Assembly (NCBI GenBank): GCA_964621085.1
Contig: CAZUKY010000005.1
Coordinates: 4,991-68,990 of the forward strand
DNA from: an uncultured Gammaproteobacteria bacterium
GTDB taxonomy: Bacteria; Patescibacteriota; Patescibacteriia; JACQRZ01
Reading direction: 5' to 3'
Length of the DNA stretch: 64,000 bases
Shown here: one piece after another, positions 1 through 64,000 of the stretch
Numbering within the stretch: the stretch's first letter is position 1
Layout of the letters: every line of letters starts with the position of its first letter
The notes under the pieces: model-generated
The model's input: the letters and a program-made list of their open reading frames with translations, nothing else
What the model was told of the DNA's origin: nothing
Database searches by the model: none
Made by a program: the position numbers and the translations under genes

Positions 1-114
1 GCTCCGCGTATCGATCGTAAAAAGAAAGAAATTCGTCCTGCGTCACATGAGTTTCAGCACATAAGACAATCGCAAGGCAGTACTCTTACAGAAAATAGCG
101 ATTATGCCAATGGT

Positions 115-160
115 TCAAAAATAAATAAGTCCCCTTCATCGCCGATACGGCGGGGGACTT
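115..160 (-). terminator. Candidate intrinsic terminator for the 227-595 ORF
   Basis: Inverted repeat AAGTCCCC...GGGGGACTT at 127-160, followed on the minus strand by a T-rich tract. Confidence 0.4.
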
Positions 161-226
161 TCGGATCGACGCAGCGAGCTTCCGACCACTCTTCCTTTAA
201 TTCCTTTCTCCTCCTCGGCGACCGCG

Positions 227-595
227 TCACCGCTCTCCGGTATGCGCTTGTCGCACGACGCCCACCTGAGAGCGCGCAAACGCAACGATCATCTCGAGGT
301 TGCGCTTGTCGGCATCGGGATACTTCGCGATTGCCACATCCAGATCGCGGGCATCTTGCTCGCGCGCGTCCCACCATCTCGGATCCTTGGTCTCCCTATT
401 TACGAGAAGGTCGAGAATGAGATTCTGACGCGCCTCGGACAGTGCCGCCTTCTCTCCATATTCCTTGGACGCGCGTTCATGCGCCTTGATCCGAAGATGA
501 AGGCGTCCGATCCAGACCACGAGAATGATGAACGGTCCGAAAACTTCCAATCCGTACACGTCCCAAACCTCCTCCAAATAGCGGTTCCGACGCAT
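227..595 (-). CDS. Hypothetical membrane-anchored protein
   Basis: 122-aa ORF with a hydrophobic segment FGPFIILVVWIGRL and a downstream hairpin terminator; the + strand overlapping ORF looks less protein-like. Confidence 0.35.
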   Translation of the reverse strand: MRRNRYLEEVWDVYGLEVFGPFIILVVWIGRLHLRIKAHERASKEYGEKAALSEARQNLILDLLVNRETKDPRWWDAREQDARDLDVAIAKYPDADKRNLEMIVAFARSQVGVVRQAHTGER

Positions 596-685
596 CCGAT
601 TATGTCATAATCACCTCAAAAGGCAAGAGAAAAAGTGCGGACGCGAATTTACATCCCATCATGCCGATGATACGATAATCTGACT

Positions 686-1822
686 ATGAAAGCGAAAACT
701 CTTCTCTTCATCCTCGCGATCGCGGGCGTGCTGGCAGTCACATTTGTCTTCTCTCGCCAGCCTGATGAAGCACCACCTGCGCCGATTGAAAAGCCATCAG
801 AGAAAACACCTGCCGATGCGTCGATCCCTTATGAGACGATAGAAAAACCTAGCAGCGTACGCGAAAAATTGATCGATACGCGATCCGTACCGAACGCAAC
901 TTCCCATTTCAGATTCACAGCGCGCATCCCGACCGAGTGGGATATTGCAGCCATTTCTCAGATCGAAGCGCTCTCCGTATACCCTTTTGGCAAAGAAAAA
1001 ACATCTCCACTGGAAAATTCTCTGATCTTTATTCGCCATTTTACCGCAGATCACTTTCTCACGCTCCGCACGGTCGATATCCTTGAGCGGAGAGAAACAT
1101 CGATAAACGGCAGGCCCTCTGTCCGGTACCGCATCAAAAAGAAAGCGGGAGTTCCTGCGTTTGCTCACCAACCTGCTTGGCGCAATGACGAGCATGTTGT
1201 GACTGATATTAGGATCTCAGATCAGTCGCCCTCCGTTTTTTATGTCATCGCAAAATCGCCCGATCTTTCGGAACAGGCCTACCAAGCTTTTTTGACATCG
1301 CTTGATACTGGCGAGAGTGGTCGAACGCTTGCCGAGCCGATTACGGTGTTTCTCTCCCGAGTCACAAAAAAACCGTTCGGCATCTTTATCGAACCCAAGA
1401 CCTCACCCGTACAGCCCGAGCGGTTCCGCGGCTATCATACGGGAGTTGATGTCGAGTACGAAGACGCGTCCGGCGATGTGCCCGTGAACGCGATTGCAGA
1501 TGGTGTTGTGATCTTTGCGGACCGCACAACAGGTTATGGCGGCGTGGCAGCGCTCCGGCATTCCATCGGAAGCGAGAATGTGATCGCAATCTATGGGCAC
1601 CTGGACCCCGATCGCCTTCCTTCCCTCGAGACACGGCTGGAGCGCGGGATGCGCATAGGCTTTTTAGGAAAAGGTGGGACAGACGAAACGGATGGCGAGC
1701 GAACGCATCTGCATTTCGCGCTCTTCAAAGGAACACAGCTTGATCTGCGCGGATATGTGCAGAACGCTCAAGAGCTCGAGAAGTGGCACAACCCGATCGA
1801 ATTTTTTCAAGAGAAGCGCTAA
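686..1822 (+). CDS. Peptidase M23 family protein (LytM-like), secreted or membrane-anchored
   Basis: N-terminal signal/TM. C-terminal M23 motifs: HTGVDVEYEDASGDVPVNAIADGVV, AIYGHLD, HLHFALF. Confidence 0.8.
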   Translation: MKAKTLLFILAIAGVLAVTFVFSRQPDEAPPAPIEKPSEKTPADASIPYETIEKPSSVREKLIDTRSVPNATSHFRFTARIPTEWDIAAISQIEALSVYPFGKEKTSPLENSLIFIRHFTADHFLTLRTVDILERRETSINGRPSVRYRIKKKAGVPAFAHQPAWRNDEHVVTDIRISDQSPSVFYVIAKSPDLSEQAYQAFLTSLDTGESGRTLAEPITVFLSRVTKKPFGIFIEPKTSPVQPERFRGYHTGVDVEYEDASGDVPVNAIADGVVIFADRTTGYGGVAALRHSIGSENVIAIYGHLDPDRLPSLETRLERGMRIGFLGKGGTDETDGERTHLHFALFKGTQLDLRGYVQNAQELEKWHNPIEFFQEKR

Positions 1823-1834
1823 CGACTTCCCCTT

Positions 1835-3610
1835 ATGCACAATCCGAACGCCAACCTGCCCCGAACGACGTTTCGTTTCATTTGGGACGCGACGCGGCCG
1901 TATTCGCGATGGTTTTACGGTGCCATTTTTTTCTTGTTTCTCGCCGACCTGCTTGGAGGACTGCAATCCTATGCATTCCAGAAATTTGTTGACGCGGCGA
2001 CCAGTTATGGGGAAACAAACGGCTCGATCAGCGATGTTTTCTTCTGGGTTGCGGCCTATCCGCTCTTTCTTTTGCTTGCCGCAGGCAGCATCCGCGGGGT
2101 CGGATACATGCTCAACTACCTGACTGTCCATTCGCGGACACAGGCGGTCAAGTCGCTGTTCGAATACCTCTCACTCCACAGCATTGGCTTTTTTAACGAA
2201 CGGTTTGCAGGAGCATTGAGTAATCGCGTCACGCAGGTTGCCGGCAATGTGGCGCGTCTGCAGAACAACTTCATCTGGAGCATGCTCAGCCCCTTGTTTA
2301 CCTTTTTCGTCACGGCTACCCTCATCGCAACGGCAAGCACCGCGCTTGCGGTCGGATTTACGGTCGGATTTCTCCTCCTCATCCCGATCAACATCGCGTT
2401 GACGCGGCAACAAAAAGACCTGTCGGAAAAAATGGCGGCAACAGCCGCGCATCTGCGCGGTCAGGTGATCGACGTGGTCACCAATATCACGGCTGTTCAG
2501 CAGTTCGCGCTGCGCGGCCATGAACTGCAGCGCCTCGACACGTCCATAGCCGAGCATCGCGATGCCGATGTCGCGAGCGACAACTTCCGCGAACGCGTCC
2601 TTTTGTTCAATAACATTCTGATCTCGCTTTTTATCGGCGGGGTCATCCTCTGGGCGTTTTTTCTCTGGCAGCGTGAAGCAATGAGTCTGGGATCGCTGGT
2701 GATGATCGTGGCGCTTACCCGCGGCTTCATGCGCGATCTCTCCCACATCGGACAAAATATGAACTTTATCATGGAGGCGTATGGAGAGATGCGCGATGGA
2801 TTAAAGGATATCGCGCGACCGCACGCGATCACCGATGAGCCGAATGCCGTGCCGCTTGCCGTATCCCGCGGCGCGGTTGCCTTCGAGCGCGTGACGTTCG
2901 GATATGAAAACGATCCACGTAACGTTTTCAAAAACCTGGAGCTTCATACTGACGGCGGCGAAAAAATCGGCATTGTCGGACCCAGCGGAGCCGGCAAGAC
3001 GACGTTTGTGAAACTCCTGCTTCGCGAGCATGATGTCCGCTCAGGCACCATCACAATCGACGGGCAGGATATTCGCGAGGTGACACAAGAAAGCTTGCGC
3101 GAAAACATCGCGATCGTCCCGCAAGAGCCGCTCCTCTTCCACCGATCGATCCGGGAGAACATTCTCTACGGCAAACTCGATGCGAGCGAGGAAGAGATGA
3201 TTGCGGTCGCCAAAAAAGCCCAGGCGCATGACTTTATCACTGCCATTCCGGAGGGCTATGATGCGCTCGTCGGAGAACGCGGCGTCAAGCTCTCGGTCGG
3301 GCAGCGGCAACGCATCGCGATCGCGCGTGCGCTTTTGAAGAATGCGCCCATCCTGATTCTCGATGAGGCAACCAGCGCCCTGGACAGCGAGAGCGAGGTT
3401 GCGATCCAAAAAGCGCTGCACGCGCTCATGGAAGGAAAAACCGTCTTCGCTATCGCACATCGTCTCTCGACCTTGCGCGAAATGGATCGGATCATCGTAC
3501 TGAAAAACGGCTCAATCGTCCAAGATGGCACACATACCGCACTCATCGCATCAAAGGGAATCTACGCCTCCTTGTGGAGCCACCAAGCGAGCGGATTTCT
3601 TGCGGCATAG
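1835..3610 (+). CDS. ABC exporter, fused permease and ATPase (MsbA-like)
   Basis: Six-TM N-terminal half; Walker A GPSGAGKTT; ABC signature LSVGQRQRIAIARAL; Walker B ILILDEATSALD. Confidence 0.9.
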   Translation: MHNPNANLPRTTFRFIWDATRPYSRWFYGAIFFLFLADLLGGLQSYAFQKFVDAATSYGETNGSISDVFFWVAAYPLFLLLAAGSIRGVGYMLNYLTVHSRTQAVKSLFEYLSLHSIGFFNERFAGALSNRVTQVAGNVARLQNNFIWSMLSPLFTFFVTATLIATASTALAVGFTVGFLLLIPINIALTRQQKDLSEKMAATAAHLRGQVIDVVTNITAVQQFALRGHELQRLDTSIAEHRDADVASDNFRERVLLFNNILISLFIGGVILWAFFLWQREAMSLGSLVMIVALTRGFMRDLSHIGQNMNFIMEAYGEMRDGLKDIARPHAITDEPNAVPLAVSRGAVAFERVTFGYENDPRNVFKNLELHTDGGEKIGIVGPSGAGKTTFVKLLLREHDVRSGTITIDGQDIREVTQESLRENIAIVPQEPLLFHRSIRENILYGKLDASEEEMIAVAKKAQAHDFITAIPEGYDALVGERGVKLSVGQRQRIAIARALLKNAPILILDEATSALDSESEVAIQKALHALMEGKTVFAIAHRLSTLREMDRIIVLKNGSIVQDGTHTALIASKGIYASLWSHQASGFLAA

Positions 3611-3729
3611 TTTACAGCCTCCGGTCGGTCGCATGCGCACTTGACCGACAGAGACGTGCGCGCTATTCTATTCAGTGCTCATTTCGCTGAGCTGTACCGT
3701 CTCCGCAAAGCAATAAGGAGGTTGCCCCC

Positions 3730-4143
3730 GTGGAACCGCCGACATCCTACTACGCCCAGCAGGTGGATCACATCGTCTACCGGGAAATAGCACCGAACAT
3801 CTTCGAGATCGGATCACAGCCGGACGGAAGTCTTGGTAAACTTAAGGAAGCCGACTGCCGTATCATGGACATCATCTACCAAAACAACGGCAACGGCGGC
3901 GCGGCGAAGGACCGTGTCCTCGTCAACTTCGCGCGCTTCGCGCGAGGGGAACGGTCGGAATGGGTCATCGCGAGCGCCTACTTCATCCGTGCCGACGGGC
4001 CGGGCATGTACGGAAAGCGGCTCGCGCTCGAGGAGTGCTCGCCGGAAATCGAGGAGATGCTCTCGGCAGTCCTGCTCGAAAATGGCTCGCTCCGTCGGAA
4101 CTTCTTCATCCGCAACAATACGAAAATAGTCATTCGTCAATGA
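3730..4143 (+). CDS. Hypothetical protein (137 aa), GTG start
   Basis: SD AAGGAGG 7 nt upstream of GTG at 3730; protein-like composition; no family recognised. Confidence 0.5.
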   Translation: MEPPTSYYAQQVDHIVYREIAPNIFEIGSQPDGSLGKLKEADCRIMDIIYQNNGNGGAAKDRVLVNFARFARGERSEWVIASAYFIRADGPGMYGKRLALEECSPEIEEMLSAVLLENGSLRRNFFIRNNTKIVIRQ

Positions 4144-4412
4144 CGAGGGCGTCTGCACGAGGTGCGCCAATTCCGGCCGCGCCTCGTTTCTCTTTCTATT
4201 TAAAACATTTCAGAGAAAACACCCTTGACACATCCGGCCTCTCATGAGATACTGAACAGACTAATCCATAATGCGACAAGCCTATGACATTCGATGATGT
4301 CCAGGAGCAGGAAGTTGCTCAGCAGCCGGCTGATGACGGCTCAGAGGCTTCGGAAGGCCAGGAAGACGGCGCTTCTGAGGAGTAGGCCTACGGCCTCCCG
4401 ATAGCATTAGAA

Positions 4413-4446
4413 AAAACCCAAGGTTACTACCCTGGGTTTTTTCTTT
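4413..4446. terminator. Bidirectional intrinsic terminator
   Basis: AAAAAACCCAAGG-loop-CCTGGGTTTTTT, symmetric with A/T runs on both sides, between convergent genes. Confidence 0.6.
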
Positions 4447-4468
4447 TATGAAAGGTTGCCGTAATGCA

Positions 4469-6331
4469 TTAGGATCGCCCGTCGGACGATTCAACGAGAA
4501 GTTTCTGCCCTTCGCTCACGCCGGTAAGGACCTCTGTCTGCCCGTCGCGAGAACGGATCCCAAGCGCTACCGGCACGTCCCTTGTCTCGCCATTTTCATA
4601 GACCTTCACAAAAACTCCCTTCTCGCCGTCGAACACTGCGGCGTTTGGAATAAGCACCGCGTTATGTTTCGTCGATACGATGATCGCGACGGTTGCAGTC
4701 ATGCCGCTTGAAATCCGTTTCTCGGCCGTGTCGAGCGCGACATATGCAACGGCATTCAGTACTCGATCACCTTGCCGCTCGCCTTGTTCTATGCGGGTAA
4801 CGCGGCCGCCGAACCGTTCTCCTGAAATCTCATCAAAGGTCAGCTGCACCGGGTTGCCGACGGCAACCTTCCCCATGCCATCCTCCGGTACGACCGCGCG
4901 GACAAGAGGACTCGTCCCGGTGCCGATTGTGGCAAGCGACGTTCCGGGACCTACGACTGCCCCCTCTGTAACTGACACACTCAGAACGTTCCCGTCGATC
5001 GGCGATGCGACCGTGACCGTCCCGCCGTGCCGTGCAAAGGCAGCGTTTTGAAGCTCGAGTGCGTTGATGCGCGCCTTCTGTTGTATGATAAGTGACTGGG
5101 TATTTTGAATGCGTGCCTCAAGCTGGATGACTCTGGCTTGTTTCTCGCTGACCGTCTGCACTTTCGGCTCGAGAGCCGCCGCGGAGACCGTCTGTAATGC
5201 AGCCTGTTTGGCTGGTGGATTTTTCATAATAAAGTCAACGTACCACTGCGCATGTGCGATCCGCTCTGCGCTCGCCTTTTTCTCGCGTGCAATCGCATCC
5301 CGCCGTGCCGAGAGCTGTGCAAGCGCGTCTGCGATATTTGAGCGAGACCAGAGCACTTTATTTTTGTAATGGCTCGCGGTTGCAGATGGAATGTTTTCGG
5401 CGACGTCCAGTGCGGCTGCGAGGCGGGTCAGGTACGTCCGCACCGTCTCCCCGTTTTCCAGCGCAATGATGATGCCGGTATCAAGGCCATTATAATCGAA
5501 CGCGTTTGCGCCGAGTCGGACACTCTGCAGTGAGTGAGCCGCGGAGAGCGCATTCGCTCGCCGCTCCCGCAGCTCGGCGGCGGTAGGGCTCACGCCAGGA
5601 CGCATTGCAAGCCATGTGTCCGATCCGGAAAACAGTTCCTGAGAATACTGGCCGACGGCATCGAAAGCGCGCAGATGAAGCAAGGCAAAGACCTCCGGCA
5701 CGGGCGCGTAGACGCGCGCCAAATCTTCTCGTGCCTGCTTCTTTGCGTCCTCAAGCGCAGCAAGCGCCTCTTGCTTCTGCTTCTCATAGGCGGACGCGCT
5801 GGGCGCTGGCGATACGTGTTTTGGCGCAGGCGGCTGAGGCGAAAGCGATGTGGGTGCAGACGGGACTGGTGTCGACGGTTTTGGCGATGGTGTTAGTTTC
5901 CGAGGTTGCGGCGACTCGACGGCAACCGTCTGCGCTTTTTTGATTCGGGCCAACAGCGCTGTATCTTCTGAAAGAGTTTTCTCGAACGAGCGCAGGCGCG
6001 TCCGCTCTTCAGCAAGGCTGCGCGCAAGGGACTCGGACGTCGCGGCCGCATTATCCAGCCGGATCTCGATCAGCGCTTCTCCTCTTTTGATTGGCGCGCC
6101 ATCTTTTCGGTGGACCTTTGTCACACGACCTTTTGCCTCGCCCTTTAACTCTATGGACTGTGCGGCATCGACAACACCCGCAGCAAGCACCTCCTCGGAA
6201 ATATCGCCACGGACCACGCTGACGATATTCGGGGGTTCTTCGCGCTTTTGCGAAGAAACAACGGCAAAAACTCCCGCCCCGGCCGCGAGAAGCGCAAAAA
6301 ATGCGATTCCTTTTCTTATAATCATATGCAA
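4469..6331 (-). CDS. HlyD-family membrane fusion protein / periplasmic adaptor subunit
   Basis: N-terminal TM, long coiled-coil, Pro/Ser-rich linker, C-terminal beta-barrel/lipoyl-like region typical of MFP adaptors. Confidence 0.75.
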   Translation of the reverse strand: MHMIIRKGIAFFALLAAGAGVFAVVSSQKREEPPNIVSVVRGDISEEVLAAGVVDAAQSIELKGEAKGRVTKVHRKDGAPIKRGEALIEIRLDNAAATSESLARSLAEERTRLRSFEKTLSEDTALLARIKKAQTVAVESPQPRKLTPSPKPSTPVPSAPTSLSPQPPAPKHVSPAPSASAYEKQKQEALAALEDAKKQAREDLARVYAPVPEVFALLHLRAFDAVGQYSQELFSGSDTWLAMRPGVSPTAAELRERRANALSAAHSLQSVRLGANAFDYNGLDTGIIIALENGETVRTYLTRLAAALDVAENIPSATASHYKNKVLWSRSNIADALAQLSARRDAIAREKKASAERIAHAQWYVDFIMKNPPAKQAALQTVSAAALEPKVQTVSEKQARVIQLEARIQNTQSLIIQQKARINALELQNAAFARHGGTVTVASPIDGNVLSVSVTEGAVVGPGTSLATIGTGTSPLVRAVVPEDGMGKVAVGNPVQLTFDEISGERFGGRVTRIEQGERQGDRVLNAVAYVALDTAEKRISSGMTATVAIIVSTKHNAVLIPNAAVFDGEKGVFVKVYENGETRDVPVALGIRSRDGQTEVLTGVSEGQKLLVESSDGRS

Positions 6332-6426
6332 TCAGGCTCAAAACTTCAAAAAAGCCCTGTCACTGTAGCAGAGGTTTTTCCCAAACGCAAACGCTCGAAT
6401 ATCCTTCATTTCATAGGCTGTATGTA

Positions 6427-6455
6427 TTGACTTTCCCCCCTTATTCGTCTATACT
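6427..6455 (+). promoter_or_regulatory. Sigma70-like promoter for the zinc-ribbon gene
   Basis: TTGACT (6427-6432), 17-nt spacer, TATACT (6450-6455). Confidence 0.55.
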
Positions 6456-6546
6456 GGGTGTACGATCACTTGAGGCGAAAAATACGATGAATACGAAAAG
6501 GTCGGTTCACCTCACGACGATTCGATACTCTTAATCAGGTGAACCT

Positions 6547-6792
6547 ATGTACGACCAGAACAATCAGGGTCCTGCCCCGATGCGTCAGCTGTTTGACGTC
6601 ACGTCGCTCAACCTGACCTGCACCGAGTGCGGAGCGGCTATCGAAAAGCTGCCGTTCCAACCGACGGAAAAGGAAGACGGGACCTACGGCCGCATCTATT
6701 GCCGCGACTGTAACCGCAAGCGCCGCGAAAAGTTCGGCGGCCCGCGCAGCTTCGGTGGCCCGCGCCGCGACTACAATCAGGAAGCTGCATAA
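6547..6792 (+). CDS. Small zinc-ribbon protein (CxxC...CxxC)
   Basis: 81-aa ORF with CTEC...CRDC pairs and a Gly/Arg-rich tail; SD AGGTGA upstream. Confidence 0.6.
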   Translation: MYDQNNQGPAPMRQLFDVTSLNLTCTECGAAIEKLPFQPTEKEDGTYGRIYCRDCNRKRREKFGGPRSFGGPRRDYNQEAA

Positions 6793-7295
6793 ATTTCCTG
6801 AAACACGAAAAGACCCCGGTCATCCGGGGTCTTTGTCGTTAAAACGTTTTTCAGTTCTCTTCAGACCCTCAAGAACGCTATTTCCAAAAATAAAAACCCT
6901 CTTGCAGACGGCCATGGGGGGCCATAACCGTCTAAAAGAGGGTGGCATGCACAATCCCTATCCCACTCAGAACGCGCATCCGCATCGCTCTTCGCATGGC
7001 GAATGAAAATCCTGAGTGGGACGAGGAAAACCTCATCCCAGGGGTCTCTTCTTGAAAGAGCGGTGAGCGGGATCGTGCCAAGGACGAACAAAATGCCGAC
7101 TCTGACCACCGTTCCCCCCACTACGATGATGAGTTTAGCATTGGTTGATTGGTATGTCAATGGGTTTTTTGACAATTTACCAGAGAAATTGCTATTTTCT
7201 TTTTATTTATAACAAAAATATACTCTTTTTCGACGAAAAAATATCGTATTTTTGTCTTCCTGAGCCTATAAAAAATCCGGTTGTCCACAGAACTA

Positions 7296-7324
7296 TTGAC
7301 AAGCTCTAGCTATTTATCTATACT
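7296..7324 (+). promoter_or_regulatory. Near-consensus sigma70 promoter
   Basis: TTGACA (7296-7301), 17 nt, TATACT (7319-7324); no + strand protein gene downstream. Confidence 0.6.
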
Positions 7325-7331
7325 GCTATAT

Positions 7332-7790
7332 TATTCCCGAACTTCCGGAAGGTTGGGGTTTTTGCAGTAAGCTGCACTCAGCAATAAGGAACTGAAGGGA
7401 ATAAGGGGTGAGTGCGCGCCCCGGTGAGGCGTGCATAGCAAAAAAACGAAAGGAGGAACCCTATGAGCGGGAAGATCAGGCTTAGCGCCTACAAGCCCGG
7501 GCCAGATCGCCGATGCCACGAGAGTGGTGGCGGCGGAGGCCTGTAGCCCCTCCCGCGGGTGTCTGTCGTCGATAACGTCCCCGGTTGTCGATCATTTCCA
7601 AGCAGTTGGTACACGCCTTACAGCGTGCACCAGTAACTTCGGCTAAGACAGCCATACGTTACGAAACAGAAGGGCGCATCAAGCCCAACATGAGACCATC
7701 GCGACCCTAGGGCGACACCTGCGGCCCGAGGCTCATGCATCCCTTGGCCTCGGTGAGAGAGAACCTCTCCACCGGGGCCTATTTACATTC
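7332..7790 (+). ncRNA. Candidate structured noncoding transcript, unassigned class
   Basis: About 460 nt GC-rich with no ORF of 60 aa or more on the sense strand and multiple hairpins. Carries a consensus SD plus a 27-codon ORF (7463-7546). Convergent with the TrmB-like gene. Confidence 0.3.
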
Positions 7791-7798
7791 TAAAATAC

Positions 7799-8545
7799 TT
7801 AATCCGTAGGAAGATCCTTGCTGCCTTGCAGCGCAAGATCGAAAAGAAGGCGGAATGTATTTGCAAGCGTCTCACTTTCAATGAGAATCGTGTACATCTT
7901 TCCTTGGAACGTCGTAATGTCGATCTTCTTTCCGTAGACGCTAATACTGGACTTAAAGCCGCCCTTACTGTCCGGCAAAAAATAGCGGTTTGATTTTGCC
8001 GTCTTACCGGCTGGGGCGCCGGAATAAATGCCGTAAAATTCGGTACGGGCCTTCTTCAAGTGCTCCTGCAACGATTGCACGTCCTTTTTATCAAGAGTGG
8101 ACAAGAGCGCCTCTAAGTCGGTCAGTTCGTAGCAGGTCTTTTCCTGCAAAAATTCCATATCCGTAATATATGCGTGCACTCCTTCTTTCCCTTCGATCAC
8201 CTTTACGGTCGGGCGTTCCCCTCCCTGAAGAAGGTTAAGTTCCGGCATCGCGCGCTCGATATCTGACGCTTTATCCCGAAATTCGAGCTCTTTGCGCTTG
8301 ACGTATGAGTACAGTTTTTCCGGCGGCTCGGCGATATAATAACGTTTTTTGCCCTTGGTAACCGTAGACATGAGACCCTTTTCTACCAACGTCTCGATGG
8401 CATTGTAGATCGTCTGGCGCGAGAGTCGCGTCTTTTTTGTAATATCGATCACGGTGCTGGGGCCGGTCTCCAGCACATTTAGATATGTCTTCGTCTCGCC
8501 ATCGGAAAATCCCAGCGAGCGAAAGATTGGCGTCATGTCTGTCAT
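7799..8545 (-). CDS. TrmB-family transcriptional regulator (paralog 1)
   Basis: N-terminal winged-HTH ([41 protein letters not shown]); start overlaps the ruvB stop (ATGA). Confidence 0.8.
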
Positions 8546-9582
8546 AGGAATGCCTGTTGTGATGATTCTTGAGGTTTATGTTCCGATGAGTGATTGAGGT
8601 GCGCGTAGGCATGCTCGGTTGCGATGCGCCCGCGCGGAGTTCGCTGCAAAAAACCGATCTGCATAAGGTAGGGTTCGTGCACGTCCTCGATCGTCTCCAT
8701 TTCTTCAGAGAGCGATGCGGCAACCGTATTCAGCCCGACCGGCCCGCCGCCGAACTTACCGATAATCGTCTCGAGGATCCTGCGGTCCATCGCATCTAGG
8801 CCCTTCCTGTCGATGCCCATGGCGGTCAATGCTGCATCAGCACCCGCTTGCTCAATAATACCACTTCCCTTCACTTGCGCGTAGTCCCTTACGCGTTTGA
8901 GAAGCCGGTTCGCAATGCGCGGGGTACAGCGGGATCGTGAGGCGATCTCTGCCGCCCCATTGGCCTCGATGCCGATATTCAGAATGCGCGCCGAGCGCGC
9001 GAGAATATCTTTAATATCGTCATGGCTGTAAAAATCGAGGTGAAAAAGATTCCCGAAACGGTCGCGCAGCGGCCCGGACAACAGGCTGACGCGGGTTGTC
9101 GCACCGATAAGCGTGAAGCGCGGCAGATCGAGTCGGATCGTGCGCGCCGCCGGTCCTTTGCCCAGAACAATATCGAGCGCGTAATCCTCCATTGCCGGAT
9201 ACAGGCTCTCGGCGATGACTTTTGAGAGTCGGTGGATCTCGTCGATGAAAAGAATGTCGCCGTTTCCCAGATTTGTCAAAATGGCAGCTAAGTCACCGGC
9301 GCGCTCCAGCGCGGGCCCGGACGTAACGCGAATATTCGCACCCATCTCATTCGCGATCACGTGGGCCATTGTCGTCTTCCCGAGCCCGGGCGGCCCCGAG
9401 AGCAGAACATGCTCCAGATGCTCCTCCCGCTGTTTTGCCGCGTCGATAAAAATGCGCAAGTTGTCCTTGACGGCATGCTGCCCGATGTACTCGTTAAGCG
9501 TCTGCGGCCGCAGGCCGACATCAAAAAGACTGTCCTCGCCCTTGAGGTCTGGGATTGAAATATGTTCCTGAGAGGACTCCAT
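8542..9582 (-). CDS. ruvB: Holliday junction branch migration ATPase RuvB
   Basis: AAA+ Walker [10 protein letters not shown], sensor motifs and C-terminal winged helix; length typical. Confidence 0.95.
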
Positions 9583-9732
9583 AGCTTGATCCCCTCAATC
9601 CTATCAAGAAGCCGCGAGAAGCTCAAATAGCGGTTCTATTTTTGAAAAACAAAAACCCTTTTTGACGCGATCTCTGACGAGGTCAGGTCAAAAAGGGTGC
9701 GGAAAATTTTTCCGCGAAGCATAAAAGAACGA

Positions 9733-9996
9733 TCAGGGCCCCAGGAGCTCGAGGAGTTCGAGCGTGACGCGCGCGAAGAACTCGTCTTCGAACGCAGCGT
9801 CGTCCTCGATATCATCGAGTGGAATCTCATAGGAGACTTTGAGGACTGCCACCGCCATCATGACACGCACGAAGCAGGCTTCGCACGCCATGAAGTGATG
9901 GATCGCCTCATCCGAGACGTCCTGTGGCGGGGTCGGGGAGTTGACGAAGACCGCCTGAGCGATCTCGGTCACCTCGAAGCTGCTGAGAGTCGACAT
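9733..9996 (-). CDS. Hypothetical small acidic protein (87 aa)
   Basis: ATG with SD GGAGGG at 8-nt spacing; an overlapping + strand ORF (9697-10167, GTG start) is the alternative. Confidence 0.3.
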   Translation of the reverse strand: MSTLSSFEVTEIAQAVFVNSPTPPQDVSDEAIHHFMACEACFVRVMMAVAVLKVSYEIPLDDIEDDAAFEDEFFARVTLELLELLGP

Positions 9997-10208
9997 GAGA
10001 GAACCTCCCTTTCGCGGACCTTCGAGGCAAGATATCGCGCGACACCTTCAACCCCTTTCGGAAACTCGCAGATATTCGGATCTCCGAAAGAGGGGGAACA
10101 CGTTTCCATGTTCCCGGTCGCCGAGCGCAATCGCATTGCGATACTCGAGGCGACGCCCGTTTTTTAACGAGGTATATGCGGTCCTCGTGGCGATGCGATA
10201 TCGCCAAA

Positions 10209-10564
10209 TGGTGGAGATGGCGGGAGTCGAACCCGCGTGTCTCAGAGTTTTTCGTACCATCGTCTACGAACGTGTCTCCTTTCTTCAAAGGAGCAAAGCA
10301 GCGCTGCTATGGATCAGCGCATCCCCCTTCAGAAATTCGCTCTGGAGGGAACGGCTCAGCACGTTATCTTGAGATCTGACCGCCGTGCCAGCAATCAGAT
10401 CCGCATCCTCTCCTTAACGTCATTTTGGCGTACGAGGTGCTCCACCAATGACGGGGTGGCTTAGGCCGCCGCGGTTGTTTTTTTGAGCCTGATTTTACGG
10501 GATCGGACTCACTCCCGGCTCGCAGATGATACGCCTCGCTCAAGAGCGAAACCGTTACATCCCC
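10209..10564 (-). ncRNA. ssrA: tmRNA (SsrA), one-piece, CCA encoded
   Basis: 5' GGGGATGTAACGGTTTCG and 3' GCGGGTTCGACTCCCGCCATCTCCACCA; acceptor stem with the G3:U70 alanine identity pair; T-arm GGTTCGACTCC. Confidence 0.85.
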
Positions 10565-11109
10565 TCACGCACCAGTGCCGGCGCTGGGGCGAGAGGGAGT
10601 GTCCGATTCGTCGATGCGCATCAAAGACAACCCTTCTTCAGATGACAAACACGGAATCATCTGAAGAAGAGGCGCAACCTGATGGGAGTTGCGCGTAGTA
10701 CCTGCTCACTGGCCGACCGTTGGTCGGTTTCACACGCTGTGGGCGGGTAGTCGCCCCTGGTTTACCTGCACCAGAAGGACGTTGGCACGTCACCGTTTCC
10801 CGGCACACGTCGGGCGCCCCTTCGATCGTCATGAATGTGTGGACTCAGACGCAGCCGCAGTCACAGCCTCAGACGAGCTCCTCCCCGCAGACCCAGACAC
10901 AGGCTGGTATCCATGGGTGCGGGAGTCGCTCCGAGATGTGAGGCGGAGCCGTCTGGCTCAGCATCATTCATCAGGCGCAAGAAGCGCCCAATGCCATCTT
11001 GTGACATGACGACCGAAGGGTGGCGCTTCGAGCCCATCCGCGAGACGAACATCCTTCTCGGTGTTCGTCTCGTGTCAGGCTCTCCGCACCCAAGCCCGGG
11101 TGTGGCCGC

Positions 11110-12051
11110 CTACTCCGTGCGGACCTGCAGACCTGCAATCTCTTGCAGGGCCTGCTGGCGCAGCGTTTCGGCGGCCGACCGGAGGCGCTCCATCTCCAGC
11201 TCGTAGGCTTTCACCTCGAGCTGGTAGGCCCCGAATTCGGCTTGGTAGCGACGCTCATGCGCGAGGTTGTACTCGCGCACGGCGTCCTTGATCTGCTTCC
11301 GACAGCTGTTCAGCCGCTTCTGCAGATCGTCGTACCGCGCCTGGAGCTCGTCGCGCATGCGCGAGAGCCCCTCCAGGGCCCCGGAGTCGTACGCCCGCTC
11401 CCACGTGGTGATGATCACCCCGTTTTGGGTCGGCTGCTCGCTGCCTTTCGGCAAGGGAGCGGCCAACTTGCGGAAGAAGGCGCCGTTCTCCGAGAGGAGC
11501 TTTCCGATCGCCGCGGCCCGACTGTTCAGTCCGATCGCCTCTTGCCAGAAGGCGAAGTCGAACTGCGCGAGCACCTCGGGGCTCAGGTTCTCGATCATCT
11601 CATCGATGCTCGAGAGGTCCATGAACCTTCTGGTGTCACAGGTCGAGCCGCTCTTGGGCGCGGCTGGCTGCTGCGGACGCTGAGGCATGGCCTCGGCCAC
11701 GAAGGGCCGGAGGTCCATGGTCTCGAGCGCGTCGCGCAGCCGCTGATGCAGCTTGAGGCCGTGCATCAGCGTCGCCGTCTCGGCGTTGCGCTCGGCAACC
11801 GCGTCGACCCCCCGAAGCTCCTCGGGAGTGACGGTGGTGCCGCGCAGCGCGCGAGGCGAGCTGTCGCCGCCGCCCAGGAAGGAAACCGCCTTGACGAACA
11901 CCCCGGCGATCGCATCGTCGATCAAGCTCCAGAACCCGTCGTTCTTTTGCTTGTTCTCCGCCTGGATCCGTCCCACCTGGGACACCGAGGTGCCCGCGGG
12001 GGCGAGGAAGGTGGTGACGAGAGCGCCGAAGATCTTCGTGAGGCTTTCCAT
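11110..12051 (-). CDS. Hypothetical protein (313 aa) with a C-terminal coiled-coil, in a high-GC island
   Basis: SD AAGGAG 7 nt upstream; very high GC3 codon usage; the opposite-strand ORF is an R/L/G/H-rich shadow. Confidence 0.6.
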   Translation of the reverse strand: MESLTKIFGALVTTFLAPAGTSVSQVGRIQAENKQKNDGFWSLIDDAIAGVFVKAVSFLGGGDSSPRALRGTTVTPEELRGVDAVAERNAETATLMHGLKLHQRLRDALETMDLRPFVAEAMPQRPQQPAAPKSGSTCDTRRFMDLSSIDEMIENLSPEVLAQFDFAFWQEAIGLNSRAAAIGKLLSENGAFFRKLAAPLPKGSEQPTQNGVIITTWERAYDSGALEGLSRMRDELQARYDDLQKRLNSCRKQIKDAVREYNLAHERRYQAEFGAYQLEVKAYELEMERLRSAAETLRQQALQEIAGLQVRTE

Positions 12052-12302
12052 TTTCTTACTCCTTCTCTGAGGGTTGCTCGGACAGCACAGACCGTTTCTG
12101 CGCTATTTTCCCCTCTCCTAAAACCGCAAGTGCTGCGGACTTAAGAGAGGGGTGCCACCCCTCAGGAGATCGCTTGAAAGAAAAGAACAAAGGGTTTCCC
12201 CTTCTTCCGATGTCTTTTTTGAAGACAGCGAAAGAAGAGGGTGCAAGTGTGTCTTGCACCTTTTGCGCGATTCTCCTTTCTTTGCGTGCGACGTGGCGGC
12301 GA

Positions 12303-12506
12303 TCACCGGTGCTTCCCCGATCCTGATGGCGTCAGGATGAAGAAGCGCGGCATCTTCCGCTCTGCCTTGTTGGCAACGGCTACCCATCGCCGGTACTCCG
12401 CCTCGGTCATGCCCAGCTGGTTGAGGGCCTCTGAGAGCGTTTCCGGGGCGACGAGCTTCCCCGTCCACGACCGCCCGACGACGGCTTTGGCTTGGCTATT
12501 GGTCAT
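12303..12506 (-). CDS. Hypothetical small protein (67 aa), first gene of the island operon
   Basis: SD AAAGGAG 8 nt upstream of ATG; high-GC composition like the downstream 313-aa gene. Confidence 0.5.
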   Translation of the reverse strand: MTNSQAKAVVGRSWTGKLVAPETLSEALNQLGMTEAEYRRWVAVANKAERKMPRFFILTPSGSGKHR

Positions 12507-12757
12507 TGGGCATGCTCCTTTCGTATCTGCCCCCGATCGAATCTCCTCCTCAAGGACTCGATTCTGTCAACCAACATCCGGCAGTCTAGCATAGTTGAGA
12601 TATTATGTCAAGTATTTACTTTAAATAATTTATAGTAATCTTTAATTTAATTATAAATATAACGAAAAAAATATGACATATAGTCATATTATTTCTTTAT
12701 AATACAATTTCATACTGGGGAATATTCCTCAATATGTCATTTTCTTCTAACGGATAC

Positions 12758-12786
12758 TTGACAATATCGAACTGATCTGCTATGCT
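12758..12786 (+). promoter_or_regulatory. Near-consensus sigma70 promoter
   Basis: TTGACA (12758-12763), 17 nt, TATGCT (12781-12786), at the end of an AT-rich tract. Confidence 0.55.
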
Positions 12787-12792
12787 TATACG

Positions 12793-13116
12793 GTCACTGG
12801 ATAGCGGTATTCGCCAAATCACCGGCGACACCGCTGAATGCGAGCCCAGAAAGGAGGAACTTTATGGGCTCTTCCGAAGGGTAGGGGTAAATAACCCCTA
12901 GTCTCTCCGAACGCGCTCCTCTCGCGTTTCGGGTACAGAGATCCACGTACGACACATCGGTCGAGAAATGCCGGAGAACTTCGGCATGCCGAGCGTCATG
13001 CTCACTACTCGACCGCAAACTCGGTTTCCGTTCCACTGCAGAGAGGAGGAATGCAATGGGCTGTGGGAACTGATCCCCTTTGGGGGCGCCAAGCTGCCGC
13101 GTTAGTGCAGCTTTTT
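12793..13116 (+). ncRNA. Candidate structured noncoding transcript, unassigned class
   Basis: About 320 nt with nested hairpins, two SD-ATGGGCT micro-ORFs (6 and 5 codons) and a hairpin + T5 terminator; convergent with TrmB paralog 2. Confidence 0.3.
13091..13116. terminator. Intrinsic terminator, likely bidirectional
   Basis: AAGCTGC-loop-GCAGCTT followed by TTTTT on the + strand; lies just past the TrmB2 stop on the minus strand. Confidence 0.6.
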
Positions 13117-13137
13117 ACTTTGTGCAATAAGTGCGGA

Positions 13138-13890
13138 TTAGTCCGAGGGAAATTTCTTTGCGGTCTCTGTTGCAAGTTTAAAAAGAATGCGGAGGGTTTG
13201 CGCCAGGGCTTCATTCTCAATAATCACGGATTGGATCCCTCCCTTTACCGATACGAGAGAAATCTTATTTTTATAGATAAGCACGTCTGTCCCGAAGTTC
13301 CCGTATTCTTTTGGCAAGTAGTGGCGAATCGAGCGCGCACTTCTGCCCTTTGGCGCACCCGTAAGCAGGCCATGGAAAGAAATGGTCTTGTTTTCTAAAA
13401 GTTTTTTTCGGATCAGGGAAACATCTGTTTCGTCAAAAATGGCATAAATGGCATCGAGGTCGGCGATCTCGTAAATGATTTCATTGTCGGTGGTTGACGC
13501 CATGTCCATGAATACCTGCATAGCACCCTCCTTGCCGTCATACACGCGGACCGATGTTTGTTGGGTGGCCTTTTTAAGCTTCAACTCAGGAAGAAGCTCT
13601 TTCAAATCTGACTCGAACTGCGACAGCTCGTGCGCCTTGCGGCTGATATATTGCCCGATTTTTTCGGGATCGTCGACGACGTAGTATTTTTTCTTTCCTC
13701 GTGTAACACTGGACATCAGTCCTTTATTCGCCAAAGACTCTACGGCAACATATGTCGCTTGCCGAGAGAGTTGCGTGTATTTGGCAAGATCAATAATACT
13801 GGTAGTCCCTCTTTCAAGGGCAACAAGATACGTCTTAATCTCACTTTCGAGAAATCCGAGCGACTTGAGTAGAGAGTGAATGGTCTGCAT
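13138..13890 (-). CDS. TrmB-family transcriptional regulator (paralog 2)
   Basis: Aligns along its full length with the 7799-8545 product (same HTH, same C-terminal domain). Confidence 0.8.
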   Translation of the reverse strand: MQTIHSLLKSLGFLESEIKTYLVALERGTTSIIDLAKYTQLSRQATYVAVESLANKGLMSSVTRGKKKYYVVDDPEKIGQYISRKAHELSQFESDLKELLPELKLKKATQQTSVRVYDGKEGAMQVFMDMASTTDNEIIYEIADLDAIYAIFDETDVSLIRKKLLENKTISFHGLLTGAPKGRSARSIRHYLPKEYGNFGTDVLIYKNKISLVSVKGGIQSVIIENEALAQTLRILFKLATETAKKFPSD

Positions 13891-13922
13891 AGATCGATAC
13901 GTTCATTTTCGTATGAATCCTA

Positions 13923-14369
13923 TCAGGAAGCATAAAGAATCTCAAATGTGATATGGATCGCGTCGGTGGGCACGATATCGCGGACTCGCTCGGGCCACTC
14001 GATAAACGTTACGGTGTCCGGACTGCCCAGATAATCCACTGCGCCGATCGCGGCGAGTTCGGCTCCTGACGAGAGCCGGTACGCATCGATGTGGCACAGG
14101 GAAAGTCGCTCCCCACGGTAGGTTTTCATGAGAACAAATGTCGGGCTTGTGACGGTCTCGTGCACGCCCAGGGCATGAGCGCATGATTGGACAAAGGTCG
14201 TCTTGCCCGATCCTAGATTTCCGGAAAGCGCGACGATCTCTCCGCCCCGGAGCGTCGAAACGAAACTGCGCGCGAGCGCAACAGTATCCTGAAGCGACGC
14301 AGCCTCGTGCGCCTTCTCTTCGCCGGCGTGCTTGATCGTAATAAGCCGCTTATGCGGATGTTTTTCCAT
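13923..14369 (-). CDS. tsaE: tRNA t6A37 biosynthesis ATPase TsaE
   Basis: P-loop GNLGSGKTT; YjeE-like size; overlaps the tsaD stop. Confidence 0.85.
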   Translation of the reverse strand: MEKHPHKRLITIKHAGEEKAHEAASLQDTVALARSFVSTLRGGEIVALSGNLGSGKTTFVQSCAHALGVHETVTSPTFVLMKTYRGERLSLCHIDAYRLSSGAELAAIGAVDYLGSPDTVTFIEWPERVRDIVPTDAIHITFEILYAS

Positions 14370-15414
14370 ACAGCGTCCAGTTAGGGTCTGCAGAAAGTTT
14401 TTCCCACGGCGTAAAAAGTTTCTTCTCTGCGCGGAAATACCCGGCCAATGCGATCATTACCGCATTATCCGTACAGTAGCCAAGACTCGGATAATAATAC
14501 GAGACTCCGGGCAGAGTGCGAGTCACCGCTTCCCCAAGCGCAGCGCGCAGCTGCCGATTCGCAACCACGCCGCCCCCGAGCACGATCGAACGAACGCGCT
14601 CTCGTCCGGCCGCGCGGATCGTCTTTGCAACCAGAACATCGGTGACCGCACTCTCGAACTCGGCACAGATGTCGGCAATCGCTTTCTTGGTAAACTTTTT
14701 TTCTTTTTTCATACGTTCGACAAGATAGAGCACGGCGGTCTTGAGGCCGCTAAAGCTGAACGCGTCGTCGCCCGAGTCGATCATCGGCCGAGGCAAGTGA
14801 AAGACGCCCGGACGCCCCTTTTGCGCCCAGCGGGAAATCTCGGGACCGCCGGGGTAGCCGAGCCCCATGATCTTTGCCGCCTTGTCAAACGCCTCTCCTG
14901 CCGCGTCGTCGCGGGTCGCTCCCAGCAGCCGATACTTCCCATGAGATTTCATGTGGTTCAGCTCTGTATGGCCGCCTGAGACCACCAGCGCCAGCGCGGG
15001 AAAAGCGATGTCAGAGTGCTCCATCCAGTTTGCAATGATATGGCCCTCGATATGATTGACGGACACGAGCGGCTTTTTCCAAAGATAGGCAAGCGTCCGC
15101 GCCGTCTCGACGCCGACCAACAGCGACGTGACCAGTCCCGGACCGGCAGTTACCGCGATCACATCTGGTTTCACCCCACCAAGCGCCTTCTCGATGACCG
15201 GAACGATCTTGAGAATGTGATTGCGCGCGGCACCCTCAGGCACGACCCCGCCGGTTTTCGCATGAATCTTCACCTGCGATGCCACAACGTTTGACCGCAA
15301 GACAAAACGCCCACGCTTCACTTCCAACAGCGCGGCAGCTGTCTCGTCACACGAGCTTTCAATGCCAAGGATTTTCATACATATAAAGCAGTACGAGTGT
15401 ATCAGTGTTTGCAT
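14350..15414 (-). CDS. tsaD: tRNA N6-adenosine threonylcarbamoyltransferase TsaD
   Basis: Kae1/Gcp family; MKILGIESSCDETAAAL start motif (true start probably the internal Met at about 15378). Confidence 0.9.
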   Translation of the reverse strand: MQTLIHSYCFICMKILGIESSCDETAAALLEVKRGRFVLRSNVVASQVKIHAKTGGVVPEGAARNHILKIVPVIEKALGGVKPDVIAVTAGPGLVTSLLVGVETARTLAYLWKKPLVSVNHIEGHIIANWMEHSDIAFPALALVVSGGHTELNHMKSHGKYRLLGATRDDAAGEAFDKAAKIMGLGYPGGPEISRWAQKGRPGVFHLPRPMIDSGDDAFSFSGLKTAVLYLVERMKKEKKFTKKAIADICAEFESAVTDVLVAKTIRAAGRERVRSIVLGGGVVANRQLRAALGEAVTRTLPGVSYYYPSLGYCTDNAVMIALAGYFRAEKKLFTPWEKLSADPNWTLYGKTSA

Positions 15415-15498
15415 GGCCGGACAAGGTCCAAACCGCCAACTCTCTCTTGACGAACGAGGATTTTTGCCCTACAATCAGTATCATTGATTCATCACTCT

Positions 15499-15570
15499 GG
15501 CCTCATCGTCTAGTGGTTAGGACGACAGGTTTTCATCCTGTAAACCGGGGTTCGATTCCCCGTGGGGCTA
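15499..15570 (+). tRNA. tRNA-Glu (anticodon TTC)
   Basis: Cloverleaf with anticodon loop TTTTCAT, T-loop TTCGATT and acceptor GGCCTCA/TGGGGCT; CCA not encoded. Confidence 0.85.
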
Positions 15571-15630
15571 TGAAAGGAAACTTCTCAAACGCGAGAGGTT
15601 TCTTTTCGTTTATGGCGACTGATGCTACCT

Positions 15631-15661
15631 TTGAAAAAGGTAAAAAAGATAAAATTATATC
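15631..15661 (+). promoter_or_regulatory. Candidate promoter with an overlapping Fur-box-like palindrome
   Basis: TTGAAA, then about 18 nt, then TTATAT; GATAAAATTATATC at 15648-15661 resembles a GATAAT-type Fur box. Confidence 0.3.
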
Positions 15662-15709
15662 GAAGAACTTCTCGCCTGCTATGACATCCAACTCAACACA
15701 CTTCCTGCA

Positions 15710-16159
15710 TTGCCTTCGCGTATGAAAATCTCGCATAAAAATGAAGAATTAGCAGCACTTCTGAAAACCGCGGGGTTTCGGGTAACCCATGGCGCATTAG
15801 CCGTTTTGGAAGTTTTGTCAGGCAGCTCGCGGCCGCTGACCGTTCAGGATATCGAGAAAAAGCTTGGAAAAAACCTTAATACGGCAACGGTGTACCGCAT
15901 GCTTGAGAGATTAAAGAAAGCCGGGATCATTCGCCATGTCGACTTTCTCCATGGGCATGCCCATTATGAGATGAATGACAAGGATCACCATCACCTCGTC
16001 TGCTCGATCTGCACTACGGTTGAGGAACTTGAAGGATGCATGATCGAGGACTTGGAACGGAAAGTGGCAAAATCAAGCAAGACTTTTTTGTCGGTAACCG
16101 GACATTCGCTGGAATTTTTTGGCGTGTGCAAAAAATGCGCAACACGTAAAGCGCTATAA
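15710..16159 (+). CDS. Fur-family metal-responsive transcriptional regulator
   Basis: N-terminal HTH; HHHLVC...C and CxxC metal-site motifs. Confidence 0.8.
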   Translation: MPSRMKISHKNEELAALLKTAGFRVTHGALAVLEVLSGSSRPLTVQDIEKKLGKNLNTATVYRMLERLKKAGIIRHVDFLHGHAHYEMNDKDHHHLVCSICTTVEELEGCMIEDLERKVAKSSKTFLSVTGHSLEFFGVCKKCATRKAL

Positions 16160-16213
16160 AAAACAAACCCGGCCGCGCGTTGCGCGTGCCGGATTGGCGT
16201 AAAGAACAAATTT

Positions 16214-16684
16214 TCAGTAGACAAAGACTATCTGGTCGCTGCGCCACGGGCGCAGCCGGATGACGCTGTCACAAATAAGGCTATGAGGCGCATCTGGAAT
16301 GTGTAGCCGCATCCCTACAAACATCGCCCGCAACTCCGCATCCGGATCAAAGAAGTACACTGCCGGTTCCGGATGCAGCGGCACGTCCTGGCCACGGGCC
16401 AGAAGGTCGTCCACGCGCTGAGTATACTTATTGAGAAGCCACGTGCGAACGGCATGCGACGGGGGTACGCCGAGACGGCGGCACGTCTGGTCATATGCGC
16501 TCCGCGAGCCGGAAAGCTCAAGCATTCCTTGAATGTGCACCGTCGCCGTAAAGCGCAGCCCAGCAACCGAAAACTGCTCGTTGGGCCTTGAAAGAAGTAC
16601 CGGAATTGGCCTTCCCGATTGCGTCATACCGATAGCCGCGGCCGCCATGATCGCGATCCAGCCCGCCAACGCCATGTCTCTCAT
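16214..16684 (-). CDS. Hypothetical secreted protein
   Basis: N-terminal signal-like hydrophobic segment; hairpin terminator between it and the convergent fur-family gene. Confidence 0.45.
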   Translation of the reverse strand: MRDMALAGWIAIMAAAAIGMTQSGRPIPVLLSRPNEQFSVAGLRFTATVHIQGMLELSGSRSAYDQTCRRLGVPPSHAVRTWLLNKYTQRVDDLLARGQDVPLHPEPAVYFFDPDAELRAMFVGMRLHIPDAPHSLICDSVIRLRPWRSDQIVFVY

Positions 16685-16974
16685 CGTCTCCTTTCTGCAC
16701 TGCGCACTAGCGAGAGTATAGCGCCCGCAGAATAAAAAAAGAAGGGCTGATCTTTCCTATGCGCCTTTTCGTTTTTTCTCCTCATCCGTGCGGACCTTGG
16801 AACGCTTCCGTTTTGTTTTGCCGTACCAATACTTTTCCTTGCGCCCCTCAGCCCACCAGAGCCAACGCTTAAGGTACGAGGGTATGCGTTTCCGAGACAT
16901 ATGAAGGCATATGTAAGATATACGTGAATCGGGCACGTATATATGAAGGAGCGTACCGACGCACTTCATCTGCT

Positions 16975-18186
16975 ATGGGAAAATACAGCATCAAAGACAT
17001 CGTCCGGCCGTTTGGCGATCAGGCCGTCTGCACACCGGAAACGCCGCTCGGAACAGCCGCCGACCTGGTACGCACGAGCTTCGAACCGATCTTTGTTTTT
17101 CGTGAATTGCCGCTCAGAGGAGCGCCGCACGGCCTGGTCGGCATCATTTCCATGTACGACGCGCTGTATCTGAAAGAAATGGCGCGCACAACGCGCGCAG
17201 AACACGCCTGCTTTCCTCCTCCGCACCTGACGGCACGCTCAAGCGCATACGATGTTGCCGCCGAGATGGTTGCCCGCCGATTGAACGTGCTGCCCGTTTT
17301 TTCAGACAACGGAGAGATTGGCGGTATTGTTGCGGCTGCCGATCTTGTTCGCGCATTCCTGCCGACAGAACTCGGCGCGCGAACGCTCATGGCGCTTCAA
17401 CCGGAAGAAGCCGTCGCGATTCCATACGAGAGCTGCGTGAAGGATGCCTTTCATGCGCTTCGCGACCGCGGCATTTCGGAAGTCCTTGTGCTTGCGGAAA
17501 ACGGCGCCGTTGCTGGCATCGTCTCACGCGAAGACATCATCAAAGCGCGCGCGAAACCCACGGCTCGCCAGCGGCATACGTCTCGCGGCAACAAAGAAGA
17601 ATTCCCAAAGGAAGAATTCTACGGTACCGAGTTCGTGTCGCAGGACTACTATCCTCTGCGGCGCTACTACCAACCGGCCGTTTCCGTGGAACGGGATTCG
17701 GAGCCAACCTACGAGCACCTGGCTGACTATATTCATAAACTGACCGAGACACCCTATTCGAATCTCGTCCTCATCGACAGGGATGCACGCCCGCGCGAGC
17801 TGATAACCTACCAGGATATTCTTGAAGCGATCCTCCGAAGCCGGCCAACCGTCGAGATTCCCATACTCGTCCACGACCAGCGGGAACGGTTCAGTGCCAT
17901 CGAGCGCGACCGTATCCTTGAAGTCATGGAATCGTTTTACGAGTCGTATCACCGCCGTACGCCCATGGATCATATCGTCATCAGCTTTGAGGAGTCGCGC
18001 ACGCCCAGCAAGACGATCCGTGCGATCCAAGTGACGATAAAAGCCATCTTGAAGTCCGGACGCGTGATGGTCACGAGGTCCGAACGGCACGACGCCATGA
18101 CCGCCTTCCGCGACTCGTTCAAGGAGATCAAAGCGCAGCTCGACCGATTGCACGGCAAGATTCAAGAACATGCTATCGATAAGTGA
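16975..18186 (+). CDS. CBS-domain protein fused to a C-terminal HPF/RaiA-like ribosome-associated factor domain
   Basis: Four CBS-like repeats in the first 300 aa. The last 110 aa align with the hibernation-promoting factor fold (HIVISFEESR...DAMTAFRDSFKEIKAQLDRLHGKIQ). Confidence 0.7.
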   Translation: MGKYSIKDIVRPFGDQAVCTPETPLGTAADLVRTSFEPIFVFRELPLRGAPHGLVGIISMYDALYLKEMARTTRAEHACFPPPHLTARSSAYDVAAEMVARRLNVLPVFSDNGEIGGIVAAADLVRAFLPTELGARTLMALQPEEAVAIPYESCVKDAFHALRDRGISEVLVLAENGAVAGIVSREDIIKARAKPTARQRHTSRGNKEEFPKEEFYGTEFVSQDYYPLRRYYQPAVSVERDSEPTYEHLADYIHKLTETPYSNLVLIDRDARPRELITYQDILEAILRSRPTVEIPILVHDQRERFSAIERDRILEVMESFYESYHRRTPMDHIVISFEESRTPSKTIRAIQVTIKAILKSGRVMVTRSERHDAMTAFRDSFKEIKAQLDRLHGKIQEHAIDK

Positions 18187-18234
18187 CGGGCTGCCTCTTG
18201 ACTGTGCGTCGCTGCACAGATAGAGTTCCCTCAC

Positions 18235-18567
18235 ATGCGCAGCACTATGAAAAAAAACACAATAAAAAAAATCGAGGTGTGCCACGGACCGACCTGTGGG
18301 CCGAATGGTGCGAATGAGATTCAACGCAAAATCTCAGAAGCATTCAAGGGCAGCGGAACAGAAGTTATCGGGCGCGGCTGTTGCGGACGATGCCAGTTCA
18401 ACAATACCATCGTTGCGGACGGCCAGCCGATCAGCAAGCTTTCCCCTAAAACGGTTCAAGAAAAATTCGTCGACGACCCGGATACTGCCATCGCAGCCGC
18501 GCGAGAGACAGACGCGGAGATACTCAAGGAACTGGATGCGTTTCTCAGGAACGACTCGGTCTATTAA
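18235..18567 (+). CDS. Thioredoxin-like [2Fe-2S] ferredoxin family protein
   Basis: Cys ligand pattern VCHGPTCGPNGA ... CCGRC. Confidence 0.55.
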   Translation: MRSTMKKNTIKKIEVCHGPTCGPNGANEIQRKISEAFKGSGTEVIGRGCCGRCQFNNTIVADGQPISKLSPKTVQEKFVDDPDTAIAAARETDAEILKELDAFLRNDSVY

Positions 18568-18690
18568 AACTCCTCGCGGTTTTCCTCTCCATGGAGGTAC
18601 CGTTATCCACACCGCAGCAAAGTGTGGTATACTTTAGACAGTTATCGCGAATTTTTTCGCGCCTCTTTTCTCGCAGCGCACACGCCGCAT

Positions 18691-19128
18691 ATGCTCAAAC
18701 TTCTTTTTCAATCGCCACGAAACAGCGATCTCGGGTCCGAAGAAACGGACGATGACGCGCTCCATTGGCAATCGCTCAAAGACGGCGGGTTGCAGATCGA
18801 TATGTATGAGCGACCGGATGCGATTGTTGTCCGCGCGCACGCCGCCGGCGTTGAGCCTGATAATTTGCATATCTCGATTCATAACGATCTTCTCACGATC
18901 CGCGGCGAGCGGCGCGAAGATGAGATGGTCGCGGACGAAAACTACTACGCACGCGAGTGCGCATGGGGCGCATTTCAACGCACGGTTGTGATTCCAGCTG
19001 CTGTTCAGGCCGAGCAGATCCGCGCATTTTTCAAAAACGGTATCGTAACGATCGAGCTTCCCAAAGTACAGGAAGAAGACGACTCGTCGTCATATAGCGA
19101 TGAAGACGATTCTTCTGACGAGTTCTAG
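18691..19128 (+). CDS. Hsp20/alpha-crystallin small heat-shock protein
   Basis: Alpha-crystallin domain (LQIDMYERPDAIVVRAHAAGVEPDNLHISIHNDLLTIRGER); extended -10 TGGTATACT at about 18611-18619 places the start at the Met at 18691. Confidence 0.85.
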   Translation: MLKLLFQSPRNSDLGSEETDDDALHWQSLKDGGLQIDMYERPDAIVVRAHAAGVEPDNLHISIHNDLLTIRGERREDEMVADENYYARECAWGAFQRTVVIPAAVQAEQIRAFFKNGIVTIELPKVQEEDDSSSYSDEDDSSDEF

Positions 19129-19139
19129 ACCACTTCTGT

Positions 19140-21047
19140 ATGACATTCGGACAATCGATTGGAATGCCTCTGGCCCGCGCAATCTTGGCCGTACTGTTGT
19201 GTATTCTCATCGGAGCGATCGGCATCGCAGCATTTGATGCCGCATACGCGGAACGGGTTTTTCCTGGTGTCAAAATTGGCGGACATGCCCTTGACGGAAT
19301 GACGCGGCATGAGTTGGCGGCATTCCTTGAAAAACGTGCTGCCGATGTCCATGATGCCGGCCTTCGGGTTTCCTTGGACGGAAAGACGGAAAACATTACC
19401 CCGCTTGTGGTTGCTCTGAGCCCCGACGTCCCGATCGCATCCGACATGCTGTTTGGCATCGATACGGTACGCACAGCCGACACCGTGTGGTCCTACGGCC
19501 GCCGGGGGTCCTTCGCGCAGCAGCTCCGCGAGCGAACTGTCGCTCTCGTGAATGGAGCAGTTATTCCATTTTCTTTTTTTATCGAAGGTGACGAACTTGA
19601 AGAAACGATCACATCTGCATTTCGCGACCAACTGACCCCGCCGCGCGACGCTCAATTCGCGCTTGACCAGACATCTGGCGATGTCATTATCGAGCCCGAT
19701 ACCAATGGAATGGCAATCGATACTGCAAAAATGTTTAACGCCTTGTCTCGTTCCCTTGCATCCGGGACCGCGCCCAATATCTCACTTGAAAAAATAGTTT
19801 CTACTCCTCGCATTCGCACAAAAGACATCCAGCCACTTGTGCCGGTCGTAAGCAACGTGATTGGAAACGGCGCGTTTATCGTCGAGGTTGGCGATGAACG
19901 CATTTCCCTCTCGCAATCCGAACTCCTTGCAGCCGTCTCGATCGAATCAGGAGATGCGGGCGTCGGCCTCACGATCAACGAAGAGAGCGTCCGTGAACTT
20001 CTCGCCAAAAAACTGAAAGAGACCGCTATCTTGGAGCGACGGCAGCGCTACACGGTGGAGAGCAACCGTCTTGTTCCGCTGCCTCTCGCCTCTCGCAAGT
20101 ACATGAACACGAAGGAAAGTCTCGCGAATATCAAAGGAGCTCTTTTCTCGGGCAGCCAACGGCGCGTCGAGCTCGCGCTGGCCGATCATCCTGACGAGTA
20201 TTTCGAACCGCCGAAAAACGAAGAGGTGGAAATTGTTGCCGAGGCGGTGACTGATTTTAAGGGCAGTCCGTCGAATCGGAGAAAAAACATCGCGCGGGGC
20301 ATGGAGCTGCTCAACGGCCATCTTGTCCGAGTCGGAGATGAATTTTCTCTCATCTCCGTTCTCGGTAAAATCAACAGTGAAAACGGTTTTCTTCCCGAAC
20401 TGGTGATCAAGGGAAATAGAACCGTACCCGAGTCCGGCGGCGGCCTCTGCCAAGTCTCCACGACCTTGTTCCGGTCCGTTGCGCATGCGGGCCTTCCAGT
20501 CCTTGAACGGCGCAATCACTCTTACCGCGTAGGCTACTACGAACCGCCTGTCGGATTCGACGCGACCATTTACGATCCAAAACCGGACTTCCGCTTTAAA
20601 AACGACTATGCCCATGATGTCCTTATCCAGGCATGGGTCGACGGCACAAAGGCGCATGTTCGTCTCTGGGGGAAAAAAGACGGCCGCATCGTCGAGATTG
20701 ACGAGCCGACCGTATACAACATCAAAAAATCGGGTGGCACAAAGATTATCGAAACAGCCGACTTGGCTCCCGGCGAAAAGAAGTGCACGGAGACGGCACA
20801 CAACGGCGCAGACGCATACTTTGAGCGGCGTATCACGTATGCGTCAGGAGAAACCATGAAAGAAACGTATCGGAGCCACTATGTCGTCTGGCCTGCGGTC
20901 TGCCTCGTTGGCGCAAAACCGAAAGAGGCGGAGAAACCGAAAGAGGCGGAGAAACCTATGGAAGAACCTGTCACAGAAGAGCCTTCTGAATCCGAAGAAC
21001 CTCCATCTGCCGAAGAGCTGTTTAGCTCTCAGACAAATGGACAATAA
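19140..21047 (+). CDS. VanW-family protein (membrane-anchored)
   Basis: N-terminal TM, VanW-like core, C-terminal low-complexity tail with a 21-nt tandem repeat encoding KPKEAEKP twice. Confidence 0.7.
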   Translation: MTFGQSIGMPLARAILAVLLCILIGAIGIAAFDAAYAERVFPGVKIGGHALDGMTRHELAAFLEKRAADVHDAGLRVSLDGKTENITPLVVALSPDVPIASDMLFGIDTVRTADTVWSYGRRGSFAQQLRERTVALVNGAVIPFSFFIEGDELEETITSAFRDQLTPPRDAQFALDQTSGDVIIEPDTNGMAIDTAKMFNALSRSLASGTAPNISLEKIVSTPRIRTKDIQPLVPVVSNVIGNGAFIVEVGDERISLSQSELLAAVSIESGDAGVGLTINEESVRELLAKKLKETAILERRQRYTVESNRLVPLPLASRKYMNTKESLANIKGALFSGSQRRVELALADHPDEYFEPPKNEEVEIVAEAVTDFKGSPSNRRKNIARGMELLNGHLVRVGDEFSLISVLGKINSENGFLPELVIKGNRTVPESGGGLCQVSTTLFRSVAHAGLPVLERRNHSYRVGYYEPPVGFDATIYDPKPDFRFKNDYAHDVLIQAWVDGTKAHVRLWGKKDGRIVEIDEPTVYNIKKSGGTKIIETADLAPGEKKCTETAHNGADAYFERRITYASGETMKETYRSHYVVWPAVCLVGAKPKEAEKPKEAEKPMEEPVTEEPSESEEPPSAEELFSSQTNGQ

Positions 21048-21330
21048 TAAAGCCCGCGTAATGCGGGCTTTATAACCTCTCATTGTCAAGGATCTGCAGA
21101 CAAGAAAATGCACCGTTCGGATCATCGAGCCATGCCGAATGACTTGCCGAAATCAGCCAGCAAGGCCAGATGACCGAGACAGTACATCCCCATGCTTGTC
21201 GTGCCTGCAGATCCCTGATAAATAGAGGCTTTTCAATGCGTTCGGATACTGTAGGGCCACTATACCATGCAAAAAGAGTCCTGTCAAGCCCCGCCGGTAG
21301 GCTATTGTATACATTTTTGAATCAATTTCC

Positions 21331-22332
21331 TCAAAATGCGCTATTTTGAGGCTTTTTTCCGCTCAAAACCGCTAAAATATTCTCGGCAGCGATACGACTC
21401 ATCGCATCGCGCGCATCCGTCGTTGCCGAGCCGATATGCGGTGTGAAAATAACATTTGGAAGTCGGGCACATTCCCGCGCGACCGATGCGGAGCAGGCAA
21501 TGGCAGGTTCGCACTCGAACACGTCGAGGGCGGCGCCTCCGATGCGCTTCTTTTGCAGCGCAGTAAAAAGCGCCTGGGTGTCGACAACCGGACCGCGCGC
21601 GGTATTGATGAGTAATGAACCCTTCCTCATCATTCGCAGCTCGCGCGCGCCGATCAGATGACGCGTTGTAGGCAGGAGCGGGACGTGGAGACTCACGACA
21701 TCCGATCGGGAAAGGAGGGAGGCAAGAGGCAGGTATCGTGCGCCGCATTCTTTTTCAAATCCGCGATCGCGATTCACATCATGATACGCGACCGTCATAC
21801 CAAACCCCCCGATCATGCGCCGTGCGACTTCTTTTCCGATCCGCCCCAAACCGACAAGGCCGAGCATGCGGCCGGACAGCGAGGTTCCAATGAAGATATT
21901 CGGATCCCATATCCGATACGCACCCTTTCGAACGAACGTATCCGCCTCCACGATCCGGCGCGACAGAGAGGCGATAAGCGCAACCGTATGATCGGCGACA
22001 GCAAGCGATACCTCGTGCGCAGGCGTATTCGTGACGGCAATGCCGCGCTTCTTTGCCGCATCCAAATCGATATTGTCGTATCCGACAGCGTAGTTTGCGA
22101 TGACACTCAGCTGTGGTCCTGCAGCATCCATGACCGGGCCGTCGATGCGCGTCGTCAAGAGTGAAAGGATGGCGTGCGCCCCCTTTACGCGGCGACGGAG
22201 TTCGGTGCGGGAGAGTTCCACGTTATTCGTATTTCGCGCGACCGAATGTCCCGCTTTTTTCAAAAGCGCAATCGCAAGCGGCGGAACGGGACGGGTGATA
22301 AAAATTTTCATAGCCATGTGAGAGAGTCGCAC
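21331..22332 (-). CDS. D-isomer-specific 2-hydroxyacid dehydrogenase (glycerate dehydrogenase/hydroxypyruvate reductase-like)
   Basis: NAD-binding GLVGLGRIG; catalytic R, E, H context; start probably the Met at 22317. Confidence 0.85.
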   Translation of the reverse strand: MRLSHMAMKIFITRPVPPLAIALLKKAGHSVARNTNNVELSRTELRRRVKGAHAILSLLTTRIDGPVMDAAGPQLSVIANYAVGYDNIDLDAAKKRGIAVTNTPAHEVSLAVADHTVALIASLSRRIVEADTFVRKGAYRIWDPNIFIGTSLSGRMLGLVGLGRIGKEVARRMIGGFGMTVAYHDVNRDRGFEKECGARYLPLASLLSRSDVVSLHVPLLPTTRHLIGARELRMMRKGSLLINTARGPVVDTQALFTALQKKRIGGAALDVFECEPAIACSASVARECARLPNVIFTPHIGSATTDARDAMSRIAAENILAVLSGKKPQNSAF

Positions 22333-22335
22333 GTA

Positions 22336-23274
22336 TTACTTCGCTTTCCCCGCACTCCCGAAAAGACGCATCTTCTGCCGGACGACCGTCCGGACCTCCT
22401 GGCGTGCAAGCGTAAGAAATACGCGCGGGTCATACTCCTGGGGCAGCGCCAATATGCCGCTGCGAAAGCCCTCCAAAAATGCAATGCGCAAATCCGAGTC
22501 GATATTAATTTTTGAAATGCCTGCGCGAATCGCTTTCCGAATTGCTGCATCGGAGACGCCGTGTGCGCTCGCCACGCGCGAGCAGTCCCCAAGATCGCTG
22601 CAATGGGTATGCAGGGCGTCCAGGATCTTTTCCGGAATGCCACTCGCGCCGTGCAGCACCAGCGGCACGCGGACGAGCTGGCGGATCTTTTTCAAACGCG
22701 GATAGTCCAGCTTCGTCTCTCCGGGAAATTTGAACGGACCGTGCGCCGTGCCGATGGAGATCGCCAGAATGTCTGCGCCCGTCCGTTCCACGAAATCTTT
22801 CGCCTGAACCGGATCGGTGAAAAAAGCCTCTCGCGCCGAGACGTTGACCGCATCTTCTTTGCCCTGGATCGCTCCCAATTCCGCCTCGAGCGAGACGCCG
22901 TGCGCAGCGCTGAGCGAGGCGAGCTTTTTGGTCACCTCGAGATTTTTTTTGTACGGCAGCTGCGAACCGTCGAACATCACCGACGTATAGCCGATCTTGA
23001 TGCACTCGCGTACGGTGGCCGGATCCTTTCCATGATCGAGATGAAGTGCGACGGGGATAGGAGCCTTGGCAGCGATGACACCAAGCGAGTACAGATTCTC
23101 GAGGCCCGCATACTGGATGGCGCTTTCGGTCGTCGCAATAATTACGGGCGAGCGCGCCTCGACGGCGGCAGTAATGATCGCCTGGAGCATCTCGAGGTTG
23201 CTGAAATTGAACGCTCCTACCGCATATCCTTCTTTTCGCGCCTTCTCAAGGATCTTTTTCGATGTGACAAGCAT
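22336..23274 (-). CDS. fba: Class II fructose-bisphosphate aldolase
   Basis: FBP aldolase class II motifs (LHLDHG, FNF.N.E). Confidence 0.9.
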   Translation of the reverse strand: MLVTSKKILEKARKEGYAVGAFNFSNLEMLQAIITAAVEARSPVIIATTESAIQYAGLENLYSLGVIAAKAPIPVALHLDHGKDPATVRECIKIGYTSVMFDGSQLPYKKNLEVTKKLASLSAAHGVSLEAELGAIQGKEDAVNVSAREAFFTDPVQAKDFVERTGADILAISIGTAHGPFKFPGETKLDYPRLKKIRQLVRVPLVLHGASGIPEKILDALHTHCSDLGDCSRVASAHGVSDAAIRKAIRAGISKINIDSDLRIAFLEGFRSGILALPQEYDPRVFLTLARQEVRTVVRQKMRLFGSAGKAK

Positions 23275-23286
23275 ACGAAAAATCGC

Positions 23287-24267
23287 TTAGGCTCTTTTTC
23301 GTCTCTTCAACCGCTTCGCCAACTGCACGCGCGTCAGCAATCCGTCCTGCGGGCCGATCGCCTCGATCACCGATGCCGCATTCGCCGCGCCCCACAAGAG
23401 CGCTTCATTCAGCGGTTTGTCGTACACGAGCGCCGCCACGAGCGCTGTTGAGAAACTGTCTCCCGCGCCCGTTTTTTCGATCGGATGCGCAGGTAAGGGC
23501 CGCGTGCGATAGAGTCGGCGGCCATCATAGGCATATGCGCCCTTGTCCCCGTCGGTAATAACAACGATCTGAGGACCTAGTGATCGCAGCTCGCGCATCG
23601 CTTCTTTCAAGTCTCCCTTGATTTCTTTGTCAAGCAACATTTCAGCCTCCTCCTTGTTCACGATCAGAAGCGAGCATACCTCCAAAATAGGCATGAGCGC
23701 TTTCACGCCCGCGCGCAACTGCACATCGCCGGGATTAAACGCAAGCTTAAAGCCATTCGCCTTGATCTGCGAAAGTAGCTGGACATGCAGCTTCTGAAAG
23801 CCGTTTCCCAGCGAGGTCAGGTAGATCCAGGTGGACTTCTTCAGCTTTGGCAAGCGATAGGTGTGGGGCTGCCGATGAACGAGAATCGTCCGCTCTGCCT
23901 TATAGTTCAAAACAATGGAGTGGTTGCTTGCTTTTTTTCGCGTGACGGCAACATACTCGTCGCACACGCCCTCTTTTGCCAGTTTTGCGAGCACCTTTTT
24001 CCCGACCTCGTCATCCCCAATATTTGCATACAGGGCAACGCGCAGTCCGAGCCGTGCCGTGCCGACGGCAAAGTTGCAACCGTTATGCGCCAGGGTTTCT
24101 TGCAGGCTCTCGATCGTGATCTTGTCGCCATACCGCAGGCACATCAGGCAGTTGTCGCGATCGATATTGCACAAGAGGGACGCTTCGTCGATTTTTACAA
24201 ACGTATCCAATCCCGCCTCCCCGATACTGATTACGTCGTAGGTCGCGAATTTTTTTTGCGCACGCAT
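23287..24267 (-). CDS. PfkB-family carbohydrate kinase
   Basis: Ribokinase-like fold with C-terminal TGAGDSF motif; adjacent to fba. Confidence 0.85.
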   Translation of the reverse strand: MRAQKKFATYDVISIGEAGLDTFVKIDEASLLCNIDRDNCLMCLRYGDKITIESLQETLAHNGCNFAVGTARLGLRVALYANIGDDEVGKKVLAKLAKEGVCDEYVAVTRKKASNHSIVLNYKAERTILVHRQPHTYRLPKLKKSTWIYLTSLGNGFQKLHVQLLSQIKANGFKLAFNPGDVQLRAGVKALMPILEVCSLLIVNKEEAEMLLDKEIKGDLKEAMRELRSLGPQIVVITDGDKGAYAYDGRRLYRTRPLPAHPIEKTGAGDSFSTALVAALVYDKPLNEALLWGAANAASVIEAIGPQDGLLTRVQLAKRLKRRKRA

Positions 24268-24287
24268 GGGGTTGTTCCGTTACTCAA

Positions 24288-24659
24288 TCACTCAGTCGCA
24301 GCGATCCGACTTTTAGCAGCGGCCGCGGACTCCTTGTGTTCTCTCTCCAGTATAGCAAGTTCGCGCGTCAGTGTCGTGATTTCGGTGTCCAGATGTTCGA
24401 AGCGGACGAAAAGCCGAAACAAGAGATAGAAGATCAGTATGAGAGAGAGGTAAAAAACCGCATCCGCGCCGCGGCCGACGCGCAACAATCCGGCAATGGA
24501 GTCGGTCAGCGATGGCTGCCAGACGAGCGCGATCATGCCGAGCCAGAGCAGCGTCCAGACAAAGGTCATGGAAAGGCTGATATTTTTGCGCCGGTAATTC
24601 TGCATTGCCTTCACGACGATATATGCGCTGAGTGCAGTGACAAGAATTTGTATTCCCAT
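24288..24659 (-). CDS. DUF2304-family small membrane protein
   Basis: Three-TM 123-aa protein immediately downstream of a GT2; this is the usual GT2/DUF2304 pairing. Confidence 0.55.
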   Translation of the reverse strand: MGIQILVTALSAYIVVKAMQNYRRKNISLSMTFVWTLLWLGMIALVWQPSLTDSIAGLLRVGRGADAVFYLSLILIFYLLFRLFVRFEHLDTEITTLTRELAILEREHKESAAAAKSRIAATE

Positions 24660-24671
24660 AGATAAAAACTT

Positions 24672-25418
24672 TTAGAAGAAAAATTGCTTCCAAAACAAGC
24701 GGCGCATGACACTGAATGAACGCATAAGCGAGGAGTCGACGCGCTTGAGCGAGGAGGCGTCCTTGCCAAGCGCATAGTCGGTGTAGCGAATCGTCACCGG
24801 CACCTCGGCAACCCGTAGTTTGTGCCGCCCGATCTCATGAATGATTTCCGAGGCATGGCCCTTGCGCCGCTCGCGAATCCGGATCGTCTGCGCCGCAGCG
24901 CGAGAAAGCGCGCGAAACCCGTTATGCGCATCCGAAAGTTTGACACCGGAAAAGAGCCAGGTGAAGAGAATCGCCATGCGTAAGAAAACGCGCCGCTCGA
25001 AGCGAATATTTTCCGCAGATCCCAAGAAGCGCGAGCCCAACACAACATCCGCTCTTCGCCTCACGATCGGCTCGATGAGCGCAGGGATATCCTCAAGGCG
25101 ATGCTGTCCGTCGGCATCGAAATGAATGATGATCTCAGCACCCCGCCTCAGCGCATATCGCATGCCGGTCTCCAGCGCCGCGCCCTGGTCGCGATTGATC
25201 GCGTGACGCACCACATGCGCGCCGGCAGCATGCGCAGCCTCTCTGGTCGCATCCTTCGAACAGTCGTCAACAACCACAATAGAAGGGAAAAGTGCGCGGA
25301 CAGATGTGACAACCTCCCCTATCGCCTTCGCCTCATTATATGCAGGAATGACAATCCAGATCTTGTCCCGCTCCATAGAGTCACAAACACACATGAAATC
25401 GCTTCTGCAGTCTAGCAT
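24672..25418 (-). CDS. Family 2 glycosyltransferase (polyprenyl-phosphate sugar synthase-like)
   Basis: IVIPAYNEA, VVDDCSKD and DADGQH motifs; start probably the Met at about 25376. Confidence 0.85.
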   Translation of the reverse strand: MLDCRSDFMCVCDSMERDKIWIVIPAYNEAKAIGEVVTSVRALFPSIVVVDDCSKDATREAAHAAGAHVVRHAINRDQGAALETGMRYALRRGAEIIIHFDADGQHRLEDIPALIEPIVRRRADVVLGSRFLGSAENIRFERRVFLRMAILFTWLFSGVKLSDAHNGFRALSRAAAQTIRIRERRKGHASEIIHEIGRHKLRVAEVPVTIRYTDYALGKDASSLKRVDSSLMRSFSVMRRLFWKQFFF

Positions 25419-25542
25419 GGCGACTCAGGACGGCAAGATCGCACCGGAATACTTTGACTCAAAACCCATGGACTGATACGATAGGCTCGCACGGAGCATA
25501 CAGTCTAGTCCTGTTTCAGCGCCGGAAGGGAGGAAACACAGA

Positions 25543-25758
25543 ATGTCGCAAAAAAAGGGAAGGGGGTGCTGGTGCGAGTGCCATGTCAGCGGGGCAGCGC
25601 GATGCGGCAAGTCTGGCACCGCGAAAACCTGCTGCAAGAAAGCGGGCAGGATCTGGGATGTCCGAAAAAAACGGCACCTCAGTATCGCTGAAGAAGCGAT
25701 GATCGCGGTTCAGAAAAGACGCGAAGAAAAAGGAAAGACGGATGAACAGATTTGGTAG
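25543..25758 (+). CDS. Cys-rich basic small protein (71 aa), hypothetical
   Basis: SD GGGAGGAAA upstream of ATG; promoter TTGACT-17-TACGAT at about 25455-25483; six Cys including CWCECH and CC. Confidence 0.4.
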   Translation: MSQKKGRGCWCECHVSGAARCGKSGTAKTCCKKAGRIWDVRKKRHLSIAEEAMIAVQKRREEKGKTDEQIW

Positions 25759-25853
25759 GCGCCAGCGCAGGCATCCGGCTGCGGATCACGCGGCCGGATT
25801 TTTTTACTTCTTCTTCGGTAATGAAAGAAGATGCTTGAAAGCTCGTCAGTATA

Positions 25854-26252
25854 GTGTATATGCTGATTGATGCCATTCTCTCTGCCCTGGCAATCGCCGG
25901 TACTTCCGCGCTCTGGCGCAATCTTCAAGAAGACATACCGGCCATCACGCAGACGCTTGAAAAATACGTTCCCTGGCCCCTTCGCCAGTCGCTCACCTGC
26001 GGCTTCTGCTTCACGTATTGGCTCAGTCTTTTCTTTCTCGTCTTTAGTAACCCGTTTCATGCTTGGACCGTGCCGCTCAGGATTTCTTTTGGCCCGCTAT
26101 CCTCGCTCATTACCCTAGGAATTGAGTGGATGGCGCTTGCCATAAGCGCGGCGTTTGTTCGCTTTGCATACGTCAATCTGCAGGAACTGACGCATTATCT
26201 GGTAAAGCAAAATGAGCTACTCGAACCTCTTAAAATAAAACGTCGCCAGTGA
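25854..26252 (+). CDS. Hypothetical integral membrane protein
   Basis: 132-aa ORF with three or four hydrophobic helices. Confidence 0.45.
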   Translation: MYMLIDAILSALAIAGTSALWRNLQEDIPAITQTLEKYVPWPLRQSLTCGFCFTYWLSLFFLVFSNPFHAWTVPLRISFGPLSSLITLGIEWMALAISAAFVRFAYVNLQELTHYLVKQNELLEPLKIKRRQ

Positions 26253-26264
26253 GCCCTTTCATTT

Positions 26265-27038
26265 TTAGAGATAATCAAGGAGCTTGTCGTAATTAATATC
26301 GCCAAAAAGCTGATAGAAAAATCCCACCCAGACGCCCATGAGGTTGAAGACCATGAGGAGGCCCAGAATGATCAGGAATATGCCGCCGATTACCGAAACC
26401 CCCTCGAGAGAGCGCGAGAGTTTGTTGAGTATGTGCGAGGCAGATCCGATACCTAATGCAATGAGAATAAATGGCAGCGAGTGCCCGAGCGAGAATACCG
26501 CAAGGAGACCTGCGCCCGTTGCGACGGTCGCAGAAGACGCGGCAAGTGTGAGGATCGAGCCCAAGATCGGGCCGATGCACGGACTCCATCCAAATGCGAA
26601 TGCCGACCCGAACAAAAGCGAGTTGATCGGCTTTCCCGGCTTGAGTATGCGAGCCAACGGGAAACGGCGCTCGCTATTCAGAAATGACAGGCCCGGCAAG
26701 CGAATGACTTTGAGTATGTACAGCCCAAACACAATGACAAGAACGCCACCCACCTGCTGAAGGATGTGGCGGTATTTGACAAACGCCCCTCCCCCAAGCC
26801 CGAACAGTGTTCCGAAAAAAATAAAAACAATGGAGAATCCAAGCGCATACAAGACACCGTTCAAGAGGATTTTGCGCCGCGCCTCCCGCGCTTTTGCCGG
26901 ATCCTGCAAATCGTTCAAACTTACACCGCTGATGAATCCCAGATACGCAGGAATCATCGGCAAGGTGCATGGCGCAAGAAATGTGAGAACTCCCGCAATG
27001 AATGCGGATACGATAAATCCGATTTCCATAGGTTTCAA
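26265..27038 (-). CDS. ccdA: Cytochrome c-type biogenesis / thiol-disulfide transporter CcdA (DsbD family)
   Basis: Six-TM protein with conserved Cys in APCTLPMIPAY and a second Cys-containing helix. Confidence 0.8.
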   Translation of the reverse strand: MKPMEIGFIVSAFIAGVLTFLAPCTLPMIPAYLGFISGVSLNDLQDPAKAREARRKILLNGVLYALGFSIVFIFFGTLFGLGGGAFVKYRHILQQVGGVLVIVFGLYILKVIRLPGLSFLNSERRFPLARILKPGKPINSLLFGSAFAFGWSPCIGPILGSILTLAASSATVATGAGLLAVFSLGHSLPFILIALGIGSASHILNKLSRSLEGVSVIGGIFLIILGLLMVFNLMGVWVGFFYQLFGDINYDKLLDYL

Positions 27039-27053
27039 TGGTACATTATCACA

Positions 27054-27332
27054 TTACCGATCCGGTCGGCCATATAAGCTGCGAAGTTCTTTTTTTGCTT
27101 GCTCAAGAACCCCTTTCCGGTCGGATGGAAGATTTTTTCCCGCCCGATTGATATAAAAATTCAGCATTGACGTCGCGGATTGATACGGCGATGCCTTGCG
27201 ACGAGTGCTTCGCTCGGCAGACCCCTTCAGCGACTCTGCAATCGCCTTCGGATCATCCCACGTGAAAACGCCCGCTTCCAGATCAAGCGCCCTGCTCTCC
27301 TTCATCACTTTTTGCGACCACTTCTTCGGCAT
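27054..27332 (-). CDS. DUF3175-like small protein
   Basis: MPKKWSQKV N-terminus and size match DUF3175 proteins. Confidence 0.5.
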   Translation of the reverse strand: MPKKWSQKVMKESRALDLEAGVFTWDDPKAIAESLKGSAERSTRRKASPYQSATSMLNFYINRAGKNLPSDRKGVLEQAKKELRSLYGRPDR

Positions 27333-27343
27333 GATGAAAAATG

Positions 27344-27973
27344 CTATGGGTTGAATTCCTTGAGCGTTTCGATCACATCCTCATCGCTCACTTGCGGAAA
27401 GTCGTCGTAAAATGCGCCGACTGCGACGAAGTACTCCGGCTGATGCAGCGCAATGACGTGGTCGGCAAGGGTTCTTAATTCGGCGACTGTCTGGGGCGGA
27501 GCAACCGGCACTGCAACAATGACGCGAGACGGCTTTCTCTTTCGGAGACTCATGATAGCGGCTTTCATGGTCAGTCCAGTCGCAAGTCCGTCATCGACGA
27601 CGATTGCCGTTTTGCCGGCAATATCCCGGTACGGTGCTTTACCTAAATACAACCGCCTCCGTTCCTGCGCTTCCGCCTGCTTGCGAAACGACTCGTGCCT
27701 GAACCACTCGGGTGATATGGCGGCCACCTCAGAAACATTCTGCGCGAGCTCGCCATTTTCAGAAACTGCTGCGATCGCATACTCGGCATTTTCCGGGTGT
27801 CCGATTTTTTTTGTCATGACAAGGTCAAGCGGAACTCCGAACGCATGAGCGATACATGCACCAATCTGAACGCCCCCGCGCGGAATAGCAAACACGACGG
27901 CATCTTTTCCTTCAAATCCATGGAGCGCCGCAGCTAACTGCCGACCGGCGTCATCCCTGTTTCTGAATCTCAT
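27344..27973 (-). CDS. Phosphoribosyltransferase-family protein
   Basis: PRPP-binding motif AIVVDDGLATGLT. Confidence 0.8.
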   Translation of the reverse strand: MRFRNRDDAGRQLAAALHGFEGKDAVVFAIPRGGVQIGACIAHAFGVPLDLVMTKKIGHPENAEYAIAAVSENGELAQNVSEVAAISPEWFRHESFRKQAEAQERRRLYLGKAPYRDIAGKTAIVVDDGLATGLTMKAAIMSLRKRKPSRVIVAVPVAPPQTVAELRTLADHVIALHQPEYFVAVGAFYDDFPQVSDEDVIETLKEFNP

Positions 27974-28103
27974 AGTACGTATTTCATATCACGGTCCTAT
28001 GAGATATACGACTCGATTCGCATTACGTATAAACGAAAGGAGTTCGCGCAAAAAACCGTCCTATACAGTGGAGTAAACCCATATATGAAGCCCACTAAGC
28101 CCT

Positions 28104-28757
28104 ATGTCAAACAACGAAACGAAAAATGAGGAGGTGGATATTGCTCTTGAGAGAAATGTCGTTTTACATGGAATTCTTCATTTCTCTTCTCAAAGCGTAG
28201 GGCTCGTCATCTTTTCTCACGGAAGCGGAAGCGGTCGACTCAGTCCGCGCAACACCTTTGTCGCACGCATCTTGCAAGATGCGAATATCGGCACGCTGCT
28301 TTTTGATCTTCTCACCGAAGAAGAGGATCTGAGCTATGAAAATCGATTCGACATCTCACTGCTCACCGAGCGATTGATCGACGTCACGCTGTGGATTGCA
28401 GAGCGCATGGAGCCCTCGCGACCGATTGGGTATTTTGGCGCAAGCACAGGATCGGCGTCAGCGCTTCGCGCATGCGTGATCGGTAAGCAAAATATTGCCG
28501 CAGTGGTTTCGCGGGGAGGACGACCGGATCTTGTTGAGGAAGATATCTTAAGAAGAGTCTCTGCGTCGACACTCCTCTTGGTCGGCGAGCGAGACACGGA
28601 GGTCATAAAGATGAATCAATATGCTTTTTCACTCCTTCCTGAACCGAAAGAGCTGACCATCATTCCAGGAGCGAGTCATCTATTCGAAGAACCGGGGACG
28701 CTTGAACAGGCAAGCGTCCATGCGCGTGATTGGTTTTTGCGACATTTTGTAGAATGA
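28104..28757 (+). CDS. Dienelactone hydrolase-like alpha/beta hydrolase
   Basis: Nucleophile elbow GASTGS and His-containing C-terminus; alpha/beta hydrolase spacing. Confidence 0.75.
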   Translation: MSNNETKNEEVDIALERNVVLHGILHFSSQSVGLVIFSHGSGSGRLSPRNTFVARILQDANIGTLLFDLLTEEEDLSYENRFDISLLTERLIDVTLWIAERMEPSRPIGYFGASTGSASALRACVIGKQNIAAVVSRGGRPDLVEEDILRRVSASTLLLVGERDTEVIKMNQYAFSLLPEPKELTIIPGASHLFEEPGTLEQASVHARDWFLRHFVE

Positions 28758-28875
28758 TCCAATTGTTCAAAATATTTTGTCCGATACGGTGGATCCTCGA
28801 CGAAAATTTTATATGCCCCCGCGCAAACGAAAACTCGGCTCCTTTAGAGAACCGAGTTTCCGCTTACTATCTTTC

Positions 28876-28950
28876 TGGAGCGGGTAGGGGGAGTTGAACC
28901 CCCATCTCGTCCTTGGCAAGGACGCATAATAGCCGCTATACGATACCCGC
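28876..28950 (-). tRNA. tRNA-Gly (anticodon GCC), CCA encoded
   Basis: Acceptor GCGGGTA/TACCCGC, anticodon loop TTGCCAA, T-arm GGGGGTTCAACTCCCCC, 3' CCA. Confidence 0.85.
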
Positions 28951-29036
28951 AGGGAAGTGAGCGAAATGAGCATAAATGCTCATTTCCGAACAAGCAAGGG
29001 TATACCTTAGTATACCCACAGAGAGTGAGTTGACAC

Positions 29037-29507
29037 TCAGTAATGGTATCGCTTTCCGCTGAGAATTGCTGCGGCGCGATACACCTGTTCAAGCAAGAGA
29101 ATTCTAGCAATCTGGTGCGTGAACGTCAAGGGGGACAGTGAGATGCGATCGGCACACGCAGCGAGTACAGACGGGTCGAGACCGAGCGGGCCGCCGATGA
29201 TAAAGCACAGATGCGCGCCTCCGCCGCCGCGCTGCGAGATATATGCGGCGAACTCGTCTGTCGAAACGTTTTTCCCGTCGATTGCCAGAGCAACAGCGAT
29301 CGCATTTTTTGGAATACGACGCAGGATTTTTTCCGCTTCCGCAGCGAGCACCCGTCGCCGGTCATCCGCCGATCGAAACGGCGTCTGGGACACCTCGGCA
29401 ATTGTGAGACGCGCAAACGGACGCAAGCGTTTTTCGTACTCTGCGACAGCGGAACGCCAATAGTCTTCTTTCAAGGCGCCAACTGAGATAATTGTAATAT
29501 CAAACAT
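29037..29507 (-). CDS. rlmH: 23S rRNA (pseudouridine1915-N3)-methyltransferase RlmH
   Basis: SPOUT-family 156-aa protein with typical RlmH N- and C-termini. Confidence 0.9.
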   Translation of the reverse strand: MFDITIISVGALKEDYWRSAVAEYEKRLRPFARLTIAEVSQTPFRSADDRRRVLAAEAEKILRRIPKNAIAVALAIDGKNVSTDEFAAYISQRGGGGAHLCFIIGGPLGLDPSVLAACADRISLSPLTFTHQIARILLLEQVYRAAAILSGKRYHY

Positions 29508-29596
29508 ATGCGCACAGCGACATAATCAATCCGATCCATCATAGCATATTTGTTTTCCCTTTTACGGCCGCGCTGATACAATGAGTCTGTTCAAAC

Positions 29597-30991
29597 ATGA
29601 CTCACAGTATGGCTTCAAAACTTTCATTTCACGGGGGAGCGGGCGGCGTAACCGGCGCCAATTACCTCCTTGAGGCGGATGGAAAAAAAATCCTTGTCGA
29701 TTGCGGATTGTTTCAAGGCGGAAGATTTGCCGAAGAGCAAAACCGCCAGGACTTCCCCTATGATCCGCGCACGATAGACGCATGCCTGATCACGCACGCC
29801 CACGCCGATCATATCGGTCGCCTGCCCAAACTGTACCACGACGGATTCCGCGGACCCGTTTATGCAACAGCGGTCACCCGAGATCTTGCCGCCGTCATGC
29901 TGGAGGACGCGCTGCATATCATACGATACGAGTGCGAACAAGAGTGCCGCGAACCGCTCTATGAAGCCGCTGATGTGGAAGGGGTGCTTGCCCTCTTTCA
30001 GGCGGCGGATTACGGCATGCCGTTTTCTATCGGAACACTGCGCATCACAACGCACGACACAGCGCATATCCTGGGATCGTGCATGTTCGAAGTGGAAACC
30101 ACGGACGGGAAAATAACGTTCACCGGAGATCTCGGCAACTGTCCGACACCCTTGCTTAAATCGATCCACCCGATCCGCGAGACGGACTACCTTCTCATGG
30201 AGTCGGTGTACGGTGATCACGTCCGCGAGTCGCGGGAAGAGCGGATCGTAAAACTCGAACGCATTCTCGAGCAGACGATCGCCGCAGGGGGAACGACGAT
30301 CATTCCGGTCTTTGCGCTCGAGCGCACACAAGAGGTGCTTGCAGAATTGAACCATCTGATCGAAAACGGCAAGATTCCGCGCGTGCCGACATTTTTGGAC
30401 AGTCCGCTTGCGATCAAGGCAACGGCGGTCTTTCGCAAATACTGGCACCTCTTCAACGATGAGGCGCAAAAGGTCATCAGAGACGAAGAAGACGGCATTC
30501 TCTCCTTTCCCGGTCTGACGCTCTGCCCGACACGGGATGACTCAAAAAAGATAAATGACGTTCAGGGGCCCAAGATCATTCTCGCCGGTAATCCGCACGG
30601 CTACGGCAGCCGCATTGCGCATCATTTTCGTCGCGTCCTCCCCGATCCGAACAGCGCAGTCATTTTTGTAGGATATGCGCGCATAAGTAGTATGGGACGC
30701 GCGCTCGTCGACGGCAAAAAAACCGTGCGCATGTACGAAGGCACGATCCCCGTTCGCGCAAAAATCGAGAATATCGCCGGCTACTCGGCGCATGCGGATC
30801 AGGCTCAACTTCTCGACTTTGTCCGCGGCATTGAGAAGGGGCCTCGACATGTCTTTGTGACCATGGGCGAGGCGGATGTGTCGCAAACCTTTGCCGCACT
30901 GATCCGTTCAGAACTCGGCATTTCTGCATCTGCTCCGATGATTGGCGATGAGGTCGAGCTGGCGGAAACGGTCGCAGCGACGGATGCATAA
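29597..30991 (+). CDS. MBL-fold beta-CASP family hydrolase (RNA-metabolising type)
   Basis: HAHADH metal motif, beta-CASP region and C-terminal RMMBL-like region. Confidence 0.8.
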   Translation: MTHSMASKLSFHGGAGGVTGANYLLEADGKKILVDCGLFQGGRFAEEQNRQDFPYDPRTIDACLITHAHADHIGRLPKLYHDGFRGPVYATAVTRDLAAVMLEDALHIIRYECEQECREPLYEAADVEGVLALFQAADYGMPFSIGTLRITTHDTAHILGSCMFEVETTDGKITFTGDLGNCPTPLLKSIHPIRETDYLLMESVYGDHVRESREERIVKLERILEQTIAAGGTTIIPVFALERTQEVLAELNHLIENGKIPRVPTFLDSPLAIKATAVFRKYWHLFNDEAQKVIRDEEDGILSFPGLTLCPTRDDSKKINDVQGPKIILAGNPHGYGSRIAHHFRRVLPDPNSAVIFVGYARISSMGRALVDGKKTVRMYEGTIPVRAKIENIAGYSAHADQAQLLDFVRGIEKGPRHVFVTMGEADVSQTFAALIRSELGISASAPMIGDEVELAETVAATDA

Positions 30992-31001
30992 TTTTTTGCC
31001 T

Positions 31002-31439
31002 ATGCTCTATCTTGGCGCAGACCATGCGGGATTTCGCATGAAGGAAAAGTTGAAAAAATTTCTTTCTGAAAAAAAGATCGCATTTCACGACTGCGGCGCA
31101 CATGAGATCAACAGAAATGACGACTACCCCGAATTCGCTCAAGCGGTTGCGCGCGCGGTGTCGGCAAAAAAAACGCATCGCGGCATCCTTCTCTGCGGCA
31201 GCGGACAGGGCATGTGCATCGCGGCAAACAAACTGAATGGCGCGCGTGCGGCTCTTGCGTGGAATACGAAAAGCGCGCGTCTCTCGCGCACGGACGATGA
31301 CGCGAATATCCTCTGCCTCCCCGCACGACTCATTTCCGAAAGAGATATGCGCGCAATTGTGACGACGTGGCTCACAACAGAATTCTCGAAAGAACAGCGC
31401 CATCGGCGACGGATCAGAAAGATTGAAAAGATCGCATAA
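31002..31439 (+). CDS. rpiB: Ribose-5-phosphate isomerase B
   Basis: LGADHAG and LLCGSGQGM motifs of RpiB/LacAB. Confidence 0.9.
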   Translation: MLYLGADHAGFRMKEKLKKFLSEKKIAFHDCGAHEINRNDDYPEFAQAVARAVSAKKTHRGILLCGSGQGMCIAANKLNGARAALAWNTKSARLSRTDDDANILCLPARLISERDMRAIVTTWLTTEFSKEQRHRRRIRKIEKIA

Positions 31440-31456
31440 TCCTCAAAAAAGAAAAA

Positions 31457-31478
31457 CAGCCTCCGAGCTGTTTTTTTT
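31457..31478 (+). terminator. Intrinsic terminator after rpiB
   Basis: CAGCCTCCGAGCTG hairpin followed by T8. Confidence 0.7.
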
Positions 31479-31606
31479 GATTCTCTCATGTTGTCTACTG
31501 TGAGCTGCCGAGTGATCAGCAGTATTTTATCAAGCAAAATCGCTTGGCAAAATACTTCTGATCAAAGAGGGTTGGCGGCCACGCTGGTAGCGCAGCCGCC
31601 AGAGAA

Positions 31607-32110
31607 CTAGAGAGCCCAGAAGCCACTGATCGCCGACGGCTCGAACGAGCGCATCGGCGCAGAGCCGAACGTGGAGCTCTTGACAAATCCACCGCCATCG
31701 ATCCTCGGGTACTCGACCAAGGTATTGAAGCACCCTGGCCGGGTCTCCGGCGACGCGATGACGAGCGCAGTGCGGTTGGTCAGCCAGATGGTCCGTGACG
31801 GGACGTCCTCATCCTCAAGATGCGAAAAGATGCGCAGGTTCGGCCGCTCTGCCATCCAGGGATACGAGTTGAGGATCGAGTCCTTGAGCCGCACGTAGAC
31901 GAGATCGCTGACCTTCACTTGCTGACCATCGACTTCGAGGATATAGCGCTGGTTCTCGTACGTGTCGACCCGCTCCGCCGCGACATCCTTGTAGGAAACG
32001 GCGCCGACAGAAACGATCTCGAGCGTGACAGGAACTTCGATGACATCCCTCTGCGACTGCTGGCTGCAGCCGATCAGGGGCATGGCCACGAGCAGAGACA
32101 ACCACTTCAT
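31607..32110 (-). CDS. Hypothetical lipoprotein
   Basis: Signal peptide with lipobox LIGC. Confidence 0.55.
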   Translation of the reverse strand: MKWLSLLVAMPLIGCSQQSQRDVIEVPVTLEIVSVGAVSYKDVAAERVDTYENQRYILEVDGQQVKVSDLVYVRLKDSILNSYPWMAERPNLRIFSHLEDEDVPSRTIWLTNRTALVIASPETRPGCFNTLVEYPRIDGGGFVKSSTFGSAPMRSFEPSAISGFWAL

Positions 32111-32545
32111 TTGGAATCCTCCAACAAACTACTTGCGAACACTGTGCGCGCATTCCATTATGCAACGAGCGCAGTCGTATTCGCAAGCCTATATGACAAG
32201 CGGCAGCATAGATGTCAGGGCACGCGACCCTGCCACCTATACTGCCGCCAGCCACTGTGCGAGGTGTGGTACAATGTGGGATAAGGAATATGCAGAGGGG
32301 TTGTGCGAGCCCGAAGGACTCACGGTGCTTGAAAACGATGTGGGCATACTATTTGCATACGCAATGTGAATGATGGCCCGCGTTTTCATGCTGTAGACTG
32401 TCAGCCCTTTTGTAACGGCCCGTAAGCCAGTCACCAAGGGAGAGACGGTTCCTCCTCTACATATTTCTTACCCCGCTTTTCAATGCTACGTGCCAATAGT
32501 ATATCATAAGCTCAGCAGATTGTCAAGAGTCAGGTTTACTTTTTT

Positions 32546-33205
32546 ATGATACCACGGGGACTCAAGAAACATATCTATCCGTCCCTCCTCGTCCATTCCG
32601 AGGAGGAAATGATAAAAAAGCTTATAATTATAAAAAAAGAATTTAAAAATCCCTTTCTCCATATCGACGTCATGGATGGCACTTTTACCAAAGAAAAATG
32701 CTGGGCAGCGAGTGTTAGTGTCAAGAAGCTTGTTGGCGAAATTCCGTATGAGGTTCATTTGATGGTCAAAAAACCGCTCAATTATATTGAAAAATGGCGC
32801 GCGGCAGGGGCCTCGCGAGTCCATATTCATGCAGAAATCGGTAGAAATTACCTATCAATTCTTGAAAATATAAAGAATAGCGGTTTGCAGGCAGGCCTCG
32901 CTGTCAATCCGGATACTCCCATTTCGTCACTGCAATTGCCCCAGGGGCTTGCCGATGCTATCCTTATTATGGGTGTGCAGCCGGGCAAAAGCGGTAAAAA
33001 GCTTTTGAAGAAAACGTATAGAAAGATTGCGGAGACAGCAGCACTCGCACGCAGCGCGCAGATTATCGTTGACGGAGGGGTGACACTGGAAAATGGACCA
33101 GAGCTCCTGAAGTGCGGCGCCGATGCCCTCGTTTCGGCTCATGCGCTTTTCACCTCCGTGTGCGCCCGTCCCGATACTGCGCCGTTGTGCGCTGATATCT
33201 CGTGA
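32546..33205 (+). CDS. rpe: Ribulose-phosphate 3-epimerase
   Basis: TIM-barrel Rpe motifs HIDVMDG and HLMV; sits in the pentose-phosphate cluster. Confidence 0.8.
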   Translation: MIPRGLKKHIYPSLLVHSEEEMIKKLIIIKKEFKNPFLHIDVMDGTFTKEKCWAASVSVKKLVGEIPYEVHLMVKKPLNYIEKWRAAGASRVHIHAEIGRNYLSILENIKNSGLQAGLAVNPDTPISSLQLPQGLADAILIMGVQPGKSGKKLLKKTYRKIAETAALARSAQIIVDGGVTLENGPELLKCGADALVSAHALFTSVCARPDTAPLCADIS

Positions 33206-33930
33206 GATTTGATAGTATGACGAAAAAGATCTCCGTTATCATTCCTGCCCATAACGAGGAAGCGCATCTGCCGCATGCATTGCGTGCGCTACAGAATCAG
33301 TCGTTTCCGCGGGCGGACTTCGAGATTATCGTCGCAAACAATAACAGTACTGATGCTACCGCTCATGTAGCGCGCGAATGGGGCGCTGACAAAGTTATCC
33401 TTGAAGAGCGCAAGGGCACCAATCAGGCGCGCCAAGCCGGGCTCAACGCGGCGCGAGGCCGGATCGTCGCATTCCTGGATGCCGACTGCATTCCGCCGCC
33501 GGACTGGCTTGAAAAGATCGACCGCGCACTCCACTCGCGCAAGCGGCGGTGCGTTGCGGTTGCAGGAGCATACGTCTTCCATGAGAAGATGGATGATGTT
33601 GTTTATGTCATGCAGGAGGTGTATCGCTGGATCGTGATGCCCGTGCTCGGTTCGGTCATGGGCAGGGTTTTCAAGCGCGGAGGGGTCGTTATCGGCGGAA
33701 ACTTCGCGACCTATCGGAAGTACTTTAAAAAACTCGGCGGCATCGACACGTCTTATACGTTTTTTGGAGACGATACCTCAATTGCACGTCGCTTCGGCGA
33801 GCTCGGATACGTCCACTACGAGCCGACACTCTATGTCTTTTCCTCGTATCGCCGCTTTGCCCGCGAGGGACTGCTGAAGACCAACTGGGAGTATGCGAAG
33901 AATTACTTCAAGGTGATGACGCAATCCTGA
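33202..33930 (+). CDS. Family 2 glycosyltransferase
   Basis: ISVIIPAHNE and FLDADC motifs. Confidence 0.8.
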   Translation: MRFDSMTKKISVIIPAHNEEAHLPHALRALQNQSFPRADFEIIVANNNSTDATAHVAREWGADKVILEERKGTNQARQAGLNAARGRIVAFLDADCIPPPDWLEKIDRALHSRKRRCVAVAGAYVFHEKMDDVVYVMQEVYRWIVMPVLGSVMGRVFKRGGVVIGGNFATYRKYFKKLGGIDTSYTFFGDDTSIARRFGELGYVHYEPTLYVFSSYRRFAREGLLKTNWEYAKNYFKVMTQS

Positions 33931-34024
33931 TCAGTAGAACTGCATCGAGCAGTAAGACATGCCAAGCAACAAATCACCCTTCGGGTGCTTTTTTGTTTTT
34001 GGTATACTGAAGGGGAGATATTTT

Positions 34025-34882
34025 ATGATGATTTCAGATCGTAAAGTCAGGCGGTTGGAAAAAGTGGCGAACACCCTCCGGCAAGACATCGTCAAGATGC
34101 TTGTAAAGGCCGGGTCGGGGCACTCGGCAGGACCTTTGGGAATGGCCGATGTTTTTACGGCGCTGTATTTCCACGTGCTGCACCATCGGCCAAAGCAGCC
34201 CGCATGGGCGCAGCGCGACCGTCTCTTTCTCTCCTGCGGACACATCTGCCCAGTGCGCTACGCTGCAATGGCGCGTGCGGGATACGTTCCATTAAAGACT
34301 CTCGGCACGCTGCGCAAACTTGGATCGGTTCTGCAGGGACACCCGGAATTCCGACGACTCCCCGCTTTGGAGCACACGAGCGGACCGCTTGGGCAGGGCA
34401 GTTCGGTTGCGGTCGGCGCGGCTCTGGCCGCACAAATGGATGGGGCGCGGCATCGCGCATACTGCGTACTCTCGGACGGCGAACACCAGGAGGGCCAGGT
34501 GTGGGAGGCGATCATGTTTGCCGGCAAAAACCGCCTTTCCAATCTTACGTTCATCGTCGACCGCAACAATATCCAGATCGACGGAAACACAGAGGACATC
34601 ATGCCGCTCGAGCCGCTGGCAGACAAATACCGTGCCTTCAACTGGCACGTGCTTGAGATCGATGGACACAATATCCGCGAGATCGTTGAGGCGTGCGAGA
34701 CGGCGAAACGAATCACAGAAAAGCCGACGGTCATCATTGCGCGCACGATTCCCGGCCGCGGCGTTGACTTCATGGAAAACAAGTACCAGTGGCACGGCAT
34801 TCCCCCGAAAGCAGACCAGGCGAACGAGGCCCTGCGCGAACTGCGGACACTCCGCGGCAAGATTATGAGCGAGTGCGATTAG
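34025..34882 (+). CDS. Transketolase, N-terminal (TPP-binding) subunit
   Basis: GSGHSAGPLGMADV, GPLGQG and SDGEHQEG motifs; SD GAAGGGGAG upstream of the ATG at 34025. Confidence 0.9.
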   Translation: MMISDRKVRRLEKVANTLRQDIVKMLVKAGSGHSAGPLGMADVFTALYFHVLHHRPKQPAWAQRDRLFLSCGHICPVRYAAMARAGYVPLKTLGTLRKLGSVLQGHPEFRRLPALEHTSGPLGQGSSVAVGAALAAQMDGARHRAYCVLSDGEHQEGQVWEAIMFAGKNRLSNLTFIVDRNNIQIDGNTEDIMPLEPLADKYRAFNWHVLEIDGHNIREIVEACETAKRITEKPTVIIARTIPGRGVDFMENKYQWHGIPPKADQANEALRELRTLRGKIMSECD

Positions 34883-34901
34883 TCGCTTCTTGTTGTTTTT
34901 T

Positions 34902-35903
34902 ATGCCAATCAAACATGCAAAGAATTACCACCCGACCTTGCATTCGAAGCTTTTTTCCAAAGAAGTCGAGCAAATTCCTACGCGCAACGGGTATGGCGAT
35001 GGGCTCCTCGCCTGCGCAGAAAAAGATCAGCGGGTTGTTGTTCTCACGGGCGACCTGGCGGAGTCCACGCGCGTTCTGCCGTTTGCGGAAAAATTTCCGG
35101 AGCGCTTTGTCGAGTGCGGCGTTGCCGAACAGAACATGGTGGGCATTGCCGCCGGCCTTGCGCTCTCCGGAAAAATTCCGTTCGTCTCAAGCTATGCGGT
35201 TTTCTCTCCTGGACGAAGCTGGGACCAAGCCCGCGTGAGCGTCTGCCTTAATCGGGCGAATGTGAAGATCGCGGGCGCCCATGCGGGAATCTCTGTCGGT
35301 CCGGATGGGGCAACACATCAAGCGCTTGAGGACATCGCCATCATGCGTGTCTTGCCAAATATGACCGTGGTCGTGCCGTGCGATTATGAGGAGACAAAAA
35401 AACTTGTCGCAGCGGCCTGCGCATTCGACGGCCCGCTCTACTTCCGCTTCAGTCGAGAAAAGACTCCGGTTATCACGACGCACGAGACACCCTTTGAAAT
35501 CGGTAAAGCTCTTGTTCTGCGCGAAGGACGCGATGCGACGATTGTTGCCTGCGGGCCGCTCGTCCATAGCGCACTGGTGGCCGCCGAACGCCTCAACAAA
35601 AAAGGTATTGAGTGTGAAGTAATCAATAATCACACAGTAAAGCCCCTCGACGGAAAGACAATCCTGGCATCCGTCCGCAAGACGCGCGCAGTTGTGACGG
35701 TTGAAGAGCATCAGATCATGGGTGGCATGGGAAGCGCGGTCTGCGAACTGCTTGCGCGACAGTTTCCCGTACCCGTCGAGATGATTGGAATGCCTGACAG
35801 CTTCGGCGAATCGGGAGAGCCGGCCGAGCTTTTGGAGAAGTACGGCATGAGCGAAAAAGCGATCGTCCGCGCGGTGAAACGAGTATTGAAAAGATATTTA
35901 TAG
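34902..35903 (+). CDS. Transketolase, C-terminal (pyrimidine-binding) subunit
   Basis: Transketolase Pyr and C-terminal domains; paired with the upstream N-terminal subunit. Confidence 0.9.
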   Translation: MPIKHAKNYHPTLHSKLFSKEVEQIPTRNGYGDGLLACAEKDQRVVVLTGDLAESTRVLPFAEKFPERFVECGVAEQNMVGIAAGLALSGKIPFVSSYAVFSPGRSWDQARVSVCLNRANVKIAGAHAGISVGPDGATHQALEDIAIMRVLPNMTVVVPCDYEETKKLVAAACAFDGPLYFRFSREKTPVITTHETPFEIGKALVLREGRDATIVACGPLVHSALVAAERLNKKGIECEVINNHTVKPLDGKTILASVRKTRAVVTVEEHQIMGGMGSAVCELLARQFPVPVEMIGMPDSFGESGEPAELLEKYGMSEKAIVRAVKRVLKRYL

Positions 35904-35938
35904 AGAGATATAATGGTAGACATACATCAATTGAGTCT

Positions 35939-36448
35939 ATGTCTACCATTAAGCAATATACCCGTAAGCGAAAATGGACGGAAAATCAATTTAAGGAAGC
36001 GGTTATCACAAGTAGAAGCAAACGACAGGTATTAAAAAAGTTGGGGTTACGAGAAGCCGGCGGCAACTACTCCCAAGTTGAAAAATATATAAAAGAATAT
36101 CGTTTAAACACATCTCATTTTACTGGATATGCTTGGAGTCGTGGGTTGACGGGTATTGGTAAGCCATTCCTTTCTCTCGCAGAAATTCTAACGATAAATA
36201 GTTCCTATCAAAGCTATAAGTTAAAGTTACGATTATTCGCAGCCGGTTTAAAGAACCAAAAATGTGAAGAATGTGGTTGGGCAAAAAAATCTAATGATGG
36301 ACGAATACCCCTCGAACTTGATCATGTAAATGGTTGTCGAACTGATAATAGAATAGAAAACCTACGCATTTTATGTCCAAACTGTCACAGCCTTAAGCCA
36401 ACTCATAGAAGAAGAAAGGATTGCAAAGCATTTGTAGGAATACATTAA
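35939..36448 (+). CDS. HNH endonuclease
   Basis: HNH motif LELDHVNGCRTDNRIENLRILCPNCHS; AT-rich relative to its neighbours. Confidence 0.8.
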   Translation: MSTIKQYTRKRKWTENQFKEAVITSRSKRQVLKKLGLREAGGNYSQVEKYIKEYRLNTSHFTGYAWSRGLTGIGKPFLSLAEILTINSSYQSYKLKLRLFAAGLKNQKCEECGWAKKSNDGRIPLELDHVNGCRTDNRIENLRILCPNCHSLKPTHRRRKDCKAFVGIH

Positions 36449-36452
36449 TCCT

Positions 36453-36536
36453 GTCCGGGTGGTGGAACGGTATACACGCGTCACTTAAAATGACGTTCCG
36501 TAAGGATTGAGGGTTCGAATCCCTCCCCGGACACCA
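36453..36536 (+). tRNA. tRNA-Leu (anticodon TAA), type II, CCA encoded
   Basis: Anticodon loop CTTAAAA, long variable arm, T-arm GAGGGTTCGAATCCCTC, acceptor GTCCGGG/CCCGGAC. Confidence 0.9.
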
Positions 36537-36551
36537 GAATCAAACGAAAAG

Positions 36552-36577
36552 AAGCCGCTACCAAGCGGTTTTTTTGT
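36552..36577 (+). terminator. Intrinsic terminator after tRNA-Leu
   Basis: AAGCCGCT-loop-AGCGGTT followed by T7. Confidence 0.7.
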
Positions 36578-36620
36578 TCCCCTTGACGTAGAGTAAGGAA
36601 TACGCTATACATATTGCCAA

Positions 36621-37295
36621 ATGATTGAGTCATGGTTACTCAGTCAAAGTAGTACATTTTCAACTCAAAAAGGCAGGTGCAACTTGGGCACAGAAACGAT
36701 TGGCATGGTTTCTGGGCTGTTGGTAATCGCAAGCGTGATTCCCTACAGCGTCAGGACTTACCAGGGCAAAGTGCAGCCGAACTTGACGAGCTGGTCGCTC
36801 TGGACGCTGATCGGCCTCGTGCTCTTGCTTACGTACAAAAGTTCGGGGGCCGAAGCGAACGTCTGGCCGACAGTGTTCGGATTCACCAACCCGCTCCTCA
36901 TCACCTTGCTAGTTCTCAAACGACATGGTGGATGGACAAAACCGAACCGAGTCGAGGTCGCCTGTCTCGTGTTTGGTCTCATGTCTCTCGGTTTGTGGAT
37001 GGTGGTTCGCGAAAATAAGGAGATGGCCCAGTGGGCACTCTATATCGCAATCATTGCGGACTTGTTCGCGGCGATCCCCACGATTGTGTTCGTATGGACG
37101 CAACCGAATGGCGACCGACCGTTTGCTTGGGCTTTCTTCGCTGTCGGCTATGGCCTCGCAATCTTCGCCATTACCGAACACACCTTCGCGAACTACATTC
37201 TTCCGCTCTACATGTTCTTCGGAGCGTTAAGTGTAACACTCCCGCTCACTCTGTATCGGTTGCGGCAGAAAGTCCCGTTATCGGAGTGGGTATAA
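36621..37295 (+). CDS. Hypothetical integral membrane protein
   Basis: About six predicted TM helices; start uncertain (alternative Met at 36705). Confidence 0.5.
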   Translation: MIESWLLSQSSTFSTQKGRCNLGTETIGMVSGLLVIASVIPYSVRTYQGKVQPNLTSWSLWTLIGLVLLLTYKSSGAEANVWPTVFGFTNPLLITLLVLKRHGGWTKPNRVEVACLVFGLMSLGLWMVVRENKEMAQWALYIAIIADLFAAIPTIVFVWTQPNGDRPFAWAFFAVGYGLAIFAITEHTFANYILPLYMFFGALSVTLPLTLYRLRQKVPLSEWV

Positions 37296-37318
37296 GCCAG
37301 GGACGAAAAACCGATCCG

Positions 37319-37366
37319 AGGCCCCCGCGGTAGCGATGCTACCGCGCGGGGCCTTTCTTTTTTTTG
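37319..37366 (+). terminator. Strong intrinsic terminator
   Basis: 15-bp GC-rich stem GGCCCCGCGGTAGC/GCTACCGCGCGGGGCC followed by a T-run. Confidence 0.75.
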
Positions 37367-37544
37367 ATTTGTTTGATTATTTTTCATACACTACACTTGG
37401 TATTTGCCCCCTCGCAAACTTAAATTTACTCGCCATAAAAGAAGAAATTGAAATTGTCAGCTGTGCAGCTTCGCCTCCTCCATTTTTAGTGGGGCTTCGC
37501 ACTAATCAGGTATCCTACACAAATCAAATCAACTCAATACTTTT

Positions 37545-38921
37545 ATGCAACAAAACTATACAAAGGCGATTCGCGTGACCGCAGGCATCCTTGATGCCTG
37601 GCTGCCGCGTAAGATTGCATATGATCGGACCACCGGTCTTGCCGTCGGCATTGTGTATCGTGGAAAACTTGTCTATCAAAACGGGTTCGGGTACGCCGAC
37701 AGCGCGGCGGGAATACCCATGACCGCAAAGCATGCGTTTCGTATCGCCTCGATCTCCAAGTTTTTCACGGCGGTCGCGATCCTGCAGCTTGCTGAAAAAG
37801 GCGCCCTGCGTCTCGACGATCGGGTCAGCGTACACGTACCTTGGTTTCGCGGCAAGGTAAAGAATATCGACGCCTCATCAGTAACAATCCGGCAGCTCCT
37901 GTCCCACACGGCCGGCGTCTTTCGTGACGGCACGACGCATCACTGGGAAGACGACTCCTTTCCCGATGAGGCTGCTCTGAGAAAATCCGTCTGCGCCAAG
38001 ACGCTTGTCTTTGAAAACCTGACGCGGTTCAAGTACTCCAACTTCGGCTACGCGATTCTGGGACAGGTCATTGCCGCAACAAGCGGCATGCCGTACGAAA
38101 CATACATGGCGAACCACATCATTGCACCGCTCGGCATGACGCGCACTGTGCCGGACTTTTCCGTCGCGTGTGAAAAGTGGCTTGCGCGTGGACACGCCCG
38201 CAGTATTCCCTACGAAAAAGAACAGCCAGATACATTCCGCAACATACCGACGAAGAGCTACGCTCCAGCGACCGGCTTTCTTTCCAATGTCCCTGATCTC
38301 GCAAAATTTCTCGATGGCCTCTCGCTCTGCCGCACAAGTGCCCTACTGACAAAGGAATCAAAAAAAGAAATGATACGTCCACACTGGGAAACAGGTGACG
38401 AGGGCCACTCGTACTGTCTCGGCTGCGAACTGTACTCTGTCAGCAATCGCCGGATCGTCAGTCACGGCGGCGGCTTTCCTGGATTCATCACGCACATCGC
38501 GCTCGACGCGGAAAACGACATCGGCGTCATCACGCTGACCAATGCGATGGACAGTGCGTGCGGCGCGATCAACACGGGCATCTTTGAGACGATCTACGCA
38601 CTCTGCGACGAGCTGGAGACGAATGAAAAGAAGAATGTAATTGTCCGTCCGGAGCGCTATGAAGGCGCCTATCGCTCGCGGTGGGGCGACTCGATCGTCG
38701 TGCATCTTGGCGCGAGCCTTCTTCTCTGTGACGCGCAGTCTCGCAGTCCCTTCAAATGGGGAACGCTCCTTCGACCCCTTGGTATTAAAAATAGGTTTCG
38801 CATGGAAACATCATCGAACTTCTCATCGTGCGGCGAGGAAGCGATCTTTCTTTTTCGCAGAAATACAACAAAGGCGTCAACGTTAGTCTGCGGCGCGCAC
38901 CCGTCGGAGCGCATCTCGTAA
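37545..38921 (+). CDS. Serine hydrolase of the beta-lactamase/PBP (class C-like) family
   Basis: S-x-x-K motif in FRIASISKFF; family-typical length. Confidence 0.8.
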   Translation: MQQNYTKAIRVTAGILDAWLPRKIAYDRTTGLAVGIVYRGKLVYQNGFGYADSAAGIPMTAKHAFRIASISKFFTAVAILQLAEKGALRLDDRVSVHVPWFRGKVKNIDASSVTIRQLLSHTAGVFRDGTTHHWEDDSFPDEAALRKSVCAKTLVFENLTRFKYSNFGYAILGQVIAATSGMPYETYMANHIIAPLGMTRTVPDFSVACEKWLARGHARSIPYEKEQPDTFRNIPTKSYAPATGFLSNVPDLAKFLDGLSLCRTSALLTKESKKEMIRPHWETGDEGHSYCLGCELYSVSNRRIVSHGGGFPGFITHIALDAENDIGVITLTNAMDSACGAINTGIFETIYALCDELETNEKKNVIVRPERYEGAYRSRWGDSIVVHLGASLLLCDAQSRSPFKWGTLLRPLGIKNRFRMETSSNFSSCGEEAIFLFRRNTTKASTLVCGAHPSERIS

Positions 38922-39021
38922 TACTCCTTCTTTCGAGCCCTATGCCGAGTTTCGGTCCGGGGGCTCGACTTTTTTTTCAGCTCATGCTAGGGTTTTTCGC
39001 GGAGAGGAGGAGAGGACAGAA

Positions 39022-40167
39022 ATGCCCGAGGAAATCCCGCGCGAGGACTATCCGATGCGCTTCTATTTGACCGATGGCGCATACGGATATGATGGGCGGG
39101 GATACTGGTGGCATCGCCACATCCTCGCCTTCTTTGATCTTTTCGACACTGCGCCGTTCATGACGATAACAAAGACCATCACCTTCTTCCCCAAAAAGGG
39201 GAATGAGCGGTGGTACAACCCATTCCGTTGCCATCGTCTCATCCGAACATGGCCGTGGGGCGAGGATGCGTTTCAAAGTCCGAAAGTCGTCGGCATCGTT
39301 TCGGCTGACGGACTGGCGAACTGCGGATTCGAGGCGTTTGTCAGGCGATACGGCCTGCGCATCAACGAGGGATCGCGCGATACGCCACTTGTGGGACGCT
39401 ATCGGCAGCTCCAACCAGGCAAACGCCGTCGCGTCATCGTCTCCATTCACGCCCGCCGACTCGAGTTCATCGGCCTGATGGCCCGCGAGCTTGCCAAGCT
39501 GGACATCGCCGGCATCGAACTGAACATCGCACAAAACGAGACAGGGTATCGGCTCAGCAAAGTGAAGAGCAAGCACAAATTCAAGCTCTTCGAAAAGAAC
39601 ATCGACTTCGCCGTCGCCGCCTGCGAGATGCTCAAAAGCGTCACACAGCTTCCGATATACCTGAAGGTTTCCATCGAGCAGTTCCAAGCGATGCCGACCC
39701 TCTTGGAGCGTTTGGAGCAGTGCGAATACGGAGTTCGGATCCGTCATGCCGACTTCATCAGGATCAGCCCGATGGCATGGGGAACCGTATACCGCGGCGT
39801 CACGGACCGCAGTCCACTCGAACACCTTGGCGACGGTTCACTCGCAGGCATTCCCGCCCAGGAGCTGAGCTGGAAATACGCGCAGTATCTGCAGCGCCAT
39901 ACCGACATCCCGATCATTGCCGGAAGCATCTGGTCGGCTGCGGATGTGGATCAGATGCATGAGCGTTGCGGCATCACAGCATTCGCGCTGGATGGGTTGC
40001 ATCGCGTCACCCCGTGGCGCCCGCTCCAGCTTATCGCAGAGCATCAGGAGAAGTGGTTTGAGGCGCGTTTGCCCGCACCCAATCCCAATCTCCTGTACGC
40101 GCTCGCGCTCGCCCCGACACGGACACAAACTCCGTATCGGGAGCCGAGAAAAAAAATCGCACGATAA
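39022..40167 (+). CDS. Dihydroorotate dehydrogenase-fold TIM-barrel protein, divergent
   Basis: IAGIELNIAQNETG region (compare DHOD INISSPNTPG) and C-terminal PIIAGSIWSAADV (compare PIIGVGGI); novel 100-aa N-terminal extension. Confidence 0.45.
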   Translation: MPEEIPREDYPMRFYLTDGAYGYDGRGYWWHRHILAFFDLFDTAPFMTITKTITFFPKKGNERWYNPFRCHRLIRTWPWGEDAFQSPKVVGIVSADGLANCGFEAFVRRYGLRINEGSRDTPLVGRYRQLQPGKRRRVIVSIHARRLEFIGLMARELAKLDIAGIELNIAQNETGYRLSKVKSKHKFKLFEKNIDFAVAACEMLKSVTQLPIYLKVSIEQFQAMPTLLERLEQCEYGVRIRHADFIRISPMAWGTVYRGVTDRSPLEHLGDGSLAGIPAQELSWKYAQYLQRHTDIPIIAGSIWSAADVDQMHERCGITAFALDGLHRVTPWRPLQLIAEHQEKWFEARLPAPNPNLLYALALAPTRTQTPYREPRKKIAR

Positions 40168-40229
40168 TTTTGCCCCGTCGCGCCTGCCGCGAACGGGGCC
40201 TTTCTTTTTTTAAGAATAGTGATTGGTCT

Positions 40230-41909
40230 TTACTCGGCAACACTAAACACCTCTTCAACCGATGTTGTGCCTTCGAGCGCGCGCAGCAGGCCGTCTTGCA
40301 CCATCGTGATCATGCCGTTTGCGACCGCACGGTCTTGAATCGCGTACTCCGAGACATTTTCAGAAAGGATAATCTCCTCAATTTGAGGACTCATCGGCAT
40401 AATCTCATAAATACCGATTCTTCCCTTGTAGCCAAGGCCATTGCACGCCTCGCATCCGACCGGACCGTAAAATTTCATTGAGCTCTGTTGAATCGCAATT
40501 CCGGCATTGGGCGTTATGGAACCAAGGAGTGCAGTGACGCGTTCGCGGATTTCGGGTTGGAGCGCTGTTTCCTTTTTGCACTCGGAACACAATCGCCGCA
40601 CAAGCCGCTGCCCCATAATGCAGTTCATTGCAGGAGCGAGCAAAAACGGCTTGACCCCCATTGCCAAAAATCGCGGAATTGCGCCGGCGGCGCTGTTCGT
40701 ATGAATGGTTGAAATGACAAGGTGGCCAGTCAGCGCGGCATTGATGGCGATGTCTGCCGTCTCGAGGTCCCGGATCTCGCCCACCATAACGATATCGGGG
40801 TCCTGCCGAAGAATCGAACGCAAACCGGCCGCAAACGTGTAGTTCTTGGAGACATCGATCTGGCTCTGGTTGATGCCGGCCAGCTTGTACTCGACCGGAT
40901 CTTCGAGCGTAATGATCTTGATGTCTTCCGCGTTTAGGTGATTAAGAATCGCGTAGAGCGTCGTCGTCTTTCCGGAACCGGTCGGGCCCGTTGTTATGAT
41001 CATGCCGTTGGGCTTTTCGATCTCACGTTTTAATAGCCCATAGTTGTACGGCGAGAGTCCGAGCTGGTCAAATCCCAAGCCTGCTGCTGAAGAACGGAGC
41101 AGGCGCATAACAATGCTTTCGCCGTAACTGGTGGGCAGCGTCGAGACGCGTACGTCAACCTTGTCGTCGTTCAAAAAAATAGTAAATCGGCCGTCTTGCG
41201 GACGATCCGCGACATTGATCTTGAGGCCTGCCAATAACTTTACGCGTGAAACGATTCGCGGCCAGGCTGCAGGCTCGAGGACAGCTACGTCGTGCAGCAT
41301 GCCGTCGATGCGAAAACGGACCTTTACGTCCTTCTCCTCAGCCTCGATATGAATATCCGAGGAGCGCGTCGCCAATGATGACGCGATTAAAATAGTGATG
41401 ATCTCCGTCATCGAGACGTCGCGCAACTGGTCTTTGATCGTGCGGATATCAGAAAAAGAGCCGGCGTATCTGTCGAGATCTTCTTGCGCGATGGAAACAC
41501 CGTCGGGTTCATCGACAACGCGGGGAATCTGCGCGTAGAGCTTCATCGCACTCGCAAAGCTTGCGTCCGAACAGACGTAGAGCGAAATGGTGCTGTGTGT
41601 CGTTTTGGAAAACTCGTCTAAGAATTCTTTTAACCCGTCCGCATGCGGATCGACGGCGGCGACTTTGCGGTCGCCGGGACTTTCCGCAAAACAGACGATC
41701 CGATACCGGCGCGCATCCGCCTCCGAAATACTCTCCAACGCGCCAACGGGGATAGGGATGCCCACCAATGAAATATAGGAAAGCCCAGCGGCAAAGGCTG
41801 CCATCTGGGCTTCCTGTTCTTTTTCCTTCAGCTGCAGCTCGCGCATCTTGTCGTCAAACTTTTCGGCTGCCGCGGAAGGTGTGATGTTTTTGATATGAGA
41901 GTCTGACAT
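40230..41909 (-). CDS. pilB: Type IV pilus / type II secretion assembly ATPase PilB/GspE
   Basis: Walker A GPTGSGKTT, Asp and His boxes, tetracysteine motif CSEC...CEAC. Confidence 0.9.
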   Translation of the reverse strand: MSDSHIKNITPSAAAEKFDDKMRELQLKEKEQEAQMAAFAAGLSYISLVGIPIPVGALESISEADARRYRIVCFAESPGDRKVAAVDPHADGLKEFLDEFSKTTHSTISLYVCSDASFASAMKLYAQIPRVVDEPDGVSIAQEDLDRYAGSFSDIRTIKDQLRDVSMTEIITILIASSLATRSSDIHIEAEEKDVKVRFRIDGMLHDVAVLEPAAWPRIVSRVKLLAGLKINVADRPQDGRFTIFLNDDKVDVRVSTLPTSYGESIVMRLLRSSAAGLGFDQLGLSPYNYGLLKREIEKPNGMIITTGPTGSGKTTTLYAILNHLNAEDIKIITLEDPVEYKLAGINQSQIDVSKNYTFAAGLRSILRQDPDIVMVGEIRDLETADIAINAALTGHLVISTIHTNSAAGAIPRFLAMGVKPFLLAPAMNCIMGQRLVRRLCSECKKETALQPEIRERVTALLGSITPNAGIAIQQSSMKFYGPVGCEACNGLGYKGRIGIYEIMPMSPQIEEIILSENVSEYAIQDRAVANGMITMVQDGLLRALEGTTSVEEVFSVAE

Positions 41910-41941
41910 AGGGCGTTCAAGCGGGCCGCCCCATGTGCGCT

Positions 41942-43795
41942 TTAAGCGGATGCGGGCGGGATCTCGGGAGCGTGGGCAAAAATACCTTCAAACGCCTCTC
42001 GCTCGATCGTTTCTTTTTCCATGAGTAATTGTACTATAGTTTCCAATTTTTCTCGAGAGTCCCGTATGACCCGCTGAGCGGTTTCATATGCCTCTTTGAT
42101 GAACTGGCCGATCTCCTGATCGATCAGCTCAGCCGTCTTCTCGCTGTAATCCCGCTGCTCAGAAATTTCACGGCCCAAAAAGACCATCTCCTCCCGCGTG
42201 CCGAAAACGCGCTGACCGAGCTGATCGCTCATGCCGAACTGGGTGACGAGACGCTTAGCAAGCTTGCTCGCTTTTTCCAAGTCGTTGCTGGCACCGGTCG
42301 TTACCTCTGAAAACACGGCCTGCTCCGCCGCGTAGCCTCCCAGCAGCACGGCAAGTTCTGCCTTGAATTCTGACTTGGTATGATAGTGCTTGTCCTCTGT
42401 CGGCAAGTTGAGCGTGTAGCCGCCGGCTGCACCCCGAGAGATAATCGAGATCTTATGCACGGGCGGCGCCTCGGGCAGGATGTGCGCGACAAGAGCATGT
42501 CCTGCCTCGTGATAGGCCGTAATCTTTTTTTCCTTATCCGACATGATCCGCGACCTGCGCTCCGGACCCAGCAGGACCTTCTCGATACTGGAAAGAATGG
42601 CGTCTTCCGTGATCTCCTTCAGGTCGTTGCGCGCCGTCAAGATCGCGGCCTCGTTCATGAGGTTAGCAAGATCGGCTCCGGAAAATCCCGGCGTACGCTC
42701 CGCAACCTTCCGCAAGGAGACGGTTTTTTCGAGCGGCTTGTTCTTCGCGTGGACCGCCAAGATCGCCTCGCGGTCGTCAATGCTGGGAAGATCGATCATG
42801 ACGCGGCGATCAAAGCGTCCGGGGCGGAGCAACGCCGGATCGAGTACGTCAGGGCGGTTGGTTGCCGCCAAGACGATAACGTTTGTCGTCGGATCGAAGC
42901 CGTCGAGCTCGACAAGAATCTGGTTGAGCGTCTGCTCGCGTTCGTCATGAGAACCCCCGAGGCCTGCGCCGCGCTGGCGCCCGACCGCATCGATTTCATC
43001 GACGAAAACGATACAGGGAGATTCTTTTTTCGCACGCGCAAAAAGGTCGCGCACGCGACTTGCGCCGACGCCGACAAACATCTCGATGAATTCCGAGCCG
43101 GACACATGGAAAAACGGAACATCCGCCTCTCCGGCGACTGCCTTGGCAAGGAGAGTTTTTCCCGTGCCTGGAGCGCCGACCAAGAGGACCCCTTTCGGAA
43201 TCTTTGCGCCGAGACTGATGAATTTTTTCGGATCCTTGAGAAACTCGATGATCTCGACAAGCTCTTGCTTTGCCTCAGTCGCGCCGGCGACATCGACAAA
43301 GGTTACCTTGTTTTTCGTGTTTTGCGGATCGAACTGCTGCGCGCGCGAGAGGCCGAAGGTCAGAGCGCGATTGCTCGCACCTTGGACGTGACGCAGCATA
43401 AGAAAAATGAAGAGTCCGAGTATCAGAAACGGTAAGAGGATGGAAAGGATGGTTCCCAGCCACACCATTCCGCCTTGCCCTTTCACCTCGACGGCGACTT
43501 TTTTCATCTTTTCGACATCAACCTCGTAGTTCTTCAATAGTTCGCTCAGGCTTTCTACCGGCTCTTTTTTTACGACCTCCTTCGTATCGTCGGTAAGCGT
43601 CACATTCAGCGTATCGCCTTTGACCTCGATAGACTTCACCTTCTCTTCGTTGATCTGCGACACAAGCGTCTCGATGCCGGCACTCTCTGCCTTTTGGAAG
43701 GATGGCCGCGAATAGAGACTGAAAAAGCTCGCGATGCCGATCACGACCACGACGAAGACGAGGATGTTTTTTGCAATTGGATTCATGGGTATCAC
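41942..43795 (-). CDS. ftsH: ATP-dependent zinc metalloprotease FtsH
   Basis: Two N-terminal TMs, AAA Walker [14 protein letters not shown] zinc motif. Confidence 0.95.
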
Positions 43796-43816
43796 GGTTG
43801 GATGGATTACGTGCGC

Positions 43817-45007
43817 TTATTCGGCGCTTTGCGATTGCTGATCCGCGCCCGCGGCGGGATCGGCCGAGCCGTCTGCCCCTGCCGAGCTGACTGAAGTGTC
43901 ATCTTTTTTCTTTTGCGACAAGGCCTTGATACTCAAGCCGAGACGATGCTCCTTGGGTTCGATAGATACGATGACGAAATCAAGCACGTCGCCTTCGTGC
44001 GCAATTTGGGACGGGTCGGAAACGGGCTTTGCCGAAAGTTCGGATACGTGGGCAAGACCGTGAATCTCGGGATCCAGCTCGACAAAGAGACCGAACGGAT
44101 TGATCTTAAGAACCTTGCCGCTCACTTTTTTGCCGACACTGTAGCGCTCTTCCACGTTTTTCCATGGGTCATCGATGAGTTTTTTCATCGAAAGGAAGAT
44201 TTTTGATCCGTCGATCTTTATGATCTCGGCCTTGATCTGCTGACCCGAGCTGACAATATCATGCGGATTTTCAATGCGCTGCCATGCGAGTTCGGAAATA
44301 TGGACGAGACCCTCAAGCCCCTCCCCGAACTGGACAAAGACGCCAAAGTCGGTGATGACTGTCACCGTACCCTCGACGACGTCGCCAACCTTGTATTTGC
44401 CGATGACATCGCGCTGTTTTTCTTCCCATGCCGCCTTTTCCGAGACGATCAGCTTTTCCTCCGCCTCCTGCGCATCAATAACTTTCGCCTCGAACATCTC
44501 ACCGACATAGAGCTTCAATCGCTCAAGAATGCGGTTCTTATCTCCGCCCTGAATGCGCGGGTAGTGTTCGGGACACAGTTGCGAGACGGGCATGAATCCG
44601 GATACGTTGCCGACTTGCACCATCAGGCCTCCTTTGTTCGCCTCGACAATTTTGACCGGCGTGATCTCCCCGCTCGAAAGAAGCTCGCGCAGACGATCCC
44701 AGGCGCGCTTGTGACCGGCAGACCGGAAGGAGATCTCCATGAGCCCCATCTCGTTCTCGATATCAATGACGGTTGCGGAAACCTCATCGCCAACCTTCAG
44801 ATTCGAGTATTCGCCGGACTCATCAATCAGTTCGTGTCCTCGCGCAATGCCGGTTGCAATGCCACCAATATCGACATAGACCTCATTTTTCGAGACAGAC
44901 AGGACAGTTCCAGATACGATATCGCCGGGCTTTGCCAGCTGCACTGACGTTTCCTCCAGAAGATCCTTATAGTTCTTTTCTGCCGTCTCAGTCGTTTTTA
45001 CGCTCAT
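43817..45007 (-). CDS. rpsA: 30S ribosomal protein S1
   Basis: Four S1 domains (GxV...F.V) and an acidic C-terminal tail. Confidence 0.9.
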   Translation of the reverse strand: MSVKTTETAEKNYKDLLEETSVQLAKPGDIVSGTVLSVSKNEVYVDIGGIATGIARGHELIDESGEYSNLKVGDEVSATVIDIENEMGLMEISFRSAGHKRAWDRLRELLSSGEITPVKIVEANKGGLMVQVGNVSGFMPVSQLCPEHYPRIQGGDKNRILERLKLYVGEMFEAKVIDAQEAEEKLIVSEKAAWEEKQRDVIGKYKVGDVVEGTVTVITDFGVFVQFGEGLEGLVHISELAWQRIENPHDIVSSGQQIKAEIIKIDGSKIFLSMKKLIDDPWKNVEERYSVGKKVSGKVLKINPFGLFVELDPEIHGLAHVSELSAKPVSDPSQIAHEGDVLDFVIVSIEPKEHRLGLSIKALSQKKKDDTSVSSAGADGSADPAAGADQQSQSAE

Positions 45008-45132
45008 ATATTATGAATAAAATTATGAATAATTATGAGTATTTTCTCGCTGTTTCTTGAACTGCTTGGTTGAAATGGAAGTATAATGGATTTTTCTTCA
45101 GCGATCAAGAGTAGTCAGTGTCACGCGAGCCC

Positions 45133-47130
45133 TTATACGCTTAACATGACGATAAGCAACGCGACAATGTTGAGAATCTTAATCATCGGGTTGACCGCTG
45201 GGCCCGCCGTATCCTTGTACGGGTCGCCGACGGTGTCGCCGGTTACGGCTGCCTGATGCGCAAGCGATCCCTTGCCGCCGAAGTTGCCTTCTTCGATGTA
45301 TTTCTTTGCGTTATCCCACGCGCCGCCGCCGGATGTCATGGATATAGCGACAAAAATACCGGTGACGATAGAGCCGACAAGGAGACCGCCAACGGCCTCT
45401 GCGCCCAGAAGATACCACACGGCAATAGGCGCGACGACCGGCAAGAGCGCCGGTGCGATCATCGAACGGATCGCGGCCTTTGTGACGATATCAACAGTAC
45501 GTCTGTAATCCGGCTTTGCCGTTCCCTCCATAATACCGGGAATCTCCTTGAACTGACGGCGCACCTCGTCGACAACTTTCCCGCCGGTCGTTCCGACCGC
45601 CTCCATGGAAAGCGCTGCGAAGAAATACGGCAGCAGGCCGCCCACAAACAGGCCGATGAGCACGTTCGGATCATCAATAAGGAAGATAGCGGCGTTCGGA
45701 CCGCGGAGCTCGCCGAGCGCATGCGTATAATCGGCAAAGAGGACGAGTGCGGCTAACCCTGCCGATCCGATGGCATACCCCTTCGTGATTGCCTTTGTCG
45801 TATTGCCGACCGCATCCAGCGGATCGGTGATTGCGCGCACTTCCGCAGGCAGATCCGCCATCTCCGCGATGCCGCCGGCGTTATCCGTGATCGGTCCGTA
45901 CGCATCGATGGCAACGATGATGCCGGCCATCGAGAGCATTGACATCGCAGCAATCGCGATGCCGTACAAGCCGGCGAAGTTGTAGGCGACAAAGATACCC
46001 GCCGCGATGACGAGAACCGGCAGAACGGTTGCTTTCAGGGAGACCGCGAGACCGGTAATAATATTTGTCGCATGGCCAGTCTGCGAGCTTGCCGCAATGG
46101 AGCGGACCGGTGCGAACTTGGTTGATGTGTAATACTCGGTGAGAAGGACAAGCAATGCCGTGACTACCAATCCGACGAGCGTCGCACCGTAAATCATCGA
46201 CGGCTGGTATACGCCATTATCGCCCATCATTGTCATGATGATGGGATAGAGCAGCACTGCCGAGAGAATGCCGCTCACGGCCAGTCCCCGATACAGCGCG
46301 CCCATAATGCGCTTTTTGGCGTCAAGCTTGATGAAAAACCCTCCGATCACCGATGTGATGATAGATACAGCCCCGATAACGAGCGGCAAAAGCACGGCAT
46401 TTCCCATGCCGAAAAGATAGGAGCCCAGAAGCATGGTTGCAACCGCGGTAACAGCGTACGTCTCAAAGAGGTCTGCCGCCATGCCGGCGCAGTCGCCGAC
46501 GTTGTCGCCGACGTTGTCGGCAATGACCGCCGGATTGCGCGGATCGTCCTCGGGGATACCCGCTTCCACCTTGCCCACCAGGTCAGCCCCGACATCGGCC
46601 GCCTTGGTAAAGATACCGCCTCCCAATCGGGCAAAGACGGAGATAAGGCTGCCGCCAAAACCCAAACCGACAAGCGAGGCAACGTTCCCGGTCACCGCAT
46701 AAAATCCCGCAACGCCCAAGAGTCCCAAACCGACAACCAGAAGCCCCGTAACCAACCCGCCGCGCACCGCAACATTCAAGGCATGCTGCATGCCCGACTT
46801 TGCCGCTTCGGCCGTGCGGACATTTGCGCGCACGGAAATGTTCATGCCGATATATCCGGCCGCGCCCGAAAAGATTGCGCCGATCAGGAACGCTACGGCC
46901 GTTTCGATGTTGAGAAAGTAGGCGATGAAAAGCGCTACCGCAACCGCAACAACGGCGATCGTGCGGTACTGGCGATTGAGATACGCGCTCGCCCCCTCCT
47001 GTATCGCACGGGCGATCTCCTGCATTTTTTCGTTACCTGCCGGCAATCTCAGGATAAGGCGGATAAGAATTGCTCCGTAGATGATCGCGCCGATAGAAGT
47101 CGCGATCGCAAATAGGAGACTTTGTGACAT
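45133..47130 (-). CDS. hppA: Membrane-bound proton/sodium-translocating pyrophosphatase
   Basis: H+-PPase motifs [19 protein letters not shown] and [13 protein letters not shown]; about 16 TM helices. Confidence 0.95.
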
Positions 47131-47170
47131 ACGTTTTATGCGTGAGCGTTACGTCTCTTATGAATAATAG

Positions 47171-48463
47171 TTATTCCTCGTCTGAATCTTTTTTCCCTGT
47201 ATCCTGTGCGGGTGTTGCCTCCTCGTCTCCATCATCACCCGACTCGATGATCTCTGGGCCCTCGGTGTGCTCCTCATCACCCTCGTCGTGCGCATGCTCG
47301 TCAGGGAGTACCCCGTCGCCTTCTACCTCGATATTCCAACCCGTCAGCATGGAGGCAAGGCGAACGTTCTGGCCCATCTTGCCGATCGCAAGCGACAGCT
47401 GGTCCTGCGGAACCCCCACATGAGCGAGTGCTTTTCCTTCGTCCAGGGAAATCGAGTTGATTTTCGCGGGAGAGAGCGCGTTAGCAATATACTGCTCCGG
47501 ATCCTCGTCGTACTGGATGACATCGATCTTTTCTCCGCCGAGCTCGGCGATGATCGTCTGGATGCGGCTGCCTCGCTGCCCAATACATGAGCCGATCGGA
47601 TCGATATTTTCCTGGTGGGATACAACCGCGACCTTGGAACGGAAACCCGGTTCGCGGCTCACGCCTTTCACCTCGATGCTTCCTGCTGCGATCTCAGGAA
47701 TTTCGCTCTCGAAAATTTTACGCACCATGTTCGGATGCGCGCGCGAGACAATGATCTCGGGACCCCGCGTATTGGATCCGACTGAAACAACATAGACCTT
47801 GATACGATCCCCTTGATTGTACCTTTCGCGCTGAATCTGCTCCGAAATGGGCATAACGGCGGTCACGCGACCGAAGTCGACGAGCACGCGCGACTCTTCG
47901 CGCCGCTGGACAGTGCCGATCATGATGGTATCTTCTTTATCCTTAAAGCTGTCAAACAGCATCGTCCGCTCCGCCTCGCGGATTTTTTGGATAAGCACTT
48001 GTTTTGCCGTCTGGGCGGCCATGCGCCCGAACTCGTCGGTATGAGGCGGCAGGGCGGTCCGAATTTCATCGCCAATCTCTGCGTCCGCTTTTATGAGCCG
48101 GGCATCAGAAATCATGATATCGGTTTTGGGATTAAAACGCTTCTTTCCCTCTTCACCTTCTTCTCCTCCCGCCGTCTCGACAGCCTGCGCAACACTCGGG
48201 CCGTGCGCAGATGGCGACGACTCTTCGTCGGTGACTTCCTCAAGCTCGCTTTCGTCGATATCCTCCACAACCTGTTTCACGTCAAAAACATCAAAGTCGC
48301 CGGTCTTGATATCAAACTCGACCTTGATGTTCTGATTCTTCTCGCCGAAGTCCTTGCGGTAGGCTGCTGCCAACGCCGCCTCGACCGCCTCAATGACGTC
48401 TTCAAGGGCAATGCCTTTTTCGTCACACAAGTTCTTTATTTCAGAGGCTTTTGGATTGTTCAT
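47171..48463 (-). CDS. nusA: Transcription termination/antitermination factor NusA
   Basis: NusA N-terminal domain plus S1 and KH domains; acidic insert and acidic C-terminal tail; start taken at [10 protein letters not shown]. Confidence 0.9.
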
Positions 48464-48559
48464 ATATTCTCGCAATGATCGCGTAAATTTTCTAAAAGAA
48501 AGAGGGTAGCGTGATGCTACCCTCGATAATGACAAGTATACACCGTCTGCCCCCTGTCG

Positions 48560-51500
48560 TCAAGCGGATTGCTGAGCCTCTTGAGTGGCGGGCGAATCAG
48601 GCTGCTGAGTCGTCATTCGGTTGTCTGAGTCAGGGAGGCCCGGTGGCGGGGCCAAGCTGGCCGCATCGGAATAATTCTGAGACAGCGATGCCGGCTCAAC
48701 GGATTGCACTATTGGTGACGACGCGTCAGACGGCTCTCCGGAAAGCGGCTGAAGGGGGACATTGATCTTTAACATCGTGTTCTTCTTTTTCAGCGTTACG
48801 ACCTCGCCCATGTATGCGTTCTTCTTCTTTGGTCGCTCGGCAGGCGGAAACGCGTATCGGTCTTTGGCGGCGCGCAAAATGTAGGATCCGGGCGGCGTGA
48901 GAAAGCTGAAACGGCCATGGTAATCCGACAGGCGCGTTCGCAAGAGCTTATTGTCTGGGGACTGAAAGATCGAGATTGCAGCGAGCGGAATCGGTTCGAG
49001 CGTTAACGCATCGAAGACGACGCCCCAAGGCTTTTCGATGCGAGAGGAAAGAATGTACTGGCCCACAAAGAGCGCAGCGCCAAGAATGAGAAGGGTTGTA
49101 TTCAGGGCGCTTGGCGTATAGACGGTCAGAACTCCGCTGATGACAAGACTTCCCATAATCAGGAACCGCGTCGAGCGCTGCAGCGAGGCAAAGGCGCGGC
49201 GCAGCGGCGAGTGAAACGCACCCGGATTCGGCGGGTCGAGCGGAATGCTCATGTTCAAGATCTGGTCCGGGTGCGTAATCTCGAATGAATCGCCCCGGTA
49301 CACGTCCGCATACGCGTCATCGCGCGAACCTGTCACGATCTCAGAAGGGAAATGAAACGGCGCCTTGCTGACACTAAGCTCATACGTTCCCGGTTGGGCA
49401 TAAAAGCTGAAACGCCCCGCCTTGTCGGTGACCTGCGTCTCGACAAGCTTCTTGCTCTGAGTAGAAATAAGGCGGACGATGGCAAGATCCACGGGATTTT
49501 TCGAGATAGCGTCGTACACGACTCCCCACGGCCGTCGGCGCTTCCGAATGCCAAGAACCGTCAAAAAGATTGAAAAGAAGTGGTTTGCGTAGTGATACCA
49601 TTGCAGAGTATTCGCGATGATCGCAGGATGCGTGAACGCGGCAACCGGTACCGCGACGGCGACGGTCGACTGCAAGACAGGCTCAGATGTCACGACTGCG
49701 GCGGCGACAGCAGTGTTGATCGCCGCACCGGTTGCCTTTGCCTGCTCGAGGGCTGGGCCGACCGTGCTCAGTATGTCCGCTTGCAGCGCCCCGCCGGTTA
49801 CGGAAGCAAAGAACCGAACTTGAGCCACCTGATCATCCGCATAGACGATTCGCAGAGTCAGCGGAGTCTTGCCTTTCTCGTCAGGCATTGACACTTTGCC
49901 CCGATAACAGGACCTTCGCTCATCCCATTCAAGCGCGGAGCGGTCACTTCCGAGCAGTACGGCAACCGCTTTCACGGTTTTCGGGAAAACCGTCTTTGAG
50001 ATGCAGACCTCATACGGGGTACGGGCGGGGGCGTAAAACTCGTTATTGCTATTGAGTCCGATGCGCTTGCCCGTGACATCGCTTGTCAACTGCACATCGC
50101 TTGGCATGATCGCTGTCTGCACGCCCTGCAAGGATGCCGCGGGCGTGACGGCGACCGATCGTGACTGCCGGTCAGCGGGTTGGGCACCCTCGATGCGCGG
50201 ATCGCCGAGCACTAAGAGATAGGTTAGGTGCGAGAGATTGCCGCTCACGGCATTTTTGCTCAAGGTGCTTTTTTCCGCTGCAAGCGTTCCACTGACAGGA
50301 TCCCACGAGAAGGCGCGAAGCGTCGCCGCATCAATATCTTCCAACTCGTCGGCGCGGAAAGTGATCGTATAAAAAAGAGGGTTTTCAAAACGTGTGATGG
50401 CATTGCCTGCCTGATCGTATGCCGTAATCAAATACACATGCGCTTTTACGGCCCGTTTCTCGGACGGTATGCGGACACCGGACCAGCTCCGCGCCTGCTG
50501 AATGGAGACGTTCTTGATATCGAACGTATACATGCTCGCCTTTGCCTCAAATGCGGACGGCGGCGTTTTTTGCGCAAGATCAATATCTATTCCCGCAAGG
50601 GTTGCTGTCGCGAGCTTTGCGCCACTCGGCGCTTCGCCGCGCAGGAATTCACTACTCTGACGCGGCACGACAATATCGAGTCCCATGCCGTCTTCGCGCG
50701 TAACCGTAATGCGACGACTCTCATTTGTCGGAATAACGACCCGCTGGGGCGCAGCAAGCCGGATCGACAGCGGTGCGGTACGATCGTCTTTTTCAGGAGT
50801 CTCGACTTCTTCTTTGACTGACGGCTCATCAGCAATAAGTGCGAGCGCTGGCAGTGGCTGCACAGGCGGCGGCGGAACGAAGCGAGAGACGACTCTTTCT
50901 ATTACACTGCCGGATGCAGCCGGCTGAGGGGCTTGCGGCGCGCTTCTTGTTTCTTGGGCTGCCGGCTTTTCTTCTTTCGGTTCTGTGACTGGATCAGGCT
51001 CTTTTGGCGGTGATTCCTGTTTCGCGACCGGAGGAACTGCTGGCGGCGGCTCAGGAACGCTACCGGTTGCTCCAACGAGCATGACATTTGTAAGACTGAC
51101 GTCGTTGCCGGCCGCCAGCCAGACAGGCTTGCCGCACCACTTTGTGTTGTCATTTTGACAAACGAAAGTCGACGCAGTGACAAGCTGCCGCGTACCAGTG
51201 CTTTGAAATGTCGCATGGGTACCGATTTCGATCGTTACGGTCGCTCCTGCGGCAACCGCCGTACCGGATGACGGAAAAGAAAATGTTACCGTTTTCAAAC
51301 TTGAATCAACCGCAACTCCCCACACACTCACGCCAGCAGCGCTTGCAAGCGTTGCGTCAGTGCCACTGTAACTCAAGTCGATGTCAGTGTAATCTACCGA
51401 ACCGGTACTTGATATCAGGTTCGCAAGGTCCAACTTGATCCGCTGTCCGCTCGAGACGCCGGACGTTGCGACAAAAGAAATCGTATGATTCGCGGCAGCA

Positions 51501-51631
51501 CTCGCTGTCGCGGACGACACCACATAGGTGATATTCGAAAGAGAATTTGCATGCGCGGAAAATGGCGCAACGAGAATAGAAACGATCCCAAAGACGCACG
51601 CGGTACGCAACACAATTTTTTTCATACTCAT
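48560..51631 (-). CDS. Large secreted/envelope multidomain protein (surface-cluster protein 1)
   Basis: Signal peptide; N-terminal domain paralogous to the next two genes; Pro-rich linker; C-terminal region with TM helices and two carboxypeptidase-regulatory-like repeats (RxxPWGVV[YF]DA...GRFSF). Confidence 0.7.
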   Translation of the reverse strand: MSMKKIVLRTACVFGIVSILVAPFSAHANSLSNITYVVSSATASAAANHTISFVATSGVSSGQRIKLDLANLISSTGSVDYTDIDLSYSGTDATLASAAGVSVWGVAVDSSLKTVTFSFPSSGTAVAAGATVTIEIGTHATFQSTGTRQLVTASTFVCQNDNTKWCGKPVWLAAGNDVSLTNVMLVGATGSVPEPPPAVPPVAKQESPPKEPDPVTEPKEEKPAAQETRSAPQAPQPAASGSVIERVVSRFVPPPPVQPLPALALIADEPSVKEEVETPEKDDRTAPLSIRLAAPQRVVIPTNESRRITVTREDGMGLDIVVPRQSSEFLRGEAPSGAKLATATLAGIDIDLAQKTPPSAFEAKASMYTFDIKNVSIQQARSWSGVRIPSEKRAVKAHVYLITAYDQAGNAITRFENPLFYTITFRADELEDIDAATLRAFSWDPVSGTLAAEKSTLSKNAVSGNLSHLTYLLVLGDPRIEGAQPADRQSRSVAVTPAASLQGVQTAIMPSDVQLTSDVTGKRIGLNSNNEFYAPARTPYEVCISKTVFPKTVKAVAVLLGSDRSALEWDERRSCYRGKVSMPDEKGKTPLTLRIVYADDQVAQVRFFASVTGGALQADILSTVGPALEQAKATGAAINTAVAAAVVTSEPVLQSTVAVAVPVAAFTHPAIIANTLQWYHYANHFFSIFLTVLGIRKRRRPWGVVYDAISKNPVDLAIVRLISTQSKKLVETQVTDKAGRFSFYAQPGTYELSVSKAPFHFPSEIVTGSRDDAYADVYRGDSFEITHPDQILNMSIPLDPPNPGAFHSPLRRAFASLQRSTRFLIMGSLVISGVLTVYTPSALNTTLLILGAALFVGQYILSSRIEKPWGVVFDALTLEPIPLAAISIFQSPDNKLLRTRLSDYHGRFSFLTPPGSYILRAAKDRYAFPPAERPKKKNAYMGEVVTLKKKNTMLKINVPLQPLSGEPSDASSPIVQSVEPASLSQNYSDAASLAPPPGLPDSDNRMTTQQPDSPATQEAQQSA

Positions 51632-51686
51632 GTATTCTACGACGACCGCTTGGGAAACTCAAGCAGTCAGCACCACTCCTTCTCGC

Positions 51687-53486
51687 TTACCTGCGCACCA
51701 GAACGCCAACGCGCCTGCGCACGCGCACGAAGATACCGATCCCGCTCAAGACGATGCCGAGTACGGCTGCCGTGCCGAGAAGCACCGCTGACTCCTTTTT
51801 TTGGGGAGCTGCCGGCTGTACTTCTTCTTGCGCTCCTGCGCCATCTTCTTTTGCGCCCCTTTGCCTGTCGAGAGCATCGCCGATAAGCGCAAAAATACTG
51901 AAGTGATCGACAGTTGCTGTTACGGCATTGCGATTCACATCAACAGATGAATCGAGCGCTTCCCAGAGACGCGTAACAGGATTCCAGTAGTGTATGCGCA
52001 GCGTACGCTCGTCAATGGCTTCGACGGCGGAGTCGTCATACCGAATGGTGATGCGCGCCACCTTTGACAACGCATGGACGCCGGCGTCGTTCACGAAAAG
52101 AGAAATGTCGTACAGTGTATTCCCGGGAATATTTTTCCCGTCCGGAACGAATAATCCGGTCTCTGTTTCCCGCGCCTTTTCGAGCGCAAGCGGCACAATC
52201 GCTAAGCGATAGGCAGAAGGCACCGCCCCAGCTGGCAACGATACATCAGCACCCGATGATGCATCGGCCCCAAGCGAGAATGCGCCGGCAGCGTTCGCGG
52301 CAAAAAATTCAGATTCTCGTCCTGATGTCGAAGAAGAACCGCCGCTTGCTGGTGGCGGAGAGGCGGGGGATGGCTCGCGTACACCCGAAAACACAGATGA
52401 ATTTGTTGGAGTGCCGGTTGTCACCTGAGGAGTGGAAGATGGCGCGGCAATCGAACGGGAATCCGACGGTGAAGTCGAAACTCTGTCCGTCTCAGTCGTA
52501 TCCGAGTCAGCAGACGTCTGATCGTCCAGTAAGGAGGGCTCATCTTTTTTCAGCGCGTCCGTCGGCGTACTCGACTGCTGACCCGATGCCTCAGACGGCA
52601 CAACAACCGCGCCCCCGCTCAATGCCGTCGTTGTTACTGTCACAGCTGGCGCATACGCGCTCTCCAACGCCCCGCGGACAGCTCGAATACGATAGCGGTA
52701 CGTCGTCTTCTGCTCTGCCGAGCTATCCGTATACTGCCCACCATTCGCATTGACGGTCGCGAGAAGCGAATAGATATTATCCGTTCCTGCGCGTTCGATA
52801 CGATACTGCTCAGTGCCGCCGCCGTTTGTCGAATCGACCCATGTAAGACGAGCAGACCCATCGACAAGCGCCTGCACACCGAACTGTGTCGGCGCAAGCA
52901 ATGCCACACTCACGCCAATACTGACTGAATCTTCCGAAACAATAGCAACGGCGATATTTCCGGAGTCGGGACCTGCCGTAATACTGATTTTGCGGCTTCC
53001 GATTTCCGCAGTATTGAGAAATTGACGATCTCCGGTTGCCTGTACAGATGCGTTGGTGCCGATCATAATGATGACTCGATCTCCCGCAATGATCGGAGTG
53101 CCGCTACTTACGGGATAGGAAAACGTCACCTGTCTCGTATTGGCATCAAGGGCAATGCCCCAAACTCCGCTTCCTGGCGCTGATGCGAGCTGATAGGAAA
53201 CCTCCTGTCCTGCCGCGCCGTACGCCAGATCAATATCTGTCTCGTCTAGACCATTGAATGATGAAACCGCGGCACTCATATCAAGCGTGATGGTGCCGCT
53301 ACTCATACCGCTTGCTGAGATGAAAGAAATCGTATGATTACTTGCAGTCCCCGCCTTCAAGCGACTCATCGTATCGCTCGCACGTGTAAGTCCTGCTGAA
53401 GAAACTGGGCCTGCTGTGACAAGTACGGCAAAAAACCCGGCGATCGCACCGATTACGAACAACGGTTTCACGTCAAAACCAGTCAT
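51687..53486 (-). CDS. Secreted cell-surface protein with C-terminal TM anchor (surface-cluster protein 2)
   Basis: Signal peptide; N-terminal domain SDTMSRLKAGTASNHTISF...; Ser/Pro-rich linker; a second beta-domain shared with protein 1; TM plus basic tail. Confidence 0.7.
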   Translation of the reverse strand: MTGFDVKPLFVIGAIAGFFAVLVTAGPVSSAGLTRASDTMSRLKAGTASNHTISFISASGMSSGTITLDMSAAVSSFNGLDETDIDLAYGAAGQEVSYQLASAPGSGVWGIALDANTRQVTFSYPVSSGTPIIAGDRVIIMIGTNASVQATGDRQFLNTAEIGSRKISITAGPDSGNIAVAIVSEDSVSIGVSVALLAPTQFGVQALVDGSARLTWVDSTNGGGTEQYRIERAGTDNIYSLLATVNANGGQYTDSSAEQKTTYRYRIRAVRGALESAYAPAVTVTTTALSGGAVVVPSEASGQQSSTPTDALKKDEPSLLDDQTSADSDTTETDRVSTSPSDSRSIAAPSSTPQVTTGTPTNSSVFSGVREPSPASPPPASGGSSSTSGRESEFFAANAAGAFSLGADASSGADVSLPAGAVPSAYRLAIVPLALEKARETETGLFVPDGKNIPGNTLYDISLFVNDAGVHALSKVARITIRYDDSAVEAIDERTLRIHYWNPVTRLWEALDSSVDVNRNAVTATVDHFSIFALIGDALDRQRGAKEDGAGAQEEVQPAAPQKKESAVLLGTAAVLGIVLSGIGIFVRVRRRVGVLVRR

Positions 53487-53583
53487 GATTAATCATGATT
53501 ACTTTCACTTGTAATCATATCAAAGCGGAAACGAAAAAGCGATCCCGGAAACGGGATCGCTTTTGGTGATTCTGAGGGCTGAA

Positions 53584-54498
53584 CTACTTCTTCATCGACA
53601 TCATCATGTTGCGAATGAGCATGATGAGAATCGCAATAATGACTACGGCGATGATCAGCCACAAGGCCATCAGACCTGTCGGCAAGACCCAGAAGGTGGC
53701 TTGTGCCATTTGAGCACTGGAACCGATCGCAACTTCGGCAACGGCGGTGTATTTGCCGAGTGCGAAACCGTCTTTCCACTGCACCTCAAACTTGCGCGTG
53801 CTGTTGGGTGCAACGTATCCCGTATCTCCGCGCGATTCATTGAGACTTAATGTCTCAACCGTGCGTCCGAAAGCGTCACGGATCGAAACGGTACCCTGCG
53901 GTTTGAAGGCGGTATTTCCAGTGTTGGTCACGCGAAGCGCAAACCCGACCGGAAGTCTGCTATATCGATCGGAGCTGCCAAGGGTTGAAAAACTTGTGAG
54001 TGTTCCTGAAAGCGACCGCCCTGGACCGTCGACATCGAGAAGCATAAGACTTGTCACACCGCTTTGAACGGCGACACCCTCTCCCCCCGCTTCGCCAAGA
54101 GATGACCAGACAACCGCCAGGTTATACGTACCGCCAGCTGCATCGGCAGGAACACTGATCAAAACCGGAACTTCAAGTGACTGTCCTGGTGCAACAGTCA
54201 CGGACTGTTCTTTGAAGACAACCCAGTCGGCTGCGGTGCCGGAGGCGTCACCCAGAAGCTGCGGCGTGCCGGACTCGTCACCTGCCGCCGGCGTAAACAG
54301 TGTTGCCGCCGGGCGAAGCGTAACCGGAGCGTTCTCATTATTGGTAAGCTTAACGGCTGTCGCGGCGGTCTGGCCGGGTTTCGCATTTACCGTCGTACTT
54401 GCGGGTGCGAGCGTCAGAGCAGATGCCGGGACACCGAACGCAAGGGCAATCGCCAGTGCCGCAAACGCACTTAATACGTATTTCTTCATAACAAGCAT
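53584..54498 (-). CDS. DUF916/DUF3324-like cell-surface protein with C-terminal TM anchor
   Basis: Signal peptide, two beta-rich domains, C-terminal TM (LMALWLIIAVVIIAILIML) and a short basic tail. Confidence 0.55.
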   Translation of the reverse strand: MLVMKKYVLSAFAALAIALAFGVPASALTLAPASTTVNAKPGQTAATAVKLTNNENAPVTLRPAATLFTPAAGDESGTPQLLGDASGTAADWVVFKEQSVTVAPGQSLEVPVLISVPADAAGGTYNLAVVWSSLGEAGGEGVAVQSGVTSLMLLDVDGPGRSLSGTLTSFSTLGSSDRYSRLPVGFALRVTNTGNTAFKPQGTVSIRDAFGRTVETLSLNESRGDTGYVAPNSTRKFEVQWKDGFALGKYTAVAEVAIGSSAQMAQATFWVLPTGLMALWLIIAVVIIAILIMLIRNMMMSMKK

Positions 54499-54527
54499 GG
54501 GAGTTATGGCATTAAAGATCGAGGACT

Positions 54528-55754
54528 TTAGTAGGTTGCAGTTGCGATAAACGTGAGTGTCTCTGCGTAATCCGCAGCAGCTGCCGTCGTCGTGCTTGCC
54601 TTAGCAAAAATGCGAACTGTTGCTGTCGTAGAGGCGAGCGCCGCTCCTCCGGTCGTCACAATCTGGCTATTGCTACTATGCGAGGTAAAAATCTGACCAA
54701 TGCTTTGATTTTCTGTCGTAGTTGACGAACAAGTCGCTGAGCCGAGTGATGCGTCATAATGAGTACCACGTGTCAATGAGGTGCCATCTGCGACACAAAG
54801 ACCAACCGCCGCTGACGTCGTGGAGCTATAGGTGATTTCTTCCTCGTTCGTCACAGTTGCCACGGTACCTCCCGTTGATGAAGAGAGCAAATTGCCATTC
54901 GTGCCGATAACCGAGATGACGGCCCCTTGATCTGCATTCGTTCCGAGGGTAAGGGTGAGGGAATCGGTCGAAAACTGGCTCGTCGAGAGTTGTCCTAATG
55001 CTAGTGCCGTGTCATCAATAGCAAACGATAGTGTCGGGTCGATCGACGCCGTCACGCTCACCTGGTCGTCGCTTACAACCGGAACAGTAACTGTTTTTAC
55101 ATTGTCGTTTGTGTTGTCAGCGCTCGCGGCTGTCGTAATAGCATCTCCCCCAACCTCAGATACGTAATGCCGGATACTCACCTGATATGTGTTTGCTGAC
55201 GAGGGGTTGAGAAGCTTTGTCGTAGCCGTCGCTGCGTCGTTCAGTGTAATTCTAATCGTTCCACCAGCATCACCTGCAGCAGCGGTACTGCATTTACGAA
55301 TAGAGAACGAGGGATCGGAGCCGTCTGCAGCTGTTGTTACTGCGGCCTTATATCCTGCAGTGTTAGCGCAGGTTGATGAGAATGTCAGAGTGCCAGCAGC
55401 TGTCGTATTAATATCAGCATCAGCTGTCGATAATTCGACCATAGCAGTGCTAACCTCGTGCTCAACTTTGATATCTGCATCAACCCAGGTACCTCCTGAT
55501 GTGGCGCTCACCGTAAAGGCAGCCGGAAAATCAATGACAATATCTTCGAGTGCATTCCATGTCACGCCGCCTGGAAGATCGAACTGAATGATGTGCTCTG
55601 CGCCAGTACTGGTCTTTTGCCGCGACATCGTATCAGAAACAGTTAGCAAATCATTTGTCGCATTCGTGACCGGCACAAAACCAGCAAACGCCAATGCCCA
55701 AATTGTTGAAAAAATCGTAAGCTTGCTTACGAAGCGTGAAACGCGTTGCTTCAT
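54528..55754 (-). CDS. Secreted surface protein (surface-cluster protein 3), Thr/Ala/Ser-rich
   Basis: Signal peptide; N-terminal SDTMSRQKTSTGAEHIIQF motif paralogous to proteins 1 and 2. Confidence 0.65.
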   Translation of the reverse strand: MKQRVSRFVSKLTIFSTIWALAFAGFVPVTNATNDLLTVSDTMSRQKTSTGAEHIIQFDLPGGVTWNALEDIVIDFPAAFTVSATSGGTWVDADIKVEHEVSTAMVELSTADADINTTAAGTLTFSSTCANTAGYKAAVTTAADGSDPSFSIRKCSTAAAGDAGGTIRITLNDAATATTKLLNPSSANTYQVSIRHYVSEVGGDAITTAASADNTNDNVKTVTVPVVSDDQVSVTASIDPTLSFAIDDTALALGQLSTSQFSTDSLTLTLGTNADQGAVISVIGTNGNLLSSSTGGTVATVTNEEEITYSSTTSAAVGLCVADGTSLTRGTHYDASLGSATCSSTTTENQSIGQIFTSHSSNSQIVTTGGAALASTTATVRIFAKASTTTAAAADYAETLTFIATATY

Positions 55755-55977
55755 ATATGGTTGTTCAAGATTCTAGCTCTCGGTTCTTGCGAGAACCGCC
55801 ATTATTTAAAGATTTGTCCATCGGCACAGCTATTATTTTCGGGACGTTGTCGACCGCACCCCAAAAAAAGCTGCGAATGAAATTCACATCACTGCTTTAT
55901 TATAGCAGCTTTTTGCTGGCCTGTAGAGCTCTCGGTTGTGGACAAGTTTGCAAATCAGATTTTTTTAATACGCCGAA

Positions 55978-56352
55978 TTAAACTTCAACAGAGAACTCAA
56001 TATCTCTGATATGGCGAACGTTCGCGCGGCGCGAATCCAAATCAAGTGTAACCGAGACAATATCGATCCTGAACGAGGGCTCCGACGATAAGCCCGCACA
56101 ATAGTGCCGGATCGCTCGTGCCATCTTTCGCGACTTGCGCCAGTCCACTGCCTCCTCAGGATAGCCGAAGCGGTCCGAGAGACGGGTTTTCACCTCGACA
56201 AATACAAGAATTCCATCCTTCTGCGCAATAATTTCGATCTCGCCGCCGGCGATACGGTAGTTCCGCTCAGCGATCGCATATCCCTTACGTACCAGAAACG
56301 AGCAGGCCAGCTCCTCGCCAAGGCGCCCGTGTTCATGCGCAACTGGAGACAT
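55978..56352 (-). CDS. yraN: YraN-family (UPF0102) endonuclease-like protein
   Basis: Conserved GE.ELA..F....GY, EIDII and VFVEVK motifs. Confidence 0.8.
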   Translation of the reverse strand: MSPVAHEHGRLGEELACSFLVRKGYAIAERNYRIAGGEIEIIAQKDGILVFVEVKTRLSDRFGYPEEAVDWRKSRKMARAIRHYCAGLSSEPSFRIDIVSVTLDLDSRRANVRHIRDIEFSVEV

Positions 56353-56383
56353 GCATCACCACTTAAACCCTCTGATCTTCGCC

Positions 56384-56791
56384 CTACTTCAGGTACTTAT
56401 TCCGTTGCTCGCGAAGGCGGATCTCCTCCAACTCCTGTTTTGTTTTCGTAAAATAGTGCGCAAGGATATGATATTTCCAGATCGCTGCACCAAGAAGCCA
56501 GAAGAGAAACCAAAAACGCGCAGAAAGCACCGGAAGTGTCTCATAGGCGAAATAGAGCCAGAGAAGTCCCAAAAAAGCCATCGTATAGATAGCGCTGCGT
56601 ATCTTCCCGAAGAGGCGACGGATCGGCTTTTGGAGTCTCGCCTTGTTTTTCCGCTCATAGACGGATAAACCAACCGCAACAGCCAAGTGAAGCAGGAAAA
56701 AGACCAAAAAACCAATCAAAAAGGACGTACTCATCGGCCCTGGATATGTTGTTATCCAGTAGTTCAGATCGAAAAGTTGGGCGAGATTCAT
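56384..56791 (-). CDS. Hypothetical integral membrane protein
   Basis: 135 aa with about four TM helices. Confidence 0.45.
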   Translation of the reverse strand: MNLAQLFDLNYWITTYPGPMSTSFLIGFLVFFLLHLAVAVGLSVYERKNKARLQKPIRRLFGKIRSAIYTMAFLGLLWLYFAYETLPVLSARFWFLFWLLGAAIWKYHILAHYFTKTKQELEEIRLREQRNKYLK

Positions 56792-56959
56792 AAATTCTAG
56801 AACTTATTATTATGAGCGGAAGTATTCCTTCCAGCGCCGCACGAAGTCGGCAAGCATGGTTTTTCGAGCGAAGCGAGAAAATTGCCGACTGAGTCAGAGG
56901 TGGCCGCTCGTTGGGCGGCCACTGTGCGATGGAAGGAATGCTTTCGCGACGAAGTCGCT

Positions 56960-57523
56960 CTACCCCTTCAAAAACACTTCTGCGTGATGGTACTTCCCTG
57001 CATCAAACTCGTCGTAGAGACGCAGACCCTTGTCCTGAGCAAGACCCTTTATCTGTGTCGGAGAAAGGCGCAGTTCAGTCGGCGGGCCGAATGGGGAGGC
57101 GGTTGGCTTCCACTCGATAACCACAACCCGTCCCCCGGGGCGCACGATTCGCGCAGCCTCGCCGATAATAGCATCATGTTTCGTATTCTGGAAGAGCACG
57201 TTGATAACTAACGCGATATCACAGCTTGCGTCCTTTATCTTCATGGCACCTGGTACTTCCAAGTCAGACCATATGGTCGAGACGTTCGGAATAACAAGGG
57301 TCCTCATCTTCGCCTCGACCGCATGAAGGACCTTTTTCTGTATATCAACCGCATACACAAGCCCTGCAGGGCCGACCAAGTGGGCCAGAGGGGCAACAAA
57401 ATGCCCGTTTCCGCCACAGCCAAGATCGGCGACGACAAAGCCAGCCCGAATGTCGCACCGCCCAAGAACCGCAACGGCATCGATCAGACCAGTGCCGCCG
57501 CGAAGTAAGGGTACTGAAAGCAT
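56960..57523 (-). CDS. Class I SAM-dependent methyltransferase
   Basis: SAM-binding motif VADLGCGGNG. Confidence 0.75.
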   Translation of the reverse strand: MLSVPLLRGGTGLIDAVAVLGRCDIRAGFVVADLGCGGNGHFVAPLAHLVGPAGLVYAVDIQKKVLHAVEAKMRTLVIPNVSTIWSDLEVPGAMKIKDASCDIALVINVLFQNTKHDAIIGEAARIVRPGGRVVVIEWKPTASPFGPPTELRLSPTQIKGLAQDKGLRLYDEFDAGKYHHAEVFLKG

Positions 57524-57595
57524 AGAAAAAAATCACCAATACATTTCGCCGATGAGGTGGCGAATATATATTGGAAGTATAGCTCTTTATGGAAC

Positions 57596-58258
57596 CTATT
57601 TCAAAACAGGTACAATGTCTGTGCTCAAAGTCCTAGATGATCGTTCAGATGATTCAAGTATTTCTCTGACGGGTGCGTACGTTGCACGGTGAACGACGGA
57701 TGCCCCGCGTTTCACAAGCAACGACCGGTGCTCATGCGTGCCGTACCCCTTGTGGCGCTCGAAAGCATAGCCCTGTATCCGGCCTGCTATACGCCGCATA
57801 ATATGATCCCGAGCAATTTTGGCGATGATAGATGCAGCAGCAATCGACGGCATGTGGGCGTCGCCATCGACGATAAATGATGGAAGGATGGTAAAACTCG
57901 CGCGATTCGGTCTGCCGTCAATGCAAAGACGGATTCGCGACGAATCGAATCTATCGATCTGCTGAAGCTGTTGAGAGAGCTTTTCGAATGCCTTTTCAAA
58001 AATGCGGCTGTTTGCCGCCTGAATGCCGATTCTGTCGATCTCACAGCTTGATACCGATCCTATTGCCCAGTATGCGTTTTTCGTTATAAATCGCGCTGCA
58101 TCCTCGCGCTGATGGCGCGAAAGCGTCTTTGAGTCACGAATGATCTCTGGAATGCGAATTTTTCTCTTAAAAATGACTGCCGCACCAACAATCGGCCCTG
58201 CCCACGCACCTCTTCCAGCCTCATCAATGCCGATCGATAAAGGATCCGCGTATGGCAT
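57596..58258 (-). CDS. rnhB: Ribonuclease HII
   Basis: GIDEAGRGAWAGPIVGAAV and DSK catalytic motifs; start set after the upstream tRNA. Confidence 0.9.
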   Translation of the reverse strand: MPYADPLSIGIDEAGRGAWAGPIVGAAVIFKRKIRIPEIIRDSKTLSRHQREDAARFITKNAYWAIGSVSSCEIDRIGIQAANSRIFEKAFEKLSQQLQQIDRFDSSRIRLCIDGRPNRASFTILPSFIVDGDAHMPSIAAASIIAKIARDHIMRRIAGRIQGYAFERHKGYGTHEHRSLLVKRGASVVHRATYAPVREILESSERSSRTLSTDIVPVLK

Positions 58259-58276
58259 ATCTTCTTTAAAATAGGG

Positions 58277-58353
58277 GATTTTCCTCTGGTGGGCCAGGAA
58301 GGACTCGAACCTTCGACCGATCGGATATAAGCCGACTGCTCTAACCGACTGAG
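58277..58353 (-). tRNA. tRNA-Ile with anticodon TAT (UAU), CCA encoded
   Basis: Acceptor GGGCCAG/CTGGCCC, D-arm TAGCTCAGTCGGTTAGAGC, anticodon loop CTTATAT, T-arm GAAGGTTCGAGTCCTTC, CCA. Confidence 0.8.
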
Positions 58354-58559
58354 CTACTGGCCCGCGCAATCGTGCGGAAATATACACAGACCCTCCAAGA
58401 TCAATATATCGCAATAAGATGCTCTGGTCAAAAAACCATAAAAAGATTTATTTTGTAATTTTTTCGGCTGTGATACAATAAAGCACGAAGGCAATCCTGG
58501 TATTGTCTGTTTTGGTTTATCTGTGCTTGTTGAGCAATGATTTGTTTCTAAAATCCACT

Positions 58560-61283
58560 ATGAACAACCGGTCGCTCGAGAAAACATACGACTCGACATC
58601 TGTAGAGGATGCAATATATGCGGAATGGGAGTCGTCCGGCTATTTTAATCCGGACAACCTCCCACACGCGAAAGAGCCCTACAGCATCGCAATGCCGCCG
58701 CCGAACGCGACGGGCATGCTGCACCTCGGCCATGCCTCGATGTTGGTGATCCAGGATGTTCTGATCAGATTTCACCGGATGCTCGGAAGAAAGACGCTCT
58801 GGCTTCCCGGCACCGACCATGCCTCTATTGCAACGCAAAATAAGGTTGAAAAACTTCTGGCAAAGGAGGGAAAGACTCGGCAGGAGCTTGGGCGAGAAGC
58901 ATTTTTGGAACAGGTGGCAGCGTATGTCGCAGAGTCGCGCGGGACGATTCGGAACCAGATCAAGAAGATGGGAGCAAGCTGCGACTGGTCGCGGGAGCGC
59001 TATACGCTTGACGAAGGCCTGTCACGGTCCGTCAGTACCGCATTCGTCCGCATGTACGAGGAAGGCCTTATTTATCGGGATTATCGTATGGTCAACTGGT
59101 GCCCGCGCTGCACCTCAACGCTCGCAGACGACGAGGTTGAGCATGAGCCGCAGGCCGGTACGCTCTATACCATCAACTATCCGGTCCGCAACTCGTCCGA
59201 CTCGATCCCAGTGGCAACCACGCGACCGGAAACACTTCTCGGCGACACGGCGATCGCCGTCAATCCTGATGACCCGCGATACGCGTGGGCCATTGGGTCG
59301 ACCGCGGTTCTCCCGCTTGTCGGGCGCGAAATTCCGATTATTGCAGATGAGTACGTGGAAAAGGAGTTCGGCACCGGCGCTCTCAAGGTCACGCCAGCCC
59401 ATGATCCCAACGACTTCGCGCTCGGAAAAAAGTATCATCTGCCAACGGTCAAGGTTCTCGATGAGATTGGACGCATCAGTCTCGATGAGTTGCGCGCAGG
59501 GGGATTTGATCTTTCCATATTGAAAGGTCTGGAGGGAATGGACCGATTTGAGGCACGATCCGCGATCACCGACCTCCTTTCTGATCACGGGTATCTTAAA
59601 AAAACCGAGGATATTCATCATGCCGTCGGCACGTGCTACCGCTGCGATACCGTTATCGAGCCATCGATTTCGCTGCAATGGTTTATCGATGTGAATCGTC
59701 CGGTTCCCTCACTGGATAACAAGACGCTGAAGGATGTTTCCATCGACACGGTTGCCACGGGCGCAACGCGCATCATACCGAAGCGTTTTGAAAAGCTGTA
59801 CTACCACTGGGTCAACAACCTGCGTGACTGGTGCATCTCGCGCCAGATATGGTTCGGCCATCAGTTGCCGGTGTACTACTGCCGTTCTGAAGAAGGGGGT
59901 TGCGGTGAGACGATCGTTTCGGTTGAAATGCCGCGGATCTGCCCAGCGTGCAAAAACGCTGATCTGGTGCGCGATACCGATACGCTGGATACGTGGTTTT
60001 CCTCGGGACTGTGGACATTTTCCACCCTTGGCTGGCCCGACACCGTCGAAACCAAGCATGGAAAAGTAGTGAAAAAGGGTGAGCTTCAAACCTACCATCC
60101 GACCTCCGTTCTCGAGACCGGTTACGATATTCTCACGTTCTGGGTCGCACGCATGATCCTTATGTCCAGGTATTTCATGCACGAGGAACCATTCACGGAC
60201 GTGTACCTGCATGGCCTCGTCCTCGACAAAAATGGGAAGAAGATGAGCAAGTCAAAGGAGGAAACCGCCATCGACCCGCTTGCGATGATCGAAAAATACG
60301 GCGCAGACGCGCTGCGACTTTCCATGCTGGTCGGCGTGACGCCGGGAAGCGACGTACGCCTCTACGAGGAGAAGATCGCAAGCTACCGGAACTTCATCAA
60401 CAAGCTATGGAACATCAGCCGCTTTATTCTCGAGTTCGGCATATCAGACGAAAGTGCGCACGCAAAGCATCTCACGCTGTCAGACCGGTGGATCATCTCG
60501 CGCATGAACCGCGCGATCGCTGATGTCACGCGCATGATCACACACTACCAATTGTCTCAGGCAGCGGAGACGCTTCGCGTCTTCACGTGGGACGAGCTTG
60601 CCGACTGGTATCTTGAGATTGCAAAAATCGAAAAAGGAAAGCAAGAAACACTTGCTCGCATTCTGGAAACGCTGCTTGCGCTCTGGCACCCGTTTACGCC
60701 GTTTGTCACCGAATATCTCTTCAAAAACATCGCTGCATCGGACAAAAAGCACGCCGCCAACCTTCTCATGATCCACTCGTGGCCCCAGACGCATGCAAAG
60801 GAAGTGTCGCAGGCCGACGAGGAACGTTTTGCGGCACTCCAAGGCGCGATCCAGGCGATCCGCAACGCGCGCGCAGAGCACGGCATCCCTCCCAGTCAAA
60901 AAATCCAGGCGTACTACATCCCGTCCGCGCACGCGAAGAGTCTGATCTCAGAAAACGCCTCGGTGATAAAGGGACTTGCGCGGCTTGATATATTCGAGGC
61001 GGTGCACAACGGGGAACGTCCGGAACACGCCCTCTATATCAAGACCGAGTGCATGGAGATCTACCTTCCGCTCGGCATGATGAAAATCGAGGAAGAGCGT
61101 GCGCGACTCGCGAAAGAGGCGGAAAACTTCACGCGACACATCGCCGCTATCAAGGGCCGGCTCGAAAACCAAGAGTTTGCGCAACGCGCGCCCAAGCATA
61201 TCATTGAAAAAGAGCGGGAAAAGTTGGCCGATTACGAGACAGGACTCCTCAAGACAAACGAGCAATTGGAGAAACTGTCGTAG
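58560..61283 (+). CDS. valS: Valine--tRNA ligase
   Basis: Class I HIGH (HLGHA) and KMSKS motifs, editing domain, C-terminal coiled-coil. Confidence 0.95.
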   Translation: MNNRSLEKTYDSTSVEDAIYAEWESSGYFNPDNLPHAKEPYSIAMPPPNATGMLHLGHASMLVIQDVLIRFHRMLGRKTLWLPGTDHASIATQNKVEKLLAKEGKTRQELGREAFLEQVAAYVAESRGTIRNQIKKMGASCDWSRERYTLDEGLSRSVSTAFVRMYEEGLIYRDYRMVNWCPRCTSTLADDEVEHEPQAGTLYTINYPVRNSSDSIPVATTRPETLLGDTAIAVNPDDPRYAWAIGSTAVLPLVGREIPIIADEYVEKEFGTGALKVTPAHDPNDFALGKKYHLPTVKVLDEIGRISLDELRAGGFDLSILKGLEGMDRFEARSAITDLLSDHGYLKKTEDIHHAVGTCYRCDTVIEPSISLQWFIDVNRPVPSLDNKTLKDVSIDTVATGATRIIPKRFEKLYYHWVNNLRDWCISRQIWFGHQLPVYYCRSEEGGCGETIVSVEMPRICPACKNADLVRDTDTLDTWFSSGLWTFSTLGWPDTVETKHGKVVKKGELQTYHPTSVLETGYDILTFWVARMILMSRYFMHEEPFTDVYLHGLVLDKNGKKMSKSKEETAIDPLAMIEKYGADALRLSMLVGVTPGSDVRLYEEKIASYRNFINKLWNISRFILEFGISDESAHAKHLTLSDRWIISRMNRAIADVTRMITHYQLSQAAETLRVFTWDELADWYLEIAKIEKGKQETLARILETLLALWHPFTPFVTEYLFKNIAASDKKHAANLLMIHSWPQTHAKEVSQADEERFAALQGAIQAIRNARAEHGIPPSQKIQAYYIPSAHAKSLISENASVIKGLARLDIFEAVHNGERPEHALYIKTECMEIYLPLGMMKIEEERARLAKEAENFTRHIAAIKGRLENQEFAQRAPKHIIEKEREKLADYETGLLKTNEQLEKLS

Positions 61284-61314
61284 CGTGTTTCATACATGAA
61301 CAAATGGCATCACC

Positions 61315-63111
61315 ATGGGACAAAAAAAAGCACAAAAGATATCTGACCCTTTTGCGCACCTTACCGCACTCGCTGCCGCGCATATTAGGAATGCCGCGAA
61401 AACCGTCTGGGACGCAAAAATTTCCGTTTCGCCGGAGTTGATCGAGATTCCGCCGCAGCCCGAGTTGGGCGATTGCGCGTTTCCCTGCTTTTCTCTGGCA
61501 AAAGAACTAAAAACTGCTCCTGCCGTCATCGCGCAAAAAATCGCCGAGGTGTCGCCCAAGGCATCAGAAATCCCCTTGACTGTCGCTGCTGCGGGGCCGT
61601 ATGTTAATTTCTTTTTCGACCCGCGCGCACTTGCTTCCATTCTCTTGAAAAGCGATACGGAAAGTCTCTGTGGACTAGGCGACGGAAAGAAAGAGCGCGT
61701 CTGCATCGAGTACGTCTCGCCGAATACCAACAAGCCGCTTCATCTCGGGCATGTGAGGAACGCCGTACTCGGCGACGCGGTCGCCCGAATCCTCGAGTGC
61801 GCCGGGAACGACGTCGTCCGTACCAGCCTAGTCAACGACCGCGGAATCCATATCTGCAAGTCGATGGTTGCGTATGCGCGCATCAGAGGCTTGAACGGAA
61901 AGGTGGCGCCAGGATACGAAGATCCTGGCGCAGATCCGAAAACTGCAGGCAAGAAGGGCGATCATCTTGTCGGCGACTACTACGTCTTATACGAAAAAAT
62001 TTTGAAGGATGACTCATCCATCGAGGAGTGCGCTCAAGAATGTCTGCGACAGTGGGAAGCAGGCGAGAAAAAAACGCGCGCGGTATGGAAAAAAATGAAT
62101 CACTGGGTTCTTGCAGGCATGGCGAGTACGTATGCGCGCCTTGGCGTCTCTTTCGACAAGACCTACTTTGAAAGCGAGATCTATCTCGAAGGTAAAAGCA
62201 TCATTCTCTCCGCGCTCAAGAAGGGACGCGTGCGTCGCGATGATACCGGCGCCGTAATCGCAGACCTCGCCGAGTTCGGCTTACCCGAAAAAGTGCTCTT
62301 GCGACGAGACGGCACGACACTGTATATCACGCAAGACATCTACTTGGCCGTGCAAAAGAAAAAAGATTTCTCTTTCGACAGCTCGCTGTATGTTGTCGGG
62401 TCGGAGCAAAATCTCTACCTCAAGCAGCTGTTTGCCGTCCTAAAAAAAATCGGCTATGGCTGGGCAGAACGGCTGACCCACCTCAGCTACGGCATGGTCA
62501 ACCTTCCCGAGGGAAAGATGAAGTCCCGCGAGGGCACGGTCGTGGATGCCGATGACATTTTGGACGAGCTTGAGCGTTTAGCCGCGGAAGAGATTACGCA
62601 GCGCGATCCCGATCTGGGGAAGCGCGAGGTTGAAAAACGAAAGCGCGCAATCGCACTGGCTGCGCTGAAATTTTACATGCTCGATGTGAGCCCATCATCG
62701 GACATGACGTTCAACCCAAAGGAGTCGATCGCCTTTCAGGGTCGCACCGGCCCCTACCTACTCTACACCTACGCGCGCATCGCGAGCATTTTGCGAAAGG
62801 CTCCGCACAGATCTGCCGCGCCCTCAGCCACTCCTTCCGATTACGACTGGGCTCCGGAAAAACAGCTGCTGTTACTGCTTTCTCGCTTCCCATCAGCAGC
62901 GAAGCGCGCGGCAGCCGAATATGCGCCATCACATGTCGCGGCGCACATGTACGCGCTTGCGAAAGCGCTGAATGACTACTATCATTCAACACAGGTACTG
63001 AGCGGCGCACCCGATGTACGGGATGATCGCCTGCGTCTGTTACGCACGGTCGCGGATACACTAAAAACAGGACTAGGCCTTCTCGGCATTCAAACAATCG
63101 AGAAGATGTGA
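61315..63111 (+). CDS. argS: Arginine--tRNA ligase
   Basis: ArgRS N-terminal domain, HLGH motif (PLHLGHVRNAVLGD) and DALR anticodon-binding domain. Confidence 0.95.
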   Translation: MGQKKAQKISDPFAHLTALAAAHIRNAAKTVWDAKISVSPELIEIPPQPELGDCAFPCFSLAKELKTAPAVIAQKIAEVSPKASEIPLTVAAAGPYVNFFFDPRALASILLKSDTESLCGLGDGKKERVCIEYVSPNTNKPLHLGHVRNAVLGDAVARILECAGNDVVRTSLVNDRGIHICKSMVAYARIRGLNGKVAPGYEDPGADPKTAGKKGDHLVGDYYVLYEKILKDDSSIEECAQECLRQWEAGEKKTRAVWKKMNHWVLAGMASTYARLGVSFDKTYFESEIYLEGKSIILSALKKGRVRRDDTGAVIADLAEFGLPEKVLLRRDGTTLYITQDIYLAVQKKKDFSFDSSLYVVGSEQNLYLKQLFAVLKKIGYGWAERLTHLSYGMVNLPEGKMKSREGTVVDADDILDELERLAAEEITQRDPDLGKREVEKRKRAIALAALKFYMLDVSPSSDMTFNPKESIAFQGRTGPYLLYTYARIASILRKAPHRSAAPSATPSDYDWAPEKQLLLLLSRFPSAAKRAAAEYAPSHVAAHMYALAKALNDYYHSTQVLSGAPDVRDDRLRLLRTVADTLKTGLGLLGIQTIEKM

Positions 63112-63144
63112 TCATATAATACCTCTAAGGAGAGCGCAGAAACT

Positions 63145-63366
63145 ATGGACTTCATTGCCGGAATCACTGCACTTGCACTCCTTGGAGTATGGGCGATCTT
63201 CTCTCTCATCATCGCCATCATGCTTCTTGCGTACAAAGTGCGCTCGTCATTCGCCTGGACATCGATCGGCATGTACGCTGTTATCGCAACGCCCCTTGTC
63301 CTCTTTGCCATCGATCGCGCCTTTGATGCGCTGGAGGCATCTTCATGCGACTTTTTGATTTGCTAA
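63145..63366 (+). CDS. Hypothetical small membrane protein
   Basis: 73 aa with two hydrophobic helices. Confidence 0.4.
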   Translation: MDFIAGITALALLGVWAIFSLIIAIMLLAYKVRSSFAWTSIGMYAVIATPLVLFAIDRAFDALEASSCDFLIC

Positions 63367-63391
63367 CGCGACGTGAAAACTTCTCTCTCGT

Positions 63392-63976
63392 ATGCGCTCG
63401 CCCTTTGACGGAACAGCCATTGCCCGCATCCATCGCCATCCCGTCGTCCTTCTCATCGACCTCATTCCGATTGCGCTTCTTTTTATCGCTCCGCTCTTTC
63501 TTGCAGCCGTCGCCGGATCGATCAATGGCAGCTTTTCCCTGATCGATGAGATCACATCGCTCCTGCCGCTTGTCGGTGCGATCTATTATCTGTATACTCT
63601 CCTCTTCGCTTTTTATATCTTTTTCGATTACTTCTGCGATGAGTGGATCATTACCAATGACTACATCTACGACATCGAACAGAAAGCGCTCTTCAACCGC
63701 AGCGTCTCAAAGCAGGAAATCCACCGCATTCAGGATATGAAGGTCGAGCGGCAAGGCATTCTGGCGACCCTGTTCGGATACGGCGACATTACGATCCAGT
63801 CCGCGGGCGAACAACAGCAGATTTTTTTCAAGCAGGTGCCGATGCCCAGCAGGATCATCGGTCAGATTACCGAACTTTTGGAACGTGAACGAAAACGTCA
63901 CCATCAGGCGACACATTCGGAGACGCCGCACAACCAAACTGCCGCGCATGAATCCAATCAAAAAATGGCCGCATAA
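63392..63976 (+). CDS. Bacterial PH-domain (YdbS/YdbT-like, DUF304) membrane protein
   Basis: Two TM helices followed by a bPH-like region (DITIQSAGEQQQIFFKQV). Confidence 0.6.
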   Translation: MRSPFDGTAIARIHRHPVVLLIDLIPIALLFIAPLFLAAVAGSINGSFSLIDEITSLLPLVGAIYYLYTLLFAFYIFFDYFCDEWIITNDYIYDIEQKALFNRSVSKQEIHRIQDMKVERQGILATLFGYGDITIQSAGEQQQIFFKQVPMPSRIIGQITELLERERKRHHQATHSETPHNQTAAHESNQKMAA

Positions 63977-64000
63977 CCGGCCATTTTTTTGCTGATGATC

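Follow-up and report, generated by a model that had tools for sequence, protein, structure and literature searches.

A putative TrmB-linked mini-ORF RNA cassette in Uhrbacteria-like bacteria of the candidate phyla radiation, with a divergent copy beside ruvB

Bacteria of the candidate phyla radiation (CPR, or Patescibacteria) represent a large part of bacterial diversity; their genomes are tiny, with few regulators, and are almost unexplored by experiment. In one such genome, a 1-kb gap beside a TrmB-like gene and ruvB was left empty by an independent gene caller (locus L001). A reading made from the letters alone, hereafter the sequence-only reading, had placed in this gap a strongly promoted, structured RNA of no family that it recognized. 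What does the gap encode, and through which of its parts would the product act? We addressed this question in a 64,000-nt stretch of DNA (the window) and in homologous loci. A conserved pairing of a regulator with a mini-ORF RNA would be among the first lineage-specific regulatory modules to be defined in the CPR.

A predicted transcription unit facing a TrmB-like gene

The features of the locus, including the RNA that we designate RNA-1, are the following:

7281–7302, + strand: candidate operator of RNA-1, an inverted repeat (TTGTCCA-N8-TTGACAA), the right half of which supplies the −35 hexamer
7296–7324, + strand: sigma-70-type promoter of RNA-1, TTGACA (7296–7301), 17 nt, TATACT (7319–7324)
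7331–7791, + strand: RNA-1, about 455 nt, with its putative start (about 7331) and end placed from the promoter and the hairpin
7332–7403, + strand: 5′-terminal stem-loop domain of RNA-1, found in both the MFE and the centroid structure
7449–7546, + strand: ribosome-binding module of RNA-1, with the Shine–Dalgarno (SD) sequence AAAGGAGG at 7449–7456, AUG at 7463–7465 and the stop codon UAG at 7544–7546
7689–7737, 7716–7755 and 7746–7779, + strand: three mutually exclusive helices in the 3′ region of RNA-1 (−21.6, −15.8 and −27.9 kcal/mol, respectively, in sub-sequence folds)
7746–7779, + strand: terminator-like hairpin of RNA-1, 15 bp, G+C-rich, −27.9 kcal/mol
7799–8545, − strand: TrmB-like (TrmBL2-like) protein 1, convergent with RNA-1

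The promoter agrees with the consensus at 11 of 12 positions, which bears out the near-perfect sigma70 promoter of the sequence-only reading, and it is one of only four such matches over both strands of the 64-kb window (at a lax threshold, 1.8 chance matches are expected per 2 kb). The operator half-site is retained at six of seven positions and at the exact spacing. As had also been stated, no plus-strand ORF of 60 aa or more occurs between 7331 and 7800, the longest being 40–41 aa. RNA-1 is supported as a promoter-driven, non-protein-coding transcription unit that is convergent with the TrmB-like gene, its transcription being predicted from these signals. The description of the stretch as hairpin-dense held as well: the plus strand folds unusually well (MFE −198 kcal/mol, z = −5.7; minus strand, z = −3.6), with a z-score that matches the strongest among the family members described below. 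The consensus SD and the 27-codon ORF of the sequence-only reading are both present, the ORF reading MSGKIRLSAYKPGPDRRCHESGGGGGL and ending in the codons GGC GGC GGA GGC CUG UAG; the spacing from GGAGG to AUG is 6 nt and not the 7 nt given there. A second candidate ORF (7690–7710) lacks an SD, and the hairpin located right after the 27-codon ORF is weak.

At the 3′ end, the view that no obvious terminator is present had to be abandoned. The 15-bp hairpin stops about 18 nt short of the TrmB stop codon and is followed by UAUUUACAUUCU, a U-rich tail (7780–7791); the terminator scan overlooked the hairpin only because the U-tract is broken. Canonical terminators occupy the same position in homologues. 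Antisense read-through from RNA-1 into the TrmB gene, which had been proposed, is possible, with a terminator-like hairpin standing here and strong terminators in the relatives. A covariance-model scan with Rfam 15 of positions 6800–7900 and 12750–13140 (the latter holding a second RNA, see below) gave no match at gathering thresholds, with RNase P, SRP, 6S, tmRNA, riboswitches and large ncRNAs included, so that the earlier statement that no known RNA family is recognizable stands. At E ≤ 10, only far-sub-threshold chance matches appeared in the RNA regions of the window, and the RNA regions of 15 homologous loci yielded nothing at gathering thresholds.

The gene for TrmB-like protein 1 shares 4 nt with ruvB (8542–9582) at the stop codon of the latter, and the two genes are therefore probably co-transcribed. 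Its N-terminal winged helix matches the Pfam TrmB domain (PF01978; 54 bits against a cut-off of 25.6), and residues 3–104 match the PDB profile of 3qph. A Foldseek search with its AlphaFold2 model (pLDDT 92.5) returned full-length TrmBL2 matches (5box and 5bqt; E about 1e−12, about 270 columns) and identified the C-terminal domain as PLD/Nuc-like (1byr and 4ggj). By this model, the protein partner is a full-length TrmBL2-like protein and a predicted DNA binder. It shares with the TrmBL2/TrmB family the PF01978 N-terminal winged helix, the long coiled-coil helix and the PLD/Nuc-like C-terminal domain, but differs from the archaeal TrmBL2/TrmB proteins in being bacterial (CPR), only about 14% identical to them, and paired with an RNA gene. 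It lies outside the sugar-sensing TrmB/TrmBL1 equivalogs, whose NCBIfam models gave 21–31 bits against cut-offs of 500–650 and covered the N-terminal part only. Membership in an anti-phage defence system was considered and rejected, as PADLOC gave only winged-helix-level matches to the HTH ends of CasR, Csa3 and CARF models.

Recurrence of the cassette and conservation of its modules

The window contains a second, more typical copy of the RNA, designated RNA-2, which is convergent with a paralogue of the TrmB-like gene:

12758–12786, + strand: promoter of RNA-2, TTGACA-17-TATGCT, with an extended −10 TG
12793–13125, + strand: RNA-2, convergent with TrmB-like paralogue 2
12850–12884, + strand: module 1 of RNA-2, AAAGGAGG-N6-AUG GGC UCU UCC GAA GGG UAG (MGSSEG)
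13043–13073, + strand: module 2 of RNA-2, GAGGAGG-N6-AUG GGC UGU GGG AAC UGA (MGCGN)
13091–13113, + strand: terminator hairpin of RNA-2, followed by U5
13138–13890, − strand: TrmB-like protein 2, downstream of tsaD-tsaE (L001 gene calls)

The two TrmB-like proteins are 40% identical (BLASTP E = 4e−64), and homologues of the second carry mostly the names Candidatus Uhrbacteria or Patescibacteria. A hairpin begins 1 nt past the stop codon of module 2. The operator half-site is weak at the RNA-2 promoter.

The same unit, with RNA-2 counted, occupies the downstream side of a TrmB-like homologue, to which it is convergent, at about 22 loci in genomes and metagenomes of Uhrbacteria-like CPR bacteria. 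The head-on orientation noted in the sequence-only reading is a recurrent one. The TrmB-like homologues at these loci are 38–64% identical and the other neighbours vary from locus to locus. The typical unit consists of a consensus promoter, a 5′ hairpin (straight after the putative start site in most members), usually two modules, and a strong hairpin or terminator that abuts the TrmB stop codon; the predicted transcripts are 270–660 nt long, and past the RNA the convergent TrmB-like gene always comes next, 3′ end first. Linkage, architecture and module conservation were each observed directly in these comparisons. Among loci fetched after the pattern had been defined, the unit was found in L121, L122 and L124 and was missing in L126. 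At five TrmB-like homologues a protein-coding gene replaces the RNA, and at five others the RNA lacks canonical modules. A TTGACA promoter with an extended −10 is present at the equivalent position in at least 20 homologous loci, and the palindrome TTGTCMA-N8-TTGACA is frequent over the −35 in family promoters. The half-site TTGTC(A/C)A, located exactly 8 nt upstream of the −35, matched at six or more of seven positions in 7 of 24 family promoters, compared with 0.7% of shuffles (p = 4e−10); it is clear in only about one-third to one-half of the promoters. The TrmB-linked mini-ORF RNA family of CPR bacteria has apparently not been described hitherto.

The module has the consensus AAGGAGG-N5–7-AUG-NNN-GGN-GGN-stop and would encode MGGG, MNGG, MEGG and similar peptides. 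A strict version of the motif (GG[AGT]GG-N4-9-ATG-NNN-GGN-GGN-stop) had 16 distinct matches, every one on the convergent strand, and none in 1.68 Mb of control sequence or elsewhere in the window. The whole of IMG/VR contained only 41 exact motif matches with a true stop codon, all of them single and none near a TrmB gene. Of 35 modules, 29 have the SD and the AUG 5–7 nt apart; each of the three stop codons occurs (UAG 16, UGA 11, UAA 8), and the Gly codons differ in their third positions; the AUG is invariant in the aligned modules, which is not independent evidence because ATG was required by the search pattern. When no stop was required, 30 of the 41 GGAGG–AUG sites opened ORFs of 3–6 codons, the commonest length being exactly 4 (19 sites), compared with 15 and 5 in the other two frames. 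Longer variants end in G-G-stop or G-stop (...YGG in L111, ...FSG in L091). A module profile was trained on the other loci with the window sequences excluded. Its top three matches in 128 kb fell at 13031–13067 (11.9 bits), 12843–12870 (9.8 bits) and 7447–7470 (8.7 bits), and all three scored above everything in 838 kb of control loci.

RNA-1 is atypical in having one module only and an ORF of 27 codons. Searches with nhmmer and blastn of 80 RuvB-anchored CPR and Firmicutes loci and of all TrmB loci found no alignable close relative of RNA-1, nor any sequence homologue of the divergent RNA-B, and in a pairwise comparison RNA-1 did not align convincingly to the 3′ end of L082, the closest TrmB relative. 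Similar starts to its ORF occur in L087 (MSGGLVHPNS) and L124 (MSGGGCG). Judged by these sequence features, RNA-1 belongs to the TrmB-linked mini-ORF RNA family as a divergent member, and its 27-codon ORF reads as an expanded version of the 4-codon ORF.

Among the nearest relatives, conservation is confined to the modules and does not extend to the hairpin-dense body, and covariation supported no fold in the family. The large structured RNA envisaged in the sequence-only reading was not upheld, and the SD–AUG that it had treated as incidental proved to be the conserved element family-wide, opening an ORF of about 4 codons that ends Gly-Gly-stop. Of the two kinds of conservation between which that reading had left the choice, compensatory base changes found no support and codon-like features were seen in the family modules, RNA-1 itself having no alignable relative. 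Since the SD and the ORFs of about four codons are the only conserved parts, the RNA is suggested to work through the ribosome and not through a large fold. A very stable hairpin (z −2.5 to −7), often the terminator itself, comes 0–11 nt after the 3′ module. Depending on the locus, mini-ORF 2 and the true terminator are separated by as little as 5 nt or by more than 100 nt, so that terminator control cannot be universal. The predicted accessibility of the SD–AUG region is only marginally above the RNA average (p = 0.054).

Several other explanations of the modules were rejected. A helix between the C-rich tract upstream of the SD and the GGNGG codons had a mean duplex-energy z of only −0.6. 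Recoding (bypassing, readthrough or frameshifting at the Gly-stop and hairpin) was ruled out by the lack of a conserved downstream ORF, and linkage to tRNA-Gly genes was seen only at L106 and L083 and is not general. A phage origin was rejected on an IMG/VR motif scan that gave 60 single, chance-like matches, none tandem or adjoining a TrmB gene; two double matches sit inside a phage protein gene.

Comparison with known short-ORF systems

In mccA, ribosome binding to a 7-codon ORF controls the adjacent terminator and stabilizes a short, abundant, ribosome-bound RNA, and short ORFs are also translated reiteratively, which has been offered as the explanation for a conserved length without a conserved sequence (PMC4231749, PMC6495379). 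In both systems a strong SD leads into a tiny ORF, and an intrinsic terminator hairpin stands right behind it; the mccA-type layout (SD, ORF of about 7 codons or fewer, terminator hairpin next) is found at 3′ modules, that of RNA-2 included. In contrast to mccA, the ORFs described here have about 4 codons, end in Gly-Gly and not in Asn, as expected of mccA-type precursors with an adjacent same-strand MccB (ThiF/E1-like) adenylating enzyme, and usually occur as a tandem pair per RNA; mccB–E are absent from the same strand, the link is to a convergent TrmB-like regulator, and the hosts are CPR bacteria. Gene calls and Pfam searches at 10 or more loci identified no ThiF-like gene and no co-directional downstream gene.

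Leader-peptide attenuators (trp, his, pheA, pyrBI) also have a short ORF, predicted to be translated in the present case, just upstream of a terminator, and an enrichment for the codons of one amino acid, here Gly; the three mutually exclusive 3′ helices would add to this likeness in RNA-1, although an alternative antiterminator pairing drew no support from covariation. The ORF lies next to the terminator in L084, L101, L092, L106, L087 and L122, and more than 40 nt away in other loci. However, the structural genes that define attenuators are not found downstream on the same strand, where the TrmB-like 3′ end is always next and leaves the antisense of that gene as the sole target; the ORF is also much shorter, and a second module is far from any terminator.

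Lambda bar and synthetic minigenes consist of 2–6 codons and cause peptidyl-tRNA drop-off and Pth-dependent toxicity. An SD with an ORF of a few codons is common to them and to the modules (3–6 codons at 30 of 41 sites), as are high expression, predicted here, and a last sense codon that names the tRNA that could be sequestered, here tRNA-Gly. Whereas the minigenes are phage-borne or artificial, the modules are conserved chromosomal genes with a putative dedicated regulator. The dual-function sRNAs SgrS/SgrT, RNAIII/hld and SR1/SR1P resemble the cassette in being stand-alone transcripts with a small ORF, and Rgg–SHP pairs in having a regulator gene that adjoins, and is sometimes convergent with, a tiny ORF. 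In both groups, however, the ORFs have 20–45 codons and encode conserved peptides, neither of which applies here, and SHPs are hydrophobic, exported and sensed by TPR receptors, none of which has a counterpart in the cassette. The best reading is that of an RNA under putative TrmBL2-like control that would function by ribosome-loaded mini-ORFs, with mccA and leader peptides as its closest counterparts.

A proposed mode of action and its alternatives

We propose that RNA-1 is a divergent copy of a conserved cassette of Uhrbacteria-like CPR bacteria, composed of a TrmBL2-like protein and a convergent, strongly promoted mini-ORF RNA that functions via ribosome loading; we regard this proposal as having about an even chance of being correct. 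Its functional core would be one canonical ribosome-binding site or two, with an ultra-short ORF behind each that typically reads Met-x-Gly-Gly-stop. A dimer of the TrmB-like protein may bind the TTGTCMA-N8-TTGACA palindrome over the −35 and thereby gate the promoter, with repression the most likely mode given a core promoter that already matches the consensus. After synthesis of the RNA, ribosomes would load on the mini-ORFs, and a ribosome on the 3′ mini-ORF would abut the strong hairpin or terminator 0–11 nt further on, as experiments have demonstrated for the 7-codon mccA gene. The ribosome would then set 3′-end formation, that is, termination versus antisense read-through into the TrmB-like gene, and would also set RNA stability and make fMet-x-Gly-Gly over and over. 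If the fate of the RNA is set by the ribosome under a gated promoter, the cassette would link a switch in transcription to the condition of the translation apparatus. Transcription, translation, binding and control by the TrmB-like protein, and the physiological output are all predictions of this model. A bolder and rather doubtful version holds that the cassette is a new CPR-specific device in which a TrmBL2-like repressor controls an abundant RNA of tandem four-codon genes; by capturing ribosomes in reiterative start–stop cycles, or by holding tRNA-Gly as peptidyl-tRNA, this RNA would sense or throttle translation and feed back on its regulator by convergent transcription.

The features that resemble translation (spacing, stop codons, Gly wobble and ORF length) would also fit a gene for a peptide, in which case the RNA would simply serve as mRNA for one tetrapeptide (fMet-x-Gly-Gly) or two, with the peptide as the effector; the peptide could be a ligand for the PLD-like C-terminal domain of the adjacent TrmB-like protein, or a precursor that is modified elsewhere like MccA. 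The ORF length sharply kept at 4 codons, the C-terminal Gly-Gly conserved in longer variants too, the resemblance of the two paralogous regulator–RNA pairs in one genome to cognate pairs, and the precedent of mccA, which demonstrates that 7-codon genes can be genuine, argue for this interpretation. The second residue is free, however, and the two peptides of one RNA differ; since the copies in the window encode MSGK...(27 aa), MGSSEG and MGCGN, no specific ligand is conserved. There is also no export signal and no conserved modifying enzyme or transporter nearby, where the neighbours vary by locus, and ligand binding is not known for the TrmBL2 class. We consider a peptide effector unlikely. 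An untranslated regulatory sRNA, in which the GGAGG boxes and the G-rich tract are RNA-level motifs and the AUG and stop codons by-products, appears decidedly unlikely; it could be a decoy for the 16S anti-SD or the 30S subunit (of the STAB-SD type of 5′ stabilizer) or a site for an RNA-binding protein. The family RNAs contain 4.3 times as many GGAGG as expected (62 observed, 14.5 expected), one module type has a further GGAGG within its ORF (AUG AAC GGA GGC UAG), and the 5′ hairpin precedes the SD as in Gram-positive 5′ stabilizers. Moreover, the mini-ORFs are identical in nucleotides among close relatives, for example AUGGGCGGUGGCUGA in L088, L089 and L096, which hints at an RNA-level constraint as well. 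Nevertheless, this interpretation leaves unexplained the invariant AUG at optimal spacing (an invariance that is not independent of the search pattern), the in-frame stop at codon 5 provided by all three stop codons, and the Gly wobble, and the motif lies in no helix and exhibits no covariation. A CsrA sponge of the CsrB/RsmZ type, in which about 7–20 GGA in hairpin loops and a CsrA/RsmA partner are expected, was rejected: the RNAs have about 2.5 GGAGG each and only 2–4 GGA or GGAGG sites, far below such sponges, the GGA excess is due to GGAGG alone, and there is no CsrA gene in the window, a weak point given that the window is only part of the genome.

Two further alternatives were weighed. 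RNA-1 itself might be a decaying duplicate that has lost its early stop codon, its second module and its function, with RNA-2 as the working gene. An ORF stretched to 27 codons, a single profile match, the candidate ORF at 7690–7710 without an SD and the lack of an alignable relative are consistent with decay, but the retention of the 11/12 promoter, the 6/7 operator half-site at exact spacing, the consensus SD, the 5′ hairpin, the terminator-like hairpin and a fold z (−5.7) as strong as that of any member, together with the longer MSGG... variants in other lineages (L087 and L124), render it improbable. Finally, a promoter-like site could have arisen by chance in a long intergenic spacer with functionless G+C-rich hairpins, given that expression is only predicted and that promoter-like matches occur by chance at the lax threshold. 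The comparative sequence data largely refute this reading, as about 22 loci with otherwise dissimilar neighbours share the whole architecture and the motif is missing from the controls; we consider it barely credible.

Should the four-codon ORFs be translated, they would push the size minimum for a conserved gene below the 7 codons of mccA, and the tandem Met-x-Gly-Gly genes, if real, would be the shortest conserved translated ORFs known. The ribosome-loading cassette would then offer a natural system for the study of ribosome-controlled termination, reiterative translation and minigene effects. The cassette RNA escapes both gene callers and Rfam, which shows that elements other than protein genes and the usual structured RNAs fall into a blind spot. 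The TrmB-like protein family comprises 629 clusters at E ≤ 1e−30.

The RNA-1 locus

RNA-1, the flagged putative transcript, follows a σ70-type promoter, TTGACA-17-TATACT (7296–7324), which matches the consensus at 11 of 12 positions and is one of four matches at this level in the whole window. Across approximately 455 nt past this promoter, the + strand contained no ORF of at least 60 aa, and an independent gene caller left the stretch empty. The + strand folded much more stably than shuffled sequences (z = −5.7; − strand, z = −3.6). Transcript ends were inferred from promoter and terminator signals. The features of this locus and of a second copy, RNA-2, are as follows:

7449–7456, + strand: RNA-1 Shine–Dalgarno (SD) sequence, AAAGGAGG, 6 nt ahead of the AUG at 7463
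7463 (AUG) to 7544–7546 (UAG), + strand: RNA-1 ORF, 27 codons
7746–7779: RNA-1 3′ hairpin, 15 bp and G+C-rich; a broken U-tract, then approximately 18 nt to the TrmB-like stop codon
7799–8545: TrmB-like gene convergent with RNA-1
12758–12786 (promoter) to approximately 13125: RNA-2, convergent with the gene of TrmB-like paralogue 2 (13138–13890)

The sequence-only reading had described a near-perfect σ70 promoter and approximately 460 nt without a sense-strand ORF of 60 aa or more, and both descriptions held. The SD and the 27-codon ORF it reported are also present, at a spacing of 6 nt rather than 7. RNA-1 matched no Rfam family at gathering thresholds, and relaxing the search to E ≤ 10 brought up no credible candidate; the earlier reading, too, had recognised no RNA family in it. 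Where that reading saw no obvious terminator, the 3′ end has the terminator-like hairpin and broken U-tract, and three mutually exclusive helices there are arranged in attenuator style.

TrmB-linked units in related genomes

Because RNA-based sequence searches for relatives found nothing, the comparison was anchored on the TrmB-like protein, whose family comprised 629 clusters at E ≤ 1e-30. The closest relatives of RuvB were from Candidatus Buchananbacteria and Uhrbacteria (67–68% identity), and homologues of the neighbouring TrmB-like regulator were for the most part named Uhrbacteria; the genome of origin is a CPR/Patescibacteria one. A TrmB winged helix was identified in the partner protein, and its confident AlphaFold2 model (pLDDT 92.5) matched archaeal TrmBL2 from end to end (E about 1e-12) and has a predicted PLD/Nuc-like C-terminal domain. 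Cut-offs for sugar-sensing TrmB equivalogs were not reached, and no match to defence systems extended past the HTH.

TrmB-like homologues occupied varied neighbourhoods (after ruvB, tsaD-tsaE, rpsF-ssb-rpsR, lgt or a tRNA, or solitary). In almost every sufficiently long locus, 300–800 nt right after the TrmB stop codon were gene-free and carried, on the convergent strand, a TTGACA-N14-TGnTAnnnT promoter and a hairpin immediately past the inferred start. The RNA body (270–660 nt) was poorly conserved and ended at an intrinsic terminator, with a U-tract often overlapping the TrmB stop codon. The consensus promoter recurred at homologous loci. Downstream of the TrmB-like gene, 22 loci carried the canonical unit with the mini-ORF modules described below, 5 a promoter-driven RNA without canonical modules, and 5 a protein-coding gene. 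As a test, homologous loci fetched once the pattern was fixed were inspected, and the unit was present in L121, L122/L123 and L124 and absent from L126.

RNA-2 is a more typical copy than RNA-1, and TrmB-like paralogue 2 is 40% identical to paralogue 1. The gene order tsaD-tsaE-ruvB-TrmB in L124 and L126 is split in the window into ruvB-TrmB1 (ruvB at 8542–9582) and tsaD-tsaE-TrmB2 (13138–15000), which suggests that the entire cassette was duplicated and rearranged afterwards. A tmRNA gene (10209–10564, − strand) lies between the two cassettes, and in Uhrbacteria RIFCSPLOWO2_02_FULL_51_9 (L093/L118) one (L093 5290–5657) lies approximately 1.3 kb from the cassette; this proximity may be shared synteny only.

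Mini-ORF modules

In an all-against-all comparison, the closest RNAs had just two short blocks in common, each of them a module in which an A/C-rich tract leads to AAGGAGG and, 5–7 nt later, to an AUG; one unconstrained codon, GGN GGN and a stop follow. The encoded peptides were MGGG, MNGG, MEGG, MDGG, MAGG, MQGG, MFGG, MSDG, MLDG, MGNG, MTGA, MGW, MNG, MAG, MGGGQ and MGGGN, among others of this kind. A strict form of this motif gave 16 distinct matches, all on the convergent strand, and neither 1.68 Mb of control sequence nor other parts of the window contained it; in complete IMG/VR, 41 matches ended in a true stop codon, each of them single and chance-like. Both results point to a motif specific to TrmB-linked loci.

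SD–AUG spacing was tightly optimal, the AUG was invariant in aligned modules (ATG being required by the search pattern and so not independent support), all three stops were used (16 UAG, 11 UGA, 8 UAA) and the third positions of Gly codons varied. When the stop was not required, 30 of 41 GGAGG-AUG sites opened ORFs of 3–6 codons, peaking sharply at 4, versus 15 and 5 in the other two frames, and longer variants retained the Gly(-Gly)-stop ending. The GGNGG codons showed only weak pairing with the upstream C-rich tract (mean z = −0.6). Together, these features favour genuine signals for translation over a helix in the RNA. Against this count the only marginally raised predicted SD accessibility and the nucleotide identity of the mini-ORF among close relatives.

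A profile HMM trained only on modules of other loci and run on both window strands placed 13031–13067 (11.9 bits), 12843–12870 (9.8) and 7447–7470 (8.7) at the top, and found nothing of 8 bits or more in 838 kb of control loci. RNA-1 resembles the family in where it lies and which way it runs, in its promoter and candidate operator half-site, and in having a hairpin at both the 5′ and the 3′ end, and its ORF start resembles the MSGG... variants of L087 and L124. Its 27 codons end in GGA GGC CUG UAG, which gives the impression of a normal module interrupted by a structured insert. Judged by these features, RNA-1 is a divergent member, so filed because of the long ORF and the lack of a second SD-bearing module, and RNA-2 is a typical one.

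In one subfamily (L088, L089, L096, L121), an extra upstream SD0 in the 5′ part opens a non-conserved ORF of 42–81 codons, and a CCUCC anti-SD between SD0 and SD1 can pair with either, which looks like a translational switch before mini-ORF 1. In L106 only (4577–5000), a tRNA-Gly(GCC)/tRNA-Met(CAU)/tRNA-Gly(UCC) cluster, carrying the amino acids encoded by the mini-ORFs, immediately precedes the mini-ORF RNA and shares its strand.

Possible control, mechanism and neighbouring transcripts

Upstream of the RNA promoters, a spacer of exactly 8 nt separates a TTGTC(A/C)A half-site from the −35 element, and this half-site forms a 7-8-7 palindrome with TTGACAA. It matched at 6 or more of 7 positions in 7 of 24 promoters, RNA-1 included, versus 0.7% in shuffles (p = 4e-10), and was weak at RNA-2. 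We infer that a TrmB-like dimer binds this candidate palindrome, repression being the likelier mode of control for a core promoter that has the consensus sequence to begin with.

A very stable hairpin followed the 3′ module by 0–11 nt and was the terminator itself in several loci. Among systems studied by experiment, mccA comes closest: a ribosome bound to its 7-codon ORF governs the terminator next to it and renders the short RNA highly stable, and short ORFs are also translated reiteratively without ribosome release (PMC4231749, PMC6495379). By analogy, we propose that ribosomes on the mini-ORFs would set transcript stability, decide whether transcription terminates or reads on antisense to the TrmB-like gene, and produce fMet-x-Gly-Gly. 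If so, the cassette would be a TrmB-like-gated switch coupled to translation state.

That the tetrapeptide itself is the effector, as the recurrent Gly-Gly endings might invite, seems unlikely given the free second codon. Somewhat less probable is an untranslated sRNA serving as an SD decoy or protein-binding RNA; the nucleotide-level identity of the module among relatives would suit it, and the stop variety and frame-specific ORF lengths would not. For RNA-1, the long ORF could mark a decaying copy, which the retained promoter and hairpins make improbable, and chance, set against the empty controls, is very improbable indeed.

The TrmB-linked mini-ORF RNA regions matched no Rfam family, and the cassette was not found described in the partially covered journal literature on CPR non-coding RNAs, TrmB with non-coding RNA, or minigenes and start–stop ORFs. 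Its architecture is akin to tiny-ORF, leader-peptide and mccA kinds, but differs from them in being stand-alone and tandem, with approximately 4 codons, a Gly-Gly end and convergent linkage to a TrmBL2-like gene. If translated, the mini-ORFs would be the shortest conserved genes known to us.

A second, strongly structured candidate sRNA (6884–7160, − strand; approximately 240 nt, z = −5.6) diverges from RNA-1, with a TTGACA-17-TAAACT promoter (7160–7132, extended −10 TG) and a clean terminator at approximately 6948–6884 (CCCUCUUUUAGACGG...CCGUCUGCAAGAGGG plus U-tract). It lacks an SD-AUG module and matched nothing in Rfam, and none of the fetched loci contained a homologue. In the unrelated genomes of L121 (4735–7033) and L122 (4756–6113), the cassette promoter region also has a divergent consensus promoter, followed by 0.8–1.6 kb of highly structured non-coding sequence with repeated AGGACU(U/G)-type motifs, up to a TROVE/Ro60 (Rsr-like) gene. 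This sequence had no Rfam match at gathering thresholds, and the transcripts may be Y-RNA-like partners. In L124 (3001–5348), two TrmB-like genes lie tail-to-tail, 800 nt apart; one is paired with a mini-ORF RNA (MSGGGCG) and the other only with a convergent sRNA of approximately 100 nt, which runs from a consensus promoter (4409) to a terminator and lacks a mini-ORF. Window 6427–6834 holds the gene of a small, 81-aa CxxC-x17-CxxC zinc-ribbon protein (6547–6792), served by a separate near-consensus promoter (6427) and by a terminator (6809–6834) that looks bidirectional.

What the first reader, a model, noticed from the sequence alone, without database searches (positions are those of the whole stretch)
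10565..12790. Compositionally foreign high-GC island between the tmRNA and the TrmB2 module
About 2 kb at roughly 65% GC sits in a genome of roughly 55% GC and is bounded on the right by a very AT-rich 200-bp tract (12560-12790). It holds a two-gene minus-strand operon: a 67-aa protein with SD AAAGGAG and a 313-aa protein with SD AAGGAG and a C-terminal coiled-coil. Both use extreme GC3 codons unlike the flanking genes. There is a 540-bp GC-rich tail with no convincing ORF that abuts the 5' end of the tmRNA. No integrase or repeats are visible, so this looks like an old or partial horizontally acquired insertion, possibly from a high-GC donor. The two proteins match no family I recognise.
Basis: seen in the sequence. 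Interest (0 to 1): 0.55.

Follow-up and report, generated by a model that had tools for sequence, protein, structure and literature searches.

The report
GC-rich operon with hyper-structured mRNA
The "foreign" GC-rich patch is this candidate-phyla bacterium's copy of a rare, regulator-linked operon conserved across its relatives, and its coding RNA folds into unusually dense, partly conserved hairpins, which probably explains the high GC better than import from a high-GC donor does.

Summary
Window 10700-12550 is 62.9% GC against 54.0% overall (z about 4). The 313-aa gene has GC3 0.89, the 67-aa ORF 0.81, and an AT-rich tract (24-32% GC) lies upstream.

The donor interpretation fails. The 313-aa protein belongs to a rare family with no match in Pfam, PHROGs, PADLOC or PDB; every named close relative is from Patescibacteria. 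In 13/13 loci a TrmB-family gene lies upstream. In every host checked the gene is 8-15 GC points above its locus. In one clade it diverges in step with housekeeping genes but has 2-5x lower dS.

The coding RNA is hyper-structured. Against synonymous-codon permutations, z = -11.5 here and -3.2 to -9.3 in 11 homologues, while about 55 control ORFs average -0.9. Helices covary inside the CDS, and the sense strand gains more stability than the antisense.

The "ORF-less tail" holds a new covarying RNA motif with GUCUG repeats (10777-10940), present once after every homologue with enough downstream sequence. The AT-rich tract is a near-consensus promoter with palindromes.

Some relatives carry type III hammerhead ribozymes, Ro60, RtcB or a mini-tmRNA in the same island.

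Function is unknown. High GC most likely reflects selection for RNA structure.

The parts
13138..13890 (-). TrmB-family transcription regulator (TrmB2), the conserved upstream partner of the module
   Evidence: Pfam PF01978, E 7.4e-10, 39 bits against a cutoff of 25.6. A TrmB gene lies within a few kb upstream of the homologue (about 1-1.4 kb in most loci, up to 4.7 kb in L008) in 13/13 related loci. Its GC is 46% and its codon-permutation z is about 0.
12560..12790 (-). AT-rich promoter and operator tract
   Evidence: GC is 24-32%. A near-consensus sigma-70 promoter, TTGACA-17-TAGACT with an extended TG, lies at 12611-12583(-). Palindromes with TGTCA/TGACA cores lie at 12667-12681/12732-12746 and 12697-12750. 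Both strands fold with z = -7.7, as expected of DNA palindromes. Related loci share the same layout: an AT-rich tract followed by GTCAAAAAT.CTTGACAAA-17-TATACT.
12303..12506 (-). 67-aa leader ORF (probable small protein)
   Evidence: It has an AAAGGAG Shine-Dalgarno sequence. GC1/2/3 are 0.59/0.51/0.81, a coding-like pattern. No database homologue was found. Small ORFs at the same position in L006, L007, L101, L001 and L141 form a weak family ending in I-x-T-P-x-G-G, and the window ORF ends ILTPSGSG. Homology of the window ORF to that family is not proven.
12052..12302 (-). Structured intercistronic leader before the 313-aa gene
   Evidence: The sense-strand 300-nt windows give z = -5.1 and -7.8. 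Two hairpins resembling terminators or attenuators lie at 12260-12240 and 12204-12189. No hammerhead is present here, although L006 and L007 carry one at the equivalent place.
11110..12051 (-). 313-aa protein gene of an uncharacterised family, whose mRNA is hyper-structured
   Evidence: There are 59 full-length homologues at 44-61% identity, and all named ones are Patescibacteria. The alignment has 49 invariant residues. The AF2 model has pLDDT 83. dN/dS is about 0.16. The MFE is -507 kcal/mol against -424 +/- 7 for synonymous-codon permutations, z = -11.5, and z = -10.2 against dinucleotide shuffles. In the MFE structure 75% of nucleotides are paired.
11116..11165 (-). Conserved nested hairpin inside the 3' end of the coding sequence
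   Evidence: These are A8 columns 1112-1161. Helices 20 and 21 have 10 pairs with compensatory changes, some of which alter the encoded residues (LQEIAG, AARELAA, AQQELAN).
10777..10940 (-). New structured RNA motif (GUCUG-repeat RNA) 170 nt after the stop codon
   Evidence: The covariance model R2 scores 102.4 bits here and finds one copy after the homologue in each of the 21 other loci it hit, plus a second tandem copy in L135 (23 hits in all, 48-131 bits). P1 is an 11-bp helix (GAGY-NNN-YCC pairing with GGR-NNN-RCUC) plus a 3-bp hairpin. 11 of 14 pairs show compensatory changes, and 88% of cells are paired against 77% in shuffles (0/500) and 40-54% in slid controls. About 9 CUG-NGN hexamers are present. 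One-nt indels rule out coding. No Rfam family matches.
10672..10694 (-). Terminator-like hairpin between the RNA motif and the tmRNA
   Evidence: Consensus scan, 8-bp stem followed by a weak U tract. Function is not shown.
10209..10564 (-). tmRNA (ssrA), downstream neighbour on the same strand
   Evidence: Rfam RF00023, 103.1 bits, E 3.6e-39, full length.
9597..9628 (.). Relic of the tsaE 3' end in front of ruvB, one copy of a 32-nt direct repeat
   Evidence: It matches 13916-13947 at 26/32 positions. It reads in frame as FELLAAS*, against the real tsaE end FEILYAS*. tsaE-ruvB is contiguous in L003 and fused in some relatives.
13916..13947 (.). The second copy of the direct repeat, at the true tsaE 3' end and tsaE/TrmB2 spacer
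   Evidence: Together the two copies bracket 9629-13915, which contains TrmB2, the operon, the RNA motif, the tmRNA and an 87-aa ORF.

Best explanation
The GC-rich stretch is not DNA from a high-GC donor. It is the window's copy of a rare, accessory operon conserved across Patescibacteria.

Layout. A TrmB-family regulator gene comes first, then an AT-rich tract with a near-consensus promoter and palindromic operator-like sites. This is followed by a small leader ORF, a 313-aa protein of an uncharacterised family with distant phage relatives, and a 3' structured RNA with GUCUG repeats.

What is shown. The transcript of this unit is packed with local hairpins, far beyond what its protein sequence and codon usage require. 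Part of that structure is conserved by compensatory substitutions.

What is inferred. Selection for base-pairing on the sense RNA keeps G and C high, above all at third codon positions, in every host genome. The same selection slows synonymous divergence. The proposed working model is that TrmB2 represses the strong promoter. On derepression the cell makes a hairpin-dense RNA, probably resistant to RNases and long-lived, that encodes the two proteins. The CUG-repeat 3' element may act as a protein-binding or stabilising end. In some lineages type III hammerheads cut the polycistron between genes.
For: Not a donor signature:
- All named close homologues are Patescibacteria.
- In all 10 homologue loci measured (nine distinct contigs) the gene is 8-15 GC points above its locus, as it is in the window (54% to 66%). 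Examples are 39% to 54% and 45% to 59%.
- Ribosomal-protein genes of the same loci do not share the high GC3. In L010 they have 0.25-0.31 against 0.65 for the family gene.
- Family identity tracks housekeeping identity where context is conserved. For L010/L140 the values are prfA 90, S2 92, TrmB 95 and family 86%. For L008/L010 they are 79, 76, 70 and 62%.
- Window against L003 gives RuvB 72, TsaD 57, TsaE 45 and family 54%.

Conserved module:
- TrmB lies upstream in 13/13 loci.
- The loci share the AT-rich tract and promoter layout.
- The RNA motif follows the gene in every locus with enough 3' sequence.

RNA structure:
- Codon-permutation z is -11.5 in the window and -3.2 to -9.3 in 11 homologues.
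- Ten named control genes lie between +0.7 and -3.2. 47 further window ORFs average -0.9 with sd 1.5.
- The sense strand gains more stability than the antisense in 7/7 genes and along 11050-11800.
- 98 consensus pairs in the CDS are 89% paired, against 37-41% when the partner is slid. 103 cells are compensatory, against 42.5 in shuffles (0/500).
- dS is 0.49, against 1.06-2.3 for neighbouring genes at equal dN.
- Nucleotide identity between L010 and L140 is 84.7% in the gene and 70-77% in the flanks.
- Other GC-rich island genes are also hyper-structured: L008 Ro60 at z -10.9, and L001 and L002 ORFs at -5 to -8. TrmB and the flanking genes are about 0.
- A high-GC3 ORF outside the island (31607-32110, GC3 0.81) has z -0.4, so high GC3 alone does not produce the effect.
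Against: - No transcript, protein or RNA half-life data exist. The structure is predicted (ViennaRNA MFE), and the shuffle sets were small (8-20 per gene).
- The consensus structure tested was predicted on the same alignment, which inflates the paired percentage.
- Most MFE pairs are not shared between homologues (10-25%). Much of the structure may therefore be generic rather than specific.
- The direction of causation is not proven. High GC could permit structure rather than result from it, although the codon-permutation control keeps GC fixed.
- The family is sparse across Patescibacteria, has phage relatives, and in L006 is followed by a serine recombinase next to a tRNA. Horizontal spread among these bacteria has therefore probably happened.
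- Lower dS could partly reflect recombination between lineages.
- In L007 and L008 the downstream island genes are only weakly structured (z -0.5 to -3.1).
- The roles proposed for TrmB2, the leader ORF, the GUCUG element and RNase resistance are inferences.
Confidence: 0.6

Rival explanations
1. One reading: an old or partial horizontal insertion from a high-GC donor, whose composition has not yet ameliorated.
For: - It is a compositional outlier in GC, GC3 and tetranucleotides.
- It matches no curated family.
- The family has a sparse distribution.
- The block lies between tsaE and a tsaE relic.
Against: - No homologue was found in a named high-GC taxon; all named close homologues are Patescibacteria.
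- The same +8 to +15 GC offset recurs in hosts of 39-54% GC.
- The offset persists through vertical descent in the L008/L010/L140 clade.
- A donor signature cannot explain the excess folding energy over codon-permuted controls that keep the composition.
- It also cannot explain covarying helices.
- There is no integrase and no att-like repeat at the compositional edges.
Confidence: 0.05
2. A remnant or satellite of a Patescibacteria phage or other mobile element. It keeps its own composition because it still moves between hosts, and the RNA structure serves the element, for example in packaging or processing.
For: - There is a full-length structural match to an uncultured Caudovirales protein (A0A6J5N6M1, E 2e-9, TM 0.64-0.66).
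- A distant family member is 34.6% identical to a gene in the early/replication region of a 98.6-kb phage.
- Type III hammerheads sit between island genes in L006 and L007.
- ORFan small genes lie downstream.
- In L006 a serine recombinase sits next to tRNA-Ile at the far end and a VirD4-like gene lies upstream.
- The module sits between genes that are usually adjacent: fmt/def in L142 and tsaE/ruvB in the window.
- The distribution is sparse.
Against: - No relative was found in 2.9 million IMG/VR contigs or in phage records for close family members.
- There are no capsid, terminase, replication or recombinase genes in the window or in most loci.
- Position is stable and the gene co-diverges with housekeeping genes in one clade.
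- Divergence between the window and L003 resembles that of core genes.
- The TrmB partner has host-like composition.
Confidence: 0.2
3. A recombination hot spot with GC-biased gene conversion raises GC and lowers divergence. The RNA structure is incidental.
For: GC is high both in third codon positions and in the non-coding tail. dS is low and nucleotide identity is high relative to the flanks.
Against: - Gene conversion does not predict more folding energy than codon-permuted sequences of identical composition (z -3 to -11.5 in 12/12 genes).
- It does not predict a sense-strand bias.
- It does not predict compensatory pair changes.
- The leader and the promoter inside the same unit are not GC-rich.
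Confidence: 0.07
4. Translational selection: a very highly expressed gene that uses preferred G/C-ending codons.
For: The promoter is near consensus with an AT-rich upstream tract. The Shine-Dalgarno sequences are strong. GC3 is extreme.
Against: - Ribosomal-protein, EF-Ts and release-factor genes in the same loci do not show the bias.
- Codon preference does not explain position-specific synonymous choices that create hairpins.
- It does not explain GC-rich non-coding parts.
Confidence: 0.05

Closest known systems
Genome-scale ordered RNA structure (GORS) and pervasively structured coding RNA of positive-strand RNA viruses (e.g. HCV, coronaviruses; PMC3950689, PMC7642675); RNA-phage genomes from my own knowledge
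   Same: The coding sequence has a folding energy far below sequence-order-randomised controls, with dense local hairpins along the whole unit. Synonymous sites are constrained. Structure and protein coding overlap.
   Different: Here the RNA is transcribed from a bacterial chromosome, inside a regulator-linked operon. No replicase is present. Part of the structure is conserved across phylum-level distances, whereas GORS is usually poorly conserved in detail.
Obelisks and other viroid-like, ribozyme-bearing, protein-coding circular RNAs (10.1101/2024.01.20.576352)
   Same: A structured RNA of about 1-1.5 kb encodes a protein with no known relatives. In L006 direct type III hammerheads flank the unit and would release a 1558-nt RNA with ends that can be ligated. 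An RtcB ligase gene lies nearby in L004.
   Different: The element is encoded in DNA. It is not rod-like: the median pair span is 38 nt and only 8-12% of pairs are long-range. The window has no hammerhead. No similarity to Oblin was tested or seen. Circularity is untested.
Genomic islands integrated at the 3' end of ssrA (tmRNA)
   Same: It lies next to the tmRNA gene and has atypical composition.
   Different: The GC-rich stretch lies at the 5' (promoter) side of ssrA. There is no integrase and no duplicated ssrA 3' end. The module occurs without a tmRNA in 11 of 13 loci.
Rsr(Ro60)/Y-RNA/RtcB RNA-repair operons of bacteria (from my own knowledge of Deinococcus and Salmonella)
   Same: Genes and RNAs linked to structured RNA cluster together. 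L008 has Ro60/TROVE directly upstream inside the GC-rich island. L004 has RtcB. Neighbours with a tRNA-like domain are present: the tmRNA here and the TLD-only RNA in L009.
   Different: These genes are present in single loci only. No Y-RNA or RtcR match was found, and the core 313-aa protein is unrelated to them. The link is a lead, not a membership.
Protein-binding RNAs with spaced triplet repeats, such as TRAP (GAG/UAG x11) and HutP (UAG x3 x2) targets (from my own knowledge)
   Same: The 3' motif carries about 9 CUG triplets spaced by 3 nt, in two blocks of 3 and about 6.
   Different: The triplet is different. No TRAP or HutP homologue was detected. The first block is enclosed by a covarying helix. 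No binding has been tested.
ClyA-type alpha-helical pore-forming toxins and type III secretion tip proteins (best PDB fold matches)
   Same: A long helical bundle with a short beta hairpin. The top Foldseek PDB hits are ClyA, SmhA, MakB and BipD.

Membership tests
Compositional island imported from a high-GC donor | Composition deviates from the host genome | tested here: met
   GC z is 3.5-4.1, GC3 z is 3.4 and tetranucleotide z is 3.9.
Compositional island imported from a high-GC donor | Homologues exist in a donor lineage whose own composition matches the island | tested here: not met
   All named close homologues are Patescibacteria with loci of 39-50% GC. The exhaustive profile search added only about 130 clusters, and none carries a taxonomic name.
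Compositional island imported from a high-GC donor | Deviation decays with residence time, so vertically inherited copies look native | tested here: not met
   The L008/L010/L140 clade has the same site and co-diverges with prfA and S2, yet the gene keeps GC3 0.65-0.75 against 0.25-0.38 (L010) and 0.47-0.68 (L008) for the flanking core genes.
ssrA (tmRNA)-targeting integrative island | Inserted at the 3' end of ssrA, with a repeat of that end at the far boundary | tested here: not met
   The stretch lies 5' of the tmRNA. No repeat of 10209-10260 was found in 9000-14500.
ssrA (tmRNA)-targeting integrative island | Tyrosine or serine recombinase gene at one end | tested here: not met
   No recombinase domain appears in any ORF from 9700 to 13900. 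Only noise was seen (rve_3, E 0.33).
TrmB family regulator (PF01978) | N-terminal winged-helix TrmB domain above the Pfam gathering score | tested here: met
   13138-13890(-) scores 39 bits against a cutoff of 25.6. 7799-8545(-) scores 54 bits.
tmRNA (RF00023) | Full-length match above the gathering score, with tRNA-like ends | tested here: met
   103.1 bits against 47, covering model positions 1-374, with an encoded CCA.
Hammerhead ribozyme type III (RF00008) | CUGANGA and GAAA cores with stems I and II closed and stem III open, in the window | tested here: not met
   Nothing was found in 10500-13200 at E <= 5 or with the custom model R1. Relatives do carry it: L006 three copies and L007 one copy. 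Rfam scores the copies it detected at 29-43 bits (E 4e-6 to 0.046, below GA 48.5), one L006 copy was found only by eye and with R1, and stem II covaries.
Any Rfam 15 family for the 3' GUCUG-repeat RNA | Covariance-model match | tested here: not met
   The only hits were chance-level snoRNA and fluoride matches at E 2-5. The gathering scan found none.
Pervasively structured coding RNA (GORS-like) | Folding energy well below controls that keep composition, or keep protein and codon usage | tested here: met
   z is -11.5 (codon permutation) and -10.2 (dinucleotide shuffle). 12/12 family genes lie between -3.2 and -11.5, and controls average about -0.9 +/- 1.5.
Pervasively structured coding RNA (GORS-like) | Suppressed synonymous divergence | tested here: met
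   dS is 0.49 against 1.06-2.3 (L010/L140). pS is 0.51 against 0.85 (L006/L007).
Obelisk / viroid-like RNA | Rod-like fold spanning the whole RNA | tested here: not met
   The MFE structure is multibranched, with median pair span 38-39 nt and at most 24% of pairs on one axis.
Obelisk / viroid-like RNA | Covalently closed circular RNA without a DNA template | not testable with these tools
   The sequence is DNA-encoded here. Circular junctions would need RNA-seq data.
ClyA-like alpha pore-forming toxins | Significant fold match to the ClyA, Hbl, Nhe or Smh head-tail bundle | tested here: not met
   The best Foldseek hit has E 0.031 and TM 0.18-0.21.
Curated protein families (Pfam, PHROGs, PADLOC, PDB sequences) | Profile match for the 313-aa protein or its distant relatives | tested here: not met
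   Searches gave only sub-threshold coiled-coil noise.

The most novel reading that the evidence does not exclude
This would be a cellular, DNA-encoded counterpart of virus-like 'ordered' RNA. A regulator-controlled bacterial operon produces messenger RNAs that have evolved as large, hairpin-saturated, partly conserved structured RNAs. They end in a dedicated CUG-repeat element, and in some lineages ribozymes cut them into units that could be ligated.

The RNA itself would be a functional product alongside the protein. It might be an RNase-proof or exported RNA, or an RNP formed with the 313-aa protein. It might also be a domesticated relic of, or a bridge to, ribozyme-bearing RNA replicons in Patescibacteria.
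Probability: 0.3. Interest if true: 0.9.

Novelty: categorically new. Interest (0 to 1): 0.78.

Why it matters
First, it is a caution for genome scans. A local GC and codon-usage outlier is usually read as foreign DNA. Here the same signature is reproduced in every carrier and survives vertical descent, so it reflects a constraint on the locus rather than its origin.

Second, I did not find a described bacterial chromosomal gene family whose whole coding RNA is selected for dense secondary structure. The folding energy exceeds synonymous-codon controls by 10 standard deviations, helices covary inside the reading frame, and synonymous change is slowed. That behaviour is known from RNA viruses. 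Literature searches returned nothing for Patescibacteria.

Third, the locus yields several testable new parts:
- an uncharacterised protein family with phage relatives;
- a new RNA motif that covaries and is strictly linked to that gene;
- a recurring pairing of a TrmB regulator with a structured RNA;
- co-occurrence with hammerheads, Ro60, RtcB and tRNA-like RNAs.

Together these could open a view on RNA stability, processing or exchange in the poorly understood, mostly episymbiotic candidate phyla radiation.

Tried and rejected
Scans that led nowhere:
Only L012, L101 and L121, each next to a homologue, were real.
- IMG/VR had no relative of the protein. The metagenome scan added only 9 loci, mostly short.
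- tblastn of the window protein and of P0109 against phage records found nothing. Only the distant member P0171 hit.
- Foldseek against PDB gave no significant match.

ORFs rejected:
- Conserved 'ORFs' in the tail were rejected. The plus-strand 106-aa (10689-11009) and 123-aa ORFs, and the minus-strand 64-aa ORF (10638-10832) that begins at a conserved AUG/GUG, share only the nucleotide block. Frames and ends differ between loci, 1-nt indels occur, and GC3 is below GC2.
- The 374-aa plus-strand ORF is an antisense artefact.
- The 104-aa 'ORF' 6861-7175, with z -7, is a promoter-to-terminator ncRNA candidate rather than a relative of the 105-aa island proteins.

Ideas rejected:
- The local hairpin GGAG-loop-CUCC, as an alternative to P1 of the motif, is not kept in several sequences. 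The long-range P1 covaries.
- A rod-like or circular fold is not supported.
- Hammerheads are not a general feature. The custom model R1 and Rfam E-value scans of 8 loci found them only in L006 and L007.
- tmRNA linkage is not a general feature: it appears in 2 of 13 loci.
- Expression-linked codon bias is rejected, because ribosomal-protein genes lack it.
- High GC3 alone does not cause the structure: ORF 31607-32110 has GC3 0.81 and z -0.4.
- PHROGs and PADLOC found nothing usable for the downstream island ORFs.


Full report
1. THE OBSERVATION

The window is 54.0% GC. The stretch 11001-12000 is 66.3% GC. 200-nt windows between 10700 and 12000 run 62-71%, followed by a trough of 24-32% at 12500-12800. 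The core 10700-12550 (62.9%) is the most GC-rich 1.85-kb stretch of the window (z 3.5-4.1) and a tetranucleotide outlier (z 3.9).

Both ORFs are as described:
- 12303-12506(-), 67 aa, AAAGGAG Shine-Dalgarno sequence, GC3 0.81.
- 11110-12051(-), 313 aa, AAGGAG Shine-Dalgarno sequence, GC3 0.89. Other genes have 0.61 +/- 0.08.

Rfam places a full-length tmRNA at 10209-10564(-), which ARAGORN missed. The long plus-strand ORF 11020-12144 is the antisense shadow of the high-GC3 gene. RuvB next door is 72-76% identical to Candidatus Uhrbacteria proteins, so the organism is a Patescibacteria (CPR) bacterium.

2. THE PROTEIN FAMILY AND ITS CONTEXT

The 313-aa protein matches nothing in Pfam, PHROGs, PADLOC or PDB sequences. 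It does have 59 full-length relatives at 44-61% identity, and all named ones are Patescibacteria: Uhrbacteria, Doudnabacteria, Paceibacterota and Saccharibacteria. An exhaustive profile search of 1.84 billion representatives adds only about 130 clusters. The family is real (49 invariant residues; dN/dS about 0.16) but rare.

The AlphaFold model (pLDDT 83) is a helical bundle with two beta hairpins and a 54-residue C-terminal helix. It has no significant PDB fold match. It does match, over its full length, an uncharacterised protein of an uncultured Caudovirales phage (E 2e-9, TM 0.64-0.66). A distant family member lies in the early/replication region of a 98.6-kb phage.

I fetched 13 long loci. 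In all of them a TrmB-family gene lies upstream, on the same strand or divergent, about 1-1.4 kb away in most and up to 4.7 kb in L008. The outer neighbours differ: aspS, clpP, prfA/rpmE, fmt/def, tsaE/ruvB. Downstream lie 0-5 kb of small ORFans with no family match.

The spacer always has the same plan: an AT-rich tract, then a near-consensus promoter. In relatives this reads GTCAAAAAT.CTTGACAAA-17-TATACT. In the window it is TTGACA-17-TAGACT at 12611-12583, flanked by TGTCA/TGACA palindromes.

A small ORF at the leader position forms a weak family ending I-x-T-P-x-G-G. The window's 67-aa ORF fits only loosely.

3. WHY THE DONOR INTERPRETATION FAILS

In every locus the homologue is 8-15 GC points richer than its locus. 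The values are 39 to 54, 44 to 52, 45 to 59, 47 to 58, 50 to 61, and 54 to 66 in the window. Ribosomal-protein, EF-Ts and release-factor genes of the same loci do not share the bias: in L010 their GC3 is 0.25-0.38 against 0.65 for the family gene.

L008, L010 and L140 carry the module at one site, between rpmE and prfA. Family identity there follows housekeeping identity:
- L010/L140: prfA 90, S2 92, TrmB 95, family 86%.
- L008/L010: 79, 76, 70, 62%.

Between the window and the Uhrbacteria locus L003, the family protein (54%) has diverged about as much as TsaD (57%) and TsaE (45%). The GC excess is thus kept during vertical descent, which a donor signature cannot explain.

4. WHAT KEEPS GC HIGH: RNA STRUCTURE

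The coding sequence folds far better than controls.
- Against dinucleotide shuffles, z = -10.2.
- Against permutations of synonymous codons, which keep protein, codon usage and GC3 fixed, the MFE is -507 against -424 +/- 7 kcal/mol, z = -11.5.
- Eleven homologues give z = -3.2 to -9.3.
- Ten named control genes give +0.7 to -3.2. 47 further window ORFs average -0.9 with sd 1.5.
- A high-GC3 ORF elsewhere (31607-32110, GC3 0.81) has z -0.4, so GC3 alone does not create the effect.

The sense strand gains more stabilisation than the antisense in 7/7 genes and along 11050-11800 (z -4.9 to -7.3 against -2.3 to -3.0). This points to RNA with G-U pairs rather than DNA palindromes. About 75% of nucleotides pair, mostly in local hairpins (median span 38 nt). 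The fold is not rod-like.

Part of the structure is conserved. A plain MAFFT alignment of 17 coding sequences yields an RNAalifold consensus of 91 pairs, to which I added a 7-bp inner hairpin seen by eye, giving 98 pairs. These are 89% paired, against 83.6% in shuffles and 37-41% with slid partners. There are 33 covarying pairs and 103 compensatory cells, against 42.5 in shuffles (0/500). In the 3'-terminal nested hairpin (window 11116-11165) compensatory changes even alter the amino acids.

Synonymous divergence is suppressed at similar dN:
- L010/L140: dS 0.49 against 1.06-2.3 for neighbouring genes.
- L006/L007: pS 0.51 against 0.85.

The gene is also the best-conserved DNA of its neighbourhood, at 84.7% against 70-77%.

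Other GC-rich island genes share the property: L008 Ro60 has z -10.9, and L001 and L002 ORFs have -5 to -8. TrmB and the flanks are about 0. In L007 and L008 the downstream genes show it only weakly.

I infer that selection for base-pairing on the transcript raises G+C, mainly at third positions, in whatever genome the module lives. The structure, its conservation and the low dS are shown. The causal link to GC, and the benefit (RNase resistance or long RNA life is my best guess), are inferred.

5. THE 'ORF-LESS TAIL'

Aligning the 3' flanks of all loci exposed a block of about 160 nt, 170-300 nt after the stop codon, on the gene strand. Its consensus reads UCGGAGY..YCCCGC, about 15 nt, (GUCUGN)x3 CAGGGR..RCUCGUCUG, about five more CUG-NGN hexamers, YCYACA, AUG/GUG, then GGC-RYCUUU-GCC.

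One-nt indels and shifting frames exclude coding on either strand. Its P1 helix (GAGY-NNN-YCC pairing with GGR-NNN-RCUC) encloses the first three hexamers and covaries, for example UUUU/AAAA, GUUU/AAC and CCU/AGG.

A covariance model finds one copy after the homologue in each of 22 loci, with a second tandem copy in L135 (23 hits, 48-131 bits). The window copy is at 10777-10940 and scores 102 bits. 11 of 14 pairs are compensatory, with 0/500 shuffles as good. That alignment was fitted to the model. No Rfam family matches.

Of 120 hits to a loose pattern in 186,000 genomes, only the three next to a homologue carried the motif.

6. RELATED FEATURES IN RELATIVES

L006 and L007 carry type III hammerhead ribozymes about 40-50 nt before the start codons of the family gene and of downstream genes. 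Rfam RF00008 scores the copies it detected at 29-43 bits with E down to 4e-6, below the gathering score but full length. Stem II covaries. In L006 two of them would release a 1558-nt RNA that holds the gene and the motif.

L008 has a Ro60/TROVE gene inside the island. L004 has RtcB. L009 has a 130-nt RNA made of a tmRNA tRNA-like domain only, 1.1 kb downstream of the gene. In the window the true tmRNA follows. None of these features is universal. They make an RNA-centred role plausible but do not define it.

7. INSERTION HISTORY IN THE WINDOW

A 32-nt direct repeat (26/32 matches, chance about 0.003-0.01 by my estimate) lies at the tsaE stop (13916-13947) and just upstream of ruvB (9597-9628). 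The ruvB copy still reads FELLAAS* in the tsaE frame.

In L003, tsaD-tsaE-ruvB-TrmB are contiguous. Some relatives have TsaE-RuvB fusions.

The whole 4.3-kb block was therefore placed between tsaE and ruvB at some time, either by insertion or by segmental duplication followed by loss. The block contains TrmB2, the operon, the motif, the tmRNA and an 87-aa ORF. TrmB1 and TrmB2 are 40% identical paralogues, both closest to the ruvB-linked TrmB of L003. This event is much larger than the GC-rich stretch and is unrelated to its composition.

8. COMPARISON WITH KNOWN SYSTEMS AND VERDICT

It is not an ssrA-type island: it lies on the wrong side of the tmRNA, has no integrase and has no att repeat. 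It is not a high-GC import.

It behaves like the pervasively structured coding RNAs of RNA viruses (PMC3950689, PMC7642675). It shares ribozyme flanking and an orphan protein with obelisk-like RNAs (10.1101/2024.01.20.576352). Unlike those, it is DNA-encoded, not rod-like, and regulator-linked.

Full-text searches found no description of such a locus in Patescibacteria.

I rate it a real and unusual feature of unknown function. The explanation is replaced.

Noticed in passing
window 6886-7175 (minus strand): Downstream of the other TrmB paralogue (7799-8545) lies a second unit with the same plan. It has an AT-rich tract, the operator-like TTGTCAAAAAACCCATTGACA (7175-7155), a promoter TTGACA-17-TAAACT (7160-7132), a GC-rich transcript of about 240 nt with MFE -113 kcal/mol, and a strong terminator (6933-6886). 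The listed 104-aa ORF is spurious, and its codon-permutation z is -7.0. This is a candidate new ncRNA. It matches no Rfam family at gathering score and has no blastn relative in the fetched loci.
   Followed up: partly
L006 7892-7942, 9448-9503, 11062-11117; L007 7906-7960: Type III hammerhead ribozymes sit in the 5' UTRs of successive island genes. Rfam scores them below the gathering cutoff, but the matches are full length and stem II covaries. The first two in L006 bracket the family gene plus the RNA motif (1558 nt).
   Followed up: yes
L009 10178-10307: A 130-nt 'mini-tmRNA' consists of the acceptor stem, T arm and P2 helix of a tmRNA, but with only 51 nt in place of the roughly 290-nt mRNA-like and pseudoknot part. 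It has no obvious tag ORF and no encoded CCA. It lies 1.1 kb downstream of the family gene on the same strand, at the edge of the GC-rich stretch.
   Followed up: partly
L008 5885-7627; L004 4527-5747: A Ro60/TROVE (vWA_Ro60) gene lies directly upstream of the family gene inside the GC-rich island and is itself hyper-structured (z -10.9). An RtcB RNA ligase gene lies 3.3 kb downstream of the homologue in another contig.
   Followed up: partly
L135 1219-1377 and 1380-1485: Two tandem copies of the GUCUG-repeat RNA motif. The second is cut by the contig end.
   Followed up: no
window 10209-10564: The tmRNA is found by Rfam at 103 bits but not by ARAGORN, which suggests an atypical tag region or pseudoknot layout. 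The tag peptide was not worked out.
   Followed up: no
window 9733-9996 (minus strand): An 87-aa ORF with a good Shine-Dalgarno sequence (AGGGAGG) lies just downstream of the tmRNA. It carries an H-x3-C-x2-C motif like that of zinc-binding anti-sigma factors but has no Pfam match. Two terminator-like hairpins follow it (9655-9715).
   Followed up: no
window 35939-36448: A 169-aa ORF with only 37% GC (GC3 0.29) and no Pfam match ends 5 nt before tRNA-Leu (36453-36536). It is an AT-rich outlier and a more conventional candidate for acquired DNA than the GC-rich stretch.
   Followed up: no
window 31607-32110 (minus strand): A 167-aa ORFan with GC3 0.81 but ordinary RNA folding (z -0.4). It served as a control showing that high GC3 and hyper-structure can be separated.
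   Followed up: partly
L006 12044-13578: A split large serine recombinase (Resolvase plus Recombinase/Zn_ribbon) abuts tRNA-Ile at the far end of that island. A VirD4/TraG-like gene lies upstream (1674-3365). The L006 copy may sit in or next to an integrative element.
   Followed up: no
L142 5592-10826; L008/L010/L140: The module splits gene pairs that are usually adjacent: fmt and def in L142, and rpmE and prfA-prmC in three related contigs. This suggests that the whole TrmB-plus-operon unit inserts or is retained as a block.
   Followed up: partly
window 12794-13137 and 7330-7798: After each TrmB stop and terminator, 300-450 nt of GC-normal sequence without conserved ORFs precedes the AT-rich promoter. 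Folding z is only mildly negative (about -3 to -4) on both strands. The role of this sequence is unknown.
   Followed up: no

What the first reader, a model, noticed from the sequence alone, without database searches (positions are those of the whole stretch)
12758..13890. Second instance of the same arrangement: promoter, structured RNA and convergent TrmB paralog
A TrmB paralog (13138-13890; same domain architecture as 7799-8545) is again the last gene of a housekeeping operon, here tsaD-tsaE. It is again faced by a + strand transcript from a near-consensus promoter (TTGACA-17-TATGCT). This RNA is about 320 nt, ends in a clean hairpin + T5 terminator shared with the TrmB stop, and has nested helices (for example CGGTCGAG...CTCGACCG enclosing ATGCCG-GAGAACTT-CGGCAT). 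It carries two copies of an SD-ATGGGCT element (GAAAGGAGGAACTTTATGGGCT and GAGAGGAGGAATGCAATGGGCT) with 6- and 5-codon ORFs. Region 1 has the closely related GAAAGGAGGAACCCTATGAGC. Duplication of the whole regulator-plus-convergent-RNA unit suggests a functional module, for example ribosome-loading micro-ORF RNAs or a cis-antisense partner of a TrmB regulator, rather than chance.
Basis: partly seen in the sequence, partly recalled or inferred. Interest (0 to 1): 0.7.

Follow-up and report, generated by a model that had tools for sequence, protein, structure and literature searches.

The report
Conserved tiny-ORF RNA facing TrmB regulator
Opposite a TrmB-like regulator gene, this uncultured (CPR/Uhrbacteria-like) bacterium makes a ~320-base RNA whose only conserved parts are two perfectly signalled 4-6-codon reading frames (typically Met-x-Gly-Gly-stop); the same unit recurs in about 50 related genomes, matches no described RNA family, and its function is still unknown.

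Summary
Window 12758-13117 (+) holds a near-consensus promoter, a strongly folded ~325-nt RNA with two SD-AUG micro-ORFs (MGSSEG*, MGCGN*) and a terminator 22 nt from the stop of a TrmBL2-like gene on the other strand.

In relatives whose TrmB-like protein is at least 38% identical, 49 of 55 non-redundant loci carry the same convergent unit. Micro-ORF density there is 2.0/kb against 0.013/kb elsewhere in the same loci. It is 0 of 38 loci for a distant TrmB subfamily.

The micro-ORFs show GGN-GGN codon periodicity, a stop at codon 4-6, mostly synonymous changes between close relatives, and matched length and last residue within one RNA. They therefore look translated and selected. The rest of the RNA is not conserved in sequence and hits no Rfam family.

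Region 1 (7296-7790, beside TrmB1) belongs to the same family but is atypical: one 27-codon ORF.

Mechanism is inferred only. My best guess is a ribosome-engaging regulatory RNA coupled to its TrmB-like gene through 3' overlap and/or promoter control. The main rival is that the tetrapeptides themselves are the product. I judge it a new variant of micro-ORF/minigene RNAs, and of high interest.

The parts
12583..12611 (-). Divergent promoter (TTGACA-17-TAGACT) for the 67-aa ORF 12303-12506
   Evidence: A divergent TTGACA promoter lies 125-157 nt upstream of the RNA promoter in most related loci.
12612..12757 (.). AT-rich spacer (about 24% GC) between the two divergent promoters; candidate operator region
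   Evidence: Binding of a regulator here is inferred only.
12758..12786 (+). Promoter of the R2 RNA: TTGACA-17-TATGCT with an extended TG
   Evidence: The equivalent TTGACA-17-TAnnnT promoter is present in about 40 related loci.
12793..13117 (+). R2 RNA, about 325 nt (transcript ends inferred from promoter and terminator)
   Evidence: MFE z = -5.0. No Rfam match even at E<=10. No gene was called here by the public annotation of the same contig.
12851..12857 (+). Shine-Dalgarno 1 (AAGGAGG)
   Evidence: Family profile.
12864..12884 (+). Micro-ORF 1: ATG GGC TCT TCC GAA GGG TAG (MGSSEG*)
   Evidence: Matches the family model, rank 3 in the window.
12907..12932 (+). Hairpin whose loop CUCCUCU (12916-12922) is complementary to SD2; internal anti-SD-like element
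   Evidence: hairpin. A conserved UCCUCCU block in the R2 clade is paired to SD2 by RNAalifold. It is not enriched family-wide.
12958..13015 (+). Nested central helix CGGTCGAG...CTCGACCG
   Evidence: Not conserved in sequence in relatives.
13043..13049 (+). Shine-Dalgarno 2 (GAGGAGG), predicted to lie in an apical loop
   Evidence: loop placement. Unpaired probability 1.0.
13056..13073 (+). Micro-ORF 2: ATG GGC TGT GGG AAC TGA (MGCGN*)
   Evidence: Best hit of the family model in the window, E = 0.004.
13075..13085 (+). Small hairpin CCCC-UUU-GGGG starting 1 nt after the ORF2 stop codon
13092..13116 (+). Intrinsic terminator of R2 (AGCUGC-N9-GCAGCU + U5)
   Evidence: -9.4 kcal/mol. There is no U-tract on the opposite strand.
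13138..13890 (-). TrmB-like regulator 2 (250 aa): wHTH + coiled coil + C-terminal domain, TrmBL2-like fold
   Evidence: Pfam. AF2 mean pLDDT 91. Foldseek best match 5bpd (TrmBL2), E 5e-12 over the full length.
13923..15414 (-). tsaE (13923-14369) and tsaD (14350-15414), upstream of TrmB2 on the same strand
7296..7324 (+). Promoter of the R1 RNA (TTGACA-17-TATACT)
7331..7790 (+). R1 RNA, about 460 nt; atypical member of the same family, convergent with TrmB1
   Evidence: MFE z = -6.0. No Rfam match. Its SD-ATG is rank 2 for the family model.
7463..7546 (+). R1 ORF, 27 codons ending GGGGGL*, preceded by SD AAGGAGG at 7450-7456
7799..8545 (-). TrmB-like regulator 1 (248 aa); most related loci are closer to this paralog

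Best explanation
R2 is a real, independently transcribed RNA. It belongs to a previously undescribed family found in Uhrbacteria-like CPR/Patescibacteria.

Family signature: a strong sigma-70 promoter, then a GC-rich folded RNA of 250-800 nt, then an intrinsic terminator that abuts the stop codon of a TrmBL2-like regulator gene on the opposite strand. The RNA usually carries two optimally signalled micro-ORFs: AAGGAGG, 5-7 nt, AUG, 2-5 further codons, stop. The consensus is Met-x-Gly-Gly-stop.

Shown:
- the anatomy of the unit;
- its conservation and its 1:1 linkage to one TrmB subfamily, including after duplication of the regulator;
- codon-level signatures that the micro-ORFs are decoded by ribosomes.

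Inferred mechanism: the RNA works through ribosome engagement rather than through a conserved fold.
1. Ribosomes load on the very strong initiation sites and terminate 3-6 codons later, while still tethered to the SD.
2. In many members the SD is masked by an internal CCUCC element or unmasked by an upstream ORF.
3. ORF2 ends 0-19 nt before a hairpin or the terminator stem in the short-type members, including this window.
4. Ribosome occupancy at ORF2 therefore sets termination and stability of the RNA, as shown experimentally for the 7-codon mccA gene.
5. In about two thirds of loci the TrmB mRNA has no terminator of its own before ORF2. The two transcripts then overlap 3'-to-3', so the state of the RNA feeds onto the TrmB-like gene.
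6. The TrmB-like protein in turn probably controls the RNA promoter or the divergent promoter pair.

Net effect proposed: a feedback unit that reports translational status (ribosome, Gly-tRNA or release-factor availability) to a transcription regulator.
For: Conservation and specificity:
- 49 of 55 non-redundant loci with a TrmB-like protein at least 38% identical carry at least one convergent strong-SD micro-ORF. That is 82 in 41 kb, against 7 in 549 kb elsewhere in the same loci. The count is 0 of 38 for the distant subfamily (lists).

Decoding signatures:
- Profile of 87 elements: AAGGAGG, AUG, a variable codon 2, then GGN GGN with a free third position. GGG is rare (8 of 150).
- With no length filter, 80% of SD+ATG sites stop within 6 codons, peaking at 3-5. 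The +2 frame gives 13%.
- Close relatives differ mostly by synonymous codons while the flanks are scrambled: L049/L050 MGSGS has 4 synonymous changes including TCT<->AGC; L060/L061 MEGG has 3; also L002/L006 and L011/L079.
- ORF1 and ORF2 of one RNA co-vary: length r = 0.82 (permutation p < 5e-5), and the same last residue in 17 of 26 pairs against 10.3 expected.

Other anatomy:
- The promoter is conserved.
- The ORF2 stop lies 4-19 nt before the terminator stem in 17 or more loci and in the window.
- 29 of 44 loci, and the window, lack a TrmB-strand terminator before ORF2.
- SD:anti-SD masking and upstream ORFs are seen.

Precedent: ribosome binding to a 7-codon ORF induces termination, stabilises the RNA and allows reiterative translation (PMC4231749, PMC6495379). 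C-terminal glycine favours trapping of terminating ribosomes by apidaecin (PMC7544508). That last point is a lead only.
Against: - There are no expression or ribosome-occupancy data. Transcript ends are inferred.
- In 15 of 44 loci a bidirectional or second terminator insulates the RNA from TrmB. 3' overlap therefore cannot be the universal mechanism.
- In this window a terminating ribosome would reach only the small hairpin (13075-85), not the terminator stem itself.
- Amino-acid-level conservation of codon 2 and of the last residue fits a peptide product at least as well as a pure 'process' role.
- Predicted SD accessibility is inconsistent across members (mean unpaired probability 0.29).
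- There is no covariation for a helix between the upstream C-rich tract and the ORF.
- CCUCC is not enriched family-wide.
- Regulation of the promoter by the TrmB-like protein is pure inference.
Confidence: 0.45

Rival explanations
1. The peptides are the product. The RNA is a short, highly expressed mRNA for two tri- to hexapeptides (fMet-x-Gly-Gly type). These act inside the cell, or after export, as ligands or signals for the adjacent TrmBL2-like regulator. This would be a peptide-receptor cassette analogous in logic to RRNPP systems, or to mccA as a peptide-production cassette.
For: - Synonymous-only change in close pairs, including a six-fold serine codon switch.
- Codon-2 identity is kept through synonymous changes (GAA/GAG, CAA/CAG).
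- The two peptides of one RNA are matched in length and C-terminus.
- Strict 1:1 linkage to one regulator subfamily, kept through duplication.
- The micro-ORF plus terminator layout resembles mccA (PMC4231749).
Against: - The peptides have very low information content. They vary from 2 to 7 residues, with about 25-codon variants in R1 and L003.
- There is no signal sequence, no TPR-type receptor, and no modifying enzyme or dedicated exporter conserved nearby.
- TrmBL2-type proteins lack the TrmB sugar-binding domain, and no ligand pocket has been shown.
Confidence: 0.25
2. A minigene-type brake. Heavy translation of very short ORFs with strong SDs ties up ribosomes and/or the last-codon tRNA (mostly tRNA-Gly) as peptidyl-tRNA, as with phage lambda bar minigenes. 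The TrmB-like protein keeps the strong promoter in check. The unit would then control growth or dormancy, or act in defence.
For: - Very strong SD, ORFs of 3-5 codons, and a conserved identity of the last sense codons that is matched between the two ORFs.
- A strong consensus promoter.
- The general minigene literature, located, plus established knowledge of bar minigenes (from my own knowledge, not tested here).
Against: - The unit sits among core genes (tsaDE, ruvB, dnaA/dnaN region, tmRNA) and looks vertically inherited, not island-like.
- GGG, the drop-off-prone NGG-type glycine codon, is avoided.
- There is no link to pth or to tRNA-Gly genes.
- Toxicity cannot be tested with these tools.
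Confidence: 0.1
3. A glycine-responsive (or amino-acid-responsive) leader-peptide attenuator. Stalling at the Gly codons when Gly-tRNA is scarce changes termination, by analogy with the polycysteine short ORFs of mycobacteria.
For: - Two consecutive Gly codons are the most conserved coding feature.
- ORF2 lies next to a terminator.
- Precedent: bioRxiv 10.1101/834739, found (abstract only read).
Against: - There is no sense-strand gene downstream to regulate. The only thing beyond the terminator is the antisense of TrmB/tsaE/tsaD.
- Many members have no Gly codons (MWN, MLN, MIN, MSS, MAF).
- CPR bacteria lack the biosynthetic operons such attenuators normally control (general knowledge).
Confidence: 0.08
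4. An untranslated structured sRNA. The GGAGG...AUGGG elements would be structural or protein-binding motifs (for example CsrA-like GGA sites, or mimics that titrate the 16S 3' end), and the short 'ORFs' would be incidental.
For: - Strong predicted folding (z = -5 to -6).
- In the window both SDs sit in loops.
- Pre-AUG CC and downstream GG can form a small hairpin around the AUG.
Against: - Three-nucleotide periodicity with a free third position, an in-frame stop fixed at codon 4-6 against 13% in a control frame, and synonymous-only divergence are not expected of a purely structural motif.
- There are only 2-3 GGA sites per RNA.
- No covariation supports the proposed helices.
- The RNA body is not conserved.
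Confidence: 0.07
5. Chance, or non-functional intergenic sequence.
For: None beyond the lack of direct expression data.
Against:: about 150-fold local enrichment, 49 of 55 loci, and the top-3 ranking of the window elements by a model built from other genomes.
Confidence: 0.01

Closest known systems
mccA minigene of the microcin C operon (7-codon ORF with ribosome-controlled terminator)
   Same: A very short ORF with a strong SD, followed closely by an intrinsic terminator and transcribed from a strong promoter as a short abundant RNA. In mccA, ribosome binding induces termination, stabilises the RNA and allows reiterative translation (PMC4231749, PMC6495379).
   Different: No MccB/ThiF-like or other biosynthetic genes nearby. 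The ORFs are shorter (3-6 codons) and mostly end in Gly rather than Asn. There are two ORFs per RNA. The gene beyond the terminator is on the opposite strand and encodes a transcription regulator.
Leader-peptide transcription attenuators (trp, erm/cat-type, polycysteine sORFs)
   Same: A short translated ORF placed before a terminator. SD masking by anti-SD and upstream-ORF unmasking occur in several members. Repeated codons of one amino acid are present.
   Different: No downstream sense gene. The unit is a stand-alone RNA gene convergent with its partner. No alternative antiterminator has been demonstrated.
Phage lambda bar-type minigenes
   Same: ORFs of 2-5 codons with a strong SD, in which the last sense codon identity is the conserved property.
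   Different: Chromosomal, widely conserved and regulator-linked. No evidence of toxicity or Pth dependence.
RRNPP-type regulator plus adjacent small-peptide gene cassettes (Rgg/SHP, PlcR/PapR, AimR/AimP)
   Same: A tiny peptide gene is kept next to one regulator gene, sometimes convergent. Paralogous cassettes coexist in one genome.
   Different: The regulator has a TrmBL2-like wHTH fold, not TPR. The peptides are 3-6 residues with no pro-peptide or secretion signal.
TrmBL2 (Thermococcales chromatin/repressor protein) and the TrmB family
   Same: The partner protein has the TrmB wHTH (Pfam PF01978). Its full-length predicted fold is closest to TrmBL2 (5bpd, E 5e-12).
   Different: Bacterial (CPR), 17% identity, far below every NCBIfam TrmB/TrmBL1 equivalog cut-off. 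No associated RNA is known for archaeal TrmBL2.

Membership tests
Any Rfam 15 RNA family | Covariance-model match at or near the gathering score | tested here: not met
   Window at gathering threshold: only tmRNA and tRNAs. R2 and R1 regions at E<=10: only noise, best 20.7 bits against a 48-bit cut-off. Eighteen related loci: none. L044 region: none.
Leader-peptide transcription attenuator | Short ORF with its own SD located upstream of an intrinsic terminator | tested here: met
   The ORF2 stop is 18 nt before the terminator stem in the window and 4-19 nt in 17 or more relatives.
Leader-peptide transcription attenuator | Regulated structural gene(s) downstream on the same strand | tested here: not met
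   Beyond the terminator there is only the antisense of TrmB2, tsaE and tsaD. The same holds in relatives.
Leader-peptide transcription attenuator | Mutually exclusive antiterminator/terminator pairings controlled by ribosome position | tested here: inconclusive
   C-rich and G-rich tracts around ORF2 could pair, but cognate and non-cognate duplex energies are not different (p = 0.14). RNAalifold on 5-6 sequences gives only local hairpins and an SD2:anti-SD pairing.
mccA-type peptide precursor gene | 7-codon ORF ending in Asn, with an adjacent MccB (ThiF/E1-like) adenylating enzyme | tested here: not met
   The length mode is 4 codons and the last residue is mostly Gly. No ThiF-like Pfam hit among neighbours in the window or in nine annotated related loci.
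mccA-type peptide precursor gene | Ribosome-dependent termination and stabilisation of the short transcript | not testable with these tools
   Needs in-vitro transcription-translation or in-vivo RNA analysis.
Lambda bar-type toxic minigene | Growth inhibition through peptidyl-tRNA drop-off, relieved by Pth | not testable with these tools
   Only the sequence features (strong SD, 3-5 codons) are met.
RRNPP peptide-receptor cassette | TPR-domain receptor/regulator and a secreted, processed pro-peptide | tested here: not met
   The partner has a TrmBL2-like fold. The ORFs encode 2-7 residues with no leader.
CsrB/RsmZ-type protein-sponge RNA | Many (7 or more) GGA motifs displayed in hairpin loops | tested here: not met
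   Two to three SD-type GGA sites per RNA. Loop display is inconsistent. Presence of CsrA was not tested.
TrmB family transcription regulator (protein partner) | N-terminal TrmB winged helix-turn-helix (PF01978) above Pfam gathering score | tested here: met
   39 bits (TrmB2) and 54 bits (TrmB1) against a 25.6-bit cut-off.
TrmB family transcription regulator (protein partner) | C-terminal sugar-binding effector domain of TrmB/TrmBL1 (about 340 aa proteins) | tested here: not met
   The protein is 250 aa. The best full-length structural match is TrmBL2, which lacks that domain. NCBIfam TrmB/TrmBL1 equivalogs score 21-31 bits against cut-offs of 500-650.
New family proposed here (TrmBL2-linked micro-ORF RNA) | Convergent strong promoter, at least one AAGGAGG-AUG ORF of up to 7 codons (typically M-x-G-G*), and a terminator abutting the stop of a TrmBL2-like gene | tested here: met
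   R2 meets all of these. R1 meets the promoter, orientation and SD-AUG criteria, but its ORF is 27 codons and single.

The most novel reading that the evidence does not exclude
The 3-6-codon frames are genuine genes and would be the smallest conserved protein-coding genes yet seen. Their fMet-x-Gly-Gly-type peptides would be cognate intracellular ligands of the neighbouring TrmBL2-like regulator. The result would be a ribosome-made tetrapeptide/receptor circuit that lets an ultra-small CPR cell read its own translational capacity.
Probability: 0.2. Interest if true: 0.92.

Novelty: new variant of a known kind. Interest (0 to 1): 0.78.

Why it matters
CPR/Patescibacteria make up a large share of bacterial diversity, yet almost nothing is known about how they regulate genes. 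They have few regulators and no described sRNAs of this type.

This is a widely conserved, easily recognised unit that couples a very strong promoter, two minimal translated frames and an archaeal-type (TrmBL2-like) regulator. If the frames are translated, they push the lower size limit of ORFs under purifying selection to 3-5 codons. Such ORFs are invisible to every gene caller; none was called on the public contig.

If the unit senses ribosome, tRNA or termination status, it would be a new way of wiring translation status to transcription in cells that hold only tens of ribosomes. It is also directly testable in vitro, because the promoter, SD and terminator are all canonical.

Tried and rejected
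1. Known RNA families (RNase P, 6S, SRP, Y RNA, riboswitches, large ornate RNAs): no Rfam hit for R2, R1 or relatives, even at permissive E-values.
2. Sequence homology of the RNA body: blastn and nhmmer of R1 and R2 against 129 related loci, and against each other, found nothing beyond the SD-ATG element. The family is recognisable only by architecture and micro-ORFs.
3. A conserved helix between the C-rich tract upstream of the SD and the G-rich ORF: cognate pairs are no better than non-cognate pairs (p = 0.14 and 0.19). Rejected as unsupported.
4. Family-wide anti-SD enrichment: CCUCC is no more frequent than composition-matched pentamers. It is kept only as a clade-level feature.
5. Uniform SD exposure in loops: true for the window but not for the family.
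6. A long protein hidden in the region: the - strand ORFs 12794-13036 and 12898-13092 and the + strand ORF 12968-13105 were not pursued. They are not conserved in position or length in relatives, and the public gene call leaves the region empty.
7. Linkage to a tRNA-Gly gene: the nearby tRNAs are Ala, Leu, Glu and others.
8. A third TrmB paralog at 24672-25418: it is a GT2 glycosyltransferase.
9. Ro60 in the window: absent.
10. Literature: seven full-text searches bearing on prior description found no description of this RNA, nor of TrmB-linked micro-ORFs in CPR.
Full report
**What is in the window**

- A TTGACA-17-TATGCT promoter with an extended TG.
- A GC-rich stretch (56-59% GC) embedded in 24% GC spacer. 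It folds far better than shuffles: -138 kcal/mol, z = -5.0.
- Two near-identical translation-start elements: AAGGAGG-N6-ATGGGCT, giving ORFs MGSSEG* (12864-12884) and MGCGN* (13056-13073).
- A hairpin + U5 terminator at 13092-13116.

Twenty-two bases further on, the opposite strand carries the stop codon of a 250-aa protein with a TrmB winged helix (Pfam E 7e-10). tsaE and tsaD lie upstream of that gene. The protein's AlphaFold model (pLDDT 91) matches the archaeal chromatin protein/repressor TrmBL2 over its full length (Foldseek E 5e-12). It is far below every curated TrmB/TrmBL1 equivalog threshold.

Region 1 (7296-7790) has the same layout beside a 40%-identical paralog. However, its SD-AUG opens a 27-codon frame (…GGGGGL*), and there is no second element. 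Neither region matches any Rfam family, even at E<=10.

**Organism**

Homologs of the TrmB-like protein come from Candidatus Uhrbacteria and other Patescibacteria MAGs. A few records carry other taxon names, probably placeholders or mis-binned contigs.

**Comparative evidence**

I collected 129 loci around homologs of the protein from GTDB genomes, JGI metagenomes and Logan/ENA assemblies. Five further loci (L130-L134) were fetched for context only.

The RNA bodies are unalignable by blastn or nhmmer, but the architecture is unmistakable. Reading the closest relatives showed the same strong convergent promoter, a GC-rich RNA, two SD-ATGGG micro-ORFs and a terminator against the TrmB stop.

Systematically:
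- Among non-redundant loci whose protein is at least 38% identical to TrmB2, 49 of 55 have at least one strong-SD ORF of up to 6 sense codons on the convergent strand within 800 nt.
- That is 82 such ORFs in 41 kb (2.0/kb), against 7 in 549 kb in the rest of the same loci (0.013/kb).
- None occurs in 38 loci of a distant (at most 30% identical) TrmB subfamily.
- Most loci are closer to the window's TrmB1 than to TrmB2. TrmB2 with L044, L046/47, L049, L050 and L051 forms a sub-clade.
- Neighbours on the other side of the regulator vary: tsaDE, ruvB, a 275-aa unknown, peptidase M20, dnaN and others. It is therefore specifically the RNA-regulator pair that is kept.
- A sequence-only model of the element, built from 46 instances in other genomes, ranks R2-ORF2 (E 0.004), the R1 SD-ATG and R2-ORF1 as the three best hits in the whole window.

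**Are the micro-ORFs decoded?**

Four independent signatures say yes.
1. The position profile of 87 elements shows AAGGAGG at -13..-7, AUG, a variable second codon, then G-G-N G-G-N. The third positions are spread over A/C/U and GGG is rare (8 of 150). This is a three-base periodicity.
2. With no length filter, 80% of 95 SD+ATG sites in the zone reach an in-frame stop within 6 codons, tightly peaked at 3-5 (74 of 95). The +2 frame gives 13%.
3. Between close relatives the flanks are essentially randomised, yet the ORFs are kept and differ mostly at synonymous sites. Examples: L049/L050 MGSGS (GGA AGC GGT TCT against GGT AGT GGA AGC); L060/L061 MEGG with three synonymous changes; L002/L006; L011/L079. 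Roughly 16 synonymous against 4 non-synonymous codon changes occur in independent close pairs.
4. The two ORFs of one RNA co-vary. Lengths correlate at r = 0.82 (permutation p < 5e-5). The last residue is identical in 17 of 26 RNAs against 10.3 expected, for example MAGGR/MQGGR, MFGGG/MQGGG and MGGI/MGGGI.

Relatedness among loci inflates these statistics somewhat, but the direction is consistent. A purely structural RNA motif does not predict points 1-3.

**Other recurring anatomy**

- The promoter is TTGACA-17-(TG)nTAnnnT almost everywhere.
- A divergent strong promoter lies 125-157 nt upstream across an AT-rich spacer, and its transcript often has no ORF for hundreds of bases.
- In many TrmB1-type RNAs, SD1 is locked in a perfect CCUCC(U):AGGAGG hairpin. 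A 17-25-codon upstream ORF runs across the anti-SD, which is the classic translational-coupling design.
- In the R2 clade, a conserved UCCUCCU block sits in a hairpin loop after ORF1 (window 12916-12922). It is the only consensus partner RNAalifold finds for SD2.
- These anti-SD features are clade-level. CCUCC is not enriched family-wide, predicted SD accessibility is inconsistent, and a proposed helix between the upstream C-tract and the ORF has no cognate-specific support.
- ORF2 ends 4-19 nt before the terminator stem in the short-type members, including the window. In the long-type members a conserved structured insert and sometimes a second, bidirectional terminator intervene.
- On the regulator's strand, 29 of 44 loci (and the window) show no terminator signal before ORF2. 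In those loci the regulator mRNA probably runs antisense into the SD2-ORF2 region. In 15 of 44 loci a terminator insulates the two genes.

**Mechanism**

What is shown: a conserved, promoter-to-terminator RNA gene whose selected content is a pair of minimal, optimally initiated reading frames, genetically locked to one TrmBL2-like regulator lineage.

What is inferred: how it acts. I favour (about 0.45) a ribosome-engaging regulatory RNA. Ribosome loading and termination on the micro-ORFs, gated in many members by SD masking, would set termination and stability of the RNA. This is demonstrated for the 7-codon mccA gene, where ribosome binding induces termination, stabilises the transcript and supports reiterative translation (PMC4231749, PMC6495379). 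This state would be coupled to the regulator through 3' transcript overlap and/or through the regulator acting on the promoter pair. The conserved Gly-Gly-stop context may tune dwell time at termination. C-terminal glycines are over-represented where apidaecin traps terminating ribosomes (PMC7544508), but that is only a lead.

The main rival (about 0.25) is that the peptides themselves matter, for example as ligands of the adjacent regulator. This reading is favoured by the amino-acid-level conservation and the matched pairs. It is disfavoured by the tiny information content, the variable length (2-7 codons, and about 25 in R1 and L003) and the absence of any conserved processing or export partner.

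Less likely readings:
- a bar-like minigene brake (0.1);
- a glycine-responsive attenuator, which has no downstream sense gene to control (0.08);
- an untranslated sRNA (0.07).

**Comparison with known systems**

It works most like leader-peptide/minigene devices, but it is not a member of any of them.
- No downstream sense gene, so it is not a classical attenuator.
- No MccB and no Asn-terminal heptapeptide, so it is not mcc.
- No TPR receptor or pro-peptide, so it is not RRNPP.
- Only two or three GGA sites, so it is not Csr/Rsm-like.
- No Rfam family matches.

Full-text searches found no description of it. I therefore class it as a new variant of the micro-ORF/minigene RNA kind, defined here by comparative genomics only.

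**Verdict**

The 'conserved module' interpretation is supported. The specific function is unresolved. Region 1 is a divergent member rather than a second identical instance. Interest is high because the unit is widespread in a poorly understood radiation, involves possibly the shortest ORFs under purifying selection, and is immediately testable in vitro.

Noticed in passing
window 6885-7126 (- strand), promoter 7160..7132: A further candidate ncRNA, divergent from R1. It has a TTGACA-17-TAAACT promoter and a strong terminator near 6905-6860, and the 322-nt stretch folds with z = -7.55. There is no Rfam match and no micro-ORFs. It occupies the position that in relatives holds the divergent, ORF-poor transcript.
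   Followed up: partly
L044 5260-7792; L046, L047, L048, L051, L058, L092, L102, L131, L133: A Ro60/TROVE (Rsr) gene lies 1.2-1.4 kb beyond the TrmB-RNA unit in 10 related loci. It sits downstream of the divergent promoter and a 600-1000-nt leader without credible ORFs, containing conserved hairpins such as CUCUUUCAAGGCG...CGCCUUGAAAGAG. This is a candidate for CPR Y-RNA(s). No Rfam Y-RNA/YrlA hit was found. No Ro60 is present in this window.
   Followed up: partly
L130 6001-8348: Two TrmB-like genes are convergent on an 800-nt gap that holds two head-to-head promoters. One drives a micro-ORF RNA (MSGGGCG*) facing the first gene. The other drives an RNA of about 100 nt, without a micro-ORF, facing the second gene. 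Upstream lie tsaD-tsaE-ruvB, the genes that are split between the two modules of this window.
   Followed up: partly
related loci, 125-157 nt upstream of the RNA promoter; window 12583-12611 and 7132-7160: The divergent promoter has a conserved layout: TTGACA, 17 nt, extended -10 (TGnTAnnnT), and a second TGACA/TGTAC about 15 nt upstream of its -35 (…TGTACA-N8-CTTGACA…). This is possibly a regulator binding site.
   Followed up: no
L002, L006, L055, L062, L080, L088, L071 (RNA 5' parts): An extra upstream ORF of about 17-25 codons with its own SD runs across a CCUCC element that hairpins with SD1. This suggests a translational relay from the upstream ORF to micro-ORF1. In L088 it is in frame with micro-ORF1.
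   Followed up: partly
window 10209-10564 (-): A tmRNA gene (103 bits) lies between the two TrmB-RNA modules. L070 also has a tmRNA about 1.5 kb beyond its module. ORF 9697-10167 next to it has no Pfam or NCBIfam hit, although SmpB might be expected there.
   Followed up: no
window 6547-6792 (+): An 81-aa CxxC-x17-CxxC treble-clef zinc-ribbon protein with its own near-consensus promoter (6427-6455) and a strong bidirectional terminator (6809-6834).
   Followed up: no
L001, L004-L006, L010-L012, L002, L015 (record titles): Several contigs with clearly CPR-type gene content are titled 'uncultured Gammaproteobacteria', 'Vicinamibacterales' or 'Acutalibacteraceae' in the public records. These are likely placeholder names or mis-binned contigs.
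   Followed up: no
window 12303-12506 (-): The 67-aa ORF divergent from R2 has no family hit but has a nucleotide-level match in L072 at the equivalent position (nhmmer E 6e-4). It may therefore be a real small protein under the shared control region.
   Followed up: partly
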